From: an uncultured Phycisphaerae bacterium
Lineage (GTDB): Bacteria; Planctomycetota; Phycisphaerae; UBA1845; PWPN01
Assembly (NCBI GenBank): GCA_938005315.1
Contig: CALLOB010000005.1
Coordinates: 88,790 to 152,789 of the forward strand
Reading direction: 5' to 3'
DNA: 64,000 bases
Shown: piece by piece, positions 1 to 64,000 of the stretch
How the letters are laid out: each line of letters starts with the position of its first letter
How positions within the stretch are numbered: position 1 is the stretch's first letter
Program-made: the position numbers and the translations under genes
The notes under the pieces: model-generated
What the model saw: only the letters and a program-made list of their open reading frames with translations
Told to the model about the DNA's origin: nothing
Database searches by the model: none

Positions 1-1
1 G

Positions 2-250
2 CCGGACCACAGCCAGGGAGGCCGGAAACAGCCCTCGCGTCCGTTCCTTCTGGAAAAGCACGAATCCGTTGGCCGAAGTGTCCATGTTGCCCACCAGGCC
101 CAGGTCGGCACTGGCCAGCGTGGGCCCCTGATAGGCCAGGGGAGGAGGCTTCGGCTTCTCCGCGCAACCCGGGCCGGCGGCCGCCATGACCAGCAACAGG
201 GCCGCCGGACCGACGTGGATGCGACGCGCTTTGACGAACGCAGTGATCAT
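2..250 (-). CDS. Putative lipoprotein, 5' part only (runs off the window edge)
   Basis: Hand translation from ATG at 250: MITAFVKARRIHVGPAALLLVMAAAGPGCAEKPKPPP...; basic N-region, hydrophobic stretch and lipobox-like Cys; no stop before position 1. Confidence 0.65.
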   Translation of the reverse strand, partial: MITAFVKARRIHVGPAALLLVMAAAGPGCAEKPKPPPLAYQGPTLASADLGLVGNMDTSANGFVLFQKERTRGLFPASLAVVR

Positions 251-493
251 GCCCACAGACTCCCGCGGGAACGAGGTCGTCAAGGGACCTTCCACCGGGG
301 TTTATCGGCATTCGGCGGCGGCGGTCCAGCTATATCCGGACGAAAGAGCCCCCGGCCGGAGCGTGGCGCAAAGGCGCAGAACCGCGTTTTTTCCGGACCT
401 GCCGGGCCCGCCCGGCGCATTCCGGCCGGCCGGCGCGATTCGCGCAAACCCGACGGCTCATAACTCACGGGGGAGCCTGGTCGGGCCGATAGC

Positions 494-2011
494 ATGGGTG
501 CGATGTCCCGCAAGACCGGTGCAGCCATAGACTTTCCGGCCGGCTCGATGGAGGCCCCCGCGGCAAGGATCGCCCCGACCTACCCCCGCCTGGTACCGGC
601 CACGGAGGCCGGCCCGCCGGTGCGGGTCACCTGGCCTGCGGCGGTCGGCAACGCCCTGCTGGAGATGCCGTGGCTGGTGTGGAGCCTGTTTGACGCGGCG
701 GTGGCCGGCCTGGGCGCATACCTGGCCTACCACCTGCTGGTCTGGACCCCCGAGGGCGCATGGATCCGGTTTCCGCTATGGCACACCGGGCTGATCCAGG
801 CGGCCTGCCTGGTGCTCTCGGGGCTGATCTTCGGACTGTACGAGCAGCAGACGCTGCTGCGGCGGTCGCGCATCATCGCCCGTTCGGTGCTGAGCATCGC
901 CCTGGCGGTGGGGCTGGCTTACGTCGTGATCTCGCTGTTCATGTACTGTGTGCAGAGCCGGCGGGTGCTGGTCCTGGCGGCGGGCTTCTACCTGCTGATC
1001 GCCCCGACGGTGCGCCTCCTGATCTGCTGGAGCACGCCGAGTTACAGCCGCAGGTTCCTGATCGTGGGCACCGACCGCAAGTCGCGGATGTTTCCCCCCA
1101 GCCACGGCGATGCACTTTCCCGGCGGTATCGCCTGGCCGGATACGTGGCCATGGACGCCGTGGAGGTCGGCCGCGACCTGGGCGGCTACCGGGTACTGGG
1201 CACGATCGACGACATCGAGCAGCTGGTGGTCGAGCACGACATCAAGGAAGTGGTCGTCGGGCCGGGGCCGTCGCGAAACCCGCGGGCGCTGGAAAAGGCC
1301 CTGGGCTGCCTGCGGCTCGGCTGCCGGGTAACGAACTCATCGACGTTCTACGAGCAGGTGCTCAGCGAGGTGCCGCTGGACCATCTGGAACCCAACTGGT
1401 TCCTGTTCGCGGACCTCAAGCACTACCGCGAGGCCCAGCTGATCATCAAGCGGGTGCTGGACATTATCGGCGCGGTCGTCGGCATGGTCCTGAGCCTGCC
1501 GCTTTGGCCGGTGATCGCCCTGTTGATCAAGCTCACCAGCCCCGGGCCGGTGCTCTACAGCCAGCAGCGGGTGGGACGCAACGGCCAGATCTTCCGCCTG
1601 CACAAATTCCGCACCATGTACCTCAATGCCGAACAGGACGGGCACGCCTGGGCGGCCAAGGACGACCCGCGCGTCACGCGGATCGGATGGTATCTCCGGC
1701 GCAGCCGGCTTGACGAGCTCCCGCAGCTGTGGAACATCCTCCTGGGGCAGATGTCGATCGTCGGGCCTCGTCCGGAGCGGCCGGAGTTCGTGCGTGAGCT
1801 CAGCAGCCAGATCCGGTTCTACAACGAGCGCCACCTGGTCAAGCCCGGGCTGACCGGGTGGGCCCAGATCAACTACCCCTACGGCGCCAGCGTCGAGGAC
1901 GCACGCCGCAAGCTCCAGCTGGACCTGTGGTACATCAAGCACATGTCGCTGGAACTCGACCTGGCCATCCTGCTGCGGACGCTCGGCACCGTCTTTCTGG
2001 GCTCGCGGTGA
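494..2011 (+). CDS. Exopolysaccharide polyprenyl glycosylphosphotransferase (WcaJ/WbaP-type sugar transferase)
   Basis: N-terminal TM helices, CoA-binding-like middle domain, C-terminal Bac_transf motifs KRVLD, KFRTM, DDPRVT, LDELPQLWN, GPRPERP, KPGLTGWAQ; true start may be 503 or 548. Confidence 0.95.
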   Translation: MGAMSRKTGAAIDFPAGSMEAPAARIAPTYPRLVPATEAGPPVRVTWPAAVGNALLEMPWLVWSLFDAAVAGLGAYLAYHLLVWTPEGAWIRFPLWHTGLIQAACLVLSGLIFGLYEQQTLLRRSRIIARSVLSIALAVGLAYVVISLFMYCVQSRRVLVLAAGFYLLIAPTVRLLICWSTPSYSRRFLIVGTDRKSRMFPPSHGDALSRRYRLAGYVAMDAVEVGRDLGGYRVLGTIDDIEQLVVEHDIKEVVVGPGPSRNPRALEKALGCLRLGCRVTNSSTFYEQVLSEVPLDHLEPNWFLFADLKHYREAQLIIKRVLDIIGAVVGMVLSLPLWPVIALLIKLTSPGPVLYSQQRVGRNGQIFRLHKFRTMYLNAEQDGHAWAAKDDPRVTRIGWYLRRSRLDELPQLWNILLGQMSIVGPRPERPEFVRELSSQIRFYNERHLVKPGLTGWAQINYPYGASVEDARRKLQLDLWYIKHMSLELDLAILLRTLGTVFLGSR

Positions 2012-2043
2012 GCCCCGCGCCGGACCGCCGGCGGCCGCAGACC

Positions 2044-3150
2044 ATGACCACCCTGACCGCCCATGTCGATATCCGACCACCTGCACGGACGATCCGCGCG
2101 CGACGGCGGCTGCTGCTGTTCATTCCCGCGGCGCTGGCCGGGGCCCTGCTGATTGCCGCGATGGCCGGCGAGCTGCTGGTTCGCGTTCTTGTCGGAACGC
2201 CGATGCCCGAACGCCTGCCGCTGATGACCGTGCAGGCCAGCCCGTGGCGCGGTTACGGCATGGTTCCCGGCGGGGACCACTTCACCTACCACCACCCCGT
2301 GCGGGTCAACAACCTCGGGCTTCGCGGATCGGACGTCGGACCGCCGGAGCCCGGGGAAACCCGGGTGCTGATGCTGGGCGACAGTCTGACCTACGGCCAG
2401 GGCGTAGCCGACGACGACACCGTCCCAGCCGTTCTGGAACGGCTGCTGACCGGCGATCGTGCCCGCCCGGCACGAGTGATCAACGGCGGTCTGCGCGGCT
2501 ATGCCACCAACCAGGAGGTCGGCCTGCTGGTTGAGCTCGGACCGGTGATCCGCCCCGACGTGGTCGTGCTCATGTGGTACTGGAACGACCTGGAGGAGGG
2601 CAACATCGAAGGCACCTGGGAGCGGTTGACACGCAGCGGGCCCGTGGCGTTCGACACGTGGGCCCGCATGGAAGGCGATACGCTGACCCGGTGGCGGCGG
2701 CAGCAGTGGCTGCGGCGCAGCGCCCTGCTCATGCTCCTCCACGATGTCCGGAACCGGCTGACCGCCGGCGAGCAGGCTGGAGTCACCGATCCCGACGCGG
2801 GCATGGAGCGTCTCGACCGGCACCTCGCGCGGCTGACCGAACTGACCGCCGAGTTGGGCGCCCGGCCGGTTCTGGCCACCGTGCCGGACCCCAACGCCCT
2901 GTCCGGCGAGCATTTCAGCCGGGCGTGGGCCGCGACCGCCCGATCCATGGCCTCCAGGCACGGAATCGCCGCGGTGGACCTCGAGCCTCCGCTGCGCGAG
3001 CTGTTCCTACGCCTGGGCCGGCTGCCCGTGCTGGCCTTCGACGGCCACTACGACGCCCGGGCCAACGCCTGCATGGCCGAGGCTCTCGCCGTTGCGCTGC
3101 GTGGCGTGTGGCCGAAGACCACCGCCGCCGCGGCGACGGAACCGGGCTGA
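2044..3150 (+). CDS. Membrane-anchored SGNH/GDSL hydrolase (possible polysaccharide acetyl-esterase/transferase)
   Basis: N-terminal TM segment, NNLGLRG, block I GDSLTYG, block III NDL, block V DGHY; follows the sugar transferase gene. Confidence 0.85.
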   Translation: MTTLTAHVDIRPPARTIRARRRLLLFIPAALAGALLIAAMAGELLVRVLVGTPMPERLPLMTVQASPWRGYGMVPGGDHFTYHHPVRVNNLGLRGSDVGPPEPGETRVLMLGDSLTYGQGVADDDTVPAVLERLLTGDRARPARVINGGLRGYATNQEVGLLVELGPVIRPDVVVLMWYWNDLEEGNIEGTWERLTRSGPVAFDTWARMEGDTLTRWRRQQWLRRSALLMLLHDVRNRLTAGEQAGVTDPDAGMERLDRHLARLTELTAELGARPVLATVPDPNALSGEHFSRAWAATARSMASRHGIAAVDLEPPLRELFLRLGRLPVLAFDGHYDARANACMAEALAVALRGVWPKTTAAAATEPG

Positions 3151-3397
3151 TGCACAACGGGGCAAGCCACACGCCCACGGGCCACGCACCGGCGGGCGAT
3201 GCTCGTGCCCGAGGCACGACCGCGCCGGGTGGTTGAAAAGACGCCAGGAGCGCGACAGGATGTCCGGAGTTTTCCCGGAAGGCGGAAATGCCGGGACCGG
3301 CGTCCCCGGGGTGTCGGGCTCCAGCGGCCCCGGGCGACACGCGAGCTGGAACGAAAGATCCGGACGGCCGTTCGTCGGCCCGGAGATGGAGGCGGTC

Positions 3398-4678
3398 ATG
3401 AACAGGCGGATTTCGCGCAGGCGGATGCTGAAGGCGGGGGCGGCGGCCCTGGCGGCCCCGCTCTTCGTGACGGTGCGGCTGCGGGGGGATCAGGCCCCGA
3501 GCAACCGGATCACCGTCGGCTTCATCGGCACCGGCTCGCACGGGCTGGGGCACAACCTCAACCGCTACCTGCAGCAGCCCGACGCCCGGGTCCTGGCGGT
3601 GTGCGACGTGGACGCCAAGCGCGCCCGGCAGGCCAAGGAGCTGGTGGACTCCCGCTACGGCAGCACCGACTGTGCCGTCACCGGCGATTTCCGGGAGATC
3701 CTGGCCCGCAAGGACATCGACGCGGTGATGATCTCGACGCCGGACCACTGGCACACGCTGATGAGCGTGATGGCCGTGCGGGCCGGCAAGGACGTGCAGT
3801 GCGAGAAGCCCACGCTGACCATCGACGAGGGAAAGATACTCATCCGCGAGGTGCGAAAGCACGGCAAGGTGTTTCAGACCAGCACCGAGGACCGCTCGCT
3901 GGGGGTTTACCGCCGGATGGTCGAGCTGGTGCGCAACGGCCGGATCGGCAAGGTTCGGCGCGTGGAGGTGATCCTGCCCAGGCAGCCGGAGGGCCCGGGT
4001 GATCCGACGCCCCAGCCGGTGCCGCCGGAGCTGGACTACGATATGTGGCTGGGCCCGGCCCCGGAGGCGCCGTACACGAAAGACCGCGTGCACTACACCT
4101 TCCGGTGGATCCAGGACTATTCCGGCGGGATTCTCTGCGACTGGGGCACGCACCTGTTCGACACCGTGCAGTACGCGCTGGATGTCGAGCACAGCGGGCC
4201 GGTGGAGGTCGAGGGCACCGGCACGTTCTGGAGCGGGGGCCTGTTCAACACCGTCAAGGACTACGACCTGACCTACCGCTACGCCGACGGGATAGTGATG
4301 ACCTGCAGGCCGGGCACGCCGAGCCTGAAGTTCATCGGCACCGACGGATGGGTCGGCAACGAGGGCTGGGACGCGCCGCTGCAGGCCGACCCGCCGGGGC
4401 TGCTGGAGACCCGCATCGGTCCGGAGGAGTTCCACGTGACGGCCAACCCGGCCGGGGAGCACCGCGACTTCCTCGACTGCGTGCGCAGCCGCAAGGACCC
4501 CTACTTTCCCGTGGACATCGGCCACCGCGTGGCCACGGTCTGCCACCTCGGCAATATCGCCATCAAGACCGGACGGAAGCTGCGATGGGACCCCCGCGCC
4601 GAGGCGTTCGTCGGCGACGACGAGGCCAACGCGATGTGCCGCCTGCGTCCGATGCGCAAGCCCTGGACCCTGGACTGA
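3398..4678 (+). CDS. Tat-exported Gfo/Idh/MocA family oxidoreductase
   Basis: GGAGG RBS before ATG 3398; SRRRMLK twin-arginine signal; GFIGTG, TPDHWH, CEKP, WLGPAP, DWGTH motifs. Confidence 0.93.
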   Translation: MNRRISRRRMLKAGAAALAAPLFVTVRLRGDQAPSNRITVGFIGTGSHGLGHNLNRYLQQPDARVLAVCDVDAKRARQAKELVDSRYGSTDCAVTGDFREILARKDIDAVMISTPDHWHTLMSVMAVRAGKDVQCEKPTLTIDEGKILIREVRKHGKVFQTSTEDRSLGVYRRMVELVRNGRIGKVRRVEVILPRQPEGPGDPTPQPVPPELDYDMWLGPAPEAPYTKDRVHYTFRWIQDYSGGILCDWGTHLFDTVQYALDVEHSGPVEVEGTGTFWSGGLFNTVKDYDLTYRYADGIVMTCRPGTPSLKFIGTDGWVGNEGWDAPLQADPPGLLETRIGPEEFHVTANPAGEHRDFLDCVRSRKDPYFPVDIGHRVATVCHLGNIAIKTGRKLRWDPRAEAFVGDDEANAMCRLRPMRKPWTLD

Positions 4679-4732
4679 AGCCGGCGGCCGGGCGCGCTGC
4701 CGTGAGGGTCAGCCGCCGGGCCGGATCCCGGC

Positions 4733-5908
4733 TCAATGGCCGGTCAGGCCGGGTAGGAACGGTACCAGGATCGAGATGGCGATGAGGATGATGATGATCC
4801 ACTCCAGAGCCTCCATGCGGCGGTTGGCGTGGCGGTCGGCGATCTTTTCGTAGATGCTCTCCAGGGTCTGGAGCTTGCGAAGGATCACCGTGTCCCAGTC
4901 GTTGGAGTGGAACTTCTCGGAAGCCAGCCGGTAGACGCGGGCCAGGTACTGGTCGCCGAAGAGCTTGAGGGCATTATTGACGCCCTCGAACAGCAGTGCC
5001 CCGTCCACCCGCAGCTCGGCTACGCGGCGAAGGTCGTCCGGCCGCGAGCCGGCCAGCAGCCGCGGCCTCCATCCCCGCCGGACCAGGGCCTCATAGCTGG
5101 CGGCCAGGGACTGGTCGAGCTGGCCGTCGAGGTAACGCATCTCCACCAGTTCGACGTTGGCGTACTCGAGCACCGCACGGACGTCGTCGGCGTCGGTGTC
5201 CATCAGCAGGGCCGCGTTCCAGTCGATGACCAGCAGGTCGTCGCCCCGGAAGCTCAGCCGGCTGCTGAGAGCCTCATCGACCTCCTGGTCCGACAGCGGC
5301 TCGAGCTCGGCCCGGAGGACCTGGGCGAACAGCCGCCGATGGCCCGCGAAGACCTCCGCGGCCGGTGCCGGCGGCGCGAACGATTCGATCTGGTAGACCG
5401 CGTAATCCTCAACCACGTCGGCGATGTTCGCCTTGTTCACCGCCGGGGCGATCATCGCCAGAACCTGTTCGACGCGGCTGCGGGAGTCGGCCAGCAGCTG
5501 GGCGTTGTCGTAGAGCTCGTCGCTCAGGGCCAGCAGCCGGTCCAGCGGGCCGGCCAGCGGAATGGTGTACATCACCGAGGCCGCCCCGAAGTCATAGATC
5601 ATCACCTCCACGGTGTCGGTGGTCGGGAAGCCGCCCAGCAGCAGCGGAACCACGCCCTGGGTCAGGCGCAGCGGCGGGGGATCATACTCGAAGTAGCGCG
5701 GCACGCGACGCTTGTGCTTGATGGTGCCGCGCTGCTTGGTGGAGGTGATGCGCTGCTCGGCCTTGTCGAGGTCCACCGACAGACCGATGTCGTGGGCGAA
5801 GTACACATAGGCCGTCCCACGATCCACGTGGACCGACGTGGACGCGGGCCAGCCGGCGATCGCCGGGCCGGGGCCCGACGGGGATGATGTCCGAGGTATC
5901 GATTCCAT
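4733..5908 (-). CDS. RMD1/DUF155-like protein with C-terminal TM helix
   Basis: YDFGAAS, IDWNAA, DQYLARVY and C-terminal RMEALEWIIIILIAISI typical of this family; start placed at ATG 5908, uncertain. Confidence 0.7.
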   Translation of the reverse strand: MESIPRTSSPSGPGPAIAGWPASTSVHVDRGTAYVYFAHDIGLSVDLDKAEQRITSTKQRGTIKHKRRVPRYFEYDPPPLRLTQGVVPLLLGGFPTTDTVEVMIYDFGAASVMYTIPLAGPLDRLLALSDELYDNAQLLADSRSRVEQVLAMIAPAVNKANIADVVEDYAVYQIESFAPPAPAAEVFAGHRRLFAQVLRAELEPLSDQEVDEALSSRLSFRGDDLLVIDWNAALLMDTDADDVRAVLEYANVELVEMRYLDGQLDQSLAASYEALVRRGWRPRLLAGSRPDDLRRVAELRVDGALLFEGVNNALKLFGDQYLARVYRLASEKFHSNDWDTVILRKLQTLESIYEKIADRHANRRMEALEWIIIILIAISILVPFLPGLTGH

Positions 5909-6120
5909 AGGCCACGTGCAGGGTCGGGCACCACCGGGCGGGACGCTCGGCCAGCCGGGACCACCCTGCCCTCTGCGGCACGCCGCAAGGCTCTGCGGCC
6001 CCTTCGGTCCGCGGAACACCCACCGGTCTCCGGCAGCGATCATACCGGCCGCGCCCCCGGTCCGCCACAATCGGGCCCAAGCCCCACAATGGCCACCCGA
6101 TGGGAGGCTCCGATAATCGC

Positions 6121-6328
6121 CCCGGCCGCCCGGATCGGCGTGCGGTGGCCGGGCATTCGGAGGCGACCGGGCGTTCGGAACTGCTTGAACCGCAGGTTCC
6201 AGTCTGTCAGTTAAGAAGAGAAGGGAATCGCCGCCAGACATGAGGCAGGCGAGGCCCAGTAGGGAGTTCCAAAGCCGACTTCACCGTGATCGACGGTCGT
6301 GGGGGCCTGAACCCACATGCCACCGGCG
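6121..6328. ncRNA. Candidate structured intergenic RNA (possibly 6S-like)
   Basis: Several complementary segments: 6121-30/6144-53, 6167-74/6317-26, 6177-82/6265-70, 6184-91/6195-6202, 6202-06/6235-39, 6283-87/6293-97, 6299-6303/6312-16. Confidence 0.3.
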
Positions 6329-6329
6329 A

Positions 6330-8021
6330 TCAGTCCGGCGGCGGATAGGCCCCAAGCGTTGTCAGCCGGGGATCATCCACCGCCCCGCCGACCGCGAAAT
6401 GGTAGAGACTCTGGAATTCCAGGCCTTCCAGCCCGAGAAGTTCATGGACCGGTTCGTCGAAATACGCCCCGATGCCGGTGCCGCGCAGACCGGACCGCTC
6501 GGCCTCCAGATAGAGCATCTGGCCGACCATTCCCGCTTCCCAGAACAGTGCCCGGTAGAACCATGCCCCGTGCTCGGCCAGGGCGGGCGCGAAACGCGAC
6601 AGCATGCCCGCGCTGAAAGCCCCCATGCCGGCGATGTCTTGGCCGAGGCTGAGGTTCGCCGCGATTTCGCGGCAGTCGCCGGCCGCCAGGCGCACCAGGT
6701 CGAGCCCCTCGGGGCATTGCGGCGGGCGGGTCCACTGGAAGTCGCGGCGCATCGCCGACCGCAACGCGCCGGTCGCGCCAGGGTCGCGAACCAGAAGGTA
6801 AAGCCCCGGCCCCATATCTTCCACCCGGTGTACGAAGAGCAGCAGGTGCGCCTGAGGATGCCAGGGTATCGCATCCCAGGGCGGCGACGGCCCGTTTCCA
6901 GGCACCAGTCTTTCCAGCATCCGCAAGAACGCCTCCCGCCCCATCGGCGTCCGGTCATCGTAGGCCACCCCGCTGCGCCGGCGGCGGAACAAGGTCATGG
7001 CGGAGAGGCCGGGCGAGGCGGTCCGACCGTCGATGCCGGCCGGGCCGGATGCCGCAGCCGCCGGGGGGCATGAATCTCCGCGACCCAGGCCGTCTGGCCC
7101 CCCCACCGTCGCACGCGGCCTGACGGCCGCCTCGGCCACCGCATCGATCGCCGGCCATTCCACATGCCCGGGGCTCAACGTGTTGGCTCGTCCGTGCCAG
7201 GATGAACGGGCGACTTTCTCGATGAGGTCCTCATCGACGCTGAAACCGGGCCGGCCGGCAAAACCGTTGGGAACCACCACGGCCAGCAGGTCCGGGTGTT
7301 CCGGCTCGGCGCCGCGAAAGTCCTCAGAGCGATCCAGCCCCAGCAGCCGGGCCACATCGGCATCTCCCGGCTCGACGGCCATTGCCAGGCGCCAGCCGAG
7401 CATGGCAGCCGCCAGGCGCAGCCCCGCCAAGGCGTGGCCGACATCGTGCTGGCAGTAGCGAAAGGCCCGCTCGCCGTACTTCCAGGCCTCGCGCCAGTGA
7501 ATCGAGCTCAGGCCGACGAGGAAAGCCCCCTCCGGCAGGCCCCCCATCAGCGAGGCGAAGGCCCGCGGCTCCAGGACGGCCCGGCGTTCCAGGGCGTGCT
7601 CCCGGGGAGCATAGTGGTACACGCCGGGAGCTTCCGCCAGCCCGTCCAGTGCAGGCAGCAGCAGGTAGCCTTCGGTCGGATGCAGGTTGCCGCTGGAGGG
7701 GTTGCAGCGCAGCGCCCAGCGTTGCCCGCCGGCCTGCTTCCAGGCCGAGATGGCCAGCGAGGCATAGAGGAATCGCGAGACCGAGTCGACACTCAGCGGT
7801 TCCGGCGCGATTGAGCCGGGTTCAAACAGGGCGTCGTAGGCCGGACCGGGGGCATCGCGGGGTATGGGCAGGGGCAGGCAGGGCGCGCCGTGAAAACGGC
7901 GGAAAGGGTCCGGCTGCGTGGCCCAGTCCAGGTATCCAGGGCCGCGGGCGTAACGGCGGGGGTGGTGCCGGGTCGCCAGGTGATAGGCTTTGACCACTTG
8001 GACAGGGTCCTCGAGCATCAT
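6330..8021 (-). CDS. SagB/ThcOx family nitroreductase (two nitroreductase domains)
   Basis: YHLATRH, LDWATQPDPFRRF, LRCNPSSGNLHPTEGY, WREAWKYGERAFRYCQHDVGHA, RRRS, GTGIGAYFD. Confidence 0.92.
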   Translation of the reverse strand: MMLEDPVQVVKAYHLATRHHPRRYARGPGYLDWATQPDPFRRFHGAPCLPLPIPRDAPGPAYDALFEPGSIAPEPLSVDSVSRFLYASLAISAWKQAGGQRWALRCNPSSGNLHPTEGYLLLPALDGLAEAPGVYHYAPREHALERRAVLEPRAFASLMGGLPEGAFLVGLSSIHWREAWKYGERAFRYCQHDVGHALAGLRLAAAMLGWRLAMAVEPGDADVARLLGLDRSEDFRGAEPEHPDLLAVVVPNGFAGRPGFSVDEDLIEKVARSSWHGRANTLSPGHVEWPAIDAVAEAAVRPRATVGGPDGLGRGDSCPPAAAASGPAGIDGRTASPGLSAMTLFRRRRSGVAYDDRTPMGREAFLRMLERLVPGNGPSPPWDAIPWHPQAHLLLFVHRVEDMGPGLYLLVRDPGATGALRSAMRRDFQWTRPPQCPEGLDLVRLAAGDCREIAANLSLGQDIAGMGAFSAGMLSRFAPALAEHGAWFYRALFWEAGMVGQMLYLEAERSGLRGTGIGAYFDEPVHELLGLEGLEFQSLYHFAVGGAVDDPRLTTLGAYPPPD

Positions 8022-8100
8022 CGCAAGTTTAGGGCTGCGCGAATCTTACGGCCAATCCGTGGCGAGATCGAAGGCCGCCGTGCCAACCGCCCAAAAGGCC

Positions 8101-8130
8101 TCAAGGCCGACCGGCACGGCTGTCCGATAA
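8101..8130 (+). promoter_or_regulatory. Sigma-28 (FliA)-like promoter candidate
   Basis: TCAAG-N17-TCCGATAA upstream of the 8166 ORF; nearly identical layout to the motif upstream of fliM. Confidence 0.45.
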
Positions 8131-8165
8131 CAACACCAGTTCCGGGGAAGATGGAGATTCCGCGC

Positions 8166-8924
8166 ATGGAATATGCCTCGCTGACGTTCTGGATGCTGGT
8201 GATCGTCTTTGCGGCGCTGGGTGTGCACCGGCTGTGGAGTTCGCTGGTGCAGCCGCGGGTGGTCAACTCGCTGCTGCTGCCGGGCACGCTGGTGGCCACC
8301 GTCGGGCACGTGATCGGCATGCTGATCACCGGCGGGACGGTCAACAACACCACGCTGGTCAAGGACGACGCCACCGGCGAGCCGCAGACCGGCAGCGGCG
8401 AGATCAAGACCCGGGTACCCTTCGTCGGCACGGTGATCATCGCCCTGCTGCCGATGATCGGCTGCGCGGTGGCGATCTACTGGATCGCCCGGTACCTGGG
8501 TTCGCCGATCCTGGCGGCCATGGAGCAGGCCCCGTTCGACCGGATGCTGCTGCCGACCAGTCTGCCTATGTTCTTCGCGACGATCCGCGAGCTGCTGACG
8601 TTGGTGGAGCGGCTGGTGAACGTGATCCTGCAGAGCGACCTGCGAAACTGGCAGACGCTGCTGTTTCTCTACCTGGTGGTGTGCATGACCGTGCGGATGG
8701 CACCGCTTTCGGGCAACGTCCGCGGTGCACTGGGCGCGATCCTGCTGACGGGCGTGCTGACCTTCCTCATCGGTCAGGCCACGAGCACGGCGGAAGGCTC
8801 GACCATGTCCGCCGCCTGGCCGCTGGTGACCTTCTGCGTGGCGGTCTCGCTGCTGCTGCTGATGCTCAGCCTGCTGGCGACCGGCGCCGTGCACCTGATC
8901 CGGACGCTCCTGAACGCCAAGTGA
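8166..8924 (+). CDS. Hypothetical multi-pass membrane protein (M50 peptidase-like N-terminus, degenerate metal motif)
   Basis: Several hydrophobic helices and GC-biased codon use; LLPGTLVATVGH sits where M50-like proteins have PGTxxHExxH. Confidence 0.8.
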   Translation: MEYASLTFWMLVIVFAALGVHRLWSSLVQPRVVNSLLLPGTLVATVGHVIGMLITGGTVNNTTLVKDDATGEPQTGSGEIKTRVPFVGTVIIALLPMIGCAVAIYWIARYLGSPILAAMEQAPFDRMLLPTSLPMFFATIRELLTLVERLVNVILQSDLRNWQTLLFLYLVVCMTVRMAPLSGNVRGALGAILLTGVLTFLIGQATSTAEGSTMSAAWPLVTFCVAVSLLLLMLSLLATGAVHLIRTLLNAK

Positions 8925-8976
8925 TCTCTCACCCCCTGCCCCGGCACCCGACCGGCCGGTTCGCACGGCATGGGGG

Positions 8977-10557
8977 CTACCGGCCGGAGACACCGCCCGG
9001 AATCGCCACGCCGGCGGCACGCAGGGTGTCGGCCAGTTCGGACAGACGCACGACCGGCGGCAGTTCGCCGGCCATGGTGGCCGCGAAACCCGATGAACCT
9101 GCCGCCCGCAGGTTGCCGTGGACGCCGATCAGCCGCACCATCCGGTTCTGAGTGGCACTGCCCCAATGCCGGCCGTTCTCCAGCGACAGCAGCACGTCGG
9201 GGGTGTGGACCACCAGCCCGTGAAACGCCCGCCACAGCCGACAGACGGCGTCGGGGTAGTCGTGGTCGGCGGTCGCCTGAAACCAGGTCTGCTCATCCAC
9301 CGCCCCATCGGCGTTGATCCGCCCGTCGGCCCCGAGGCGGTCGAGGACCCCCCGTAAACAAAGCGGATCGCCGTCGCGCGGCAGGTAGCGCAGGCCCCCC
9401 GCCGGCGAACGTATGATCACGGCCGTTCCGCCGCGACCGACAACCGTCACCCCGCCCTCGAGGTTACGGTACGCGGCCAGTTCGACCCCCTCGATGCCGA
9501 CCGCGTCGCGGGCCACCTGCCCGGGCGAGGCGGTGTGGATCGCGGCGCAGCTGACCATGCCGAATTCCGGAACGACCACGTCGCCGGGCCGAATGAGCCG
9601 GTCGGTGACCCGGTAACCCATGCCGCGCAGGGCGTCGATCAGGGCGATGCGACGGCTTTCGCCCAGGAAGTGGCCGTGGTCGGACAGCAGCGTGATGCAG
9701 ACCTGCCCGCGGGCGTCGTGCACCATCCTGCGGCAGAAGCGGTCCACCCGGATCAGGGCGTGGCGGTGGCCGTCGCGTCCGAGGATCGCGCCGGTGGCCG
9801 AGGTTCCGACGCAGTAGCCGGTGTACGTGTCCGCCGGGGAGCCCGAAAAACCTTCCTGAATGCGCCGAAGTTCGTGGTCCAGCCACGGTCGCGGCCACAG
9901 ATACGTCGGGATGTGCGCCAGTGGGGCCATGGCGTAATCCGTGAACCGGTGCCAGGAGGTGATCTCGTTGCGGGCGTAGACTTCGTATCCGTCGCGCAGG
10001 CGCCGGCCGTCGTAATAGCACGACTCGATCGCCAGGCACGGCCCGATGCCGTAGAACTCCGTCAGACAGGGGTCGGTCATGACCGGAAAAGGCGCGATCG
10101 TGCGGGTGGGACGGGGAAAAAGGCTCATCCGGCCATGCCGCCAGGCCTCCATGGCCGCTTCATAGCCCACGGAATCGAGGATCAGCACCAGGTGCCGCGC
10201 ATCGCCCGACGGCCCGGTCCGCAGGTCCACCTGATCCTCCGGCGTGCCGTCGGCGTCGCGGTCCCACGCGATGCCGTCGATGCGTCCGGCGGCGTCGAGC
10301 CGCTCGGCGTACTCGGCCCGGCCGTCGCCGTCCACATCGAACCAGCGAACAAGTCCGCCCCGGGGATCGGGGTCGGCACGAAGCGGCACGACCGGCATCA
10401 GCCTGGGCGGCGGGCCCGCGCATGCTGCGGCCAGCAGAACGAGGGATAGCACCGCCGGCAGTCGCCGGTTTCTCCGCGAACGCGCCCCGGACCGATCGCG
10501 TTCGGCGCCGTCGTTTGCGGACTCGTGATCAGCCGCAGGCCGTGCGGATGCAGGCAT
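8977..10557 (-). CDS. Alkaline phosphatase/nucleotide pyrophosphatase superfamily lipoprotein
   Basis: Lipobox LAAAC; DVDGDG Ca-binding-like repeats; ILDSV, PFPVMT (Thr nucleophile), LSDHG, GVHG. Confidence 0.8.
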   Translation of the reverse strand: MPASARPAADHESANDGAERDRSGARSRRNRRLPAVLSLVLLAAACAGPPPRLMPVVPLRADPDPRGGLVRWFDVDGDGRAEYAERLDAAGRIDGIAWDRDADGTPEDQVDLRTGPSGDARHLVLILDSVGYEAAMEAWRHGRMSLFPRPTRTIAPFPVMTDPCLTEFYGIGPCLAIESCYYDGRRLRDGYEVYARNEITSWHRFTDYAMAPLAHIPTYLWPRPWLDHELRRIQEGFSGSPADTYTGYCVGTSATGAILGRDGHRHALIRVDRFCRRMVHDARGQVCITLLSDHGHFLGESRRIALIDALRGMGYRVTDRLIRPGDVVVPEFGMVSCAAIHTASPGQVARDAVGIEGVELAAYRNLEGGVTVVGRGGTAVIIRSPAGGLRYLPRDGDPLCLRGVLDRLGADGRINADGAVDEQTWFQATADHDYPDAVCRLWRAFHGLVVHTPDVLLSLENGRHWGSATQNRMVRLIGVHGNLRAAGSSGFAATMAGELPPVVRLSELADTLRAAGVAIPGGVSGR

Positions 10558-10566
10558 GGGGTCATT

Positions 10567-11199
10567 CTATCCCGGGCGCGTCATCGGCGGCAGTTCGTCG
10601 CTCCGCAGGTTGTCGGCGCCGGCGGAACGCTCGATGGCGCCGAAATCGCGGTCCTGGCCCGCGCTGATGAAGATCGGGCAGCCCTGATTGGCGGCCACGG
10701 CCTCGCGCTGCACCTGGGCGGGGCTGCCGGCCGTCAGACACCACAGCGGCATGCCCCAGGAGTCTCGCAGAAGGATGCCCGGATCGGATGCCTGGGGAGC
10801 CTGTCGGTCCCGGGGGGCCGTCGCCCCGCGCAGCAGCGACGGGATGTCCTGCATAAGCTCGCGCGAGGCCTCATCGGCCGCCAGCAGCGCGGCGACCCGG
10901 CGGGCCGCCTGTTCCTCCGGGGGCACGGTCGGTCCGCGGGGGGGGGATTCGGAGGGCGGATCGGTCGGATCCGGCCAGACGCCGGCCGACTGGTGGTAGG
11001 CCAGCAGCGCCGACCGCAGCAGGACCAGCAGCTGCCGGGTCTGGCGGATCTTGAGCTCGGTGCGGATCTGCTCGACGCCCAAAGCCGTCAGCAGCAGCAG
11101 CAGTCCGATGGCCGCACCGGCCAGCAGCGTCTCGCTGAGGGTCGCCCCGACCCGCGACGTGGCGGAAATCTTGAGCATCGCCGCGCGGACCCTTAGCAT
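10567..11199 (-). CDS. Prepilin/type II secretion pseudopilin-like protein
   Basis: G|ATLSETLL class III signal followed by a hydrophobic helix; YHQSAGVWP, DSWGMPL, ISAGQD...DNL GspG-like motifs. Confidence 0.75.
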   Translation of the reverse strand: MLRVRAAMLKISATSRVGATLSETLLAGAAIGLLLLLTALGVEQIRTELKIRQTRQLLVLLRSALLAYHQSAGVWPDPTDPPSESPPRGPTVPPEEQAARRVAALLAADEASRELMQDIPSLLRGATAPRDRQAPQASDPGILLRDSWGMPLWCLTAGSPAQVQREAVAANQGCPIFISAGQDRDFGAIERSAGADNLRSDELPPMTRPG

Positions 11200-11205
11200 G
11201 GCGGC

Positions 11206-11234
11206 ATCCTGCAGAATCGATTCCCGGCTGTCAA
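11206..11234 (-). promoter_or_regulatory. Sigma-70 promoter (leaderless) for the pseudopilin gene
   Basis: TTGACA (11234-29), 17 bp spacer, CAGGAT (11211-06), then 6 nt to ATG 11199. Confidence 0.55.
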
Positions 11235-11312
11235 CCGCGGCGGGAATCGTTCGGACCGGCGTCCGGGCGTTCCGGCCGCGTCCGCGTGCAGCCTTCAAGG
11301 GAGTCGCCTGAG

Positions 11313-12242
11313 ATGGCCGAGTCCGTCCGCGTGGGCATGATCGGCATGGACACCTCGCACTGCGGGGCGTTCGCGAGCATCTTTCACGAGAAACTGCCGG
11401 AGCTGAACGTCCGGGTGGTGGCCGCCTATCCCTCGTTCAGCCCCGACCTGAAGAGCAGCTTCGAGCGCGTCGAAGGCTACCGCAAGGAGCTGGCCCAGAA
11501 GCACGACGTGAAGATGACCGATTCCATCGAGGCCATGCTCGACATGGTGGATGCGGTGATGATCCTGAGCGTGGACGGCCGGCGGCACCTGCCGGAGCTG
11601 CGGGCGGTGGCCCACACCGGCAAGCCGGTCTTCGTGGACAAGCCCTTCGCCGCCAGCCTGGCCGACGCCCGCGAAATGGTGCGCCTCATTCGCCGGTACG
11701 AGCTGCCGTGCTGGAGCAGCTCCTCGCTGCGGTATGACAGCGGTTTTGCCGAGCTCGTCGCGAACCCGGACAAGTACGGCCGGATCATCGGCTGCGACGT
11801 GCATTCCCCGGCTCACCTCGAGCCGACCAACCCGGGGCTGTTCTGGTACGGCATCCACGGCGTGGAGATCCTCTACACGATCATGGGGCCGGGCTGCCGC
11901 AGCGTGTCGTGCACCAGCACGCCCGAGGCGGACGTGGTCATCGGCGCCTGGAGCGAAAACCGGCTGGGCACCCTGCGCGGCATCCGCGCCGGGCAGCCGG
12001 GTTACGGGGCCACGGTGCTCAGCGAGAAGCAGCCGGTGACCTCGTTTACGGCCAAGGGGGATTACTACCCGGCACTGTGCCGCGAGATCGCCACCTTCTT
12101 CAGGACGCGCAAGGCCCCCGTGCCGATCGAGGTGACGCTAGAGATCTGCGCGTTCATCGACGCGGCCATGCGTTCCGCGGCCGTCGATGCCGACGACATC
12201 CCGGTCGAGCTTTTCCCGGCGGGCGCAAGCGGCCCGGCATGA
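11313..12242 (+). CDS. Gfo/Idh/MocA family oxidoreductase (cytoplasmic)
   Basis: GMIGMDTSH, SVDGRRH, FVDKP, SSSSLRY, WYGIHGVE; GGGAG RBS. Confidence 0.9.
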   Translation: MAESVRVGMIGMDTSHCGAFASIFHEKLPELNVRVVAAYPSFSPDLKSSFERVEGYRKELAQKHDVKMTDSIEAMLDMVDAVMILSVDGRRHLPELRAVAHTGKPVFVDKPFAASLADAREMVRLIRRYELPCWSSSSLRYDSGFAELVANPDKYGRIIGCDVHSPAHLEPTNPGLFWYGIHGVEILYTIMGPGCRSVSCTSTPEADVVIGAWSENRLGTLRGIRAGQPGYGATVLSEKQPVTSFTAKGDYYPALCREIATFFRTRKAPVPIEVTLEICAFIDAAMRSAAVDADDIPVELFPAGASGPA

Positions 12243-12245
12243 CCA

Positions 12246-13193
12246 TTACCGGGCCGTCGGCGTCAGCAGGATCCGGGGCGGCTGCACCGGGGCGTAGGCA
12301 TGCCGCCGGGGGATGGTCGCGCGGTCGAACGGCCGGTAGCTTTCGATCGCGCCGACGCGGGCGATGCGCACCGACTTACGCAGCAGACCCCGGCCGTTGT
12401 CGGCGTCGCTGAACAGGCCGCGGGCATAGCCCGGACCCCGGCTGCCGCCGAGGTTCGACGAGAAGTACTTCAGGCCGATGATCGCCCCGTCGGAATCCCG
12501 CACCCAATCGATGAAAATCACCGAATGCCCCCCCGGCGGCGTGGTGCTGTAGCTGAGGAAGTCGCCCGGGCGGGCCTCCTCGAAATCCTCGACCGCCCGG
12601 CCGAGGCCGTAGGCGGTGATCGCCCGTTGTTCGCAGTCGCCCTCGCCTTCGATGTACCACAACTGCAGCATGTTGAACAGATCGTGGAAGGTCATGCCGT
12701 TGAAGTCATCGGGGTCCAGGCCCTTCTGCACGTTGCGCAGCTGCATCGCCCGGAAGAAGATCTCGAAGGTCAGCCCGCAGCAGTAGCTGCAGCGCGACCC
12801 GTCGGGATAGGCCTTGGCCACGACCATGCCGCGGTACCACAGGTCCTGGGTGACGCCGTTGTAGATGTCGTATTCCCGCGGATCCCAGCCGCAGTGGTAG
12901 GGGTAGGAGCCGTCCAGCGGATAGGCGGCCACGACCCGCAGTACATAGGGGTTCAGCGAGCCTTCTTCGTCGTCGGCCACACGTTCTTCGCAGGCGAAAG
13001 CCCGGGCCAGGGCTTTGTCGACGGGCGAGAAGCCGCGCTCGTCCACCGGGTAGGGCGTCGGGGTGTAGCGATATCGCCTGGGCACCGCGTTCTCACGGTC
13101 CGCCGAGGCGGATTCCGCCGGTCCGGCCCAAGGACCGGGGACGGCGCAGGCGCCGGCCATCAGCACGGCCAGGCCGCAGACGGCCCTGATCAT
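12246..13193 (-). CDS. Lipoprotein with probable NlpC/P60 (papain-like Cys-His) domain
   Basis: Lipobox MAGAC; SYCCGLTFE...ARPGDF...GGHSVIF pattern. Confidence 0.6.
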   Translation of the reverse strand: MIRAVCGLAVLMAGACAVPGPWAGPAESASADRENAVPRRYRYTPTPYPVDERGFSPVDKALARAFACEERVADDEEGSLNPYVLRVVAAYPLDGSYPYHCGWDPREYDIYNGVTQDLWYRGMVVAKAYPDGSRCSYCCGLTFEIFFRAMQLRNVQKGLDPDDFNGMTFHDLFNMLQLWYIEGEGDCEQRAITAYGLGRAVEDFEEARPGDFLSYSTTPPGGHSVIFIDWVRDSDGAIIGLKYFSSNLGGSRGPGYARGLFSDADNGRGLLRKSVRIARVGAIESYRPFDRATIPRRHAYAPVQPPRILLTPTAR

Positions 13194-13237
13194 GTTTCGG
13201 ACGCGTTGCACCACGGTGACTCCTTGCGATTCCCGCC

Positions 13238-13924
13238 TCAAGGCCCCGGAACCACTGCGACGATCGCCCACCGCTGGACGGACACGGCCGCAGAACCCAA
13301 TCCGCTGACAGCGAGGCTGTCGTTGGCTCGTGTGACCGTGACCGTCAGGTCCGCACCCTGCTGGAAGCTCCGCAGGTCGTCGGCGCTGACGGCCAGCACG
13401 CCGGTGTCCGGGACCGGCCCGAGTGTCTTGAGCCGGCCGCGGCCCAGCAGGGTCTGGCGCAGTTCGACGGTCGCCTGAACGCCCGACTCGGCCGCCGACC
13501 AGCTCACTTCGAAGCCCGATAGCGAGGCGGTGGCGCCGGCCGCCGGGGCGGTGATCTGGAAGTCGGCCGGGGCATGGACCGTGGTGTCGAACACGCCGCG
13601 TGTCGGCTCGGCGACCGTGATCACGTACTGCGCGGCCGCCGGTACCGAAGCGGTGTACTCGCCGTCGCGGTCCGGCCCGGACAGCGCGACGCCGTTCACC
13701 GATACGCCCTGGTCGGGGCCGAACACGACCTTGTTGCCGTGCCGGTCGGTAATGCCGGCGGTGACCGACGCGTTCGCGCCGCCGGCCTGCTGCAGGATGA
13801 TGATTTCTGCGTCGGCTTCGTTCAACGGAATGTCGCCGTCACCGAGGCGGATCGAGCAGGAACCTCCCATGCACCAACCGGCAATCCCCAGACCGCAGAG
13901 CAGCCGCAGCAGGTTTCGTGACAT
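13238..13924 (-). CDS. Hypothetical lipoprotein, beta-rich
   Basis: Signal with CMGGSC lipobox; Ig-like beta-strand composition; co-oriented with its neighbours. Confidence 0.75.
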   Translation of the reverse strand: MSRNLLRLLCGLGIAGWCMGGSCSIRLGDGDIPLNEADAEIIILQQAGGANASVTAGITDRHGNKVVFGPDQGVSVNGVALSGPDRDGEYTASVPAAAQYVITVAEPTRGVFDTTVHAPADFQITAPAAGATASLSGFEVSWSAAESGVQATVELRQTLLGRGRLKTLGPVPDTGVLAVSADDLRSFQQGADLTVTVTRANDSLAVSGLGSAAVSVQRWAIVAVVPGP

Positions 13925-13964
13925 CCCGGTCTTCTCCGGCGGTCGGAGTCGAGGGCTCCGATCC

Positions 13965-14843
13965 TCAGGGCAGCACTTCCAGGGTCAACGCCCGCGTGTC
14001 CGTCGTGGGCGGCACATCGTCGTCGGTCACCTTCACGGTGAAGCTGCGCGTCCCGGCCACGGCGGGTCTCCCGGAGATCCGGCCTGTTCCCGGGTCCAGT
14101 TTCAGTTCGTCCGCCGGCGCGGGAGGCGCCAGGACGCCGGCCACCACCGCCCAGCGCAGCGGCCGCTTGCCGCCGGCGGCGGTGAGCGTCGCCGAGTAGG
14201 TCTCGCCGACCTTCGCGGCCGGCAGCGACGCGGTGGTGATCGACACCGCCGCGGCCTTGACCGTCAGGCGGGTGTCGGTCGAGGCGGTTTGCCGCGGATC
14301 GCCGCTGTCGACGGCGACGATGCGGATCGGGAGGCGATCGTAGTCGTTCAAAGGCACACCGCTGATGATGCCGGTGTCCGGATCAAAGCTCAGCCCCGCC
14401 GGCAGGCCGACCACCGAGAAGGCGTAAGGCGGAACGCCTCCGGAAGCGGACAATGCCTGGCTGTAGGCCTCTCCGACTCGCGCCGGCGCCACCGAGCGCG
14501 CGACGACCAGCCGCGGAATGACGTTGAGGGTGTAGGTCCGCTCGGCGGTGAGGGGAAGCAGGCTGGCGGCCCGGGCGCCGACGGTGAAACTGAAGCTGCC
14601 GCTCTCCCGGGGCGTCCCGGCGATCAGGCCGGTCTCGGCGGACAGGGCCAGCCCCTGCGGCAGCGTTCCGCCTATCGGGTACCAGGAGAACGAGCCTTCG
14701 GCCGCCACGGCGAGGTCCTGGCTGTAGACCAGACCTTCGGCGGCATTGGGAAGAGATTCCGGGAGGATCTCGACGGACGCCGGGCATCCGGCGAGGGCAC
14801 AGCAGGCAGCGGCCAGAACGCCGGAGGCGCGTTTCCTCGGCAC
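13965..14843 (-). CDS. Lipoprotein with three putative Ig (He_PIG) domains
   Basis: Lipobox LAGC; repeated LPxAxxGxxYS...GLxLxxxTGxISGxP units. Confidence 0.88.
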   Translation of the reverse strand: MPRKRASGVLAAACCALAGCPASVEILPESLPNAAEGLVYSQDLAVAAEGSFSWYPIGGTLPQGLALSAETGLIAGTPRESGSFSFTVGARAASLLPLTAERTYTLNVIPRLVVARSVAPARVGEAYSQALSASGGVPPYAFSVVGLPAGLSFDPDTGIISGVPLNDYDRLPIRIVAVDSGDPRQTASTDTRLTVKAAAVSITTASLPAAKVGETYSATLTAAGGKRPLRWAVVAGVLAPPAPADELKLDPGTGRISGRPAVAGTRSFTVKVTDDDVPPTTDTRALTLEVLP

Positions 14844-15112
14844 AGGCAGGTCCCCCTTGGCGTGTGGCGGTCATCGCGGCGTTATCAGACTACCCTCGGT
14901 CGGGGCGGCGGGCAACACGCACCCGCCGCTGGGTCGGCAAGTCCGTCCGGAGGACACGGTCCCGGCCGGCGCCCCAGCCCCAGGACGCGACGGCCGGAGC
15001 GACTCGCCTGAATCGCGCCCCAGATCCCGGGACGAACGCACCGCGCGGCGTGAGTTTTATGGGACGCCAGTTCGAGAGTCGCGCACGCCAGCAGCCGGCA
15101 CCAGGTACATTC

Positions 15113-15139
15113 AAAAAAGGGGGTTCTGGCGCAAACCCC
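15113..15139 (-). terminator. Rho-independent terminator-like hairpin in a divergent intergenic region
   Basis: Minus strand GGGGTT-TGCGCCAG-AACCCC-C-TTTTTT. Confidence 0.4.
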
Positions 15140-15290
15140 GCCCCCGGCCTGGACGATAAGACCTGCGGGCCGACGGACGGCCGGAGAACCTACAACCGCT
15201 TCCCGGCCTCCGGCCGGATCATTCGCTCCCTGCGACCGGGGGCGAACGTGTCGCGCCCGAGGGTCCCGGCTGGAGGATCAGTACCGACAC

Positions 15291-16289
15291 ATGGAACGGC
15301 GTATCCTGGTGGTGGACGACGATCCGATGATGCTTCGGCTGCTGACCAAGCATCTTCGCGGGGCCAATTTCGAGGTCCTGACCGCCGACAACGGCGCCGA
15401 AGCCATGCATCTGATGATGGCCGAGGGTCCCCCGCTGGTCATCAGCGACTGGTCGATGCCGGGCATGACCGGCCTGGAGCTCTGCAAGAACATCCGCCAG
15501 ACCGAGGGCATCGGTTTCGTCTACCTGATCATCCTCACCGCCCATGCCGAAAAGGAACGGGTGGTTGAAGCGCTCAACGCCGGGGCCAACGACTTCCTGG
15601 CCAAGCCCTTCCACCGCGAGGAACTGCTGGCCCGGGTCGGTGCGGGCATGCGTATCGTGACCCTGGAGGCCGACCTGGCGCGTCGAACCCGCGAACTCTA
15701 CAAGGCCAACGCCGAACTGGCGGTGCTGAACCTCAAGCTCAATAAAGTGGCCACGACAGACGAGCTGACCGACCTGCCTAATCGCCGCGAGGGCCTCAAG
15801 CGGCTGCGCAACCTCTGGGAGAACGCACTTCACGAAGGCGCGCCTCTCTCGTGCATCATGGTGGACATCGACCATTTCAAGCGCTGCAACGACACCTTCG
15901 GCCACGAGAGCGGCGACCGCGTGCTGCGGGAAGTCGCCCGGACGATGGAAGGGGCCTGCCGGCGAAAGGAATCGGTCTGCCGGCTCGGCGGCGAGGAGTT
16001 CCTGATTCTCTGTCCCGGCCAGTCCCTCGAGGAGGCGGCGGCCACCGCCGAGACGATCCGCAGGGCGGTTCAGGACCACGCCGTTCAGCTGGAAACCGGA
16101 GAGTTGCGGGCCACGATCAGCCTGGGAGTCGCCGGGCGGAACGAGCGGACGGCCACCGCCGACGACATGCTGCGCCTGGCCGACGAGGCCCTGTACGCCG
16201 CCAAGCGCGCCGGCCGCAACCGGGTCCATGTGGCCGGGAGCCGGCCGAGCATGCCCGCCGAGCCGGCGACCGTCTCATCACCGGCCTGA
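15291..16289 (+). CDS. Response regulator diguanylate cyclase (REC-GGDEF)
   Basis: ILVVDDD, DWSMPGMTG, KPF REC domain; DIDHFK, GHESGD, RLGGEEF, ADEALYAAK. Confidence 0.95.
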   Translation: MERRILVVDDDPMMLRLLTKHLRGANFEVLTADNGAEAMHLMMAEGPPLVISDWSMPGMTGLELCKNIRQTEGIGFVYLIILTAHAEKERVVEALNAGANDFLAKPFHREELLARVGAGMRIVTLEADLARRTRELYKANAELAVLNLKLNKVATTDELTDLPNRREGLKRLRNLWENALHEGAPLSCIMVDIDHFKRCNDTFGHESGDRVLREVARTMEGACRRKESVCRLGGEEFLILCPGQSLEEAAATAETIRRAVQDHAVQLETGELRATISLGVAGRNERTATADDMLRLADEALYAAKRAGRNRVHVAGSRPSMPAEPATVSSPA

Positions 16290-16510
16290 GCCGTCCGCCT
16301 CTGACCGGGCTGCCGGGGCGGCCGGGCGCTTCCGGCAGGCTGGTCGGCACCCGGCATTCCTCCCGCCGCGCCGTGACTGACCCCGGGAGGTTCGAGTCGA
16401 CCGCAAGCTCTTCAGGGGTGTGATTATCGGACTTCAGGCACCGGAACCGGAGCTGATCCGGCGCCGGGATGTGCGACCGCGACATGTTCGGCCCGGACTC
16501 GCGACCCCCC

Positions 16511-16540
16511 TCAAGGCCGCCGGAGCGAATGTCCGATGAA
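16511..16540 (+). promoter_or_regulatory. Sigma-28 (FliA)-like promoter candidate upstream of fliM
   Basis: TCAAG-N16-TCCGATGA; a second TCCGATAA at 16558-65. Confidence 0.5.
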
Positions 16541-16629
16541 CTGGTAACGGCGCCCTGTCCGATAATCCACGGGCCTGTGGCGCCGCCGCGCGCCCGGGCG
16601 GTTCCGGGCCGACGGGGTTTCGATCGACC

Positions 16630-17634
16630 ATGGCGGACGTTCTCGACCAGGCCGAGGTGGATGCCCTGCTGTCGGCGGTGGATTCCGGGATCGGCCCGGA
16701 CACCGAACCGGAGGTCTTCAGCCGCTCGAAGGCCAAGCAGCAGGAGATCCGCACCTACGACTTCAAGCGGCCCGAGCGGGTCAGCAAAGACCAGATGCGG
16801 TCGCTGGAGGCGATCCACGAGGGGTTCGCCCGCAACTTCGGGGCGAGCCTGTCGGCTTTCCTGCGCACCATCGTCGAGGTACGGGTGGCGACCATCGAGC
16901 AGCTGACTTACAGCGAGTTCATCCACTCGCTGCCGAACCCGACGTGCTTCAACCTGCTGGACGCCCCTCCGCTGGAGGGCCAGCTGTGCCTGGAAATCAG
17001 CCCGCTGATCGTCTACCCGATCATCGACCGGCTGCTCGGCGGATCCAACGCCGAGCTGTTCATTCCCCAGCGCCCGCTGACCTCGATCGAGTGGCGGCTG
17101 GTCAAGCGGATCACCGACCGGGCCCTCAGCCAGCTGACCGAGGTGTGGCAGACGCTGGTGCAGGTGGAGTTCAGCCTGGCCGAGACCGAGTCCAACCCCC
17201 ACCTGGTTCAGATCGTGGCCCCCAACGAAGTCGTGGTGGTCATCGGCCTGGAGCTGAAGATGGGCACGCGGGCCGGCACCATGACCCTGTGCCTGCCCTT
17301 CAACGTCATCGAGCCGGTGATGGGCAAGCTGGCCACGCAGAGCTGGCTGGCCTATCAGCGCAAGGCCTCCAGCGCCGCCCAGCGCCAGCAGGTCACCGAG
17401 CATGTCAAGTCGGCCGAACTGGAGGTGCGGGCCTTCCTGGCCAGCACGACGATGACGGTCCGCGACCTGCTTGAGCTTCAGCCCGGGGATATCATTCCCA
17501 CGGAAAAGGAGGCCACCGCCGACCTGATCCTGCAGGTGGAGAACCGTAACAAGTTCGCCGGCCGGTTGTATCAGTACAAGGGCATGCGGGCCATCCGCGT
17601 GACCCGGCTGGCGGATCCCGAGGAGAAGCTCTGA
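16630..17634 (+). CDS. fliM: Flagellar motor switch protein FliM
   Basis: N-terminal CheY-binding VLDQAEVDALL, YDFKRPERVSKDQMR, IIDRLLGG, C-terminal SpoA domain. Confidence 0.97.
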   Translation: MADVLDQAEVDALLSAVDSGIGPDTEPEVFSRSKAKQQEIRTYDFKRPERVSKDQMRSLEAIHEGFARNFGASLSAFLRTIVEVRVATIEQLTYSEFIHSLPNPTCFNLLDAPPLEGQLCLEISPLIVYPIIDRLLGGSNAELFIPQRPLTSIEWRLVKRITDRALSQLTEVWQTLVQVEFSLAETESNPHLVQIVAPNEVVVVIGLELKMGTRAGTMTLCLPFNVIEPVMGKLATQSWLAYQRKASSAAQRQQVTEHVKSAELEVRAFLASTTMTVRDLLELQPGDIIPTEKEATADLILQVENRNKFAGRLYQYKGMRAIRVTRLADPEEKL

Positions 17635-17678
17635 GCGGCCGGTCTGCTCTGCCGCAGCTGCCGGGCGAGGATCAGGCC

Positions 17679-18173
17679 ATGAGTCAGGAAACCGTTTCGC
17701 AACCCGGCGGCGCCGGTCCCCGGAACCGGCTGGGAACCATTTTCGTCGGCGTCGTGGTGGTCGCGGTCATTTACCTGGCCACCAGTCGCACCTCCCCTCC
17801 GCCTCCGGCGGCCTTTGAATGGGCTTCCGATCATGACGCCGCCCTGGCCCGCGCGGCCGCCGAGAAACGGCCGGTGCTGCTGACGTTCAGCGCCGCCTGG
17901 TGCGGTGCCTGTCGGATGATGGACCGGGACGTCTACGCCAGACCGGAGGCCGGGGCGTTGCTGCGCCGCTGGCTGCCGGTCCGGGTGGACGCCGACGCCC
18001 AGCAGGCGCTGGTCAGCCGCTACCAGATCGCGGCGGTCCCCACGCTGCTGATGCTGTCCCCGGATGGAAAGGTCATCGATCGCTACGACGGGCCGCTGAC
18101 GCTTTCGCAGCTGGCCGAGGCCATCGCCCGCGCCGAGGCCTCCATGGGGGCCGGCGGAGCCTCCGGGACGTGA
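17679..18173 (+). CDS. Membrane-anchored thioredoxin family protein
   Basis: N-terminal TM segment, WCGAC active site, VPT cis-Pro motif. Confidence 0.88.
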   Translation: MSQETVSQPGGAGPRNRLGTIFVGVVVVAVIYLATSRTSPPPPAAFEWASDHDAALARAAAEKRPVLLTFSAAWCGACRMMDRDVYARPEAGALLRRWLPVRVDADAQQALVSRYQIAAVPTLLMLSPDGKVIDRYDGPLTLSQLAEAIARAEASMGAGGASGT

Positions 18174-18366
18174 CGCCAGCCAACCGCCGCATTCCCCCGC
18201 GAGCCGAAGTGCGTCGTCATGTCCGTGTACGCGGGGAGGAAACCACGACCTGCCCGATGAGGCGGAAGGTTCCATCGCCGGCGCCGGAACACGCTGGTCC
18301 GACAGCCTGAGCGGCACCCCCGACGAACCGCCCGCGACCGCCTCTGAAAACCGCATCGGCGGAAGC

Positions 18367-19125
18367 TCAGCCGGCGGCCTTGAGACCCCTCTCGGCGGCC
18401 TGCTTCTGGGGACGGGGGGGATCGGCCGCCAGAACCGCTTTGTAGATCGCACGGGCCGCATCCCTGTTTCCGGCGCCGGCCAGCGCCTCGGCAAGCCGCA
18501 GGCGGGCGGAAAAGGCCCTCGCACGAACCTGCGGGCAGCCACATCGGCAGGCCTCGTCGATCAACCCATCGGCCGCCGGATCGGGTACCGAGCCCAGGAC
18601 CTCGATGGCCGCCAGGCGCACCTCCATATCCTCGTCCTGCACGGCCTGCTTCAAGGCGGGCATGATCCGCTCGGGCGACCGGCCGGCCAGGGCGGCCACC
18701 AGGGCCGCGCGGAATTCAGGCCCGTCCTGCGTCGCCAGGGCCGCGATCAGCGCGGCGGTGGCCTCATTGGACGGATCGCGGGCCAGCGCACAGCGAGCGG
18801 CCTCACGGAGCCGGAGGTCCCGCATCGCCCCGGCGATGGCCGGCACCTCGGCCGGACCGCAGACGAAGCTCAGCAGCCTCAGGAGCTTCTCGCGGGTCGC
18901 GATCGAGTACCTGGGCACCGGCGGCTTTTCCTTGCCTTCCTGATCCTTGCCGCCGGGCACGGTTTCGACCAGTTCCGCGGCCAGCATGGCGGCACTCTGG
19001 GCCTGCTGGGCGGCGTCCGCGCCCGGCAGGACGGTGACGATCCGCAGCAGCGACTGCCAGGCCTGCCATGCGGCGGCCTGATCGGCGTCATCCAGCTTCG
19101 AAATGATGCCTTCGAGCGATCCCAT
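18367..19125 (-). CDS. HEAT repeat protein
   Basis: GGAGG RBS before ATG 19125; Ala/Leu-rich helical repeats (DEDMEVRLAAIEVLG); directly follows a Tat oxidoreductase. Confidence 0.8.
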   Translation of the reverse strand: MGSLEGIISKLDDADQAAAWQAWQSLLRIVTVLPGADAAQQAQSAAMLAAELVETVPGGKDQEGKEKPPVPRYSIATREKLLRLLSFVCGPAEVPAIAGAMRDLRLREAARCALARDPSNEATAALIAALATQDGPEFRAALVAALAGRSPERIMPALKQAVQDEDMEVRLAAIEVLGSVPDPAADGLIDEACRCGCPQVRARAFSARLRLAEALAGAGNRDAARAIYKAVLAADPPRPQKQAAERGLKAAG

Positions 19126-19193
19126 GTGTCGATTCCTCCCGGTCGGATGCTTCCCCGCGATTTCCGCCGCAAGCCCCGCTCTCGAGCCCGGCA

Positions 19194-20540
19194 TCACAGA
19201 TGCCACGGCGGACGCATCGGGCGGCTCAGGTAACGGTTGGCCGCCGGGTCGTCCACGAACTCCTCCCTGGCCGGGTCCCAGCGCAGCGGCCGGCCCAGCT
19301 CGATGGCGATGTTGCCAATGTGGCACACGGTGCAGGACCGGTGTCCGACCTCCACGTCGCAGATGCACCGTCGCCGGGTCTCCATGCACTCGATCCAGTT
19401 GGCATAGTGGTTCACCCAGTTGTCCGGCGACGGACCGGTGTTGTAGACCTTGTGCGACAGCGAGTCGATGTCGATCTTCAGGATCTCGGGGTCCGAGGCC
19501 TCGATGCGGCCGCGGTTGACGAAGATCCAGCCGTCGGTCCCTTCGTAACGCACGCCGTTCTCGCCGTCGGAATGGCAATGCAGCTCGACGCCGTTGGCGT
19601 AGCGGTAGATGACGTCGAAGCGGTGCGGCACGTCATAGGGCCCGCGCTCGAAGAACGTCCCCTTGCCCTCGACCTCCACCGGACCCGAGGTGTCCATGTC
19701 CAGGGCCCACTGCACCTGGTCGTTGTGATGCGCGCCCCAGTCGGTCAGCTTACCGCCCGAGTAAGCCTTGAACCACCGGAACTGGTAGTGGCACCGGCCG
19801 GGGAAATACTCCACGTAGGGGGCCGGTCCCAGCCAGAAATCCCAGTTCAGGCCTGCCGGCGGCGTGGTGTACGGCTCCCAGCCGGCCTCCGGACACGCGC
19901 CGATGTAGGTATGGCAGGTCTTCAGCGTTCCGATCTTTCCATTGCGGACCAGCGCGACCGCCTGGCGGAAGCGCAGGTCCGACCGCTGCATGCTCCCGGT
20001 CTGGAAGACGGTACCGTACCGCCGGGCGGCGGCCACCATCTTGCGACCCTCGTCGATCGTCAGGGTCAGCGGCTTCTCGCAGTAGATGTCCTTGCCGGCC
20101 TCCATCGCGGCCACGCAGATCAGCGCGTGCCAGTGGTCCGGCGTCACGACCACGACCGCGTCGATGTCCTTGCGGTCCAGCACCCGTCGGAAATCCTCGT
20201 AGGCCGCCGGACGCCGGCCGGTTCTCTCACGGACGATCGAGACCGCCTCGTCGCGGTGATTGGCGTCCACGTCGCACACCGCGGCCACCTGGAACCGCTC
20301 GTTATGAAGGATCGGCCCGGCCAGATGATGCCGCCGCCCCAGATCGCCGCAGCCGATCAGGCCCAGCGTGATCTTGCGCGAAGGCATCACGGCAGCCGGC
20401 GCGGGTGCGGCCTGCGGACCGGCGGTCTGCTGCGAACAGCCGGCCAGCTTCAGCACGCCCGGCAGCGCCGAAATCGCCGCCAGCCCGCCGGCCGAACCCT
20501 TCAGGAAACTGCGCCGCTTGACTCTTTTGTTCTCACCCAC
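19194..20540 (-). CDS. Tat-exported Gfo/Idh/MocA family oxidoreductase
   Basis: KRRSFLK signal; GLIGCG, TPDHWH, CEKPL, WLGPAP, DWGAHH. Confidence 0.94.
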   Translation of the reverse strand: MGENKRVKRRSFLKGSAGGLAAISALPGVLKLAGCSQQTAGPQAAPAPAAVMPSRKITLGLIGCGDLGRRHHLAGPILHNERFQVAAVCDVDANHRDEAVSIVRERTGRRPAAYEDFRRVLDRKDIDAVVVVTPDHWHALICVAAMEAGKDIYCEKPLTLTIDEGRKMVAAARRYGTVFQTGSMQRSDLRFRQAVALVRNGKIGTLKTCHTYIGACPEAGWEPYTTPPAGLNWDFWLGPAPYVEYFPGRCHYQFRWFKAYSGGKLTDWGAHHNDQVQWALDMDTSGPVEVEGKGTFFERGPYDVPHRFDVIYRYANGVELHCHSDGENGVRYEGTDGWIFVNRGRIEASDPEILKIDIDSLSHKVYNTGPSPDNWVNHYANWIECMETRRRCICDVEVGHRSCTVCHIGNIAIELGRPLRWDPAREEFVDDPAANRYLSRPMRPPWHL

Positions 20541-20612
20541 GGAGACACCTCCACGTGTTCCCTTGATGCCGTCACCGCGCGGGGACCATGTTACGTCCGG
20601 GCGACCACGGCT

Positions 20613-21743
20613 TCAACGGTGACCGTTGGACCGCCCCCAGCCCCTGGCGGCCGCGTAGTCTAACAGCCTGAACACCCGCTGCCGATCCAGAACCGGGAAA
20701 CGGACACCGCTGGCCTGCATCACCTCCCGGGTGTGCGTCAGATCGAACTGGGGGCAGTGCATTACCCGCGGCGTCATGATCGCATACTGGTCCCACAACA
20801 GGGCTTCGTCGGGCGAACAGCGGCCCAGCACCGTGTCGGGGTCGGCGAAGGTCCCACCGCAGAGCCCGAAGTACTCCTCGAAGCACTGCTTGATGAAGCC
20901 GTTGGTGAACCGCTCGGGGCTGGTCAGATGGTAGATGCGGCCGTGAAACTCCGGCCGCAAAATGACCTCGGTCATGAGCCTCGAGACGAAATCCACGGGC
21001 ACGAAGTCCTGGGCGTCCTCCGCCCGGCCGGGGATCCGCAGAGGGATGCACGTCGGCTCACCGTTGCCGTTGCCGTTGCGGGCGTGCTGCTGCTTGAGCA
21101 GCGCGATCAGCCGGGCCAGCTGGTAGAAGCCGCCGAACTGCGTCGTATACCCGGTCTGCGATTCGCCGACCAGGAAGCTCGGACGAAAAACCGTCAGCGA
21201 GCGGTCCGGGACCTCAGCCCACGCCTCCAGCATGCCCTCGGCCAGCCACTTGCTGCGCTCGTAGTCGGTCTGGAACTCCGGGACCTCGCGGTGAAAGGTC
21301 TCGCGGACCAGGCCACGACTCCAGCCGCAGGTGTAGGCCGTGCTGACCGCGAACAGGCGGTGGATACCCTGCCGCTCGGCCCAGGCCAGCATGGCCCTGG
21401 TGCCCTCGACATTGGTGTGAAACGGATCGCCGTCGCCGTTCAGGAAGAGCTTGATGCTGGCGGCGCAATGCAGGATGGCATAGGTCCGACCCCAGGTGGG
21501 CTCAGGCAGGGTGTCCGGCAGGACCCCCTCGACGAGGATCAGCTGCCCTTGGCGCAGGCAGGCATCCAGGTCGGTCCCGATTTCGGCCATCAGGCGCCGG
21601 AGTCGCTCGGACGAGCCTGACCGTGGAGGCCTGACCATGACGGCGAGCCGCACTCCCCGGGCCAGCAGGTCCCGCAGAACGAACTGACCCAGAAAGCCGG
21701 TCGCGCCGGTCATGAACAGCGTGTCGTCAGGTTGAATCGACAT
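20613..21743 (-). CDS. Extended SDR (NAD_binding_4, thioester/fatty-acyl reductase-like)
   Basis: TGATGFLG, HCAA, TNVEGT, VSTAY, YERSK, FRPS, VPVD. Confidence 0.9.
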   Translation of the reverse strand: MSIQPDDTLFMTGATGFLGQFVLRDLLARGVRLAVMVRPPRSGSSERLRRLMAEIGTDLDACLRQGQLILVEGVLPDTLPEPTWGRTYAILHCAASIKLFLNGDGDPFHTNVEGTRAMLAWAERQGIHRLFAVSTAYTCGWSRGLVRETFHREVPEFQTDYERSKWLAEGMLEAWAEVPDRSLTVFRPSFLVGESQTGYTTQFGGFYQLARLIALLKQQHARNGNGNGEPTCIPLRIPGRAEDAQDFVPVDFVSRLMTEVILRPEFHGRIYHLTSPERFTNGFIKQCFEEYFGLCGGTFADPDTVLGRCSPDEALLWDQYAIMTPRVMHCPQFDLTHTREVMQASGVRFPVLDRQRVFRLLDYAAARGWGRSNGHR

Positions 21744-21882
21744 TGCTGAGGCGGCCGTCTCTACGCGCAGCGAAAACGAGGCTGTTCCCGACCTTCCGAT
21801 AAGCCCGCCGCGCCGATCCCCTGCGGGCTCCCGTTCGCCGGCTCCGAAGATGACGCCGTTCCGGGGGGCGCCGGGGAGCAGG

Positions 21883-23841
21883 CTACTCTACCCTCAAGGC
21901 CGGGCCCTGCCAAGCCTGCGCACCGCTGTTCCGGGGCCCCGGATAGGGCGGGCCGGTCAGATACAGGTCGGTGGCAATGAACCACGAGGCGATCTCGCGC
22001 GTGCGGTAGACGCGCTCCCGGCGCTGCCGCAACACCTCCAAATCCGTGGCCTCGGCGGTCTCCAGGCGTGCAGGACGTCCGCCCCCCTGGAAATGGACAC
22101 GCGCCGCGGCATGGACGTTGGTGCCCATGTAGAAGGCGTATTTTTCGGTTTCCAGCGACTCGGAAAACGCGAACTCCAGCTCCCAGACTCCCTGCTCGTC
22201 GGCCCGAACCACTCTGGCTTCAAACAGACCCTTGCGGTCCCGGATCGTCTGACCGGTCTGCAGGCACCCGGCCGACCGCATCCCCTCGATCAGGAAGCGG
22301 CCCAGGGCGCCGGAGAACCAGGGCCGGCCCTCGATGGTCACGCGGAAGGTCCGGTCGTCCACCTGCTCCACCCGGCAGGGCTGGTCCATGCGCAGCACGT
22401 CCGGGGCAAAGGTCAGCACATGGCACCGCCAGCGGTCGGCCGGGCCGGGCATCAACTCCCGCAGATGCGTCTGGATGTAGCAGTTGGCGAACGGAAGGTT
22501 GATGAAGAAAAGCTCCCGGGCCTCAGCCGGCGGGGGCACTTCCTGCACCTCCCGGACGGTCAGGCGTTCGGCCGCCGAGAACGAGTACCACATCGGGCGG
22601 TAAATCGGGATATAGGTGGTGGTGGCGACCAGAAACCAGATCGCCACGCCCGGCGACCACCGGCCGATCGACACCGGCCCGGCCCGGTCGCGCATCGCCG
22701 GGCCGAGCACCATCCCGACCGCGAAGGCCACCCCCGGCAGGTAGCCGTTGTAGGGCGTGGCCAGCATCGGCACCACCGGCAGGACCGAAAGGACCATCCA
22801 CAGCGGCCAGATCCACCACCCGCGAACCCGGCGGCACGCGGCGTAATACCCGCCGCCCAGCACGCCCAGGATCGCGAGCATCAGCAGGCAGTCGCCGGGC
22901 ACCTCGAGCCAGGGGTTGAACCGGCCGGTCGGGCCGACGGTCAGAGGAGTGAGCCACACCACCGAGGTCAGGTAATGCAGCAGCTTGGCCAGCCACCAGG
23001 CGATGTAGCCGGGCCCGTCGTAACTGCGGAAGTAGAAGTCCGGCATCGGCCGGTGGAACCACAAGAGCCGCCAGGCGGTAAAAGCCGCAGCCACCGATGC
23101 GAACACCGCATGGACCGGCAGCCGTGCCCGCAGAGCCCCGCGGCCCCCGAAGGCCAGGTCGAACGCCGCGAGGATCACCGGCACCACCACCGCCGTTTCC
23201 CGCGAACCCAGGGCCAGCAGCCAGAGCGCGGCACAGGCCGCCAGCCAGCCGCGCCGACACCGCGTCCACGGCCTTCCGGGAACGACGATCTGCACCGACG
23301 CGCCCGGCGAGGCATCAAGGTTCAGCCCCCACGCACGCACCCAGCACAGCAGCGCGGCCAGGGTCGCGGCGGTCTGCAGCAGGACGTTCTGGGCCGCCAG
23401 CCAGCCCACGGTGTACACGCTGTGCGAGTAGACCACCATCAGCAGCCCGCCGACCAGCGACCAGAACCGCCGGCCGGTGAGTTTCAGACACAGAACCGCG
23501 ACCATCAGGGCGTTGGCCAGATGCAGCACAATGCCGATCGCGTGCCAGGCCATGACGCTGCCGCCCGAGAGGCGGTACATCAGCCTGGCCAGGAGCATCG
23601 GGAAAGGCCGAACGTAGCGCCACTCGACCGGCTTGTCCTGCCACCAGGCGTCGATCAGGCGGTCGAAGACGAGCGTCGTGGAGTGCAGCAGCCCCCGCAC
23701 GGACCAGTCGTCGCCGGCGAGGAACAGCCGATGCCAATGGTCGTCGAAGAACATTCCGTCCCACAGCGCCCACCCGTGGGCGGCGGCGGTGGCCGCGGCC
23801 AGAAGGACAAACGCCTGCAGAGCGAATCGGCCGGAACTCAT
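21883..23841 (-). CDS. GT-C fold multi-pass membrane glycosyltransferase-like protein
   Basis: First helix followed by FFDDHW loop, YVRP, WH..IVLHLAN, ALGSRETA: pattern of PMT/ArnT/TMTC-like GT-C proteins; start ATG 23841 just after the upstream stop. Confidence 0.75.
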   Translation of the reverse strand: MSSGRFALQAFVLLAAATAAAHGWALWDGMFFDDHWHRLFLAGDDWSVRGLLHSTTLVFDRLIDAWWQDKPVEWRYVRPFPMLLARLMYRLSGGSVMAWHAIGIVLHLANALMVAVLCLKLTGRRFWSLVGGLLMVVYSHSVYTVGWLAAQNVLLQTAATLAALLCWVRAWGLNLDASPGASVQIVVPGRPWTRCRRGWLAACAALWLLALGSRETAVVVPVILAAFDLAFGGRGALRARLPVHAVFASVAAAFTAWRLLWFHRPMPDFYFRSYDGPGYIAWWLAKLLHYLTSVVWLTPLTVGPTGRFNPWLEVPGDCLLMLAILGVLGGGYYAACRRVRGWWIWPLWMVLSVLPVVPMLATPYNGYLPGVAFAVGMVLGPAMRDRAGPVSIGRWSPGVAIWFLVATTTYIPIYRPMWYSFSAAERLTVREVQEVPPPAEARELFFINLPFANCYIQTHLRELMPGPADRWRCHVLTFAPDVLRMDQPCRVEQVDDRTFRVTIEGRPWFSGALGRFLIEGMRSAGCLQTGQTIRDRKGLFEARVVRADEQGVWELEFAFSESLETEKYAFYMGTNVHAAARVHFQGGGRPARLETAEATDLEVLRQRRERVYRTREIASWFIATDLYLTGPPYPGPRNSGAQAWQGPALRVE

Positions 23842-23843
23842 GC

Positions 23844-25550
23844 TCACTCCGCGGCAACCGGGGCGGCGGCCCGCAAAAGTCCGGCCAGGCTCACGCCATC
23901 CATGAAGCAGGCTTCTCGCGACGAGGTTGCCCGTTCCAGCAGTTCCAGGATGGTCGGCACCAGATCGACCAGCCGGCCGGCCTGCACGGCCGCCCCGCGG
24001 GGCAGGCCCGGCCCGGCGAAGAACATCGGCACGGCCATATCGCGGGCGAGGCAGGAACCGTGACCGGCGCGTTCGCGGGGATAAAGCATCCAGCCCTCGG
24101 CGGCGAACACGACGACGTCCCCGGTGCGGCGGGAATCGAACATCTCGACCACCTGGGGCACGAAGTCGGGGCAGGAGGTCCCGAGGGTCGCCTCCAGCCA
24201 GTCCCGGGAAGCGTGCCAACCGCTTCCGACCAGCGTCTGCGCGGCCTCACTGGTCCTGTAGCCCAGGGGGTCGCCTTCCTGTCCGGCCACGCGATACTCG
24301 CAACCGCCGGACGTCCGGCGGCGCTCGATCCGGGCCTGCCCGCGGCGCGACAACACCCTGACGGCGTCGGCGCCGTCGCGAATGGCGACCACTTCCACCG
24401 CCGGCAGCTCCGTCAGGGACGGGGCCTGCTCCACCCACGCCCGGACTTCCGCCGCCGCGGGACGGCGGGCCCAGCCGCCGCTTCCCCGGAGGTGGATCAT
24501 GGCCACGCGGCCGGCGTCCACCCCGGCCACCGCGTCATAACCGGCCAGCCGGGCCAGACGCCGCTCGTAGGGATCAGCGTCCAGCGGCGTCGATCGCACG
24601 CGCATGCCCCGCGCCCGGGCGAGCCACTCCAGAAGATCGACCCGCTGATCCTGCCGCACCGGGGCCATGCCGTGATCACTGACCAGGACGAAGATCGTCG
24701 ATTCCGAGAGCCCCGCCCGGTCGAAGGCCTCGGTGACGCTGCCGACGGTGCGGTCGATATTGATCAGGGCCTCGGCATATTCCGGTGAATCGGTGCCGAA
24801 GCGGTGCCCGACCTCGTCCACGCCGGGATAGTAGCTCATGACCAGCGCGGGCCACCGCCCCACCCGGTTCGCCAGGGCCGGCAGCTCGGCGAAACACCGG
24901 CCCACGCGGTGGTCGGCGTACCAGAAACCGCCGGACACCCAGGACCAGGCGAAACCCAGGTCCTGTTCGATGGTCTGCGACACGCCGCGGCGGGTGTGCC
25001 CCTGGATGTTGACGGTGAAAGCGTCGCCGAGATAGTCGTAAACGGTCGGCACCCGCAGGTGCTGATTCACCGTCCGGTAGGTGCCCAGCGTCATGTAGTC
25101 GCGGGATTCCAGCGACCCGCGGTCGAACCAGAAGTTGCCCAGGATGCCGTGATGGCCGGGAAACACGCCGGTGATCATGGCCGAGCAGTTGGGGTAGGTG
25201 ATCGACGGCAGTGAGCTGACCGCCCCGCGCACCTCCACCCCCCCGGCGACGAAACGGCGGGCGATGTTCGGCAGCCGGCCGGAGGCCAGAAGCTCACGCA
25301 GGCGGCCGCGGTCCATGCCGTCAGGGAAAAAAATCACCGCGCTGCGCGGCGGGCGGACGACGTCGGGGGCGATATCCAGCTTCGGCGGGCGGTGGTCGTA
25401 GCAGCCCGCCAGGCAGGCCGACACCAGGACCGCGGCCACCGACCGCAACAACACCGGCGCGCAGCAGGACACGCCGCCGGCGCGAACGCCGGACCGCACC
25501 CGCCTGGGCCGCCCGGGCAGATCATCGCCAGAACGCGTTTTCGCGGTCAC
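23844..25550 (-). CDS. Alkaline phosphatase/nucleotide pyrophosphatase family lipoprotein
   Basis: GTG start overlapping upstream TGA; LAGC lipobox; FPDG, PSITYPN, TGVFPGHHGI, DEVGH, VSDHG, GHG. Confidence 0.88.
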   Translation of the reverse strand: MTAKTRSGDDLPGRPRRVRSGVRAGGVSCCAPVLLRSVAAVLVSACLAGCYDHRPPKLDIAPDVVRPPRSAVIFFPDGMDRGRLRELLASGRLPNIARRFVAGGVEVRGAVSSLPSITYPNCSAMITGVFPGHHGILGNFWFDRGSLESRDYMTLGTYRTVNQHLRVPTVYDYLGDAFTVNIQGHTRRGVSQTIEQDLGFAWSWVSGGFWYADHRVGRCFAELPALANRVGRWPALVMSYYPGVDEVGHRFGTDSPEYAEALINIDRTVGSVTEAFDRAGLSESTIFVLVSDHGMAPVRQDQRVDLLEWLARARGMRVRSTPLDADPYERRLARLAGYDAVAGVDAGRVAMIHLRGSGGWARRPAAAEVRAWVEQAPSLTELPAVEVVAIRDGADAVRVLSRRGQARIERRRTSGGCEYRVAGQEGDPLGYRTSEAAQTLVGSGWHASRDWLEATLGTSCPDFVPQVVEMFDSRRTGDVVVFAAEGWMLYPRERAGHGSCLARDMAVPMFFAGPGLPRGAAVQAGRLVDLVPTILELLERATSSREACFMDGVSLAGLLRAAAPVAAE

Positions 25551-26833
25551 GTCGCCTTCTTGGCCACGGGATCCCAGGTGATTCGCCGGCCGCTGCGGTA
25601 GGCCAGGTTGGCCAGGTGCGAGGGCAGCAGCGAGCTGACGCCCAGCTGCACCGGGGCATTGGGTCTGGCCCGCCCCCTCAGGGCGTCGATCCAGTTGTGC
25701 TGGTGTTCGACACCTTCCTTCGGCCAGTGCTCCAGCGGCCTGGAGCGGTCGCCGTCGCCCCAGACCTTGATGTCGTTGCCCCGGCACTCCAGCGTTCCCT
25801 GCGTGCCGTAGAGGATATATCCGTCGCCTTCGTAACCGTTGGTGAAGTTGCCGGTGAAGACCAGGCTGAACCGGCCGTAGTCGATGGTGGCGTTCACCAC
25901 GTCGGGCGTATCCCAGTACTTCACGCCGTACACGCCGCCGTTGCAGACCGCCGACACCGGCACCGGCTCGCCCAGCAGCCAGTGCACGTTGTCGATCACG
26001 TGCACGCCGACGTCGGTCACCAGCCCGCCGGCATAGTCCCAGTACCACCGCCAGGCGGTGTAGCGCAGGGCGTCGAACGGCACCTTGTGGCTGCAGGGCT
26101 CCTGGAACCGGTCCCAGTCGACCTTGACCGTCCGCCAGTCCACGCCGCCGAAACGCCTGCCCGTGGACTCGGGGGTGAAGGGGTCCTCGCCCGAGATGTA
26201 GTTGCGGCAGTCGAAGGCCCGCACGAAGTGCACCGTGCCCAGCTTGCCGGACTCGACGTAGGCCTTGGCCTGCAGGTGGTTCGAGCAGCTGCGGCGCTGG
26301 GTGCCGATCTGGATGCACAGCTCCGGATGCTTCTCGGCCGCCTCCAGCATCCGCTGGCCCAGCTCGATACTGAAGCTGAACGGCTTCTCCTGGTAGATGT
26401 GCTTTCCGGCCTCGCAGGCGTCGATGAACGGCTCGGCATGCCAGTGGTCCGGCGTGGCGATCACCACCGCGTCGATATCCTTGCGGTCCAGCAGACGCCG
26501 GTGGTCGCCGAAACGGGCGATCTCGATGCCCTCGAAACCCTTGCTCTTCATCGTCTCGGTGAAGACGCGGGCGCCCAGGTCCATCCGGAAATCGGCCACG
26601 TCGCACATCGCCGCACAGACCACCTGGTCGGCCGACAGGCACACGTTGACGTCGTGAATCCCCTGCCCGCCGGTGCCGATCACGCCCAGCACGATGCGGT
26701 CGTTGGCCCCCAGAGGCCTGGCCGACGCCCGTGAGGCCCGGCCGCCCAACAGCGGCCCAAGCCCCACGGCGGCCGCCGCCCCGGTCGAACGCAAGAGAAA
26801 CTGCCTGCGGGACATGCCTGCCCGGGTGCGCAT
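25547..26833 (-). CDS. Tat-exported Gfo/Idh/MocA family oxidoreductase
   Basis: SRRQFLL signal; GVIGTGGQG, TPDHWH, QEKP, WRWYWDYAGG. Confidence 0.94.
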   Translation of the reverse strand: MRTRAGMSRRQFLLRSTGAAAAVGLGPLLGGRASRASARPLGANDRIVLGVIGTGGQGIHDVNVCLSADQVVCAAMCDVADFRMDLGARVFTETMKSKGFEGIEIARFGDHRRLLDRKDIDAVVIATPDHWHAEPFIDACEAGKHIYQEKPFSFSIELGQRMLEAAEKHPELCIQIGTQRRSCSNHLQAKAYVESGKLGTVHFVRAFDCRNYISGEDPFTPESTGRRFGGVDWRTVKVDWDRFQEPCSHKVPFDALRYTAWRWYWDYAGGLVTDVGVHVIDNVHWLLGEPVPVSAVCNGGVYGVKYWDTPDVVNATIDYGRFSLVFTGNFTNGYEGDGYILYGTQGTLECRGNDIKVWGDGDRSRPLEHWPKEGVEHQHNWIDALRGRARPNAPVQLGVSSLLPSHLANLAYRSGRRITWDPVAKKAT

Positions 26834-26974
26834 GATCTGCTCTCCGTCGCCGGCCGCCTGTCGGGACACCGGCCTGACGCTCGACCGGCGGTCCCCGGCT
26901 CGCCGAGACGGTCATTCTATGCGCTGCGTCTCGTGGGACAAAGCCGCCCGACCGAGGTTGCCGCGGGACTCCGC

Positions 26975-27666
26975 AGGCCGCCCGGCCAGGCTCGGCGAAA
27001 AGCGGCGGGCAATGGGGCGACGCGGTCCGGGGATCGTACTGCCGGCAGACCGTCGGCCAGGGGATGTGCACGCTGTAGTTCGGCGGCAGGCAAATGTGGT
27101 AGCAGTCGATGCAGCCAAAGCCGTCGTCCGCCCCCACGAGGATCCAGTCCATCGGCGCCTGGGCGTCGTTCATGGCCAGTTCCATGCAGCCGGTGTCGCG
27201 ATCGAGACGGTCGTTCCAGGCCACGCCGCCGCTGATGGTGAACCGCAGGATCAGCGGGGCATCGTCGGAGCCTTCGGCGGCGTCGTACTGGGGTCCGATG
27301 CGGGCGTGGATCTCATCGGTCAGGTCCACCGTCTGCTGACCGAGCTGGGCATTGCCCTGGCAGGGGTAGCGGGCGGCAAACGGCGGCGTGGGCGCGTGTC
27401 GGTCTCGACGGTGAAAGTCGTGCCGCACGGCCCGTTGGGGTTGGTCGAGGACAACGACCAGACGGCCTGCAGGGCTCCGTTGCTGGTCTGCGACCCGCTC
27501 TCCCAGGCGTCCCCGGGACTGGGCGGAGGATTCGTGCAGTAGCGGTCGAAATCGTCGCAGAAGATCGCGTCGGGGAAATAGTCTGAGCACCATCGCGCGG
27601 CGGCGACCGACGCCAGACCGCGCACGACCACCACCACCGTCAGCATCAAGGCGGCTGCGGCCTCAT
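26975..27666 (-). pseudogene. Frameshifted, truncated relic of a Cys-rich secreted protein gene
   Basis: Signal-like ALMLTVVVVVRGLASVAAA then WCSDYFPDAIFCDDFDRYC...TVETD in one frame; continues TPPFAARYPCQGNAQLGQQTVDL...CIDCYHIC...VCRQYDP in another frame after ~27395; left boundary approximate. Confidence 0.55.
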
Positions 27667-27935
27667 GGCTTGACCACCCCGGGATGTGCCCTTGCCCGCC
27701 GAAGAAATGCCCGTTCCGGTATGCTGCCGATCCGGGAACTGCCTGGCAGGATCGTACCAGCCTTCGCCCATTCGACATCAGTAAGAGCGCGAATAACGGT
27801 CAACGGAAAAACTGCTATTCCGTCGACGCAGCCCGGGCAGGCCGGACTCACCGGCTTGCATCGACCAAAACGGACCAAAACAGGGGAAACGGGACCGTAC
27901 AGCTTGGCCGAACGATCATATCGCCACGCCAACGA

Positions 27936-30614
27936 TCATCTGGCAGGCGTAAGTTCAATGCCGATCGGACCTTGGTGCAGGGCGGGCAGGTCCACCCGCA
28001 GCCTTCCGGAGCCCAGCGGGCCGATATCGCCGGAGCGCCCCAGGCAGTACCGGGCCTGCCAAGCCTGGACGCCAGTGGGTAGACGCCCGGTGTCGATCGC
28101 CACGTCAAAGGTTGCGGGGTCCTCCGTTCGATTGGCCAGGAAAACCAGCACACGGTCCGGCAGCATGTAGTAACCGGTGTAGAACCCCTCCCCCCCCACC
28201 AGTTCCTGGGCGTACCAGGGCCGGGCCTGAATCACGCGATCCCAGTCGATCGAGTCCAGCAGGTCCCACAGCGGGCGGACGCGGTTCCATGTGTCGGTGG
28301 TATCGGGGTCGTCGCCCCAGGCTCCGTTGCCGCTGCAGACCTGGATGTCGCTGAGGTTGATCGCGGCCATGGCGATGTTGTAGGGGTTCTGCGACGACTC
28401 GCGCATCCCGTACATCTTGATCATGCAGCCGGTCAGCAGGGCGTTATGCCCGTCGCGATAGTATTCCGGCTCGGCCTCCTGGAACGACTCGCCGATCATC
28501 ATGCAGTCGTAGAAACCGTTGAGCAGCCAGTCCAGCCCGCTCCAGGGCTCCAGCCCGTAGCCGGCCCGGTTGAGCTCGAGCACCTTGCGGACGCGGTAAT
28601 ACGCGCGATGGGCGATCTCGTCGAGCGTCAGGCCCTCGTCGCCGGGCTCAGGCGGGGTCGGTCCGCGATGGAACGTTCCCAGGCAGCCGCCGTCCAGGTA
28701 GAAGCCGTCCAGTCCGTATTCCCTGCACCAGTAGTCCGCCATCCAGGCCAGGAAACGCGGATAGCGGCCGGTGATGTGATAGAACGTCTGGTCCTGGAGG
28801 TCCCAGTTCTTCTGGTAGCCGCCGTAGCGGCCCTTTCCAGGGCACAGATCCTCGAAGCGCAACAGGGCGCTGCGTCCGGGCAGGATGCCGAGGTAGCCGA
28901 TGGTCTTCATGCCCAGCCGGTGACTCTCCTCCATGGCCCGCTTCATCTCGGCGTGATTCACCAGGAAGCCCTCGCGATCCCTGAAATCGCTGTTGATCCA
29001 TGTATGGTGCCAGACCATGGCGTCGGTGCCGTGACCGGCGTAGCGGGCCAGATCGACGTTGTCGGGGTACTCCTGGAAACTCGGAAGCCGCCGCCAGTGC
29101 TGCACCGGCCCCTCCGGATAGCGGATGAAGTGGACCATGCGGTGCTTGAAGCCGGTCAGGTTCAGCGGCTGGGCCGGCAGAATCGAGGTCGCGAACTTCA
29201 GCACGGATCCCGCGCAGGCCACCCCTATCCCCCCGCCGTCGGCGCGGTAAAGCACCGCACCGGGCGGCTCCGAAGCCTTGACGTAGAAGCCGGCCTTGTT
29301 GTTGTGCCGCAGGAGATCCCGGCTTTTCAGGACCGGCAGGTCGCCCAGGGGTTCGACGGACTGGACGGCCGTTTCAGAACCGACGCGGAAGCCTTCCGCC
29401 AGATCGATCTCGGCCCGGATGACCTTCGCAGTCGGCCCCTCGACGGTCACCGTCCAGAACCAGACGGTTTGACAGCTCCGGGCCGCCGTCACCCGGGCGA
29501 CGGCCGTCCTGCCGGCGGCGGATTTCAGCGGCAGAAGCATCCGGACGTTCAAGTCGTCGCTCTCGACCACGGCCGTGCGGGCCGGATCCGGGCCGAAGAA
29601 CTCGCCCCCGGCCGAGAGGACCGCCACCGCCGGGCACCGTCCGGCCGCCAGAAGATCGTCGCCATAGAGGCCCGCGCGGATCTCGGCCATGACCGCCGGC
29701 CCGTCGGGCCGGAACACGGCCGTGGCCCCGGTGGCCGGCCAGGTCCAGCGGACACGTCCGTCCTCGGCGACCACATCGTTGCGGCGACGCACGTCGTCCT
29801 CGAAATGGCTGTCCACATCGTGCGCGAAGGCATAGAGCTCGCGCAGGCACTCCTGGCGACGCTGCTGCTCGCGCGGGCTGATCAGTTCCCACTGCTGCAC
29901 GTCCCTCAGCCGCATGCGCCCGGCCGAGCCGAAGCCGAACTTGCCGCCGGCCGGATCGGGGTCGTCGAAGGCCAGCAATCCGCGACCGTCGGCTGCGATC
30001 TCGATGTCGGCCCCCCGGGTAAAGATGCGCAGCTCGACCGGGCCGCCGGCCTGCGGCGGAAACTCCGCCGTAGCCACCACCCGGCTGCTGGACTCCTCGG
30101 GCATCGGCGAGGAATGCGACTGCCCGCCGATCATCGTCCGGCTGACGGTCACCGACCGGGCGATCGCCCGCCCGCCGGCCAGGTCCAGTTCGATCAGCAC
30201 CTCGCCGAAGGCGTCCGTCGAACGCAGCAGCACCAGCACCGGCCCATCGATCTGCTCGACCAGGCAGGTGATCACCTGGTTGCGCAGCGGCACGCCCCCG
30301 TCCACCACCGTTCCGACGACCTCCACCCACCCGTCGCGCGAGGAGACCGACATCGCCGGCGGACCCTCGAAATCCCGGCGGTTCCAGGGCAGGCCCAGCA
30401 CGTGCCAGGTACGCTTGGCGACCCATTCCATCGGGCTCAGCGAGGCATCGGTGTCCTCGTGACCCGCGCAACGCCCGAAGACCGGCGTCTGGATGACCGA
30501 CTCGGCGTCCTCGGCCGGCGCCGGCCGGCGGAAGCGTTCGACGGCCTCGACCGGCGAAAGACACCCCATCAGCAGGATCGGCCACAGGACGCTTGCCGAA
30601 CGGCGGTTCATCAT
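27936..30614 (-). CDS. Secreted putative glycoside hydrolase (C-terminal TIM barrel, family unassigned)
   Basis: Signal peptide; ConA-like N-terminal segment (GKFGF); HRLGMKTIGY and YGLDGFYLDG barrel motifs. Confidence 0.7.
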   Translation of the reverse strand: MMNRRSASVLWPILLMGCLSPVEAVERFRRPAPAEDAESVIQTPVFGRCAGHEDTDASLSPMEWVAKRTWHVLGLPWNRRDFEGPPAMSVSSRDGWVEVVGTVVDGGVPLRNQVITCLVEQIDGPVLVLLRSTDAFGEVLIELDLAGGRAIARSVTVSRTMIGGQSHSSPMPEESSSRVVATAEFPPQAGGPVELRIFTRGADIEIAADGRGLLAFDDPDPAGGKFGFGSAGRMRLRDVQQWELISPREQQRRQECLRELYAFAHDVDSHFEDDVRRRNDVVAEDGRVRWTWPATGATAVFRPDGPAVMAEIRAGLYGDDLLAAGRCPAVAVLSAGGEFFGPDPARTAVVESDDLNVRMLLPLKSAAGRTAVARVTAARSCQTVWFWTVTVEGPTAKVIRAEIDLAEGFRVGSETAVQSVEPLGDLPVLKSRDLLRHNNKAGFYVKASEPPGAVLYRADGGGIGVACAGSVLKFATSILPAQPLNLTGFKHRMVHFIRYPEGPVQHWRRLPSFQEYPDNVDLARYAGHGTDAMVWHHTWINSDFRDREGFLVNHAEMKRAMEESHRLGMKTIGYLGILPGRSALLRFEDLCPGKGRYGGYQKNWDLQDQTFYHITGRYPRFLAWMADYWCREYGLDGFYLDGGCLGTFHRGPTPPEPGDEGLTLDEIAHRAYYRVRKVLELNRAGYGLEPWSGLDWLLNGFYDCMMIGESFQEAEPEYYRDGHNALLTGCMIKMYGMRESSQNPYNIAMAAINLSDIQVCSGNGAWGDDPDTTDTWNRVRPLWDLLDSIDWDRVIQARPWYAQELVGGEGFYTGYYMLPDRVLVFLANRTEDPATFDVAIDTGRLPTGVQAWQARYCLGRSGDIGPLGSGRLRVDLPALHQGPIGIELTPAR

Positions 30615-30787
30615 GATCGGCCTCCGGAGACGCGTTGGGGCGAATCGACGCCGGCCCGAGTCGCCCACCCTCGGCGACGCGGCCGCGGGTATGGATTTTA
30701 ACTGGTTCAATGCTATCCTTCCAGATGCCTCACGGCGGGCCCGCAGGCGACCGGTCGTGGACCCGCGGCGACGGCAGGGAGGAAGCG

Positions 30788-32542
30788 ATGATGCTGAAGG
30801 CGGCTTGTCGATCACGATCCGTCGGGCACTGCGGGAACCCACGGCGACCGGCCCCGGGGGGTCCGGTCCTGGCCGCGATCCTTTCGACCGCTCTGTCGGG
30901 CGCGGCTGCCGGCGCCGGCCCGGCGACCACGGCTCCGGGACCGGACGCGGCGACCTTCAGGCCTTCGACCGCGGGCAAGAAACTGCTGCTCTACGGCGGG
31001 CCGTCGCTGGAGGAGGCCAACGCCCTGCCCCCCGATCGCCGGCCGGCCTTCGACGGCCTGATCAACGGCGGCGGCGGACTGGTCTTCCGGGACCGGCTCG
31101 ACGAGGCCGAAGTCATGGCCTGGGCGGAAAAGACCGCGGCCATGCCTTTCGGCCGGTACACCGACAACTTCACCCTGTGCTACGCGGTTCCCGGGCAGAA
31201 GCCCGAGGATTTCGACTGGTTCGACGACCTCTCGTTCATCATCGAGAACTGGCGCATCATGGGCGCGGCCGCCCGCAGGGCCGGCTTCAAGGGCATCTGC
31301 TTCGACTCGGAGTACTATGAAGGGCACCCGCTCTTCGGCTATGCCCGCATGCGTCACGCCCGCGAAAAGAGCTTCCAGGAATACGCCGCCCGGGTCCGCC
31401 AGCAGGCCGCGGAGATGATGAAGGCCGCCTGCCGGGACTTCCCCGACATCGCCATCCTGCTGCTGTTCGGGTATTCAGGCTCCTTCAACGGCGTGCCCCA
31501 GCACCCCAACTCCCGCCAGGAGAACTACACCCTCGTGGCGGCGTTCGTGGACGGGCTGCTCTCGGCCTGCCCGCCGGGAGCGACGGTTCACGACATGCAC
31601 GAGCAGGCGTTCAGCTTCCGCGTACCGGGATCCTATCGGCGGGCCAGGGCGATGATGAAGGATCTGCTGGTCGAAACCAGCCACGATCCGGACAGGTACC
31701 GGCGCCATCACCGGGCGGGCTTCTCGTTCTGGGCGGACTGCTGGGAGAACGCCTCCGAGGGCCGGCCGTTCAGCGTCGAGGTCTTCGACCTGAACTTCTA
31801 CACGCCGCACGAATTCGCCTACAGCCTTCACCACGCCCTGGCCTGGAGCGACCGCTACGTCTGGATGTGGCCGGGGGTGATCGACTGGTGGAAGCAGACC
31901 GCCCGGACGGTGGATGCCGAAGGCCGGCAGGTCGTCCGGCCGCTGCCGGCGGAGTACTTTTGCACGCTCGAGCAGGCCCATCAGGAATACGTGCCTGAAC
32001 CGCCCCGCCGGCGCCGGCCCAACACCTACCGCAACGAGCCGGCCGCCCGGCAGGAGGGCTTCTCCGACGAGGAGACCTTCGGCGACCTCTGGCGCGATCA
32101 CGAACCGCTGGGCGATCTGCCGGAGACCTGGCGGTTCCGCATCGATCCGGACGAAACCGGCCGGGACTCCGGCTGGCATCTGCCCGCCTGCGACGATTCC
32201 GACTGGCAACCGATCCGCATCCGCGAGTTCTGGGAGAACCAGGGCTTCTCGCCCTACGACGGGCAGGCCTGGTACCGTCTGCGCTGGACGCCGCCGGAGC
32301 TGCCGCCCGGCCGGCGGATCTTCCTGGCCTTCGGCGCGGTGGCCGACGAGGCCCAGGTGTTCGTGGGCGGCAGATCGTTGTATGCCTCGCCGTTCGGTCG
32401 CAACATCCGGCACGAACGTTTCCTGGTCGATGTCACCGACGCCCTGGCCGCCGGCCGACCGGCCGACATCGCGGTGCGCGTCTGGAACACCGGCTGGTGC
32501 GGCGGCATCTGGAAGAGCGTCAAACTGATCGCATCGAAGTAG
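30788..32542 (+). CDS. Secreted putative glycoside hydrolase with C-terminal GH2-type sugar-binding domain
   Basis: Signal peptide; AGFKGICFDSEYY barrel motif; C-terminal WRFRID..G..W...DDSDW, YDGQAWYR, FGAVADEA, GGIWKSV. Confidence 0.75.
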   Translation: MMLKAACRSRSVGHCGNPRRPAPGGPVLAAILSTALSGAAAGAGPATTAPGPDAATFRPSTAGKKLLLYGGPSLEEANALPPDRRPAFDGLINGGGGLVFRDRLDEAEVMAWAEKTAAMPFGRYTDNFTLCYAVPGQKPEDFDWFDDLSFIIENWRIMGAAARRAGFKGICFDSEYYEGHPLFGYARMRHAREKSFQEYAARVRQQAAEMMKAACRDFPDIAILLLFGYSGSFNGVPQHPNSRQENYTLVAAFVDGLLSACPPGATVHDMHEQAFSFRVPGSYRRARAMMKDLLVETSHDPDRYRRHHRAGFSFWADCWENASEGRPFSVEVFDLNFYTPHEFAYSLHHALAWSDRYVWMWPGVIDWWKQTARTVDAEGRQVVRPLPAEYFCTLEQAHQEYVPEPPRRRRPNTYRNEPAARQEGFSDEETFGDLWRDHEPLGDLPETWRFRIDPDETGRDSGWHLPACDDSDWQPIRIREFWENQGFSPYDGQAWYRLRWTPPELPPGRRIFLAFGAVADEAQVFVGGRSLYASPFGRNIRHERFLVDVTDALAAGRPADIAVRVWNTGWCGGIWKSVKLIASK

Positions 32543-32596
32543 GATGCAGAGGTCCGATGTGCAAAGCCGCACATGCAGGATCGGGAGAAAAGGCTG

Positions 32597-35578
32597 ATGC
32601 GTCTGAAAACGACCGTGATTCTGATCGCCGCGGCGCTGCTCCCGGCGCCCGTGCCGGCCCAGGTGCTCATCACCGGGCGGATCACCGTACCGCGGACCGA
32701 GGGCTCGGCCGACGACGTGCCGCTGAGCTCGATCATCGCCGTGGCCGCCCCCGCCGGAACCGAGGCCCAGCCGGTCGTCACCCGCACCCGCCACGATGAG
32801 CTGCCCTGGGAACCGGATCCCATCGGCGGCTGGCGGGTTTCCGGGGCTGCCGGCGTGTACACGCTGGCGTTCGTCCATCCGGCGCACTTCCTCAGGCCGA
32901 TTGTGCGGACCAATCATTACGCGCGCGACGGGGACTCGTTCTCCCTGAACCTCTCCCCGCGGTTCGACGTGGCGATGTTCGACGAATCGTCCGCCGACGA
33001 CCGGCCGGCCCGAGGCTATATCCAGCTGTTCACCGCCCGCTCGACCAGCCTGACCCATCTGGGCTTCAAGCCGGCCGAGGAGGTGGCCGGCGGCGCTTGC
33101 CCGGCGGACCGCGACCTGATCGTCTCGATTCACCGGGCCGGGGACGGTCCCCCCGAGACCTGGCCTCAGGTCGGTCCCGCCGGAATCGTGCCGTACAGAG
33201 CTCTGCACGCTCCGGTCGAGCGTGCCGGGGCCCGCGACTTTCCCTGGTCGCTGGGCTGGCTTTCCGGCGAAGTCCCCCTGGAGCCCGGGCGGACCTACGG
33301 CGTCTTCATCCGCCCGCGATCGCCGGATGCGCGACTGCGGATGTGCTGGCGACCCTCCCCTTCGCCCGCCGGGGACTGCTATCGCATCGACGGCGACGGC
33401 GCTGCGGCCCCTGCCGGTCGGCAGATCTGGATGGCCGCCTCCGGCGACGGCGACGGGCTCCTGATCCCCTATGGCAAGCGCATCCACCGCGAGTTCGGCG
33501 AGCAGGGCCGCTTCAGACCGCGCTGGTCGCAGACTTACGTGCCGGCGGGTCGCGGGCTGGCGGCCGTCGTGCTCTATGCCGCCGGCACCACCGAACAGAT
33601 ACCGCTGCGGCGCCAGCGGGCGACCGTGCGCGTGCGGCGCGGCGGGCCGGCCGGCCCGGTAGTCGGCGTCGAGAAGATCGCCGCCGGACACGGCGAATGG
33701 ACCGGCGATGCCTCCTGGGGTGTGTTGGCCGCGGCCTTCGCGCCCGGCGAGGTTCCGTTGACGCCCGGCGAGCCTTTCGCGATCGAGTTCGAGACCCTCG
33801 AGAACTTCAACACCCTGCACGGCTTCATCAACATCAAGAACGTGCCCAGCGGCGACACCGGCGGTTTCTCGCCCTATTTCCGCCCCCCCGCCGATCCCTA
33901 CGAGGCCGGCCAGGCCTGGCTGGACGGACGCGAGCCGGTGGAGGCCGATCTGGACATGATGGTCGTCGAGTACGCCGCACCGGACGACGACTGGGCCGCA
34001 CGAGTCGAGCCGGAGAACCTGCTGGTCAACGGCGACCTGCGCGAAGGCAGCCAGGATGCCTGCCCGCCGGAGCCGTGGAAAACCTTCGCGATCGACCCGG
34101 CCACCGAGCACCGCTGCCCGAAGGACGCGGAGCTCGCGCCGCTGCGCGTGTTGCAGGTCGTCGGGGGAAGCCTCAACGGCCGGACGGCCGACGGCGGCTT
34201 CGTGCAGCGCGTCGGCGGGCTGGATCGGGCCTGCACCTATCGCCCGGAGGTCTGGGTGCGCTGCTCGCACGCCGTGGATGTCGAGCACCAGTGCTTCGTC
34301 GGCGTCGATCCCACCGGGCAGACGGACGACCCGCGTGCGGGCACCATCGCCTGGACGACGTTGCCGGCGGTCAGCGGTCGATTCGTCCTCCACCGCGGAG
34401 AACCGGTCCGTCCGGCGGCCGAGGCCGTGAGCCTGTGGCTGCGGGCCCGGACGACCAGCACCGCCGGTTCGCCGATCGTCGTGCCGCTGGATCCCTTCGG
34501 CTTTCGCGCCGAGTTCTCCGCCGCAGGGCTGTACCGCGTCGATACCGGCGTGCCGCGCGATCCGCTTGAAGGCGACCCGGAGGGCGAGCCGACGGGACTG
34601 GACACCGCGCGATTGGAGCGGCTGGACGCCCGCGTGCGCGAGCTGATGCAGAAGCTTCCCCGCCGGCCGGTCATGAGCGGACGGGGACGGCCCACGAAAC
34701 TGGGTCTGTACTACTTCCTGGGCTACCAGGAATCGCCGGGTTTCTTCGAACTGGCCGACACCGGATGCGTGCCCCTGGTGCGGACCATCGGGCAGGCTTT
34801 CGACCGCTCCTGGCGCGTGGCGGAGAAGAATCCGCGGGCGATCCTGGTGGTGGGTACCGGCTGCGGGGACGGCGAGCCGGTCTTCGACGCGGCCCGCGAG
34901 ACGCCGGCCCAGGCCGCCGAGCGCAACGCTGGCATCATCCGGGCCAACCTCGCGCACGTGCCCGAGCATCAGCGGGCACGCGTCGATTTCATCGAGTGCC
35001 TGCCGATCATGTGGGAGCCCAAAGACCATCAGACGGCCTTGTGGTTCAGCGAGTACCTCTGCGAGCTGCTGCCGCGGATCGCCGACCTGGGGCCCCGGCC
35101 GGTCGTGCTCAATACCGGCATCGGCGGAGCCCCGATCCGGCCCGACATCCTGGCCGGAATGGTGCCGGGGCTGCGGCTGGCCCACCATCTCGGCGGAGCC
35201 TGGGGCTCGCACGGCTACAGCGCCCGATACGCCCGGGACGAGCGGATCGAGTCCTTCTACAGCCTGCGGCACCGCCGGGCCTACAAGTTCCTGGAGCGTC
35301 ACGCCCCCGACATCGCCGACCTGCCGGTCTATCTGCCCGAAGGCGGCATCGACGAGATCGGCGACGCCGGCAAGAGCGGCTGGCAGGCCCGCGGACCGGT
35401 TGAAAAGCACGCCCGCTGGCTCGCGTGGTACGACGAGCAGCTTCGTCGCGACGATCGCGTCCTGGGCGTGGCCCTGTTCAAGATCGGCACGCCGCCGGAG
35501 TGGAAATCCTTCGATCTGGAGCCGATGACCGAGTGGCTCGGGCGATACTACCGGTCGCTCGGGCCGGGGCCGCGTTGA
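32597..35578 (+). CDS. Large secreted multidomain protein with CBM-like module and C-terminal clan-A-like glycoside hydrolase domain
   Basis: Signal peptide MRLKTTVILIAAALL; NLLVNGD CBM-like motif; SHGYS, LPVYLPEGG, DDRVLGVALF. Confidence 0.7.
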   Translation: MRLKTTVILIAAALLPAPVPAQVLITGRITVPRTEGSADDVPLSSIIAVAAPAGTEAQPVVTRTRHDELPWEPDPIGGWRVSGAAGVYTLAFVHPAHFLRPIVRTNHYARDGDSFSLNLSPRFDVAMFDESSADDRPARGYIQLFTARSTSLTHLGFKPAEEVAGGACPADRDLIVSIHRAGDGPPETWPQVGPAGIVPYRALHAPVERAGARDFPWSLGWLSGEVPLEPGRTYGVFIRPRSPDARLRMCWRPSPSPAGDCYRIDGDGAAAPAGRQIWMAASGDGDGLLIPYGKRIHREFGEQGRFRPRWSQTYVPAGRGLAAVVLYAAGTTEQIPLRRQRATVRVRRGGPAGPVVGVEKIAAGHGEWTGDASWGVLAAAFAPGEVPLTPGEPFAIEFETLENFNTLHGFINIKNVPSGDTGGFSPYFRPPADPYEAGQAWLDGREPVEADLDMMVVEYAAPDDDWAARVEPENLLVNGDLREGSQDACPPEPWKTFAIDPATEHRCPKDAELAPLRVLQVVGGSLNGRTADGGFVQRVGGLDRACTYRPEVWVRCSHAVDVEHQCFVGVDPTGQTDDPRAGTIAWTTLPAVSGRFVLHRGEPVRPAAEAVSLWLRARTTSTAGSPIVVPLDPFGFRAEFSAAGLYRVDTGVPRDPLEGDPEGEPTGLDTARLERLDARVRELMQKLPRRPVMSGRGRPTKLGLYYFLGYQESPGFFELADTGCVPLVRTIGQAFDRSWRVAEKNPRAILVVGTGCGDGEPVFDAARETPAQAAERNAGIIRANLAHVPEHQRARVDFIECLPIMWEPKDHQTALWFSEYLCELLPRIADLGPRPVVLNTGIGGAPIRPDILAGMVPGLRLAHHLGGAWGSHGYSARYARDERIESFYSLRHRRAYKFLERHAPDIADLPVYLPEGGIDEIGDAGKSGWQARGPVEKHARWLAWYDEQLRRDDRVLGVALFKIGTPPEWKSFDLEPMTEWLGRYYRSLGPGPR

Positions 35579-35642
35579 GAAGTCCCTTCCCGCAAGCCCG
35601 GCCGGGCGACAGGACCGGCCCGCGGGCGGTACAATGCCTTCC

Positions 35643-36401
35643 ATGACCGGCGAACGCCTGCGGATCCTGGCCCTGGAAACCTCCGGCCGCTTCGGCAGCG
35701 CGGCCGTGGGCACCGAGACCGGCGTTCTGGCGGCGCGATGCCTCGACGACGCCATGAGCCACGCCACCGCGCTGATGCCCGCCGTTCAGGAGTTGCTGAG
35801 CACAGCCGGCTGGCCGGCCGACACGCTGACCGACGTGTTCGTCTCGATCGGCCCGGGCAGTTTCACCGGCCTGAGAATCGGGGTCAGTATCGCCCGCACG
35901 CTGGCCTGGTCCGTCGGGGCCCGCATCGTGGCCGTGCCGACCATGGAGGTCCTGGCACGCAATGCGCTGCGTGCCGAGACGCCGCCGGAGCACATAGCCC
36001 CGATCGTCGATGCCAAGCAGGCCAAGGTGTTCACCGCCGCGTACCGCCTGGAACACCGGGAGTATGTTTGCCTGCGCGACGCCTGCCTGGCCGAGCCCGG
36101 CGCGTTCCTGGCCGGTCTGCCCCGGCCGCTGGCGGTGCTCGGCGAGGGAGTCCCCAGGCACCGGGCGGCCGTCGAAGCCGCCGGCGCGACCGTGCTGCCC
36201 GAGGATCTGTGGCCGGGCCGGGCCGAGGAGGTGCTGGCCGTGGGGCTGCGGATGGCCCGCGCAAGGCAGTTCACCGCGGCCCGCGACCTGGTGCCGAGGT
36301 ACGTGCGTCGACCGGAGATGGAGGAGCGCTGGGAGAAGCGGCACGCGGCGGGCGCGATGCCCGGCGGCGCGCCGCCGGCGGCCAACGAGCCCGCACCCTG
36401 A
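35643..36401 (+). CDS. tsaB: tRNA threonylcarbamoyladenosine biosynthesis protein TsaB
   Basis: ILALETSG, SHA..LMP, GPGSFTGLRIG, DAK, LVPRYVR; TACAAT -10 at 35630-35. Confidence 0.95.
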   Translation: MTGERLRILALETSGRFGSAAVGTETGVLAARCLDDAMSHATALMPAVQELLSTAGWPADTLTDVFVSIGPGSFTGLRIGVSIARTLAWSVGARIVAVPTMEVLARNALRAETPPEHIAPIVDAKQAKVFTAAYRLEHREYVCLRDACLAEPGAFLAGLPRPLAVLGEGVPRHRAAVEAAGATVLPEDLWPGRAEEVLAVGLRMARARQFTAARDLVPRYVRRPEMEERWEKRHAAGAMPGGAPPAANEPAP

Positions 36402-36472
36402 AAGCCGCCGGGGTCGGATGAAGACATTCTTCTTTCTTCGCAACAGACCTGAGAGATCAGGGAGCGGACACG

Positions 36473-37597
36473 ATGGCAGCAGACAGACCCCTGGGAGTGG
36501 CCATTCTGGGTTTCGGTTTCATCGGCAGGGTGCACGCCTATGCCCATCTGAACCTGCCGCTGTACTACGACCCGCCGCCGGTGCGCACCCGGCTGGTCGG
36601 CGTGGCCACCGCCAGCCCGGCCACGGCCGAAGCAGCGCGCCGTCTGCTGGGCTTCGAGGTCGCGACCACCGATCAACTGGCCCTCATCGCCCGCGACGAC
36701 GTGGACATCGTGCACATCTGCACGCCCAACCACCTGCACGCCGAGGCCATCCTGGCGGCCATGCGGGCCGGCAAGCACATCTACTGCGACAAGCCGCTGA
36801 CGGCGACGCTCGAGCAGGCCGAACGTATCGCATCCGCCTTCCCGGCGTACCGCGGCACCAGTCAGATGACGCTGAATTACCGCTTCTTCCCCGCGACCCT
36901 GCGCGCCCGCCAGCTCGTGGCCGAGGGACGCATCGGCCAGGTCACGCATTTCCGCGGGGCCTATCTGCACGCCGGAAGCGTGGACCGGGCCAGGCCGCTG
37001 AACTGGAAGGCCGACGCCGACCAGGGCGGAGGCGTGCTCAACGACATCGGCTCGCACATCATCGACCTCCTCCAGCACCTGCTGGGACCGCTGGAGCCGC
37101 TGCACGCCGTGCGCCGCGTGTGGTGCGACCGGCGGATGGACCTCAAGGATCCCACGCGGCCCATCGCCCGGGTGGCCGAGGACTTCTCCATGGTTCTGAT
37201 GCGCACCGCCGACGGGGCCCCGGGCGTGATCGAGGCCAGCAAGATCGCCACCGGCGCCGAGGACGAGCTGCGCTTCGAGATCCACGGGGAACGCGGGGCC
37301 CTGCGGTTCAACCTCATGGACCCCTGCTGGCTGGACTTCTACGATGCCGGTGCCCCGGAGGCTCCGCTGGGCGGCTCACGCGGCTGGACCCGCATCGCGA
37401 CCGTCAACCGCTATGACCGGCCCGGCGGCTGGCCGGGCCCCAAGAACAGCATCGGCTGGCTTCGCGGGCACGTGCACTGTCTATACAACTTCCTCAAGGC
37501 CGTGGCCGACGGGGCTCCCGGCGATCCCAACCTCATGCACGGGGTGGAGTTGCAGCGCCTTCTCCACCGGATCGCGGGCATGTCCATGACCTGCTGA
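36473..37597 (+). CDS. Gfo/Idh/MocA family oxidoreductase
   Basis: LGFGFIG, ICTPNHLH, YCDKP, GGVLNDIGSHIID. Confidence 0.93.
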   Translation: MAADRPLGVAILGFGFIGRVHAYAHLNLPLYYDPPPVRTRLVGVATASPATAEAARRLLGFEVATTDQLALIARDDVDIVHICTPNHLHAEAILAAMRAGKHIYCDKPLTATLEQAERIASAFPAYRGTSQMTLNYRFFPATLRARQLVAEGRIGQVTHFRGAYLHAGSVDRARPLNWKADADQGGGVLNDIGSHIIDLLQHLLGPLEPLHAVRRVWCDRRMDLKDPTRPIARVAEDFSMVLMRTADGAPGVIEASKIATGAEDELRFEIHGERGALRFNLMDPCWLDFYDAGAPEAPLGGSRGWTRIATVNRYDRPGGWPGPKNSIGWLRGHVHCLYNFLKAVADGAPGDPNLMHGVELQRLLHRIAGMSMTC

Positions 37598-37624
37598 GCC
37601 GCCCCTCGGCCGCCCCGCAAACCG

Positions 37625-38482
37625 TCAGCGCGGCACCGGAAGGCCCAGCCTGGCCATGACCTGCTTGAGATCGCTCCAGGCCTTGGCCTTCTCTGCTGGG
37701 CTGCGCAGCAGGTAGGCCGGGTGGTAGGTCGGCATGAGCGGCGTCGGCGGCCCGACGTTCGGCGAGCCGGAGGTGTAATACTCGAACCAGTGGCCGCGCA
37801 TCCGGCCGATGCTTTCCTGGGTACGCAGCAGCGTCTGGGCGGCGGGCTTGCCCAGGGCGACGATCACCTCGGGGCGGATGATGCGCAGCTGCTCATCCAG
37901 ATAGGGCCAGCAGGCCGCGATCTCGTCGGGGGCCGGCGTGCGGTTGTCCGGCGGACGGCACTTGACCACGTTGCAGATGAACACCTCGTCGCGTGAAAGG
38001 CCCATGGCCTCGATCATCCGGGTCAGAAGCTGGCCGGCCTTGCCCACGAAGGCCAGCCCCTGCTGATCCTCCTCGTAGCCCGGGCCCTCGCCCACGAAGA
38101 CCAGCCGGGCCGCGGCGTGCCCCTGACCGAAAACCGTCCGGGTGCGGGTTTCCCAGAGCTTGCAGGATCGGCAGACCCTCACGCGGTTCTCGTCGAGCGC
38201 TTTGAGAGCCTGCATCCGCTCCTGAAGCTCCTCGGCGGTCACCGCCTGGACCATTTCGGGGCGAACCCCGCTGCGCGCGGGGGGGGCGGGGCGAGCCGAC
38301 GCGGTGCCGGAAGCCGCCGGGACGGCGGATGGCCGGTCCTGCCGCCAACGAGTCGCCGGGGAGGGCCCCGAGCCCCCGGCAGGCGTCAGCTTCAGCGGCA
38401 CGTAGCCCACGCCCAGCAGCAGATCGATTTCCAGACGTCGCCGGATCGCGGCCCGCCAGGCCGGGTCCTCCAGAATCCCCAT
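37625..38482 (-). CDS. Family 4 uracil-DNA glycosylase
   Basis: CRSCKL [4Fe-4S] ligands, VGEGPG, FVGKAG, NVVKCRPP, TYHPAYLLR; GGGAGG RBS. Confidence 0.95.
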   Translation of the reverse strand: MGILEDPAWRAAIRRRLEIDLLLGVGYVPLKLTPAGGSGPSPATRWRQDRPSAVPAASGTASARPAPPARSGVRPEMVQAVTAEELQERMQALKALDENRVRVCRSCKLWETRTRTVFGQGHAAARLVFVGEGPGYEEDQQGLAFVGKAGQLLTRMIEAMGLSRDEVFICNVVKCRPPDNRTPAPDEIAACWPYLDEQLRIIRPEVIVALGKPAAQTLLRTQESIGRMRGHWFEYYTSGSPNVGPPTPLMPTYHPAYLLRSPAEKAKAWSDLKQVMARLGLPVPR

Positions 38483-38508
38483 GACCGGCACCCTCCCGTC
38501 TGGCGACC

Positions 38509-38537
38509 CGTGTAGCACGCCGATGTCTGCCGGTCAA
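38509..38537 (-). promoter_or_regulatory. Sigma-70 promoter candidate for UDG
   Basis: TTGACC-N17-TACACG with extended TGn. Confidence 0.45.
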
Positions 38538-38920
38538 ACACCCTGCCTCAGGCCCGACAGTCCGTAGAAGAGGCGGCCCGGGCTCGTTCCATGGCCAGGC
38601 AGGAACGACGGATGCCCCGCGCGCACCTGAAAGCCCGTTCTCCGTGCCGGCCAGGGCTTGCCGGACAGTCCGGCGGACCGTATATTTCACGTGTCCGACG
38701 ATCCGGGCGCGAGTCAACTCCGCGCCGGCTGGCACCGCTCAGGTGACATCTCAGGATCGGCGGCTTCCGCACGAGTCGAATCGGCCTGACGGGTCGCCCG
38801 GCCGCGCATGTCGATCCATGCCCGCCGAAAGCGGCACCCTGAGGCTTGGTCCCCGCACCGGGTTCGCGCCCGCCGAGAGTTGCCCCCGGAGCGGGTTTCC
38901 TGACGTGGAGGGCAGAGACG

Positions 38921-39226
38921 GTGTCCCTGATCACGAAGAATCTGTCGGTCGGCACGAAGGTGAAGGTCATCAACCCCGGCGACGTGCCTGAGAACTCCAC
39001 CTGGGATGACGACGGCGGCCGGACGTCGTCGATGATCAAAAAGCGTCTCCAGAGCCAGTTCTTCGGCGGTAACAGCAAGATTCTCGCCGAGGTGATGTAC
39101 ATCGCCCGCGAGTCCGAACGCGAGAAGCTGCGCCGCAAGGGCCTGATCAAGCTGCGGCTTCGCGACCCGGCCGGCTGCATGATCAACATCACCGCCGATC
39201 CCTCGACCCTGGCCCCGGCCCGCTGA
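38921..39226 (+). CDS. Small hypothetical protein (101 aa)
   Basis: GGAGG RBS and GTG start; strong GC3 codon bias and normal amino-acid composition (MSLITKNLSVGTKVKVINPG...). Confidence 0.8.
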   Translation: MSLITKNLSVGTKVKVINPGDVPENSTWDDDGGRTSSMIKKRLQSQFFGGNSKILAEVMYIARESEREKLRRKGLIKLRLRDPAGCMINITADPSTLAPAR

Positions 39227-39904
39227 TTCTTCCACCCGGCTCCGCCGCTGGGGTGAGCGGACCCAGGCCTCTGACCCTGCCGACGACCTTTGGCCCAGCG
39301 GCCGTCGGGAAGCCGGGCCGACGGTGGTCGGCAGCGTGCCGGGAGCGGTCATCAGAGGGTGAAATTCGACGGGGTGCCCGGCGGAGCACCGGCGACGACC
39401 GCCGCGCGGGAATTGCGGTAAATGAGGATGTGGGGGCGCTGCGCAGGATGACCTCCGGCCGGCCGTCACCGTCGAGGTCCCCCACCACACCGGCCAGTCC
39501 AGGGTCGGGGTTCTCCGGCCGGCACGAAGCGTCCTGAAAGGCTGCCGGCGCCTGCAGGTGGGCAATGCATCGCCCGCAGCCGTCGAAAATGCGCCGCGCC
39601 TGGCAGACCAGCACGTCCTGGGGGCGGTCGGCGACAATGGTCCCGACGAACCCGACGAGCAATGATACAGGTCGAATCGCCGATACCCCTGTGGCGACGG
39701 CTCCCTGACAGCGCACCGGGACGCTCCGCCCAGCCGCAGCGGCGGCAACGTTACCGGGTCGCAAGCATCCATGGCAGCTCTGGCGCAGTGCGCCCTGCCG
39801 ACCGGACCTTCCTGACCGCGGCCGGACAGCCTGACCGACATGGGGAATTTCCTCCCGCCGATGGCCGCGTGGCCGAAGGCCGCCTGCGCTCGGCGGGCGC
39901 TAAT

Positions 39905-39953
39905 CTTAGCAACCTCTTAACGAGAGGCACGACCTGCCCTAATATGGTTAGGG
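39905..39953 (+). promoter_or_regulatory. AT-rich operator/promoter upstream of phoB-phoR (PHO-box-like repeat)
   Basis: TTAGCA (39906) and TTAACG (39917) 11 bp apart; palindromes CCTCT-N5-AGAGG and CCCTAA-N5-TTAGGG. Confidence 0.4.
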
Positions 39954-40163
39954 TAGAAGTCTGCGGGGCGACCCGGGGACCGACGCACGCGGAAGCATCC
40001 GGTCGCTGAGCGGAGCCGTTCGGGCGTTCAGGACGGTTCGGACGCCTCGACCGCGACACAGGGACCGCCCCGCCCACTGCGGCCGACGGAGGCGCCGGCG
40101 GCTGCACGGCCACGGCGGTCGGGTGCCGAAGGCCGCACATCCCGGCAGGCAAGCGGACGAACC

Positions 40164-40856
<693 letters not shown>

Positions 40857-40880
40857 GCCCGGCGGGAGTCCCCCACCACG

Positions 40881-42809
40881 ATGCGCTCGGCGGCGCTGTT
40901 CTGGAAGCTTCTGGCGGGCAACACCCTTCTTCTGGCTCTGGTGCTGTCGGCCGGCGCATGGCTGATCACCTCCGGCCTGGAGTCGATCCAGCTGCTGGAC
41001 CTGTCCGCGTCGCTGCCGCGTCAGGCGGCGGCCCTGGTCCCGGCCGTCGAAGGGCGTTTCGACCAGGCCCACGCCGCCGAGCTCAGACGGATCGCCCAGA
41101 CCGTGGCCGAAACCGCTGGCGGACGGATGCGGATCACGCTGCTGCTGCCCGACGGCCGGGTGCTGGCCGATTCGCGATCCGATATGCTCAGCGACGGCGA
41201 GCGTGCGCCCGGTCCGGAGGTCCGGCAGGCCCTGGAAGCGGGCTGGGGGGAGGACACGCGAAACTCTCCTGCCGGAGAGGGTTCCACGCGTTACGCCGCC
41301 CTGCGTGTCGGGCCGGCCGAGGCGCCGACGGGCGTGATCCGGCTGGCGGTGCCCCTGGAACCCCTCGGCCGGCGGCCGGCGGCGATCCAGCGCATCGTGG
41401 TGACCACATTGCTCCTGACCGCCGCGGGTGCGACCGTCTTCGGAATCGGTCTGGCCCGGCTGTGGAGCAACCCGCTGCGGCGCATCCTGGTCATCGCCCG
41501 GAGCCTGTCCTCCGGTGATCTGACCGCCCGCGCCCGGGAGTCCGGCAACGACGAGATGGCCGTGCTGGCCCGCTCCCTGAACCGCATGCGCGACGAACTG
41601 CTCTGCAAGCTGGAGACCATCGACCACCAGCGACGCACGCTCGAATCGCTGCTCTCGCAGCTGCACGAGGGGGTGATCGTCGCCGGGCCGGATCATCGGA
41701 TCGTGCTGATCAACCCGGCCGCGGTGCGCATGCTGGGCCTGGCCTCGGGGCCGTCCGCGACGCCCGCGGCGGTTGTGGGCCTGGCCGTCGAACGTTGCGT
41801 GCGCCAGCTCGAGCTGCAGAGGATGCTCGAACCCTCCGCCTCCGGCACCGCGGGTTCGGACGGCATCGGACGGGCGACCAGCGAGGCCCGGATCCAGATC
41901 GACGGCGAGGGCGGCGAGATCTTCCTGCTGGCTTACGCCTCGGATATCTCCCTGCCCCCGCGGGAACGGCCCGGACCCGACCGGCAGGCGCCGGCCCCGG
42001 CGCTCGGGCGCCTGCTGGTGCTGCTGGACATCACCGAGCTGAATCGCACCGTGCAGGTCAAGGTGGATTTCGCCTCCAACGCCTCCCATGAGCTGCGGAC
42101 GCCGCTGTCGGCCATCCGCGCGGCGGTGGAGACCCTCAATAACCTCGATCCCGTGGCCAATCCCGAAGCGGCCCGCCACTTCCTGAACATGATCGACCGC
42201 CACAGCAGCCGGATGGAGGACATGGTCTCCGACCTGCTGGACCTGTCCAAGATCGAGACCTCGCCGACCCAGTTCCGGCCCGAGACCCTCAACCTGGTCC
42301 AGCAGCTCAACGCCCTGCACAACCGGTTCATCGACCGGCTCGAGCAGAAGCAGCTTCGCTGGCGGCTCGATCTGCCCGAGCAGCCCGGCGTCTTCACGGT
42401 GAACCCGTACCTGCTGCGGCTGGTGCTGGACAATCTGGTGGACAACGCCGTGAAGTTCACGGAGCCCGGCGGCACGATCACGGTCGGCTGCGTGCGCGAG
42501 CCGGCCGGCGACGACCGGCCTGAAACGCTGACCATCACGGTGAGCGACACCGGCTGCGGAATCGCCGAAAACGAACAGGGCCGGGTGTTCGAGCGCTTCT
42601 ACCAGGTCGAGAAGGCCCGCTCGGGCCCCAACCGCGGCACAGGCCTGGGGTTGTCCATCGTGCGGCACGCGGTGGCGGCCATGAACGGCAGGGTGAAGCT
42701 CGTCAGCCGTCCCGGGGAGGGAACCAGCGTCTCGGTGACCATTCCCCAGCCGTCCGGCGCCCGCCAGGTCCTGACCGCATCCGTCGGCAGTGCCCCGCCG
42801 CGAAACTGA
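40881..42809 (+). CDS. phoR: PhoR-like sensor histidine kinase (TM-Cache-HAMP-PAS-HisKA-HATPase)
   Basis: DFASNASHELRTPL H-box, NLVDNAVKF, DTGCGI, FERFYQVEKARS, GTGLGLSIV. Confidence 0.85.
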   Translation: MRSAALFWKLLAGNTLLLALVLSAGAWLITSGLESIQLLDLSASLPRQAAALVPAVEGRFDQAHAAELRRIAQTVAETAGGRMRITLLLPDGRVLADSRSDMLSDGERAPGPEVRQALEAGWGEDTRNSPAGEGSTRYAALRVGPAEAPTGVIRLAVPLEPLGRRPAAIQRIVVTTLLLTAAGATVFGIGLARLWSNPLRRILVIARSLSSGDLTARARESGNDEMAVLARSLNRMRDELLCKLETIDHQRRTLESLLSQLHEGVIVAGPDHRIVLINPAAVRMLGLASGPSATPAAVVGLAVERCVRQLELQRMLEPSASGTAGSDGIGRATSEARIQIDGEGGEIFLLAYASDISLPPRERPGPDRQAPAPALGRLLVLLDITELNRTVQVKVDFASNASHELRTPLSAIRAAVETLNNLDPVANPEAARHFLNMIDRHSSRMEDMVSDLLDLSKIETSPTQFRPETLNLVQQLNALHNRFIDRLEQKQLRWRLDLPEQPGVFTVNPYLLRLVLDNLVDNAVKFTEPGGTITVGCVREPAGDDRPETLTITVSDTGCGIAENEQGRVFERFYQVEKARSGPNRGTGLGLSIVRHAVAAMNGRVKLVSRPGEGTSVSVTIPQPSGARQVLTASVGSAPPRN

Positions 42810-42839
42810 GGCCCGGCGCCAAGGAAAAGGAATCCTGCC

Positions 42840-43316
42840 TTGATCCTGGATCGCGTGGAGAACGCCGCCGCCTGGCAACGACTCGGGCCCGGCCTGGCCG
42901 CGGCCCTGGACTGGATCGTCGGGACCGATTTCTCCGCTCTGGAACCCGGTCGGTACGAATCGGCTTTTCCCGGCGTCTTCGCGGTGCTCAGACTCGACCG
43001 GACCCGCCCGCTCGAGCAGGCCGAATGGGAGGCCCATCGGCGGTACATCGACGTGCAGCACGTCCTCCGCGGCCAGGAAACCATGGGCTGGGCGAGCCGG
43101 ACCGGCGACTGGCCGGTACACCGGCCTTACGACCCGGCCGCCGACCTGGAGTTTTTCCACGCCCGGGGGGATTTCGTGTGCGTCCGGGCCGGCGGCTTCG
43201 TGATCTTCACCCCGCAGGACATCCACGCCCCGGGACTGGCCGGGAACGGATCGGCCGGGGCGGAGGTACTGAAGGTCGTCGTCAAGGTTCCCCTGACCGA
43301 TCCGCCGTGGGGATGA
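42840..43316 (+). CDS. YhcH/YjgK/YiaL family protein
   Basis: MILD start, EAHRRYIDVQ, FTPQDIHAP, KVVVKV. Confidence 0.92.
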   Translation: MILDRVENAAAWQRLGPGLAAALDWIVGTDFSALEPGRYESAFPGVFAVLRLDRTRPLEQAEWEAHRRYIDVQHVLRGQETMGWASRTGDWPVHRPYDPAADLEFFHARGDFVCVRAGGFVIFTPQDIHAPGLAGNGSAGAEVLKVVVKVPLTDPPWG

Positions 43317-43584
43317 CTGCCCCCGCATGCCTGTTTCCAGCCTCTTTATCGGTCTTGGCCGGCGTTCCGGCGTGCGGCCGACAGCCTGCGGAGATGACGT
43401 CGCGGCGAAAAACAGCCGATAGCGAAATGGGCGCCGGCTGCCGGGGGTCGAGGGTTTCCGGCACGCGTCACCGGGTCCGCGCGGTCCCGGCCCGCCCGTG
43501 GCGCCGCAGATTTGAAGGAGAGACTCCGTGTCGGTTAAAACGCTGTCGCCCGGTCAGACCACCGCATCCAGGGGAGCCGCCGCC

Positions 43585-44673
43585 ATGTCCAGAAAGATCC
43601 GTCGCGTGGGCGTCCTGACCGGCGGGGGCGACTGCCCGGGGCTCAACGCGGTCATCCGCGCGGTCACCAAGAGCGCCCTGAACTGCTACAACCTCGAGAT
43701 CGTGGGCATCGAGGAAGGCTTCCTCGGGCTGGTCCAGAACCGGATGCGGCCGCTCAACAACGCCGCGGTGAGCAACATCCTCACTCAGGGCGGTACGATC
43801 CTGGGTACCAACAACCGCTGCAACCCGCGGGCCTACGTCGCGCCGGGCACAAGCGAAAAGCGCGACGTCATGGACCGTTGCATGGAGCACATCCAGGCCC
43901 AGGGCCTGGACGCGCTGATCGTCATCGGCGGCGACGGCACCATGTCGGTGGCCGCGCACTTCGTCCGACTGGGCGTCAACTGCATCGGCGTGCCCAAGAC
44001 GATCGACAATGACCTGATGGGCACGGACATCACCTTCGGTTTCGCCACCGCGGTGCAGATCGCCACCGAAGCCCTGGACCGCGTGCACACCACCGCCGCC
44101 AGCCACCACCGGGTGATGGTCGTGGAGGTCATGGGCCGCAACGCCGGCTGGATCGCCCTGGCCGCGGGCGTCGCCGGCGGCGCCGACGTCATCCTCATCC
44201 CCGAGATCCCCTACGACCTCGAGAAGGTCTGCGATTTCGTGCTCGAACGCCAGCGGCGGGGCAAGAAGTCCAGCATCGTATGCGTCTCCGAGGGGGCCAC
44301 GCCGGTGGGCGGCAAGCAGGTCGTCTCCCGCGTCGATCCCACCAGCCCCGATCCGATCCGCCTCGGCGGCGTCGGCCCGGTGCTGGCCGCCCAGATCGAA
44401 CAGGGCACCGGCATCGAGACGCGGGCGACCATCCTCGGGCACATCCAGCGCGGCGGCACGCCGGTGGCCGCCGACCGCATCCTGGGCACCCAGTTCGGCA
44501 ACGCCGCCGCCCACCTGCTGATGACCGGGGCCGAGGGCCGGCTCGTGGTCATGCAGAAGGGCGAGATCCGCGATGTGGAACTGATTTCCGCCGAGGGCAA
44601 GCAGCGCCTCGTCACCCCGGACACCCCGCTCATCCGCGCCGCCCGCGACGTGGAGACCTGCTTCGGGGACTGA
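43585..44673 (+). CDS. pfkA: 6-phosphofructokinase, probably ATP-dependent
   Basis: TGGGDCPGLNA, GGTILG, GGDGT, PKTIDND, EVMGR, LGHIQRGG. Confidence 0.95.
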   Translation: MSRKIRRVGVLTGGGDCPGLNAVIRAVTKSALNCYNLEIVGIEEGFLGLVQNRMRPLNNAAVSNILTQGGTILGTNNRCNPRAYVAPGTSEKRDVMDRCMEHIQAQGLDALIVIGGDGTMSVAAHFVRLGVNCIGVPKTIDNDLMGTDITFGFATAVQIATEALDRVHTTAASHHRVMVVEVMGRNAGWIALAAGVAGGADVILIPEIPYDLEKVCDFVLERQRRGKKSSIVCVSEGATPVGGKQVVSRVDPTSPDPIRLGGVGPVLAAQIEQGTGIETRATILGHIQRGGTPVAADRILGTQFGNAAAHLLMTGAEGRLVVMQKGEIRDVELISAEGKQRLVTPDTPLIRAARDVETCFGD

Positions 44674-44866
44674 AGACCCGCCCGAACGACCCCAGCCGGC
44701 GACCGGCCGGCGACCTGACGCTCAGTCCCGCCGCGGAGCGGGGCCTCATCCCGGCCGCGCCCCTCTCCCGACGCCGGCAGTTGCGGACTTCCATCCACCG
44801 GTCCAGAATGCGCACCGGGATCGGGCCGACCCGGCCGTTGGGCCGCGCTTTCGAGGGCCAGGGGAC

Positions 44867-47800
44867 ATGACAGCGTACAGCGTGCGTGTTGCGACATCGA
44901 TTCTGGGATTCGCCTGGGCACTGGCGAACGCCGGGGCGGCCGAAGGCCGGCCCTGGGACGTGCTGGTCGTCGGCCGGTCGGCCGAATGCGAACGGCTGGC
45001 GGTCCGCGACCTGCAGTGCCTGTTGGCCGAGGTGTCGGGGAGTCAGCCGCGCGTGGTGGAGGTCCCGGCCTGGAAGGCCCGCCCGGGCCCGGCGGTGATC
45101 CTGGGCACGCCCGAGGCCAACCCGCTGCTGGCCGACCGGGCCGGGGACTGCGCCGAGCTCGGCGAGGAAGGCTACATCCTGAACAGCACGACCGTCGAGG
45201 GAGCCGAGGTGGTCACGGTCTGCGCCCGAACCTCTCTGGGCGTGGTCCACGGCCTCTACGGCCTGCTGAGGGAACTGGGCTTCGGGTTCTACTTCGGTAG
45301 CCGGGCGGCGCCCGGGTCGCTGCCGGACCGCCCGCCGTTCACGACGCTGCGGCGGACGCCGGCCCTGACCACCCGCGGCGTTCTGGGCTGGTACAACTTC
45401 TTCAACAGCCCGACGGTCTGGGACCCTGAGGACCATCGCGCGGCCGTCGATCAGCTCATCCGCATGGGTGCCAATATCATTTCATTTCACACCTACGACC
45501 ACGAACCCTTCGCCGCCTATGAAGAGGGCGGCCGGATGGTCTGGGGGGAACGGCTGCTGAACACGGCGGCCCCGACCTGGGGCACCGAGCCGATGTCCAC
45601 GCGGGCCTTCGCCGGCGGCACGGACCTGCTGTTCGCCGACGACCACTTCGGAGCCCGCAGCACGCTGGCCGGAACCGACGCGGACGCCGCCGTGCGGCTC
45701 GAGCAGCAGATCATGCGCGACGCCCTGGATTACGCCCGCCGTCGCGGACTGCGCACCTGCCTGGGCTTCGAGGTCAACGGCGATCCGACCCGGCCGCAGG
45801 ACCGCGATATCTTCCTGCGGCGGCTCAACCGGCTGCTGGACGCCTACCCGGCTCTGGATTACATCGCCCTCTGGCAGCCCGAGACCCAGGGGGCCCAGGG
45901 CTTCGCCGGGCAATATCACCAGCACGGCCTGCGCGACCGCCTGGCCCCGGACAGCGCGCTGAAGCTGTACGGCGCGGCGCGGCGGGAAGCGTTCCGGCGG
46001 ATCGTCGATCGCTCCGCCGGCGAAAGGCCTTTCTTCCAGGACACCGAGGAGGGCCGGATCGCCCGGGCCACGGAGGGCGCCCGTCTTGAACAGTTCGCCT
46101 GGCTGGCCTTGCGGGCCGTGTCCCGGCGCGAGAATCCGCCGCGGCTGGTCATCAGCGGCTGGGGCGGCGACGAACGCCTGCTCTCCGCCGAATACTACGA
46201 GGGGCTGGACCGGCTGCTCCCGGACAGCGTGGTCTTCGCCTCGCTGGACCACATCATCCCCCGGCCGCGCGTGGACCGGATCTACGGCGACCTTCCGCCG
46301 ACGCGGACGCGCTGGCCGATCCCCTGGCTGGAACTGGACGGCGACCAGTGGCACCCGCAGCCGTTCGTCGCCATCTACGAGCCGATGATGCGCGATATCC
46401 TGGCCGGAGGCAGCCAGGGCGTTCTGGGCATTCACTGGCGCACGCGGGACATCGAAGAGAACCTCGCCTATGCCATCGCGGCGGCGTGGGATCCGCAGCT
46501 GACCGTCCGGCGGTTCTTCGACGATCTGGCGGCCCGCTGCTATCCGCCGGCCATCGCCCCACGCATGGCCGACATCCACCGTGAACTGGATGCCCTGGGC
46601 TACCGCTGGATCGGCGGATCCGGACAGGCCGAGTGCGCCCCTTTCGCCTGGGGACCCGGGGAGCCGGCGAAGGTCGCGGCCCTCAGGGAGCTGCGCGACC
46701 GGGTCGCGGCCCTGCAGGGTCAGGCCGGTCGTTCGCTGGATCGTCTGCGCTGGCTGCTGGGGGTCATGGACTGGGTGCTGACGTTCCAGGAGGCCCAGAC
46801 CGCCGCTCTGACCGCCGAGAAGCTCCTGGCCCACGATCTTCAGGACCCCCAGCAGGCCGCTCAGGCGGCCCGCAAGGCACTGGAACTGCTGGATTCAGGC
46901 ATCCTGGAGCGCGCATTGCAGGCCTATGCGACGCGGATCTCGACCCGCGGCGAATACGGCGTTCTGGCGACGATCAATACCAAGGCGGTGGCCGCCTGGC
47001 GCCGGCTGCGCGAGCGGGCCGCCGCGGCGGTGGGATCCGACGCTCCGTCGGCGCCGGCGATGGAGTGGAGGCCCACGCCGGGCGTGATCATGCCGCGGCT
47101 GCTGACCTCCACCCCACAAGGCACGCCCGTGGAGCTGCTGCCGATCATCCTGGGCGGCGGGCCGGCGAGGTTGTGCTACCGGCCGCTGGGAACTGTGGAA
47201 TGGAGGGAAACGCCGCTGGAGACGGTGCGCGGCTGGGTGCGGCGCGGCAGGATCCCCGCCGAGCACGTGGTGGAGCCGGGCATCGAATACGCCTTCGTCC
47301 TGGGGTCCGGATCGCCCAACGAACCGGCGTGGGGACCGGAGGCCCTGACGGTGATGCCCCCGACGGCCGCGGACACCGCGCCCCGTCCGCGGCGACCGCC
47401 GCCATCGAAGGCCGCGATCCAGGTCCATGTTGCTGCGGGCCGGGAGTTCCCGGCCGAGGTCTCCTGGAACGACGTGGAGGAAGCGGACTTCTTCCGAGTC
47501 CTGCGGGACGGCAAACCCGTCACCGACACCGCGGTGCCATTCTGCCCGGACGCTCCCACAGGCCCCAAGGCCACCTACGTGGTCGAGGCCTGGCGCGACG
47601 GCCGGGTGCTGGGGCGGTCCGGCCCCGTGGTGTTCGACGTGCCGGAGGTCGTCATCGAGGAATCGCCGAATCCCGCGATCCAAACCCGCGACACCGAGGT
47701 GGTGCTGGAGTGGCCGGCCGGTACGACCCCCGGCGTATTCACCTACCGGGTGTACCGCTATCCGGTCTCGGCCCCGCGTTCCGAGCGCCGACTGCTGGCC

Positions 47801-48490
47801 GAGGTGGCGGCCTCGCGCCACGCCGGACACCTCTTCCAGGACGCCCCCGGCAGCGGGCGATGGCGCTACGAGATCGTACCGACGACGGTGAACGGACGGG
47901 AGGGCCCGGCCGCCGCCGTCGAGGCCGAAATCGCGCCGCGACCTCCCCGGCCGCCGGTGCTGAGCCTGCCGCTGACCACCCGGCCCGCCGAGGGTGAGGT
48001 CGTCGGGGCGGTGACTTTCGACGAGAACGGTGCAACGTTCCGCGGCGGCCACATCCTTCTGCCCCACCAGCCGTGGATGGACCTGGGACGGGGTCTGACG
48101 GTGGATTTCGAGTTCCGGGCCGACGAATTGGGCACCATGCCGGTGCTGATCTGCCACGGTGCCTGGCAGGCCGACGGCTGGTTCGTGCAGATCCTGAACG
48201 GATCGCTGGTCGTGCGCACGCCGGACGGCGACGTGACCGGGCCGCCGGTGGTGACGAACAGGTGGTATGCCGTGCGGTTCGTGTTCGACGGCCGACGGCT
48301 GCATCTGGCGGTGGACGGGAAGTGGGTCGACCGGCCTCCCGCGGTGGTGCGGGCCGTGCCGGCCGGACGATCGCTGATCCTCGGCCAGTATGAGCAGCAG
48401 GCCATGGCGCACGCGTTCCGGGGCAGCCTGCGCAACCTGGTCATCACCGACGAGGCCCACATGTCCCCGATCGCGACCCGGCCGCAGTAG
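44867..48490 (+). CDS. Large secreted glycoside hydrolase-like protein (GH20/GH67-type N-domain, TIM barrel, FN3-like, LamG)
   Basis: Signal peptide; LGEEGYIL...HGLYGLL N-domain; FN3-like VVLEW..YRVYR; LamG-like C-terminus (WYAV..VFDG, LAVDG, LILG, FRG). Confidence 0.75.
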   Translation: MTAYSVRVATSILGFAWALANAGAAEGRPWDVLVVGRSAECERLAVRDLQCLLAEVSGSQPRVVEVPAWKARPGPAVILGTPEANPLLADRAGDCAELGEEGYILNSTTVEGAEVVTVCARTSLGVVHGLYGLLRELGFGFYFGSRAAPGSLPDRPPFTTLRRTPALTTRGVLGWYNFFNSPTVWDPEDHRAAVDQLIRMGANIISFHTYDHEPFAAYEEGGRMVWGERLLNTAAPTWGTEPMSTRAFAGGTDLLFADDHFGARSTLAGTDADAAVRLEQQIMRDALDYARRRGLRTCLGFEVNGDPTRPQDRDIFLRRLNRLLDAYPALDYIALWQPETQGAQGFAGQYHQHGLRDRLAPDSALKLYGAARREAFRRIVDRSAGERPFFQDTEEGRIARATEGARLEQFAWLALRAVSRRENPPRLVISGWGGDERLLSAEYYEGLDRLLPDSVVFASLDHIIPRPRVDRIYGDLPPTRTRWPIPWLELDGDQWHPQPFVAIYEPMMRDILAGGSQGVLGIHWRTRDIEENLAYAIAAAWDPQLTVRRFFDDLAARCYPPAIAPRMADIHRELDALGYRWIGGSGQAECAPFAWGPGEPAKVAALRELRDRVAALQGQAGRSLDRLRWLLGVMDWVLTFQEAQTAALTAEKLLAHDLQDPQQAAQAARKALELLDSGILERALQAYATRISTRGEYGVLATINTKAVAAWRRLRERAAAAVGSDAPSAPAMEWRPTPGVIMPRLLTSTPQGTPVELLPIILGGGPARLCYRPLGTVEWRETPLETVRGWVRRGRIPAEHVVEPGIEYAFVLGSGSPNEPAWGPEALTVMPPTAADTAPRPRRPPPSKAAIQVHVAAGREFPAEVSWNDVEEADFFRVLRDGKPVTDTAVPFCPDAPTGPKATYVVEAWRDGRVLGRSGPVVFDVPEVVIEESPNPAIQTRDTEVVLEWPAGTTPGVFTYRVYRYPVSAPRSERRLLAEVAASRHAGHLFQDAPGSGRWRYEIVPTTVNGREGPAAAVEAEIAPRPPRPPVLSLPLTTRPAEGEVVGAVTFDENGATFRGGHILLPHQPWMDLGRGLTVDFEFRADELGTMPVLICHGAWQADGWFVQILNGSLVVRTPDGDVTGPPVVTNRWYAVRFVFDGRRLHLAVDGKWVDRPPAVVRAVPAGRSLILGQYEQQAMAHAFRGSLRNLVITDEAHMSPIATRPQ

Positions 48491-48618
48491 GCCACGGCGG
48501 GCGGGCCTGAGGCCTTGCCGCCGGCGGCGCGGCTGAAGCCATGACCAGCCGCATCCCGGACGGACTGCACGACCGGCCCGCCGTTTTCGCATGCCGTGGG
48601 GCCGGCGTCGGGCCGATG

Positions 48619-49137
48619 TCACTTCAAAGGCGCCCGTCCGAAGGCGGCGCGCATGCGGTTGGCGTGTTCCCAGAGCTTGTCATCGGCCTTGAGGAAACGG
48701 ATCAGGTGGCCGGTCGAGATCCGCAGGGCCCCTGCGGCATCCGAGACCGCCGCGCGAGCCTCCAGCAGCCGGTCCAGCACATACTGCACGATCAGCCAGT
48801 AGTGCGGGTGACGGGAACTGACCCGCAGCGAGGGGTCGCGGTCCAGAGCCTCGCGGTAGAACTCCGGCTCCGGCGCGTCGGCCGCGACAAGGTTGCGTTG
48901 CGTCAGGGCGATGGCCCGACGCAGGCGACGCAGGGCCCGGGCCCGGTTCTCGTGCTGGGATCTGCTCTCCTCGGCGATGACGATCAGACCCGTGGATTTG
49001 TGCCGCAGACGCACGGCCGAGGAGGTCTTGTTGCGCTTCTGGCCGCCCGGCCCGCTGGCCCGGTAGGTGTCGATGTCGCAGGCCGCCAGAAGGGCGGCAT
49101 CGTCGGACTCCAGCCAGGCGCGGCCCGACCCGCTCAT
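48619..49137 (-). CDS. Peptide chain release factor-like protein (RF-1/GGQ domain, ArfB-related)
   Basis: RASGPGGQKRNKTSSAVRLRH, EESRSQHENR; GGGAG RBS before ATG 49137 (alternative start 49176). Confidence 0.9.
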   Translation of the reverse strand: MSGSGRAWLESDDAALLAACDIDTYRASGPGGQKRNKTSSAVRLRHKSTGLIVIAEESRSQHENRARALRRLRRAIALTQRNLVAADAPEPEFYREALDRDPSLRVSSRHPHYWLIVQYVLDRLLEARAAVSDAAGALRISTGHLIRFLKADDKLWEHANRMRAAFGRAPLK

Positions 49138-49226
49138 CAGCGTCTCCCGTGGGTAAACCGGTTCAGACTCGCCCATATCCGGCCGCCTGGCTTCAGACCC
49201 GCCCATCCACCGGAGTATACCCTCCC

Positions 49227-49573
49227 GGCCGCGGATGCGATCCGGGCGGCCGACCGGACAGGTGTGCTCGAAGTCGCCTTACGATAAGGCCGCCATCGGC
49301 TCAGGTAACCGGGCGGCAGTCGTTTCCGATCCTCCCGGCGGGCACCATCCGCCGATTGCACGACCCGCCCTGTTGAAGTATGATGGGAACAACTCGGTCG
49401 GGCCATCGGTGCTTTTCGGATGGCTGTCCTGCACGGTCGGCCCGCCGGGAACAATCCGGCCATTCCTGATCGCCCGCGCTCTCCGCGACTCTGAACCTCC
49501 CCCAAGCGCGGGCGTTTTTATGCGCCTCTGGTTCAGGGCCTCCTGTACCCCGATTACCTCGTCCGCGACGGCC
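49227..49573 (+). ncRNA. Candidate ~350 nt structured non-coding RNA with pseudoknot (unassigned)
   Basis: Terminal stem, perfect 11-bp and 10-bp helices, a 7-9 bp loop/downstream pseudoknot pairing, TATACC -10-like box at 49216-21; G-U pairs favour the + strand. Confidence 0.5.
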
Positions 49574-49617
49574 AACATGCGATGCGCGGGCCCGTCGCCT
49601 CGCACGGCCGCAGCCGT

Positions 49618-50403
49618 TCAACGCCCATCAAGCCTGTAAAACCGCAGGGCCTCGCGGGTGCTCGACTCGGCGAGTTCCTCGAACGACATGCCGTGAAGCC
49701 CGGCCGCGAACCGCACGGTGTGGACCAGGTTGGCCGGCACGTTGGGGCGCATCCCGCGGACCGGTTCGGGGGACATGTATGGGGCATCCGTCTCGAACAT
49801 GAGCATGGACGGCGGCGTCCGGCGACAGGCTTCGCGCTGCTGGTCGGCCTTGCGGAAAGTGATCACGCCGGTAAACGAGGTTCGCCAGCCCAGCGAGCGC
49901 AACTCGGCGGCCTGGGCCGCGGTTCCGCCGAAACAGTGAAACACCACCGGCCGGCCGACCAGCCCGTGCTCACGGAGAATGCCGACCACGTCGTCGTAGG
50001 CCTCCCGGCAGTGGACGACGACCGGCCGGCCGGCGGTCGCGGCCAGCTCCAGCTGCCGGTGAAAGACGGCCCGCTGCACGTCGCGCGGGCTGAAGTCATA
50101 ATAGTAGTCGAGCCCCATCTCGCCGCAGGCTACCGTCTTGGGGTGCTGCCAGGTCTCGGCCAGAGCGGCCAGCCAGGCCTCGTCGCAACGAATGGCCTCG
50201 TGGGGGTGGACACCGGCGGCGACATACACGCCGGGAAATTTCTCGGCCAGTTCCAGGGCGACGGGGATCTCCCCGGGATGACAGGCGACGGTGATGAGGC
50301 GGGTCACGCCGACCTCGGCCGCCTCGACGACGAGCCGTTGGCGATCGGCCAGCAGCTCGGGGAAGGTCAGATGGCAGTGGGTGTCGATCAGGCTGACGGC
50401 CAT
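49618..50403 (-). CDS. tatD: TatD family hydrolase/nuclease
   Basis: IDTHCHL, GVHPH, GEMGLDY, HCREA, HCF, ETDAPY. Confidence 0.96.
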   Translation of the reverse strand: MAVSLIDTHCHLTFPELLADRQRLVVEAAEVGVTRLITVACHPGEIPVALELAEKFPGVYVAAGVHPHEAIRCDEAWLAALAETWQHPKTVACGEMGLDYYYDFSPRDVQRAVFHRQLELAATAGRPVVVHCREAYDDVVGILREHGLVGRPVVFHCFGGTAAQAAELRSLGWRTSFTGVITFRKADQQREACRRTPPSMLMFETDAPYMSPEPVRGMRPNVPANLVHTVRFAAGLHGMSFEELAESSTREALRFYRLDGR

Positions 50404-50407
50404 CCGA

Positions 50408-50776
50408 TCACCACACGGGGATGAAGGCTTCCAGCACATGGTTGACGACCATGCGCTCGCCCGGTCCGACGGTGATGCCCAGCACGTCGAACCGGCAGGT
50501 GCGGCCCACCGAACCGGTCTGCCGGAGAAACCGGCCGGCGGTCCGGACGATGCGGCGCTGCTTGGCCGGAACCACGGTTTCCTCGGGGGGAATCAGCGGG
50601 TCTTCATGGCGGGTGCGGACCTCCACGAACACCACGGTATCGCCGTCCAGGGCCACGAGGTCGATCTCGCCGGCCGGGCCGCGGTAGTTGCGGGTCACGA
50701 TGCGGTAGCCCAGCGAACGGAGGTGGCGTTCGGCCCGGCGCTCCCCCTCCCGGCCCAGCCTGGCCCGGTCATCCAT
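50408..50776 (-). CDS. yraN: YraN family protein (UPF0102)
   Basis: LGREGE, RNYR, GEIDLVA, VFVEVR, RFDV. Confidence 0.94.
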   Translation of the reverse strand: MDDRARLGREGERRAERHLRSLGYRIVTRNYRGPAGEIDLVALDGDTVVFVEVRTRHEDPLIPPEETVVPAKQRRIVRTAGRFLRQTGSVGRTCRFDVLGITVGPGERMVVNHVLEAFIPVW

Positions 50777-50838
50777 CGCCGAACCCTCCTCCCGTTGCCC
50801 GGCATGGATTCGGGGCCCGGGCCACGGCGGCGTGCGTC

Positions 50839-51237
50839 TCAGGCCGTGGCCTCGGCGGGAGCGGCGGCCGCCCCCTTGGCGGTTACCACGCGCTTGCGTT
50901 CCTTGACGCGACGGGCCTTGCCCACGCGGTCGCGCAGATAGTACAGCTTGGCGCGGCGCACGTGCCCGGACCGCACGACCTCGACCTTGGCGATCTTGGG
51001 CGAATGCAGCGGGAAGATCCGCTCCACGCCCTCGTTGTTGACGATCCGGCGGACGGTGAAGGTCTCACCGATGCCGCGCCCCCGACGGGCGATGACCACG
51101 CCCTGATAAGGCTGGATCCGCTGCTTGCCGCCCTCGATGATCCTCACATGCACGGTCACCGTGTCGCCGATGGCGAAGGCCGGAAGGTCCGACCGCAGGT
51201 CGCTCTGTTCGACGGCTTGAATGAGCTGGTTGATCAT
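50839..51237 (-). CDS. rplS: 50S ribosomal protein L19
   Basis: [34 protein letters not shown]; ATG overlaps the trmD stop. Confidence 0.97.
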
Positions 51238-51968
51238 GATGCTGATCCCTCGTCCGCGCTGGTCAACAGATCCGGCCGCGTGCTCTGCAGCCGCTCGTAA
51301 AGGTCCGGCCGGCGCTGCCGGGTTCGCTTCAGGGCCTGTTCCATTCGCCATCGGGCGATGCGGGCGTGGTCGCCGGACAGCAGAACCTCGGGCACCGTCA
51401 GACCGCGATACTCCCGCGGCCTGGTGTACTGCGGATACTCCAGCAAGCCCTCCGAGAAGGACTCGCTCTCGATCGATTCCTCGTCGCCCACCGCCCCGGG
51501 CAGCAGGCGGACCACCGCGTCCACCACCACCATGGCCGCCGCCTCCCCGCCGGAAAGCACGTAGTCCCCGACGGAGATCTCCCGCGGCCTGAGGCCTTCG
51601 CGGATCCGCTCGTCGAAGCCCTCGTAGTGGCCGCAGATCAGCAGCAACCGCTGGCGACCGGCCAGTTCGCGGGCGACGGCCTGGTTGAAGGGCTCACCCT
51701 GCGGGGTCAGCAGAATCCGGGTCGCCGACCGGGTGTCCAGGCTCTCGACGTGCTCCACGGCATCGAACACCACCGGGCACATCATCACCATGCCCGGGCC
51801 GCCTCCGAAGGGGCGATCGTCCACGCTGCGGTGGCTGTCCGTCGCGTAGTCCCGGATATTCGTACACCGGACCGTGACGAGTCCGGCAGCCTGGGCCCGA
51901 CCGATGATGCTGGCGCCGAAAAACGGCTCGATCGCCCCGGGGAACAGCGTCAGCACGTCGATCCGCAC
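51234..51968 (-). CDS. trmD: tRNA (guanine37-N1)-methyltransferase
   Basis: [47 protein letters not shown]. Confidence 0.98.
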
Positions 51969-51987
51969 CGCCGCAGGCCTCGTCGGC

Positions 51988-52245
51988 TCAACCGGTCGGG
52001 ACCGCCTTCCTTGCCCGCTTGACCAGTTCGCGGACCGTGTCGCTGGGCTGGGCCCCGACCTTCATCCAGTGCTCGATGCGGTCCAGCTTCAGGCCGTAGC
52101 GCATGGCCGGAACCTTGTGGGCCGGGTCATAAAAGCCCAGCTCTTCCAGGACGCGGCCGTCCCGGGTGCTGCGGACATCCACCGCCGCGACGCGGTAGGA
52201 CGGCTTGTTCTTGCGCCCCGTACGTTTCAACCGAATGCGCACCAT
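51988..52245 (-). CDS. rpsP: 30S ribosomal protein S16
   Basis: MVRIRLKRTG, YRV, RDGR, LGFYDP, GAQPSDTV; AGGAG RBS. Confidence 0.97.
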   Translation of the reverse strand: MVRIRLKRTGRKNKPSYRVAAVDVRSTRDGRVLEELGFYDPAHKVPAMRYGLKLDRIEHWMKVGAQPSDTVRELVKRARKAVPTG

Positions 52246-52581
52246 TTCACGCTGCTCCTGAACGCCACGGCCGGTCCGTCGATCGCATCTCAGGCACCGG
52301 GCGGGCCGCGGACGCCGACTGCTCAACCCCCGCCCGGACGCGGGAATGCCCCAATCTACCAGAAACCTCCGCCCCAGGCAACGCCCCCGAGGGGGCCGGT
52401 CTGAAGCTGGGCGGCGGGGCATCGCCCAGCCCACAGGGCCGGTTGAAGCCGGCGAGGATTCCAAGGTAGAATCCACCCTCCAGGGTAGGCCGGGGCAGCG
52501 GCCCCGCCCGGGTGGGTCGGAGGCGTTCCCCCGCCGCCCGGGGGGTCCCCGATCCCCGGCTCCCTGCCGAGGTACCTCCGC

Positions 52582-53097
52582 ATGATCCTGATTCAAGCCG
52601 TGCTGGTCGGCCTGACGGGCTGGCCTTCGGCTCCCGCCGACGCTTCGACCAGCCGCCCGGCCCTCCTGACGCCCCCGAAGTTCTATTCCGCGGCCCTGAA
52701 CCGGCTGATCGACGACCCCAACTGGGTCGCCCTGCCTGAGGCCCTGCCTGCGCCCGGCGGTCGGCAAGCCGCAGGTCTGCGGGCCAGAAAGAACGATCAG
52801 GAGTCCCCGCCACTGGGTTCCAGCTTCATGCCGTGGCTGGGCCACGACTCGTCTTCCGCGTCGGGTACAGGCTCCAGCCACAGCTCCGATTCCCGTTCAA
52901 GCCGCAGCTACAGCTTCGACTCGCGTTCAAGCCGCTCAAGCCGCGATTCCTCGTCACGCTCGACCCGTTCGACGCGCGAATCCTCGCGTTCCCGACGCGA
53001 GCAGATCGCGGATTACCGGGGCTACGGGTCCGATGATGCCGGCAGGAAGGTCAGGACCGTCCGCAGCAAGACCACCCGCCGCGATGACGGCTCCTGA
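52582..53097 (+). CDS. Hypothetical protein with Ser/Arg-rich low-complexity C-terminus
   Basis: GAGG RBS, hydrophobic N-terminus; fills the gap between divergent rpsP and the convergent radical SAM gene. Confidence 0.5.
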   Translation: MILIQAVLVGLTGWPSAPADASTSRPALLTPPKFYSAALNRLIDDPNWVALPEALPAPGGRQAAGLRARKNDQESPPLGSSFMPWLGHDSSSASGTGSSHSSDSRSSRSYSFDSRSSRSSRDSSSRSTRSTRESSRSRREQIADYRGYGSDDAGRKVRTVRSKTTRRDDGS

Positions 53098-53113
53098 TCC
53101 ACCGCCGCGACGG

Positions 53114-54322
53114 TCAGCGGTTGTGAGGGCAGCGCTCGCAGGGCGGAAGGCCCGTGTAGTCCGCGGCCTGGATCCGTCTGCGGATCTCGTTGATCTCGGG
53201 CGAATTCCAGACCTCGCGGATGCCCCGTTCGGCGACGTTGCCCAGCCGCAGTTCGCCGTTGACGTCCGGGCAGCAGAAGGCGTAATCCCCATTCCAGTGC
53301 ACCAGCAGCCGGCTGCCCTGGCCGCAATAGTGCCGGGGGCGGGCGTCGTCCGGCGGTCCCACCTGCCGGATCGTCCCGTCGGCGGCCATGTAGGCGTTGC
53401 CCTCGACCTTGCTGATGCCGATCAGGTTGATGTTGGCCACGCGCGGCCGCCAGCGCTCGACGAACCGCGCGACTTCCGGAGCAGCCGGGTCGTCGCAGAG
53501 CTTGGTGATACAGACGTCCAGGTCGTGGATTCCGAGTTCCCCGGCCACCTCCATGAGTCCCAGGATGTGGCGTTCGACCACGGAATAGGAGGCTCCGGGA
53601 CGGATCCTCTCCAGGTCGCCCTCCAGCCCGTCCAGGGAGAAGCCGAAGCCGCGGAGCCCGGCCCGCAGCAGCGACCGGGCACGGTCGCGGTTCAGCAGCA
53701 TGCCGTTGGTCTGGATGCCGAAGACCGTATTCACGCCGCTGCGCCGTCGGTTGGCACACAGATAGGCAACCATCTCCTCCAGCGCCGGGTTGAGCAGCGG
53801 CTCGCCCAGATAATACAGACAGATCACCACTCCGGGCTCCAGGCAGGCCTCATCGGCCACCCGCCGGAAGGTCTCGAAGCTCATGTCACCGGTCGGGCGG
53901 GTCATCTGGTTGCGGGTGCACATGAGGCACCGCAGGTTGCAGCGGTTGGTGATCTCCAGCTGGATCCGGGGCGGGAAGTCCGGCACCGGCAGCAGCAGCC
54001 CCTTCTCGTCGAAGGCCCGCATGATCCTGGCCCGGGCGCGGCGGTCGATGTCGTTGCGGCGGTCGGCCGGCTTGTCGGCCAGCATCGACCAGGCCCGCAG
54101 AGCTTCCTGCAGGTCCCCCATCCTCTCAAGCACATCTCCCAGGACCAGCATGCACCGCGAGCGCAGCCGGTCGTCACGGGTTGTCTTGGCCAGGGTACCC
54201 AGCCGCTGGTAGCCCTCCTGGAGCCGACCCTGGTTGATCCGGTGCACGGCGGCCTCGAATTCGGCTTCCTCCAGCGGCCCGGTGCGTTCGGCAATGGCGG
54301 CCATGCAAAGGTTATCGTCCAT
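53114..54322 (-). CDS. Radical SAM protein with N-terminal TPR-like region and C-terminal SPASM/Twitch domain
   Basis: CNLRCLMC, GEP, TNG, SLDG; C..G...CCPD...LGN....WNS...CERC; GGAGG RBS. Confidence 0.92.
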   Translation of the reverse strand: MDDNLCMAAIAERTGPLEEAEFEAAVHRINQGRLQEGYQRLGTLAKTTRDDRLRSRCMLVLGDVLERMGDLQEALRAWSMLADKPADRRNDIDRRARARIMRAFDEKGLLLPVPDFPPRIQLEITNRCNLRCLMCTRNQMTRPTGDMSFETFRRVADEACLEPGVVICLYYLGEPLLNPALEEMVAYLCANRRRSGVNTVFGIQTNGMLLNRDRARSLLRAGLRGFGFSLDGLEGDLERIRPGASYSVVERHILGLMEVAGELGIHDLDVCITKLCDDPAAPEVARFVERWRPRVANINLIGISKVEGNAYMAADGTIRQVGPPDDARPRHYCGQGSRLLVHWNGDYAFCCPDVNGELRLGNVAERGIREVWNSPEINEIRRRIQAADYTGLPPCERCPHNR

Positions 54323-54675
54323 TGGCCTCCAACGGAGTACGTGGCATGCCGGCCAGGCCTGGACAGGCACCGGACCGGCGCCGCGGAGGGGTATTCGCCC
54401 CATGCCCTGCGGGCTGGGCCCGCGGCGTCCGGACACATGCTGGCGGCTTGCACTCGCCGGCGGCCTGGCCGGCCAGATCGCCCTTCGGCGCGGTCGGGCC
54501 GTCAGGTCGGCTCCGCCGGTGGGTTTCCGCCCTGGGGTCGCAAGCCGCGGATGAAGCCGGGGGTGGGCATCGCAGGCCGGGAAAAACGGCCGGGCCGCCG
54601 TCTGGGGACATACAATCGAGCATACGTCCGGCGACTGTCAGGTTTCATCATCCCTCACGCGGGAGGAACTCTCCG

Positions 54676-54897
54676 ATGCGATCCCTGATGCTGCGGGTCA
54701 ACGGGATGCACAGCGACCACTGTGCCGCGCACGTCGCCGAAAGCCTCAAGCAGACCAGGGGTGTCCACGAGGTCGAGGTGGACGTCATGTCGCACACCGC
54801 CCGGGTCGAACACGACGAAAGGCTCTGCCACGCGCGCGATCTGATCGAGGCCGTGCAGCGGGCGGGGTTCCAGGTGGACACGCTGGGCCTGTGTTGA
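54676..54897 (+). CDS. Heavy-metal-associated (HMA/CopZ-like) domain protein
   Basis: GGAGG RBS; LRVNGMHSDHC..V..SL....GV..VEV...AV..AGF fold signature. Confidence 0.8.
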   Translation: MRSLMLRVNGMHSDHCAAHVAESLKQTRGVHEVEVDVMSHTARVEHDERLCHARDLIEAVQRAGFQVDTLGLC

Positions 54898-54915
54898 GCG
54901 TGCGTCGGCCGACGC

Positions 54916-55947
54916 TCAGAAGGGCGCGACCGGCTCGCCGCCGGCCGCCGCGCTGCGAGCCTCGGCCAGGGCGACGGCCACCGCGTCGCGGCTTTCCTGC
55001 GGCGTCGAAGCCCGCGGCGCCTCGCCGCGTTCGATACAGGACAGGAAGTACTCGATCTCGCCGAAATAGCCGTCGTCCGGCCCAAGGGCCGGCACCAGCG
55101 GCTCCTGGCCGGTCCTGTAGACCGTCAGCGGCCGACCGCTGTTGAGATCCCAGCATACCGAAGCCTGCTCGAAAGCCGCGGTGAAACCCATGTTGAAGCC
55201 GAAACCGGCGTGCAGGTCCCAGAAGCCCTCAAGCTGCAGCACGACATCCTGGCGGACCGTCCAGGAGGCGTGAATCCGGTCCAGGCTTCCCGCGGCGCGC
55301 CGATAGCCCCGGGCGCAGACGGCCTGCGGTCGGCCGAACAGCGAAAGCGCAAAATCGACGTCGTGAACGTGCAGGTCCAGTACCGCCCCGCCGGAGAGCT
55401 CCGGGCGCAGCAGCCAGTTGTTCAGCGAGTAGTCGGGGGTCTGCGACTGACGGCGCAGGTGCAGGGCCCGCAGCGGCCCGAACCGCCCGTCGGTGAAGGC
55501 CTCCCGCAGGTAGACGTACTCGGGCCAGAAACGGATGCACTGGGCGATCATGAAGCGGCCGGCGGCCCGCGATGCGGCCTCCAGCATGGCGTCGCAGTCG
55601 GCCAGCGTCAGGGCCATGGGCTTCTCGCACAGCACGTGCCGGCCGGCCTGCAGGGCGGCAACGGCGATCTCGCGGTGCAGCGGCGTCGGCACGCAGATGT
55701 CGATCAGATCGACGTCCGGGTCGGCCACCACCTCGCGCCAGTCGGTGCAGGGGCGGATGTCGCCCAGGTCGCGGCGCGTCCCCTGCCTGTCGCCCAGGTT
55801 GCCGCCCACGCCCGACCAGTCGCCGGCGCGGCGGGCGGCGTCCTGGTCGCACAGCACCGTGACCTTCGCGCGCTGCCCCAGCCGGGCGTACTGATTGAAG
55901 TGGTTGCGTCCGATGAAACCGGCGCCGATCAGTCCGACTCGAATCAT
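54916..55947 (-). CDS. Gfo/Idh/MocA family oxidoreductase
   Basis: GLIGAGFIG, ICVPTPLH, LCEKPMA, SGGAVLDLHVHD. Confidence 0.93.
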   Translation of the reverse strand: MIRVGLIGAGFIGRNHFNQYARLGQRAKVTVLCDQDAARRAGDWSGVGGNLGDRQGTRRDLGDIRPCTDWREVVADPDVDLIDICVPTPLHREIAVAALQAGRHVLCEKPMALTLADCDAMLEAASRAAGRFMIAQCIRFWPEYVYLREAFTDGRFGPLRALHLRRQSQTPDYSLNNWLLRPELSGGAVLDLHVHDVDFALSLFGRPQAVCARGYRRAAGSLDRIHASWTVRQDVVLQLEGFWDLHAGFGFNMGFTAAFEQASVCWDLNSGRPLTVYRTGQEPLVPALGPDDGYFGEIEYFLSCIERGEAPRASTPQESRDAVAVALAEARSAAAGGEPVAPF

Positions 55948-56188
55948 GCCCGCTCCCTCGTCCGCCCCACCCGTGCCGGGCCGGGCCTCCGATTGGCGAT
56001 CGTCTGTCGCGGCTCGTGCCTCCGCTCCTCCAGCCCTCCAGCCCTGCGCGGGTCGCGTCGCCGGGCTGGCGGCATCCTAAGCCTCCCCGGCCCTCGCGTC
56101 CACGAGCCGCGGTCGCAGCTTCGAGGATTGCCTCAGCGATCTCCGGCAGGTACGATGAGAACGACGTAACCGCCGGAGGAAAGAGGGC

Positions 56189-56797
56189 TTGCACACCACT
56201 CAGACCAGCCTGCTGTGGGCCGTGCGCGATCCGGCCGACCGTGAAGCCTGGATCAGCTTCTACCGGATCTACGCGCCGATGATCCGGCAGTTCGCCCGCC
56301 GCATGGGACTCAGCGAGGCCGACAGTGAAGACGTGCTCCAGGAGGTGATGGTCCTGGCCCACCGGTCGCTGCGCGACGGCGGCTACGACCCGGCCCGCGG
56401 GCGGTTCCGCAACTGGCTGTACGGCATCGCCCGCAACCGGTCGCTGATGGCGCTGCGGGCCCGGCGGCGGCGGACGCGAGTCCAGTGCACCGCGTGCGGG
56501 GACGGCCCGGACGTGCTGGGGCAGATCGAGGATCCCGCCGGCGACCAGGCCGCCGCGGAGATCTGGCGGCAGGAATGGCGTTACGCCCTCCTGGGCGCGG
56601 CCCTGGAGCACGTGCGAGCCGAGGTGGGCGGCAAGACGTTCGAGGCCTTCGTGGATCACGCCATCCACCGCGTGCCCGTCGAGACGGTCGCGGCTCGCCT
56701 GGGCATCGCTCCCTCCAGCGTCTATGTCTACAAAGGGCGGGTGCTCGAGGCCATCCGCGAGTGGTTAGCCCGTTTCGAGGACGTCCCCGACGAATAG
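56189..56797 (+). CDS. ECF RNA polymerase sigma factor (planctomycete kinase-associated type)
   Basis: TQTSLL, AWISFYRIY, DSEDVLQEV, RGRFRNWL, region-4 VAARLGI..SSVY; directly upstream of a kinase gene. Confidence 0.92.
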   Translation: MHTTQTSLLWAVRDPADREAWISFYRIYAPMIRQFARRMGLSEADSEDVLQEVMVLAHRSLRDGGYDPARGRFRNWLYGIARNRSLMALRARRRRTRVQCTACGDGPDVLGQIEDPAGDQAAAEIWRQEWRYALLGAALEHVRAEVGGKTFEAFVDHAIHRVPVETVAARLGIAPSSVYVYKGRVLEAIREWLARFEDVPDE

Positions 56798-56798
56798 G

Positions 56799-58385
56799 TT
56801 GCGCGTGACGCCCGAACCCGATCCCACCCCTGCCGGTTCCGCCGACCCGCCGCCCCCGGAGGTTCACCCTCCGCCCGGTGCGGAACAGGCCGGAGTCGAA
56901 TCGCCCGAGGACGCGGCCCTGCTGGAAGACCTGCGGACGGTGCTGCTGCGGGAGGCGACCACGACAACGCGGGCGGATCGTCAAACCGAACTGCCGTGCG
57001 GAAGCCGGTTCGGCGGATACATCGTGGGACGACTGATCGGCGAGGGCGGCATGGCCCGGGTGTACGCCGCCCGGGACCCACTCAGCGACAAGCCGGCGGC
57101 GCTGAAGGTCCTCAAGCCCGAGTACCTGGCCAGCCGGGAAATGCTCGAGCGTTTCTGGCGCGAGGCCGGCAGCATGGCCCGCATCCGGCACGACAACGTC
57201 GTCGGCATCCTGGGGTTCCCGCAGGAAGGCGACATCCGGGCGATCGCCATGGAACTGCTGGCCGGTCGGAGCCTGCGTCACCATCTCGATGCCGCCCGGC
57301 TGGAGGGACGACCCATGCCCATCGCCCGGGCGGTGACCTGGGCGATCCAGGCGGCCAGAGGACTGGCGGCGGCCCACGCCGTCGGCATGGTCCACCGCGA
57401 CGTGAAGCCCTCCAACCTGCTGTTCGACGACGCCGGCACGCTCAAGGTGGCCGACTTCGGGGCCATCCTGCTGATGGAGGGGGCCACCTGGCTGACCGGC
57501 GTGGGCAAGCAGATCGGTACGCCGGCCTACATGAGCCCAGAACAGTGCCGCGGCGAGCGGGTCACGCCGGCCAGCGACGTTTACTCGCTGGGGGCCACGC
57601 TGTTCGAGATGGTCACCGGCCGGCTGCCGTTCGAGGTGGAGGAAGCCAGCCCGCTGGCGGTCATGCTCAAGCACATCTCCGAGCCGGCGCCGGATCCGCG
57701 GACCTGGCGCGAGGATCTGCCGCGCTGGCTGGCGACGCTGATCTCCCGCTGCCTGAGCAAGGATCCCCAGAGTCGGTATCCCGAGTGCGGGGCCCTGGCC
57801 GATGCCCTCCAGGCTGGCGCCGGCGGCGTTCCCGCCGAGGAGGAGTCGATCGCCTCTTCACCCGACCTGATCGACACCGAGACGGTGCGCCGCCGGCTGG
57901 CCGAACTGTCGCACCGGGCGATCATCTGCTGGGCCTGCCGCTGCGCCCGGCGGGTGCAGGCCCTCAACGAGGATCCGCGCCTTGAACGGGCGCTGGCGAT
58001 AGCCGAATCCGCCGCCGGCGATGCCGATGCCGACGGCACGCCGGAGTCGATCGGACGCATGATGCGGCGCATCCAGACGCTGCGCGGCGAGTCGCTCGAC
58101 GCCGCCTACGCCGCCGCCGACGGCCTGGCCTCGCCCGCGGCCGTCGAGGCCGCCAAGGCCGCGGCCGCCGCTGCATCCTGCGCCGCGGCCCGATGCATCG
58201 AGGACGCGGCCGCCGATGCCGCCTTCGCCGCTCGCCGGGCAGTCAGCGCTCTGCACCTGGCCGGCCGGTCGGTTCGGGCCTTCTGGGCGGCGGCCCGCAA
58301 GGACTACCGCCGCCTGCGCGAGTTCTCCGCCGGCCAGACCGGCACCGTCGGCACGCCCATTCCCCCGGACCTGCTGGACGACTGA
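56799..58385 (+). CDS. Hanks-type Ser/Thr protein kinase with Ala-rich Imm5-like C-terminal domain
   Basis: GEGGMARV, ALK, HRDVKPSN, DFG, GTPAYMSPE, DVYSLG; start may be 56805. Confidence 0.92.
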   Translation: MRVTPEPDPTPAGSADPPPPEVHPPPGAEQAGVESPEDAALLEDLRTVLLREATTTTRADRQTELPCGSRFGGYIVGRLIGEGGMARVYAARDPLSDKPAALKVLKPEYLASREMLERFWREAGSMARIRHDNVVGILGFPQEGDIRAIAMELLAGRSLRHHLDAARLEGRPMPIARAVTWAIQAARGLAAAHAVGMVHRDVKPSNLLFDDAGTLKVADFGAILLMEGATWLTGVGKQIGTPAYMSPEQCRGERVTPASDVYSLGATLFEMVTGRLPFEVEEASPLAVMLKHISEPAPDPRTWREDLPRWLATLISRCLSKDPQSRYPECGALADALQAGAGGVPAEEESIASSPDLIDTETVRRRLAELSHRAIICWACRCARRVQALNEDPRLERALAIAESAAGDADADGTPESIGRMMRRIQTLRGESLDAAYAAADGLASPAAVEAAKAAAAAASCAAARCIEDAAADAAFAARRAVSALHLAGRSVRAFWAAARKDYRRLREFSAGQTGTVGTPIPPDLLDD

Positions 58386-58709
58386 AACTTCCAACGCCCG
58401 CCCAGGCGTGAACGATGCGGACTTACGACGGCTTGCCTTGGGCCATCGATCCGGGCGGAATCGGAGACTTCCTCTTCCGCAGCCGGCAACGGTGAAACCG
58501 TGCGGAGGGTCGTTTCACACATGTTGCGGACTGCTTCGATGCCTTGCGGGGTTTTGGAGGCGACCGCATGGGTGCCGTGGCCGTGTCCGGCTTTGCCGAC
58601 GGCTTTGAGCGACAGGCAGCCGCGAAGGGAGCATAGCTGACCGCAGGCCGCGGAATGGCGAATCCTGATCATCCCGGCGGGTACAGCAGACGCGCTCCCG
58701 ACACGCCGG

Positions 58710-61250
58710 TCACGGGTCGGACCGGACAAGCCGCATGCCGCCGAGGTAGTAGAAACCGTAGGGATTGTCGTTGTTCGGGCCGGGGCCGACCGTGACCGTG
58801 ATCGTTCCGCCGGGCGCAGGAATGATGCCCGGAACCACGGCCAATGCATTGCGGTTGTCGGCGGGATTCAGATACGCCGTGCCGCTGTTGGCCCCGACCA
58901 CCTGATAGGCCGTCTCGCGATTGTCGGACGCGCCCATCCGCGATGCGAAGAACACCAGCGTGTATGTCACTCCCGGCTGGGTGCTCAGGCCGGCCAGCGT
59001 GAAACCGCCGGTCGGTTCGGTGCTGCCGCCGAACTCGACGGTGTTCCCGAACAGACTGTCGCGCGTCGTCTGCGGATTCAGCATCGCCGCGTCGCCGTCG
59101 GGCGTCGTCGTGCCGTCGATATTCGCGCCGGGCCAGAAGGCGTCGGTGACGCTCAGCGAGATCCCGGTGGCGTTTCCGTTGCCGTCGACGGCGTCGGTTA
59201 CCGGCGACTGTCCCTCGGTGACGTTGTTGCAGTTGCCGGCCGTCTGCCGGCCGGAGCTGCCGAAGTCGAAGTACACCGTCGAGGGCGCCTCGCGCACGAC
59301 CTTCATCGCCCCGAGGTAGTAGAATCCGTAGGGATTGTTGTTGTTCGGGCCCGGCCCGAGCGCGACGGTCACGGTCCCGCCCGGCGTCGGGGTGATGCCC
59401 GATACCACCGCCACCGCGCTGCGGTTATCCGAGGGATTCAGGTATGCGGTACCGCTGCTGGACCCGGTCACCTGAAAGGCCGTCTCGCGGTTGTCGGACG
59501 CGCCCATCCGCGAGCCGAAAAAGCTGAAGGTGTAGGTGACGCCGGGGCGGGTGCTCAGGCCCGCCAACGTGAAACCGGCAGTCGGCTCGCTGCTGCCGCC
59601 GAACAAAACGGTATTGCCGAACAGGCTGTCGCGCGCGGCCTGAATGTCGAACATCGCCGCGGCGTCGAGAGGATCGGTCGTGCCGTCGGGGTTGAAGCCC
59701 GGCCAGAAGGCGTCGGTGACGGTCAGCGAGACGCCCGTCGGTCTTCCGGCGCTGTCGATGGCGTCGGTCACCGCCGTCTGCAGGTCCGTGATGTTGTTGT
59801 AGCTGCCCGTGGCCTGCTGGCCGGCGCTGCCGAAGTCGAACAGCAGGGTCTGTGCCAGCCCGGAAGAGATCACATTGAGAATCACGTTGAACGCGGCGCC
59901 CTGGTATCCGCCAGCGGCCGCGGCGACACGGGCATAGTAGGAGCCCGGCGGGAGACCGGTCCCGTTGACATTGACGGCAAAAGGCGTCGCGGCAGGGACC
60001 GCGGCCGGAACAGTCAACCAGGCCGGCGGAGCCTGCGTGACGAGATCCACGGCCGAAAGGGCGACGGCCGGCGTCAGACCGTCATTGGTCGAGACCGTGT
60101 TGGGTGAGCTGCCCGTTTCGGAGCCTTCGGTGAGATAGAAGACAATGTCCCACGCGGCAAAGGACAACGCCGGCGGCGGGTAGGTCAGGTAGGGCTGAAG
60201 CATGCCGAAATCGGCCTGGTCCACGTCCCGGTCCCTGTCGAAGTCCGCCGCGATATAGCCGTTTTCGTCGGGCACGAGCCCGCATCCGGGAGGCGGCGCC
60301 GGCAGGGCCGACGGTTCATAGAGAGCGCCGGGGCCGGTACCGCAGGCCAGGAAGATCATCAGGTCGTCGCGGTCAGCGTCGTTGTCGAAGTCCAGATCGA
60401 CCCCCAGGTCGAAGGAGGGTCCCGGTGGCAGATGTAAATCGGCAATGGATTGCAGGGCCGCCGCCTCCTGCGGGGTCAGGCTCGTGAACAGTGCGGGCAG
60501 CCCCAGCGTCGTGCGCCGGCCATAGACCGTGCCGAAGATGACCAGGCCCGAAAGGTAGGTGCCGCGTGTATTGGCATGGTAGATGTCCGCGGCGTGCAGG
60601 TCGTCCCAGCCCGTCGCCTGCCAGGCCTCTCCGACCCGGGCCACGATCGCGCTGCCGGGGCCGTAGGCCGCCACGAGGTCCTGCCGGGCCAGCTCGTAGT
60701 TGTCCCGCAGCTCCTGCTGCATCTGGGCCGGTCCGCCGGGAAACAACGGTGGGCTGTCGGTGTAGAAATAGTGCCCCGGCCCGCGTGCCCAGGTCTGGAA
60801 CAGAATCGCCTTGGCGGCGAGGCTGTGGCTTCGCACGGCCCCGAACAGCGCGTTTGCGGCGGCGCGGAAACCGGCCGGATCACCGATGGAAGTGGGATTC
60901 GTCGAGTACTCCTGAATCACGACGGCGTCCCACTGGAAACCCGGAACCTCCTGGAAATCCTGCGGGTCGGTGATGACGCCGGCGTTGTTGCTCAGGTGCC
61001 AGGCGAGCGTCTGATTGTTAACTGCGGCATTCTCGATCCGGGGCGCCGGATAACCGGCGGCGACGGCCAGCTGCCTGACCACCTCCGGCACGCCGCCGAA
61101 GGACTCGGCCTCCGTCGAGCCGTAGCCGCGCGTGAAGCTGTTGCCGTAGAACAACAGATTCTTGGGACCCTGCGCGGCCGATGTCCCACAGATGATCGCC
61201 GGGAGGGCGAGAACCGCCATATACGGCCAGCCACTTTGTGAAGGTACCAT
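58710..61250 (-). CDS. Secreted SGNH hydrolase with dockerin-like module, BACON-like domain and two tandem beta-rich domains
   Basis: Signal peptide; LFYGNSFT, WDAVVIQE, FQTWAR, DIYHAN; DFDNDADRDD / DFDRDRDVDQADFG; duplicated FDFG...YYLG domain. Confidence 0.85.
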   Translation of the reverse strand: MVPSQSGWPYMAVLALPAIICGTSAAQGPKNLLFYGNSFTRGYGSTEAESFGGVPEVVRQLAVAAGYPAPRIENAAVNNQTLAWHLSNNAGVITDPQDFQEVPGFQWDAVVIQEYSTNPTSIGDPAGFRAAANALFGAVRSHSLAAKAILFQTWARGPGHYFYTDSPPLFPGGPAQMQQELRDNYELARQDLVAAYGPGSAIVARVGEAWQATGWDDLHAADIYHANTRGTYLSGLVIFGTVYGRRTTLGLPALFTSLTPQEAAALQSIADLHLPPGPSFDLGVDLDFDNDADRDDLMIFLACGTGPGALYEPSALPAPPPGCGLVPDENGYIAADFDRDRDVDQADFGMLQPYLTYPPPALSFAAWDIVFYLTEGSETGSSPNTVSTNDGLTPAVALSAVDLVTQAPPAWLTVPAAVPAATPFAVNVNGTGLPPGSYYARVAAAAGGYQGAAFNVILNVISSGLAQTLLFDFGSAGQQATGSYNNITDLQTAVTDAIDSAGRPTGVSLTVTDAFWPGFNPDGTTDPLDAAAMFDIQAARDSLFGNTVLFGGSSEPTAGFTLAGLSTRPGVTYTFSFFGSRMGASDNRETAFQVTGSSSGTAYLNPSDNRSAVAVVSGITPTPGGTVTVALGPGPNNNNPYGFYYLGAMKVVREAPSTVYFDFGSSGRQTAGNCNNVTEGQSPVTDAVDGNGNATGISLSVTDAFWPGANIDGTTTPDGDAAMLNPQTTRDSLFGNTVEFGGSTEPTGGFTLAGLSTQPGVTYTLVFFASRMGASDNRETAYQVVGANSGTAYLNPADNRNALAVVPGIIPAPGGTITVTVGPGPNNDNPYGFYYLGGMRLVRSDP
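58720..59850 (-). repeat. Intragenic tandem duplication, two ~570 bp copies
   Basis: Matching blocks 570 nt apart, e.g. CCGAGGTAGTAGAA at 58741 and 59311, GGCCAGAAGGCGTCGGTGACG at 59131 and 59701. Confidence 0.9.
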
Positions 61251-61362
61251 CAAGGTGCTCCCTGTCTGCGTCCCCTCGCGCCGCGCGGGACGCCGCCGCT
61301 GACCGGGGGCGGCGTGCCGACCGGGTGGATTCGGGGCCGGGATACCCGACTGAAACATTTTA

Positions 61363-61392
61363 GTTATAACATCCTTGCCGCTTCCGTGTCTT
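61363..61392 (-). promoter_or_regulatory. Extended -10 promoter candidate for the SGNH gene
   Basis: AT-rich island; minus strand TGtTATAAC with AAGACA 18 bp upstream and a T-tract further upstream. Confidence 0.45.
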
Positions 61393-62040
61393 GCGGCGGC
61401 AAGTGAAAAAAACAATAAATCTGACCACGCCGGTCGACACGGTCCGGCGACGCGGTCTGGCCTCTTACGGTCTCCGTGGCTTCGCCGGCCGGTGCGCATC
61501 GGACGGATCCATGGTTGACCATCCCGTTCAGAGTCACTGAAAGCGGATGGGCGAAGTACCGCTTTGTTGCAGGACTCAGCGCGGATCGAGCCGGATTTAT
61601 CAGACCTGCCTGCCCCTCATGCCTCTTCGGCACACAGTTGGCGCCGCAAGCGCCGAATGCGGCTGGTGAGCCATGGCCGGCATGACCAACGACGCCGCGG
61701 ACGGGGACGCAACACAAGCAGGGCGCGCGAAATACCGTTCGTCAAAGACGTTGCCATCATCTCCCTGCCGCCGGCCTCGTCTACCCGCCGGATCATGGTT
61801 TCGCTCCGCCAAAGCCGGCCGAGGCCACCGGCAACCGGTCCGGTCTCCGGCGGACGGCACGCGGTGACGGGCATGGCCGGTCTTTCGGACCAGCGGAGGC
61901 CGGCGGGCGGACCGTCGCCTGACTCGGGCGGCGATCCGGGAGCGATATTCTCGTGGCCCAGACTTGCAGACCTCGGACCCTCAGGGCCTTTCCGCAGGCC
62001 CGGCCGTGGCTCGACCACCGGGGCGCCGGTCTCGAGGCGA

Positions 62041-63999
62041 TCACATCGGCTCGAGCACCTGGGCCGAGCGGGCGGGAATGTAAACGATCACTGACTGCGG
62101 CCGTCCATCGGCGGCAATGGGCTGCCAGGGGTAGACCTGGCCGGGGGGAACGATGCCGTGGCCGCCGAACCAGAAGTCGTCGGTGTTCATGACCACGCGA
62201 TAATCGCGGGCCGAGGGCACCCCGACGGTGAAATCGGGGTACGAGTTGTGGGGGTGGAAGTTGAAGATGAACACCAGCGGACCGCGCCGGTAGGCCAGGA
62301 TCTTGTTGTCCTCGTGGACCTTGATCTTCTCGATCGGGCCGGCGCCCAGCAGGCCGAAGTGGACGTCCAGGGCCTGCATCTCGCGATCGAAAGCGGCCAG
62401 GTCGCGATAGCGCAGCAGCAGGTTGTCGACCAGAGACCACTGCCGACGGGCGTACTTGAACGAGAACCCGTTGCCCTCGCGCGGAAAGTCGATCCACTCG
62501 GGATGGCCGAACTCGTTGCCCATGAAGTTGAGCCAGGCCTCGCCGGCCAGACTGAAGGTGATCAGCCGGATCATCTTGTGCAGGGCGATGCCGCGATCGA
62601 TCACCACGTCCTGGTGCTCCTTGCTCATGTACCAGTACATGCTGGCGTCCATGAGCCAGAAGGCGATGGTCTTGTCGCCCACCAGGGCCTGGTCGTGGCA
62701 CTCGGCGTAGGCCACGTGCTTCTCGCCCGGCCGGCGGTTGACCAGGGTGTGGTACATCTCATCCATGTGCCAGTCTTCGTCCTTGCGCTCCCGCAGCAGG
62801 CGGATCCAGTAGTCCGGCACACCCATCGCCAGGCGGTAGTCGAAGCCCAGCCCGCCCTCCTCCAGCGGCCGGGCCAGCCCGACCATCCCCGAGACGTCCT
62901 CCGCGATCGTCACGATGTGCGGCGCGGCCTCGTGGGCGACCATGTTGGCCAGCTGGAGACAGGTGACCGCGTCCTCGTCGATGTCGTGGATGAGATAGTC
63001 GTCGTAGCAGGTGAACGGCTTGCCCAGACCATGGTGCAGGTACATCATGCTGGTCACGCCGTCGAAGCGCAAGCCGTCGAAATGGTACTCCTCGATCCAG
63101 AAGCGGACGTTGCTCAGCAGGAAGCGCAGCACCTCCCACTTGCCGTAGTCGAACAGCAGCGAATCCCACGCCGGATGCTGGCCGCGCGGGCCGGCATGGA
63201 AGTACTGGTGATCCGTACCGTCGAACATGTTCAGGCCGTCCTGGACGTTCTTGACCGCGTGGCTGTGCACCAGGTCGAGAAAGACGAGCAACCCCCGGCC
63301 GTGGGCGGTGTCGATCAGCCGCTTGAGGTCCTCGGGCGTGCCGAAGCGCGAGGAGACGGCATAGAAGGCGTTGACGTGGTAGCCGAAGGAGGCGTAATAG
63401 GGGTGCTCCTGGACGGCCATGAGCTGGACGACGTTGTAACCGGCGGCGACAATCCGCGGCAGGATCTGGTCGGTGAACTCGTTGTAGGTGCCGATCCGCT
63501 CGGCCTCCAGGGCCATGCCCACGTGGGCCTCGTAGATCCGGGGGTGGCCCTGGAGGGCCGGCACCGGGTACCGCCAGCGATAGGGCTCGGGAGGGTCCCA
63601 GTACTGGCCGGTACCGTTGTGGGTCGTCGGATCGTAGACCACGCGGCGGATGTACGCCGGAATGCGATCCATGGGCCCGATCCTGCTGATCACGTGCACC
63701 TTGACGTGGTCGCCGTGCCGGAGCCCCCGGCCGCCTTCGTCATCGGGCACGAACGTGCGCCAGACGCCGAACTGGTCGCGCTCCATGGGGTGCGAACTGC
63801 GGTTCCAGCCGTTGAAGTCCCCGATCAGGAAGAGCTGCTCGGCCCCGGGAGCCCACTCCCGGTACCAGACGCCGGGGCGACCGTCCTTGCGGCCGCGGTT
63901 GAAGCCGAAGCGTCTGTAGCCACGGCTGAACGCCTCCAGACTGCCCTCGGTCCTGACGATCTCATCCAGCCGGGCGCGGAAGCGGCGGTAGCGGTGACG
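62041..63999 (-). CDS. glgB: 1,4-alpha-glucan branching enzyme (GH13, eukaryote-like subfamily 8 type), 5' end outside window
   Basis: YREWAPGA, GDFNGW, IYEAHVG, ASFGYHV, DLVHSH, FDGLRFDGVTSM, IAEDVSG, HDQALVGDKT, LNFMGNEFGHPEWIDFPR. Confidence 0.96.
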   Translation of the reverse strand, partial: RHRYRRFRARLDEIVRTEGSLEAFSRGYRRFGFNRGRKDGRPGVWYREWAPGAEQLFLIGDFNGWNRSSHPMERDQFGVWRTFVPDDEGGRGLRHGDHVKVHVISRIGPMDRIPAYIRRVVYDPTTHNGTGQYWDPPEPYRWRYPVPALQGHPRIYEAHVGMALEAERIGTYNEFTDQILPRIVAAGYNVVQLMAVQEHPYYASFGYHVNAFYAVSSRFGTPEDLKRLIDTAHGRGLLVFLDLVHSHAVKNVQDGLNMFDGTDHQYFHAGPRGQHPAWDSLLFDYGKWEVLRFLLSNVRFWIEEYHFDGLRFDGVTSMMYLHHGLGKPFTCYDDYLIHDIDEDAVTCLQLANMVAHEAAPHIVTIAEDVSGMVGLARPLEEGGLGFDYRLAMGVPDYWIRLLRERKDEDWHMDEMYHTLVNRRPGEKHVAYAECHDQALVGDKTIAFWLMDASMYWYMSKEHQDVVIDRGIALHKMIRLITFSLAGEAWLNFMGNEFGHPEWIDFPREGNGFSFKYARRQWSLVDNLLLRYRDLAAFDREMQALDVHFGLLGAGPIEKIKVHEDNKILAYRRGPLVFIFNFHPHNSYPDFTVGVPSARDYRVVMNTDDFWFGGHGIVPPGQVYPWQPIAADGRPQSVIVYIPARSAQVLEPM

Positions 64000-64000
64000 C

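Follow-up and report, generated by a model that had tools for sequence, protein, structure and literature searches.

A putative small RNA gene with a conserved pyrimidine-rich terminator hairpin in one family of uncultured Phycisphaerae

The spacer between a TatD gene and an RF-1/GGQ-domain gene in the window, the whole 64,000-nt stretch of an uncultured Phycisphaerae genome (G000) analysed here, carries a putative small RNA (sRNA) gene that is family-specific and previously uncatalogued. We are quite confident that this is an independent gene on the + strand. The overall explanation that we favour, in which an sRNA of ~130 or ~290 nt is made independently from the + strand and pairs with ribosome-binding sites rich in purines, is in our judgement somewhat better than an even bet, and pairing with ribosome-binding sites as the mode of action, a mechanism that we infer, is put forward tentatively, at slightly under an even chance. 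The features of the locus are as follows.

48619..49206, - strand: stand-alone RF-1/GGQ-domain protein, ArfB/PrfH-like (Pfam RF-1, 2.7e-21), start probably at 49137, where the Shine-Dalgarno sequence is GGGAGA
49192..49221, + strand: candidate promoter P1, TTCAGA (49192-97), 18 nt, TATACC (49216-21); transcription start about 49228, giving an RNA of ~290 nt
49228..49390, + strand: poorly conserved stretch, genus members ~60-70% identical and differing by indels of 1, 2, 12 and 13 nt; earlier-proposed helices not kept
49356..49384, + strand: candidate promoter P2, TTGCAC (49356-61), 17 nt, TATGAT (49379-84); transcription start about 49391, giving an RNA of ~130 nt
49394..49448, + strand: SL1, a genus-specific stem-loop, basal stem 49394-49403 with 49440-49448
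49460..49470, + strand: CU-rich single-stranded 'seed', CCATTCC invariant at 49460-66; family consensus CCAUUCCCUUUC
49471..49514, + strand: GC hairpin, arms CGCCCGCGC(T) at 49471-79(80) and (A)GCGCGGGCG at (49505)49506-14, with a 24-26 nt loop containing UCUCCGCGACUCU and AACCUCCCC
49515..49525, + strand: U-run (TTTTT) and conserved tail ATGCGC; a T-run lies 3' of the hairpin in 27/27 sequences
49618..50439, - strand: TatD-family hydrolase, convergent with the RNA (Pfam TatD_DNase, 7.5e-74; TIGR00010, 230 bits, above cut-off)

By BLAST, a core of ~66 nt was found at 83-93% identity in 20 of the 24 genomes of the same family, the rest of the spacer aligned only in the same genus, and outside the genus the TatD and GGQ proteins on its flanks share no more than 52-65% identity. 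The covariance model R1 matched 27 of 32 further family genomes, one match per genome, 25 of them at 83 bits or more, a divergent one at 37.8 bits and one at 26 bits that looks like a generic terminator. R1 also matched 1/118 genomes in other families of the order (26 bits) and 5/149 elsewhere in the class (25-33 bits), and these marginal matches are generic terminators, except for a pair in family f23. There, a tandem pair of units carries a GCCAUUCCCUUUC strand ahead of an ordinary terminator. Searching for an exact 21-mer among 185,579 species genomes recovered 25 Planctomycetota MAGs plus one chance coding match, and 16 metagenome contigs also contained it; about 40 sequences of the element are known. 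A repeat or mobile element was rejected, as the element is single copy in G000 and occurs once per genome in the relatives. Two more promoter-to-terminator units of like design, with a CU-rich strand and a AUCCUCCUCC loop, were observed in G000.

The conserved module spans ~66 nt (49460-49525) and comprises a CU-rich single strand (CCAUUCC...), a GC hairpin and a U-run; the hairpin has 9-10 bp and a loop of 24-29 nt in which UCUCCGCGACUCU..AACCUCCCC is carried. In the module alignment of 27 sequences with GC contents from 46 to 71%, 45/77 columns are invariant. The CCATTCC columns are identical in 27/27 aligned sequences, and both hairpin arms together with 13 loop bases are invariant to the letter in the 27 sequences, which come from many genera. 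The conserved pyrimidine-rich motifs, the invariant CCAUUCC and AACCUCCCC, are predicted to be mostly unpaired, with predicted unpaired probabilities of 0.23-0.90 for the seed across homologues and ~0.8 for the loop in most of them. No internal partner for loop or seed was found beyond shuffles (mean z +0.24), and internal pairing of the CU-rich motifs with the purine-rich 5' motifs GCGGAGG and GAGGGAA was rejected, as the same mean z gave it no overall support. In one genus, RNAalifold pairs GAGGGAA with the seed. Within the genus, the 10-bp hairpin was paired in 100% of cells and without variation in alignment A2, which consists of three sequences (the window, G001 and one metagenome contig). 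The basal pair is swapped from C-G to G-C in G020, and the strong hits hold no stem covariation or compensatory changes. The stem, judged from the alignment, seems to be under constraint on its sequence rather than its pairing, a pattern no less compatible with a protein or the ribosome as partner than with a seed.

The RNA likely ends at 49515-49525. Conservation among close relatives begins at the promoter and stops right after the U-run/TTTTTTTGCGC, and sequence beyond the U-run is unconserved even inside the genus; the TTTTTTGC tail is also found after unrelated terminators in the clade. Hairpin and U-run, present in 27/27 sequences, form a terminator of the element's own, and no co-oriented downstream gene is constant (TatD is convergent in 11/27 loci and the rest vary). 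The hairpin is absent from the list of the terminator scan because, at 24-26 nt, its loop is longer than the 3-8 nt that are usual. A loop so large is atypical for an efficient intrinsic terminator.

At the 5' side, the three genus members hardly differ from one another from P2 through SL1. The P2-equivalent site was called at standard criteria in loci L009 and L116 but not in the window, where P2 agrees with the consensus at only 8/12 positions. P1 likewise lies outside the standard promoter criteria, and the promoter scan of the window between 48600 and 50500 found no site. The TATACC of P1 at 49216-21 had been noted as -10-like before and was confirmed; the palindromic GTATAC could alternatively, we infer, serve the divergent GGQ gene as its -10 (TATACT). 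Over the 37 loci compared, upstream sigma-70-like sites at standard criteria were found on the + strand in 24 and on the reverse strand in 6, as against 8.8% of shuffles. The stretch 49228-49390 belongs to the RNA only if P1 is used. In SL1, nine pairs are 100% paired in the three sequences and two pairs vary between U-G and U-A, whose minus-strand equivalents are C-A mismatches. Folding energies were also compared between strands: the 66-nt 5' domain scored z -4.24 in sense and -2.25 in antisense, 5' domains were more stable in sense than in antisense in 22/27 models, and for the 129-nt short form the z scores were -1.60 (+ strand) and -1.25 (minus strand). Thermodynamic support for the RNA is weak.

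We propose that the + strand holds a stand-alone sRNA gene with a sigma-70-type promoter of its own. In this genus the promoter would probably be P2 at 49356-84 (~130 nt), P1 at 49192-221 would yield ~290 nt, and transcription would stop at the hairpin and U-run (49471-49519). The 5' part would be free to evolve, and the last ~65 nt would be kept almost frozen across the family. Two unpaired pyrimidine-rich stretches, CCAUUCC(CUUUC) before the hairpin and UCUCCGCGACUCU..AACCUCCCC in the large loop, would thereby be put on show, and could pair in trans with the purine-rich Shine-Dalgarno/start regions of mRNAs, blocking their translation. Such G-C-rich pairing may work without Hfq, by analogy with the C-rich-seed sRNAs of other Hfq-less bacteria; no Hfq was found in the 90%-complete genome G000. 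The 16S rRNA 3' end of G000 reads GGAUCACCUCCUUUCU; the seed resembles the CCUUUCU end of this genome's own 16S rRNA, and both pyrimidine tracts resemble the 16S rRNA 3' tail (..ACCUCCUUUCU). The conserved last ~65 bases have the look of a decoy for the sequence with which the ribosome docks mRNA.

Candidate targets were sought in several ways. Exact complements in G000 yielded nothing convincing, and when 2,521 predicted start regions of G000 were scanned for duplexes, the energies were no better than those of reversed queries. Since start sites had been chosen by Shine-Dalgarno score, Shine-Dalgarno statistics were circular and were not used. The 13-mer complement of the loop was found only at the RNA gene itself, in 24/35 family genomes, with no second site. 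The best-looking candidate, the start region of a carbamoyltransferase gene, was rejected, its complementarity being kept only within the genus; the GGQ start region showed no obvious complement, and its start sites are too uncertain. Across the class, the seed 12-mer occurs in 84/301 genomes, with about 107 matches as against about 64 for the reversed control (counted by hand, G394 included in the tally), a weak enrichment, and most contexts are unrelated; none of our claims depends on this tally. By eye, the exact seed complement (GAAAGGGAAUGG) is followed within a few bases by an ATG at roughly 9-10 of the 30 class loci inspected that hold the 12-mer. Four extra 12-mer copies in G012 were discarded as not sRNA-like.

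These target searches bear on an alternative that we regard as unlikely, namely that the RNA binds a protein or the ribosome, its invariant stem and 26-nt loop docking a conserved protein or the 30S subunit so that it acts as a decoy, a scaffold or an RNP component. The invariance of stem arms and 13 loop bases in 27 sequences without compensatory changes among the strong hits is in its favour, as are the missing complementary targets in G000 and the family genomes and the number of frozen bases, 45, which exceeds the usual need of seed pairing. Against it, the likeness of both pyrimidine tracts to an anti-Shine-Dalgarno sequence is more simply explained by RNA pairing, and GGA motifs are not enriched as they would be for CsrA. 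CsrA is encoded in G000, and a CsrB/Rsm-type CsrA sponge was rejected on the same count (97 GGA observed and 105.9 expected over 25 5' domains, mean z -0.19).

A narrower form of docking would involve the GGQ neighbour. The frozen 45-nt module (stem, 13-nt UCUCCGCGACUCU and AACCUCCCC) might, rather than being a simple antisense seed, serve as a dedicated site at which the ribosome or a translation factor docks, mimicking an anti-Shine-Dalgarno sequence and acting with an ancestrally adjacent, divergent GGQ (ArfB/PrfH-like) rescue factor; we consider this a long shot. If true, ribosome rescue in a lineage of planctomycetes would have this RNA as a regulator or cofactor. The GGQ protein scores under every NCBIfam cut-off (ArfB, 40.7 bits against a cut-off of 100), and its gene lies divergently upstream of the RNA in 12/27 loci. 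TatD lies downstream in 11/27 loci, and the remaining neighbours vary (DUF1611, ThuA, GlnRS, sugar kinases and more).

We judge it very improbable that the element belongs to the minus strand, as a structured intergenic region or leader that is part of a tatD-GGQ transcript and exerts control over the ribosome-rescue-like gene downstream. The TatD gene (49618-50439) and the RF-1/GGQ-domain gene (48619-49137 or -49206) flank the spacer as had been stated, both on the minus strand, the interval 49227-49573 folds better on that strand (MFE z -3.20) than on the + strand (z -1.53), and GGQ is the neighbour in 12/27 loci. However, read on the minus strand the hairpin has an A-run before it and no U-run after it, the promoter-like sites favour the + strand (24/37 loci as against 6/37), and the U-G pairs of SL1 turn into C-A. 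In 15/27 loci no GGQ gene was found in the ~1.2-1.5 kb inspected to each side, its position being occupied by other genes; where GGQ is present, its start is 262-719 nt away from the core, and a + strand promoter lies between the two. A minus-strand ORF from a conserved ATG extends over 60 or more codons in some GC-rich loci; by eye it has just 8 and 14 codons in the low-GC loci L054 and L035, so it is not conserved and was rejected. The sequence-only reading had offered a leader for the GGQ gene as one option; a GGQ leader or riboswitch is ruled out, as the RNA lies on the opposite strand, is transcribed divergently and adjoins GGQ in only 12/27 loci.

That reading had above all described one highly structured RNA of ~350 nt (49227-49573) with closed ends and an internal H-type pseudoknot, a model that is already largely refuted and now hardly credible. 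Every complementarity on which it was built exists: all eight segment pairs were found at their coordinates with 4/4, 6/6, 5/5, 6/6, 6/6, 11/11, 10/10 and 7/7 complementary bases, and the 10-bp hairpin is real. Two of the hairpins, GCCTTA/TAAGGC and GCCGCC/GGCGGC, share two bases, so full formation of both is impossible. Exceptional folding of the interval was not borne out in the comparison with shuffled controls, since the 347-nt fold on the + strand (MFE z -1.53) was no better than the shuffles, 5/100 of which were equally stable. In alignment A2 (three sequences), the 11-bp helix kept 54.5% of cells with 8/11 pairs breaking, the pseudoknot kept 60% with 4/7 pairs breaking, and the ACAGG/CCTGT pairing kept 46.7%, each of the three being broken in both same-genus homologues; the end pairings kept 75-83%. 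SL1 takes up the 3' arm of the 11-bp helix and pairs it with a nearby segment, and this local pairing is the better conserved. Furthermore, the 3' partners of the end pairings and the pseudoknot (49530-49573) sit past the U-run, outside the block conserved between relatives. With these pairings lost in relatives and half of the partners downstream of the terminator, the RNA is not an end-closed, pseudoknotted molecule of ~350 nt; what holds of the original proposal is an undescribed non-coding RNA gene on the + strand without an Rfam match.

The Rfam comparison returned 0 matches at gathering score in the whole window. At E<=10, the region 49050-49750 gave nothing relevant (chrB-a, E 6.6, 15 bits, outside the element), and Rfam 15, including ar14, RsaE, 6C and raiA, gave 0 matches at E<=1 over 16 homologous loci (40,101 bases). 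The earlier view that the RNA is neither tmRNA nor RNase P RNA was right: both, together with 6S and SRP RNA, were found above the Rfam cut-off elsewhere in G000 (C46, C73, C95, C53). A literature search found no described sRNA of Phycisphaerae. As to coding capacity, four local ORFs had no Pfam match, and the loop indels, like most others, have lengths not divisible by 3. A small-protein mRNA or dual-function sRNA, for example with an ArfA/BrfA-style small ORF running into the terminator, is scarcely tenable: the frame CGC CCG CGC UCU CCG CGA CUC UAA/UGA does stop inside the loop in 26/27 loci and a GGQ rescue-factor-like gene is adjacent, but in five loci the frame is closed by an upstream stop within 11-12 codons, without a start codon, many others lack a usable start, 3-nt codon periodicity is absent in 15/15 pairwise comparisons (p 0.17-0.95), and the candidate peptides of the close relatives L018 and L117 are, by eye, unrelated.

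To our knowledge, regulatory RNAs of Planctomycetota are almost unknown, and the element offers a clean sRNA family of about 40 sequences, in which the genomes have one copy each and an invariant module of 45 nt is shared. General concepts are unchanged by the finding, and the large pseudoknotted RNA that had seemed exceptional is unsupported. Among known systems, the Cuckoo/alpha-r14/CcsR1-4/NfeR1 sRNAs carry pyrimidine-rich anti-Shine-Dalgarno-like motifs (CCUCCUCCC) in unpaired loops, conserved far above the rest of the RNA. These alphaproteobacterial RNAs (PMC4615179, PMC8034643, PMC10746234) are promoter-to-terminator sRNAs, as ours would be. The present element shares with them a displayed anti-Shine-Dalgarno-like motif that is conserved beyond the remainder of the RNA. 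It differs in having no sequence or model match to them, in its phylum, in its single copy per genome as opposed to a multi-copy family, and in the position of the motif, which lies in the terminator loop itself beside an invariant stem.

In RoxS/RsaE of Firmicutes and 6C RNA of Actinobacteria, C-rich unpaired regions pair with G-rich ribosome-binding sites. The bacteria concerned do not rely on Hfq (for RoxS/RsaE: PMC6158497, PMC8216469, PMC5419742), and none was found in G000 either. There is no homology to RoxS/RsaE or 6C, and theirs are several short C-rich regions on small hairpins, whereas one strand of 11-14 nt and one loop of 24-29 nt are present here. An architecture with a variable 5' part and a conserved 3' seed and terminator is that of SgrS-type RNAs, and here too most of the conservation falls on the 3' seed and terminator while the 5' part diverges; unlike SgrS, the element has no ORF in the 5' part and another seed chemistry, and no Hfq was found in its genome. 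Finally, its GC-rich stem of 9-10 bp followed by 5-7 U resembles a canonical intrinsic (Rho-independent) terminator, in which, however, 3-8 nt of any sequence take the place of the 24-29 nt loop of invariant sequence found in this family.

The interval 49227-49573, proposed from the sequence alone as a pseudoknotted RNA-like element of about 350 nt, lies within a 411-bp spacer (49207-49617) flanked by two minus-strand genes. In a BLAST search of the spacer against 40 relatives, most of it was alignable in the same genus only (76% identity), whereas in 20 of 24 same-family genomes a core of about 66 nt (49460-49525, + strand; the element) had a counterpart with 83-93% identity. When 27 distinct copies were aligned, 45 of the 77 columns proved invariant, and the four parts of this 3' module could be delimited.

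Features of the locus in window coordinates (genes by domain match, module parts by the 27-copy alignment)
48619-49206, - strand: RF-1/GGQ-domain protein, likelier start 49137 with GGGAGA before it
49192-49221, + strand: candidate promoter P1 (TTCAGA, 18 nt, TATACC), RNA of ~290 nt
49356-49384, + strand: candidate promoter P2 (TTGCAC, 17 nt, TATGAT; 8/12 consensus positions), RNA of ~130 nt
49460-49470, + strand: CU-rich single strand (the seed), CCAUUCC(CUUUC)
49471-49479 and 49506-49514, + strand: arms of a 9-10 bp stem, CGCCCGCGC/GCGCGGGCG
49480-49505, + strand: loop of 24-29 nt, with invariant UCUCCGCGACUCU at its start and also AACCUCCCC
49515-49519, tail to 49525, + strand: run of 5-7 U, then GCGC
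49618-50439, - strand: TatD-family hydrolase

The GC content of the host genomes ranges from 46 to 71%, and beyond the genus the TatD and GGQ proteins next to the element share no more than 52-65% identity; the module is therefore constrained far more than its surroundings. The element occurs once in its own genome (G000), and R1, a covariance model of the module, had a single match in each of 27 of 32 further family genomes, scoring ≥83 bits in 25 of these. The copy in genome G020 is divergent (37.8 bits), keeping UCUCCGCGACUC and AACCUCC with the basal pair changed from C-G to G-C and a different upstream CU-rich strand (CUUCCUCC), and the 26-bit match in genome G008 resembles a generic terminator. 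R1 matched 1 of 118 genomes in the ten other families of the order (26 bits, a terminator after a flagellin gene) and 5 of 149 elsewhere in the class (25-33 bits). Among 185,579 species genomes, an exact 21-mer of the module was present in 25 Planctomycetota/Phycisphaerae MAGs, with one chance match within a Methylosinus gene; metagenomes yielded it in 16 contigs, including 11 new ones. The stem showed no covariation at all among strong R1 matches; its sequence seems to be constrained, which would fit binding by a protein or the ribosome no less well than it fits a seed. Loop-core variants were seen in L026, G020 and metagenome contig L119 only, the last carrying CUCUAUCCCCACCUAAG in place of CUCUAACCUCCCCUAAG with stem and strand unaltered. 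In the clade, terminator U-runs often continue into GC(GC), as in UUUUUUUGCGC (window 49515-49525, locus L086 1553-1565, and the second of two units on G000 contig C3). Because terminators unrelated to the element show this too, the conserved tail may belong to terminators in general and not to this RNA. The element is best read as a predicted sRNA, confined to the family and single-copy, in which the 5' part varies and the CU-rich 3' module is frozen.

Several features point to the + strand. A U-run follows the hairpin on this strand in 27/27 sequences, and 24/37 loci have a + strand sigma-70-like site at a distance of 60-330 nt upstream of the core (reverse strand, 6/37; shuffles, 8.8%; same criteria as for the window), typically TGGACA/TTGACG, 17 nt, TATAGT. 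Conservation among close relatives starts at the promoter-like site and stops directly after UUUUUUUGCGC, and the 5' domains are stabler in sense than in antisense in 22 of 27 transcript models (mean z -1.44 vs -1.01). The implied RNA length in other genera is 180-280 nt. The window is less clear-cut than the other loci, since its promoter scan found no site in 48600-50500. Candidate P2 lies in a block near-invariant within the genus, and its equivalents score as promoter-like sites in both genus relatives. The palindromic GTATAC of P1 may just as well serve the GGQ gene, which is divergent, as its -10. The hairpin was absent from the terminator scan because its loop exceeds 8 nt. For the short form predicted from P2, folding gave z -1.60 (+ strand) and -1.25 (minus strand), so thermodynamics alone proves nothing; the case for the predicted gene rests on conservation. 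In many loci (L010, L011, L020, L024, L025, L023, L013) two tandem promoter-like sites stand ~31 nt apart, an upstream -10 TAAACT with its own -35, followed by TATAGT; alternatively, the GTAAACT box, which different genera share, could bind a regulator.

The sequence-only reading probably noticed a real RNA gene, but the 350-nt pseudoknotted anatomy that it proposed is not upheld. All the complementary segments it listed are present and fully complementary, but the + strand of 49227-49573 folds no better than chance (MFE -154.2 kcal/mol, z -1.53, 5 of 100 dinucleotide shuffles as good) and the minus strand folds better (z -3.20). We counted pair conservation on an alignment of the window with the sole two same-genus homologues found, in genome G001 and one metagenome contig. 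The 10-bp hairpin was invariant, with 100% of cells paired in the three sequences, but the 11-bp helix kept 54.5% of cells (8/11 pairs broken), the H-type pseudoknot 60% (4/7 broken) and the ACAGG/CCTGT pairing 46.7%. The end pairings kept 75-83% of cells. Their 3' partners, like that of the pseudoknot, fall in 49530-49573, past the U-run, where the sequence is unconserved even within the genus. For the 3' arm of the 11-bp helix, a better partner lies nearby in the stem of SL1, a genus-level stem-loop (49394-49403/49440-49448), which is paired in 3/3 same-genus sequences with two U-G/U-A changes that are C-A mismatches on the opposite strand. Across genera the 5' domain is unalignable and stems exist at genus level only. 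SL1 is one example; a different genus has stems supported by compensatory changes, and yet another group has a closing stem formed by GCGGAGG/CCUCCGC.

A coding explanation fared poorly. The frame through the core meets a stop within the loop in 26/27 loci and is closed 11-12 codons upstream without a start codon in 5 loci; loop-length differences are not multiples of three, nor are most indels in 15 pairwise comparisons, which showed no 3-nt substitution periodicity (p 0.17-0.95). The four spacer ORFs had no Pfam match, and a minus-strand ORF from a conserved ATG, read by eye, spans just 8 and 14 codons in two low-GC homologues. Judged by these sequence features, the element is non-coding.

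The suggestion of a leader for the GGQ rescue-factor-like gene was discarded: that gene is divergent, lies upstream in 12/27 loci, and neighbours vary. TatD is convergent and downstream in 11/27 loci, often with a UPF0102/YraN gene; both neighbours occur together in 3, and DUF1611, ThuA, GlnRS, FGGY kinase, aldo-keto reductase and other genes adjoin the element in the remaining loci. Although the window's arrangement is probably ancestral, the element is most likely a separate gene that lies outside either neighbour's mRNA. In at least six loci (L014, L022, L024, L025, L040, L057) tatD is followed on the same strand by a UPF0102/YraN-family (NERD-like) gene, a pair that forms a conserved neighbour of the RNA gene. 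The GGQ protein scores under every NCBIfam cut-off (ArfB, 40.7 bits against 100) and is therefore named ArfB/PrfH-like only; its gene has two start options, 49137 or 49206. Between them, at 49160-49206, lie two copies of an imperfect direct repeat, TTCAGAC(T/C)CGCCCAT(A/C)TCC, which on the minus strand would encode MGGSEA../MGESEP.., a possible N-terminal extension or 5'UTR.

No known RNA family matches. Searched with Rfam 15, the whole window had no match at gathering score, the element region none of relevance at E≤10, and 16 homologous loci none at E≤1; tmRNA, RNase P RNA, 6S and SRP RNA each exceed their cut-offs at other places in the genome.

The frozen module would expose two pyrimidine tracts, the loop (predicted ~0.8 unpaired in most homologues) and the CU-rich strand (0.23-0.90), and internal pairing of these tracts does not exceed that of shuffled controls (mean z +0.24). 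Both resemble the 16S rRNA tail of G000 (GGAUCACCUCCUUUCU), the loop by its ACCUCC and the strand by its CCUUUC. The element may act as a C-rich-seed sRNA that masks G-rich ribosome-binding sites without Hfq, no gene for which was found in the 90%-complete G000. By eye, without a formal count, about one-third of 30 fetched other-family loci with the seed 12-mer have its complement GAAAGGGAAUGG at a short distance ahead of an ATG, which fits such masking. Against this mechanism, the search for targets came up empty: in 24 of 35 family genomes the 13-mer loop complement had the RNA gene as its sole match, and duplex energies against 2,521 predicted start regions were no better than with reversed queries. 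The best candidate target, a carbamoyltransferase, was rejected, its complementarity being kept within the genus only. A role as CsrA sponge is unlikely; CsrA is encoded, and GGA was observed 97 times against 105.9 expected.

Outside the window, G000 contig C3 carries two near-identical promoter-to-terminator units of ~60 nt about 2 kb apart (minus-strand elements, at plus-strand coordinates 66222-66245 and 64253-64276), composed of TTGACT, 17 nt, a -10-like box, ..AAGCUUCCUUCUUUCCCAA, a 7-bp hairpin and a U-run. Each has a CUUCCUUCUUUCCC strand and a AUCCUCCUCC terminator loop, which fits the C-rich-seed reading; from their sequence they resemble sRNA genes of the anti-Shine-Dalgarno-like type and would form a second pair, paralogous to each other. 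In another family of the class (genomes G218 and G224; loci L154, 1500-1800, minus strand, and L155), tandem units consist of a hairpin CCCCGCCC-GCAA-GGGCGGGG, an A-rich linker, a CU-rich strand and a small terminator. One unit bears exactly GCCAUUCCCUUUC, identical to the strand studied here, through either shared ancestry or convergence.

No description of the element was found in open-access papers or bioRxiv, and it is without an Rfam 15 model; the kind of regulator is already known. RoxS/RsaE, 6C and the alphaproteobacterial cuckoo/CcsR RNAs are sRNAs whose C-rich seeds cover G-rich ribosome-binding sites independently of Hfq. The predicted design of the element, a C-rich seed in a genome where Hfq was not found, matches theirs.
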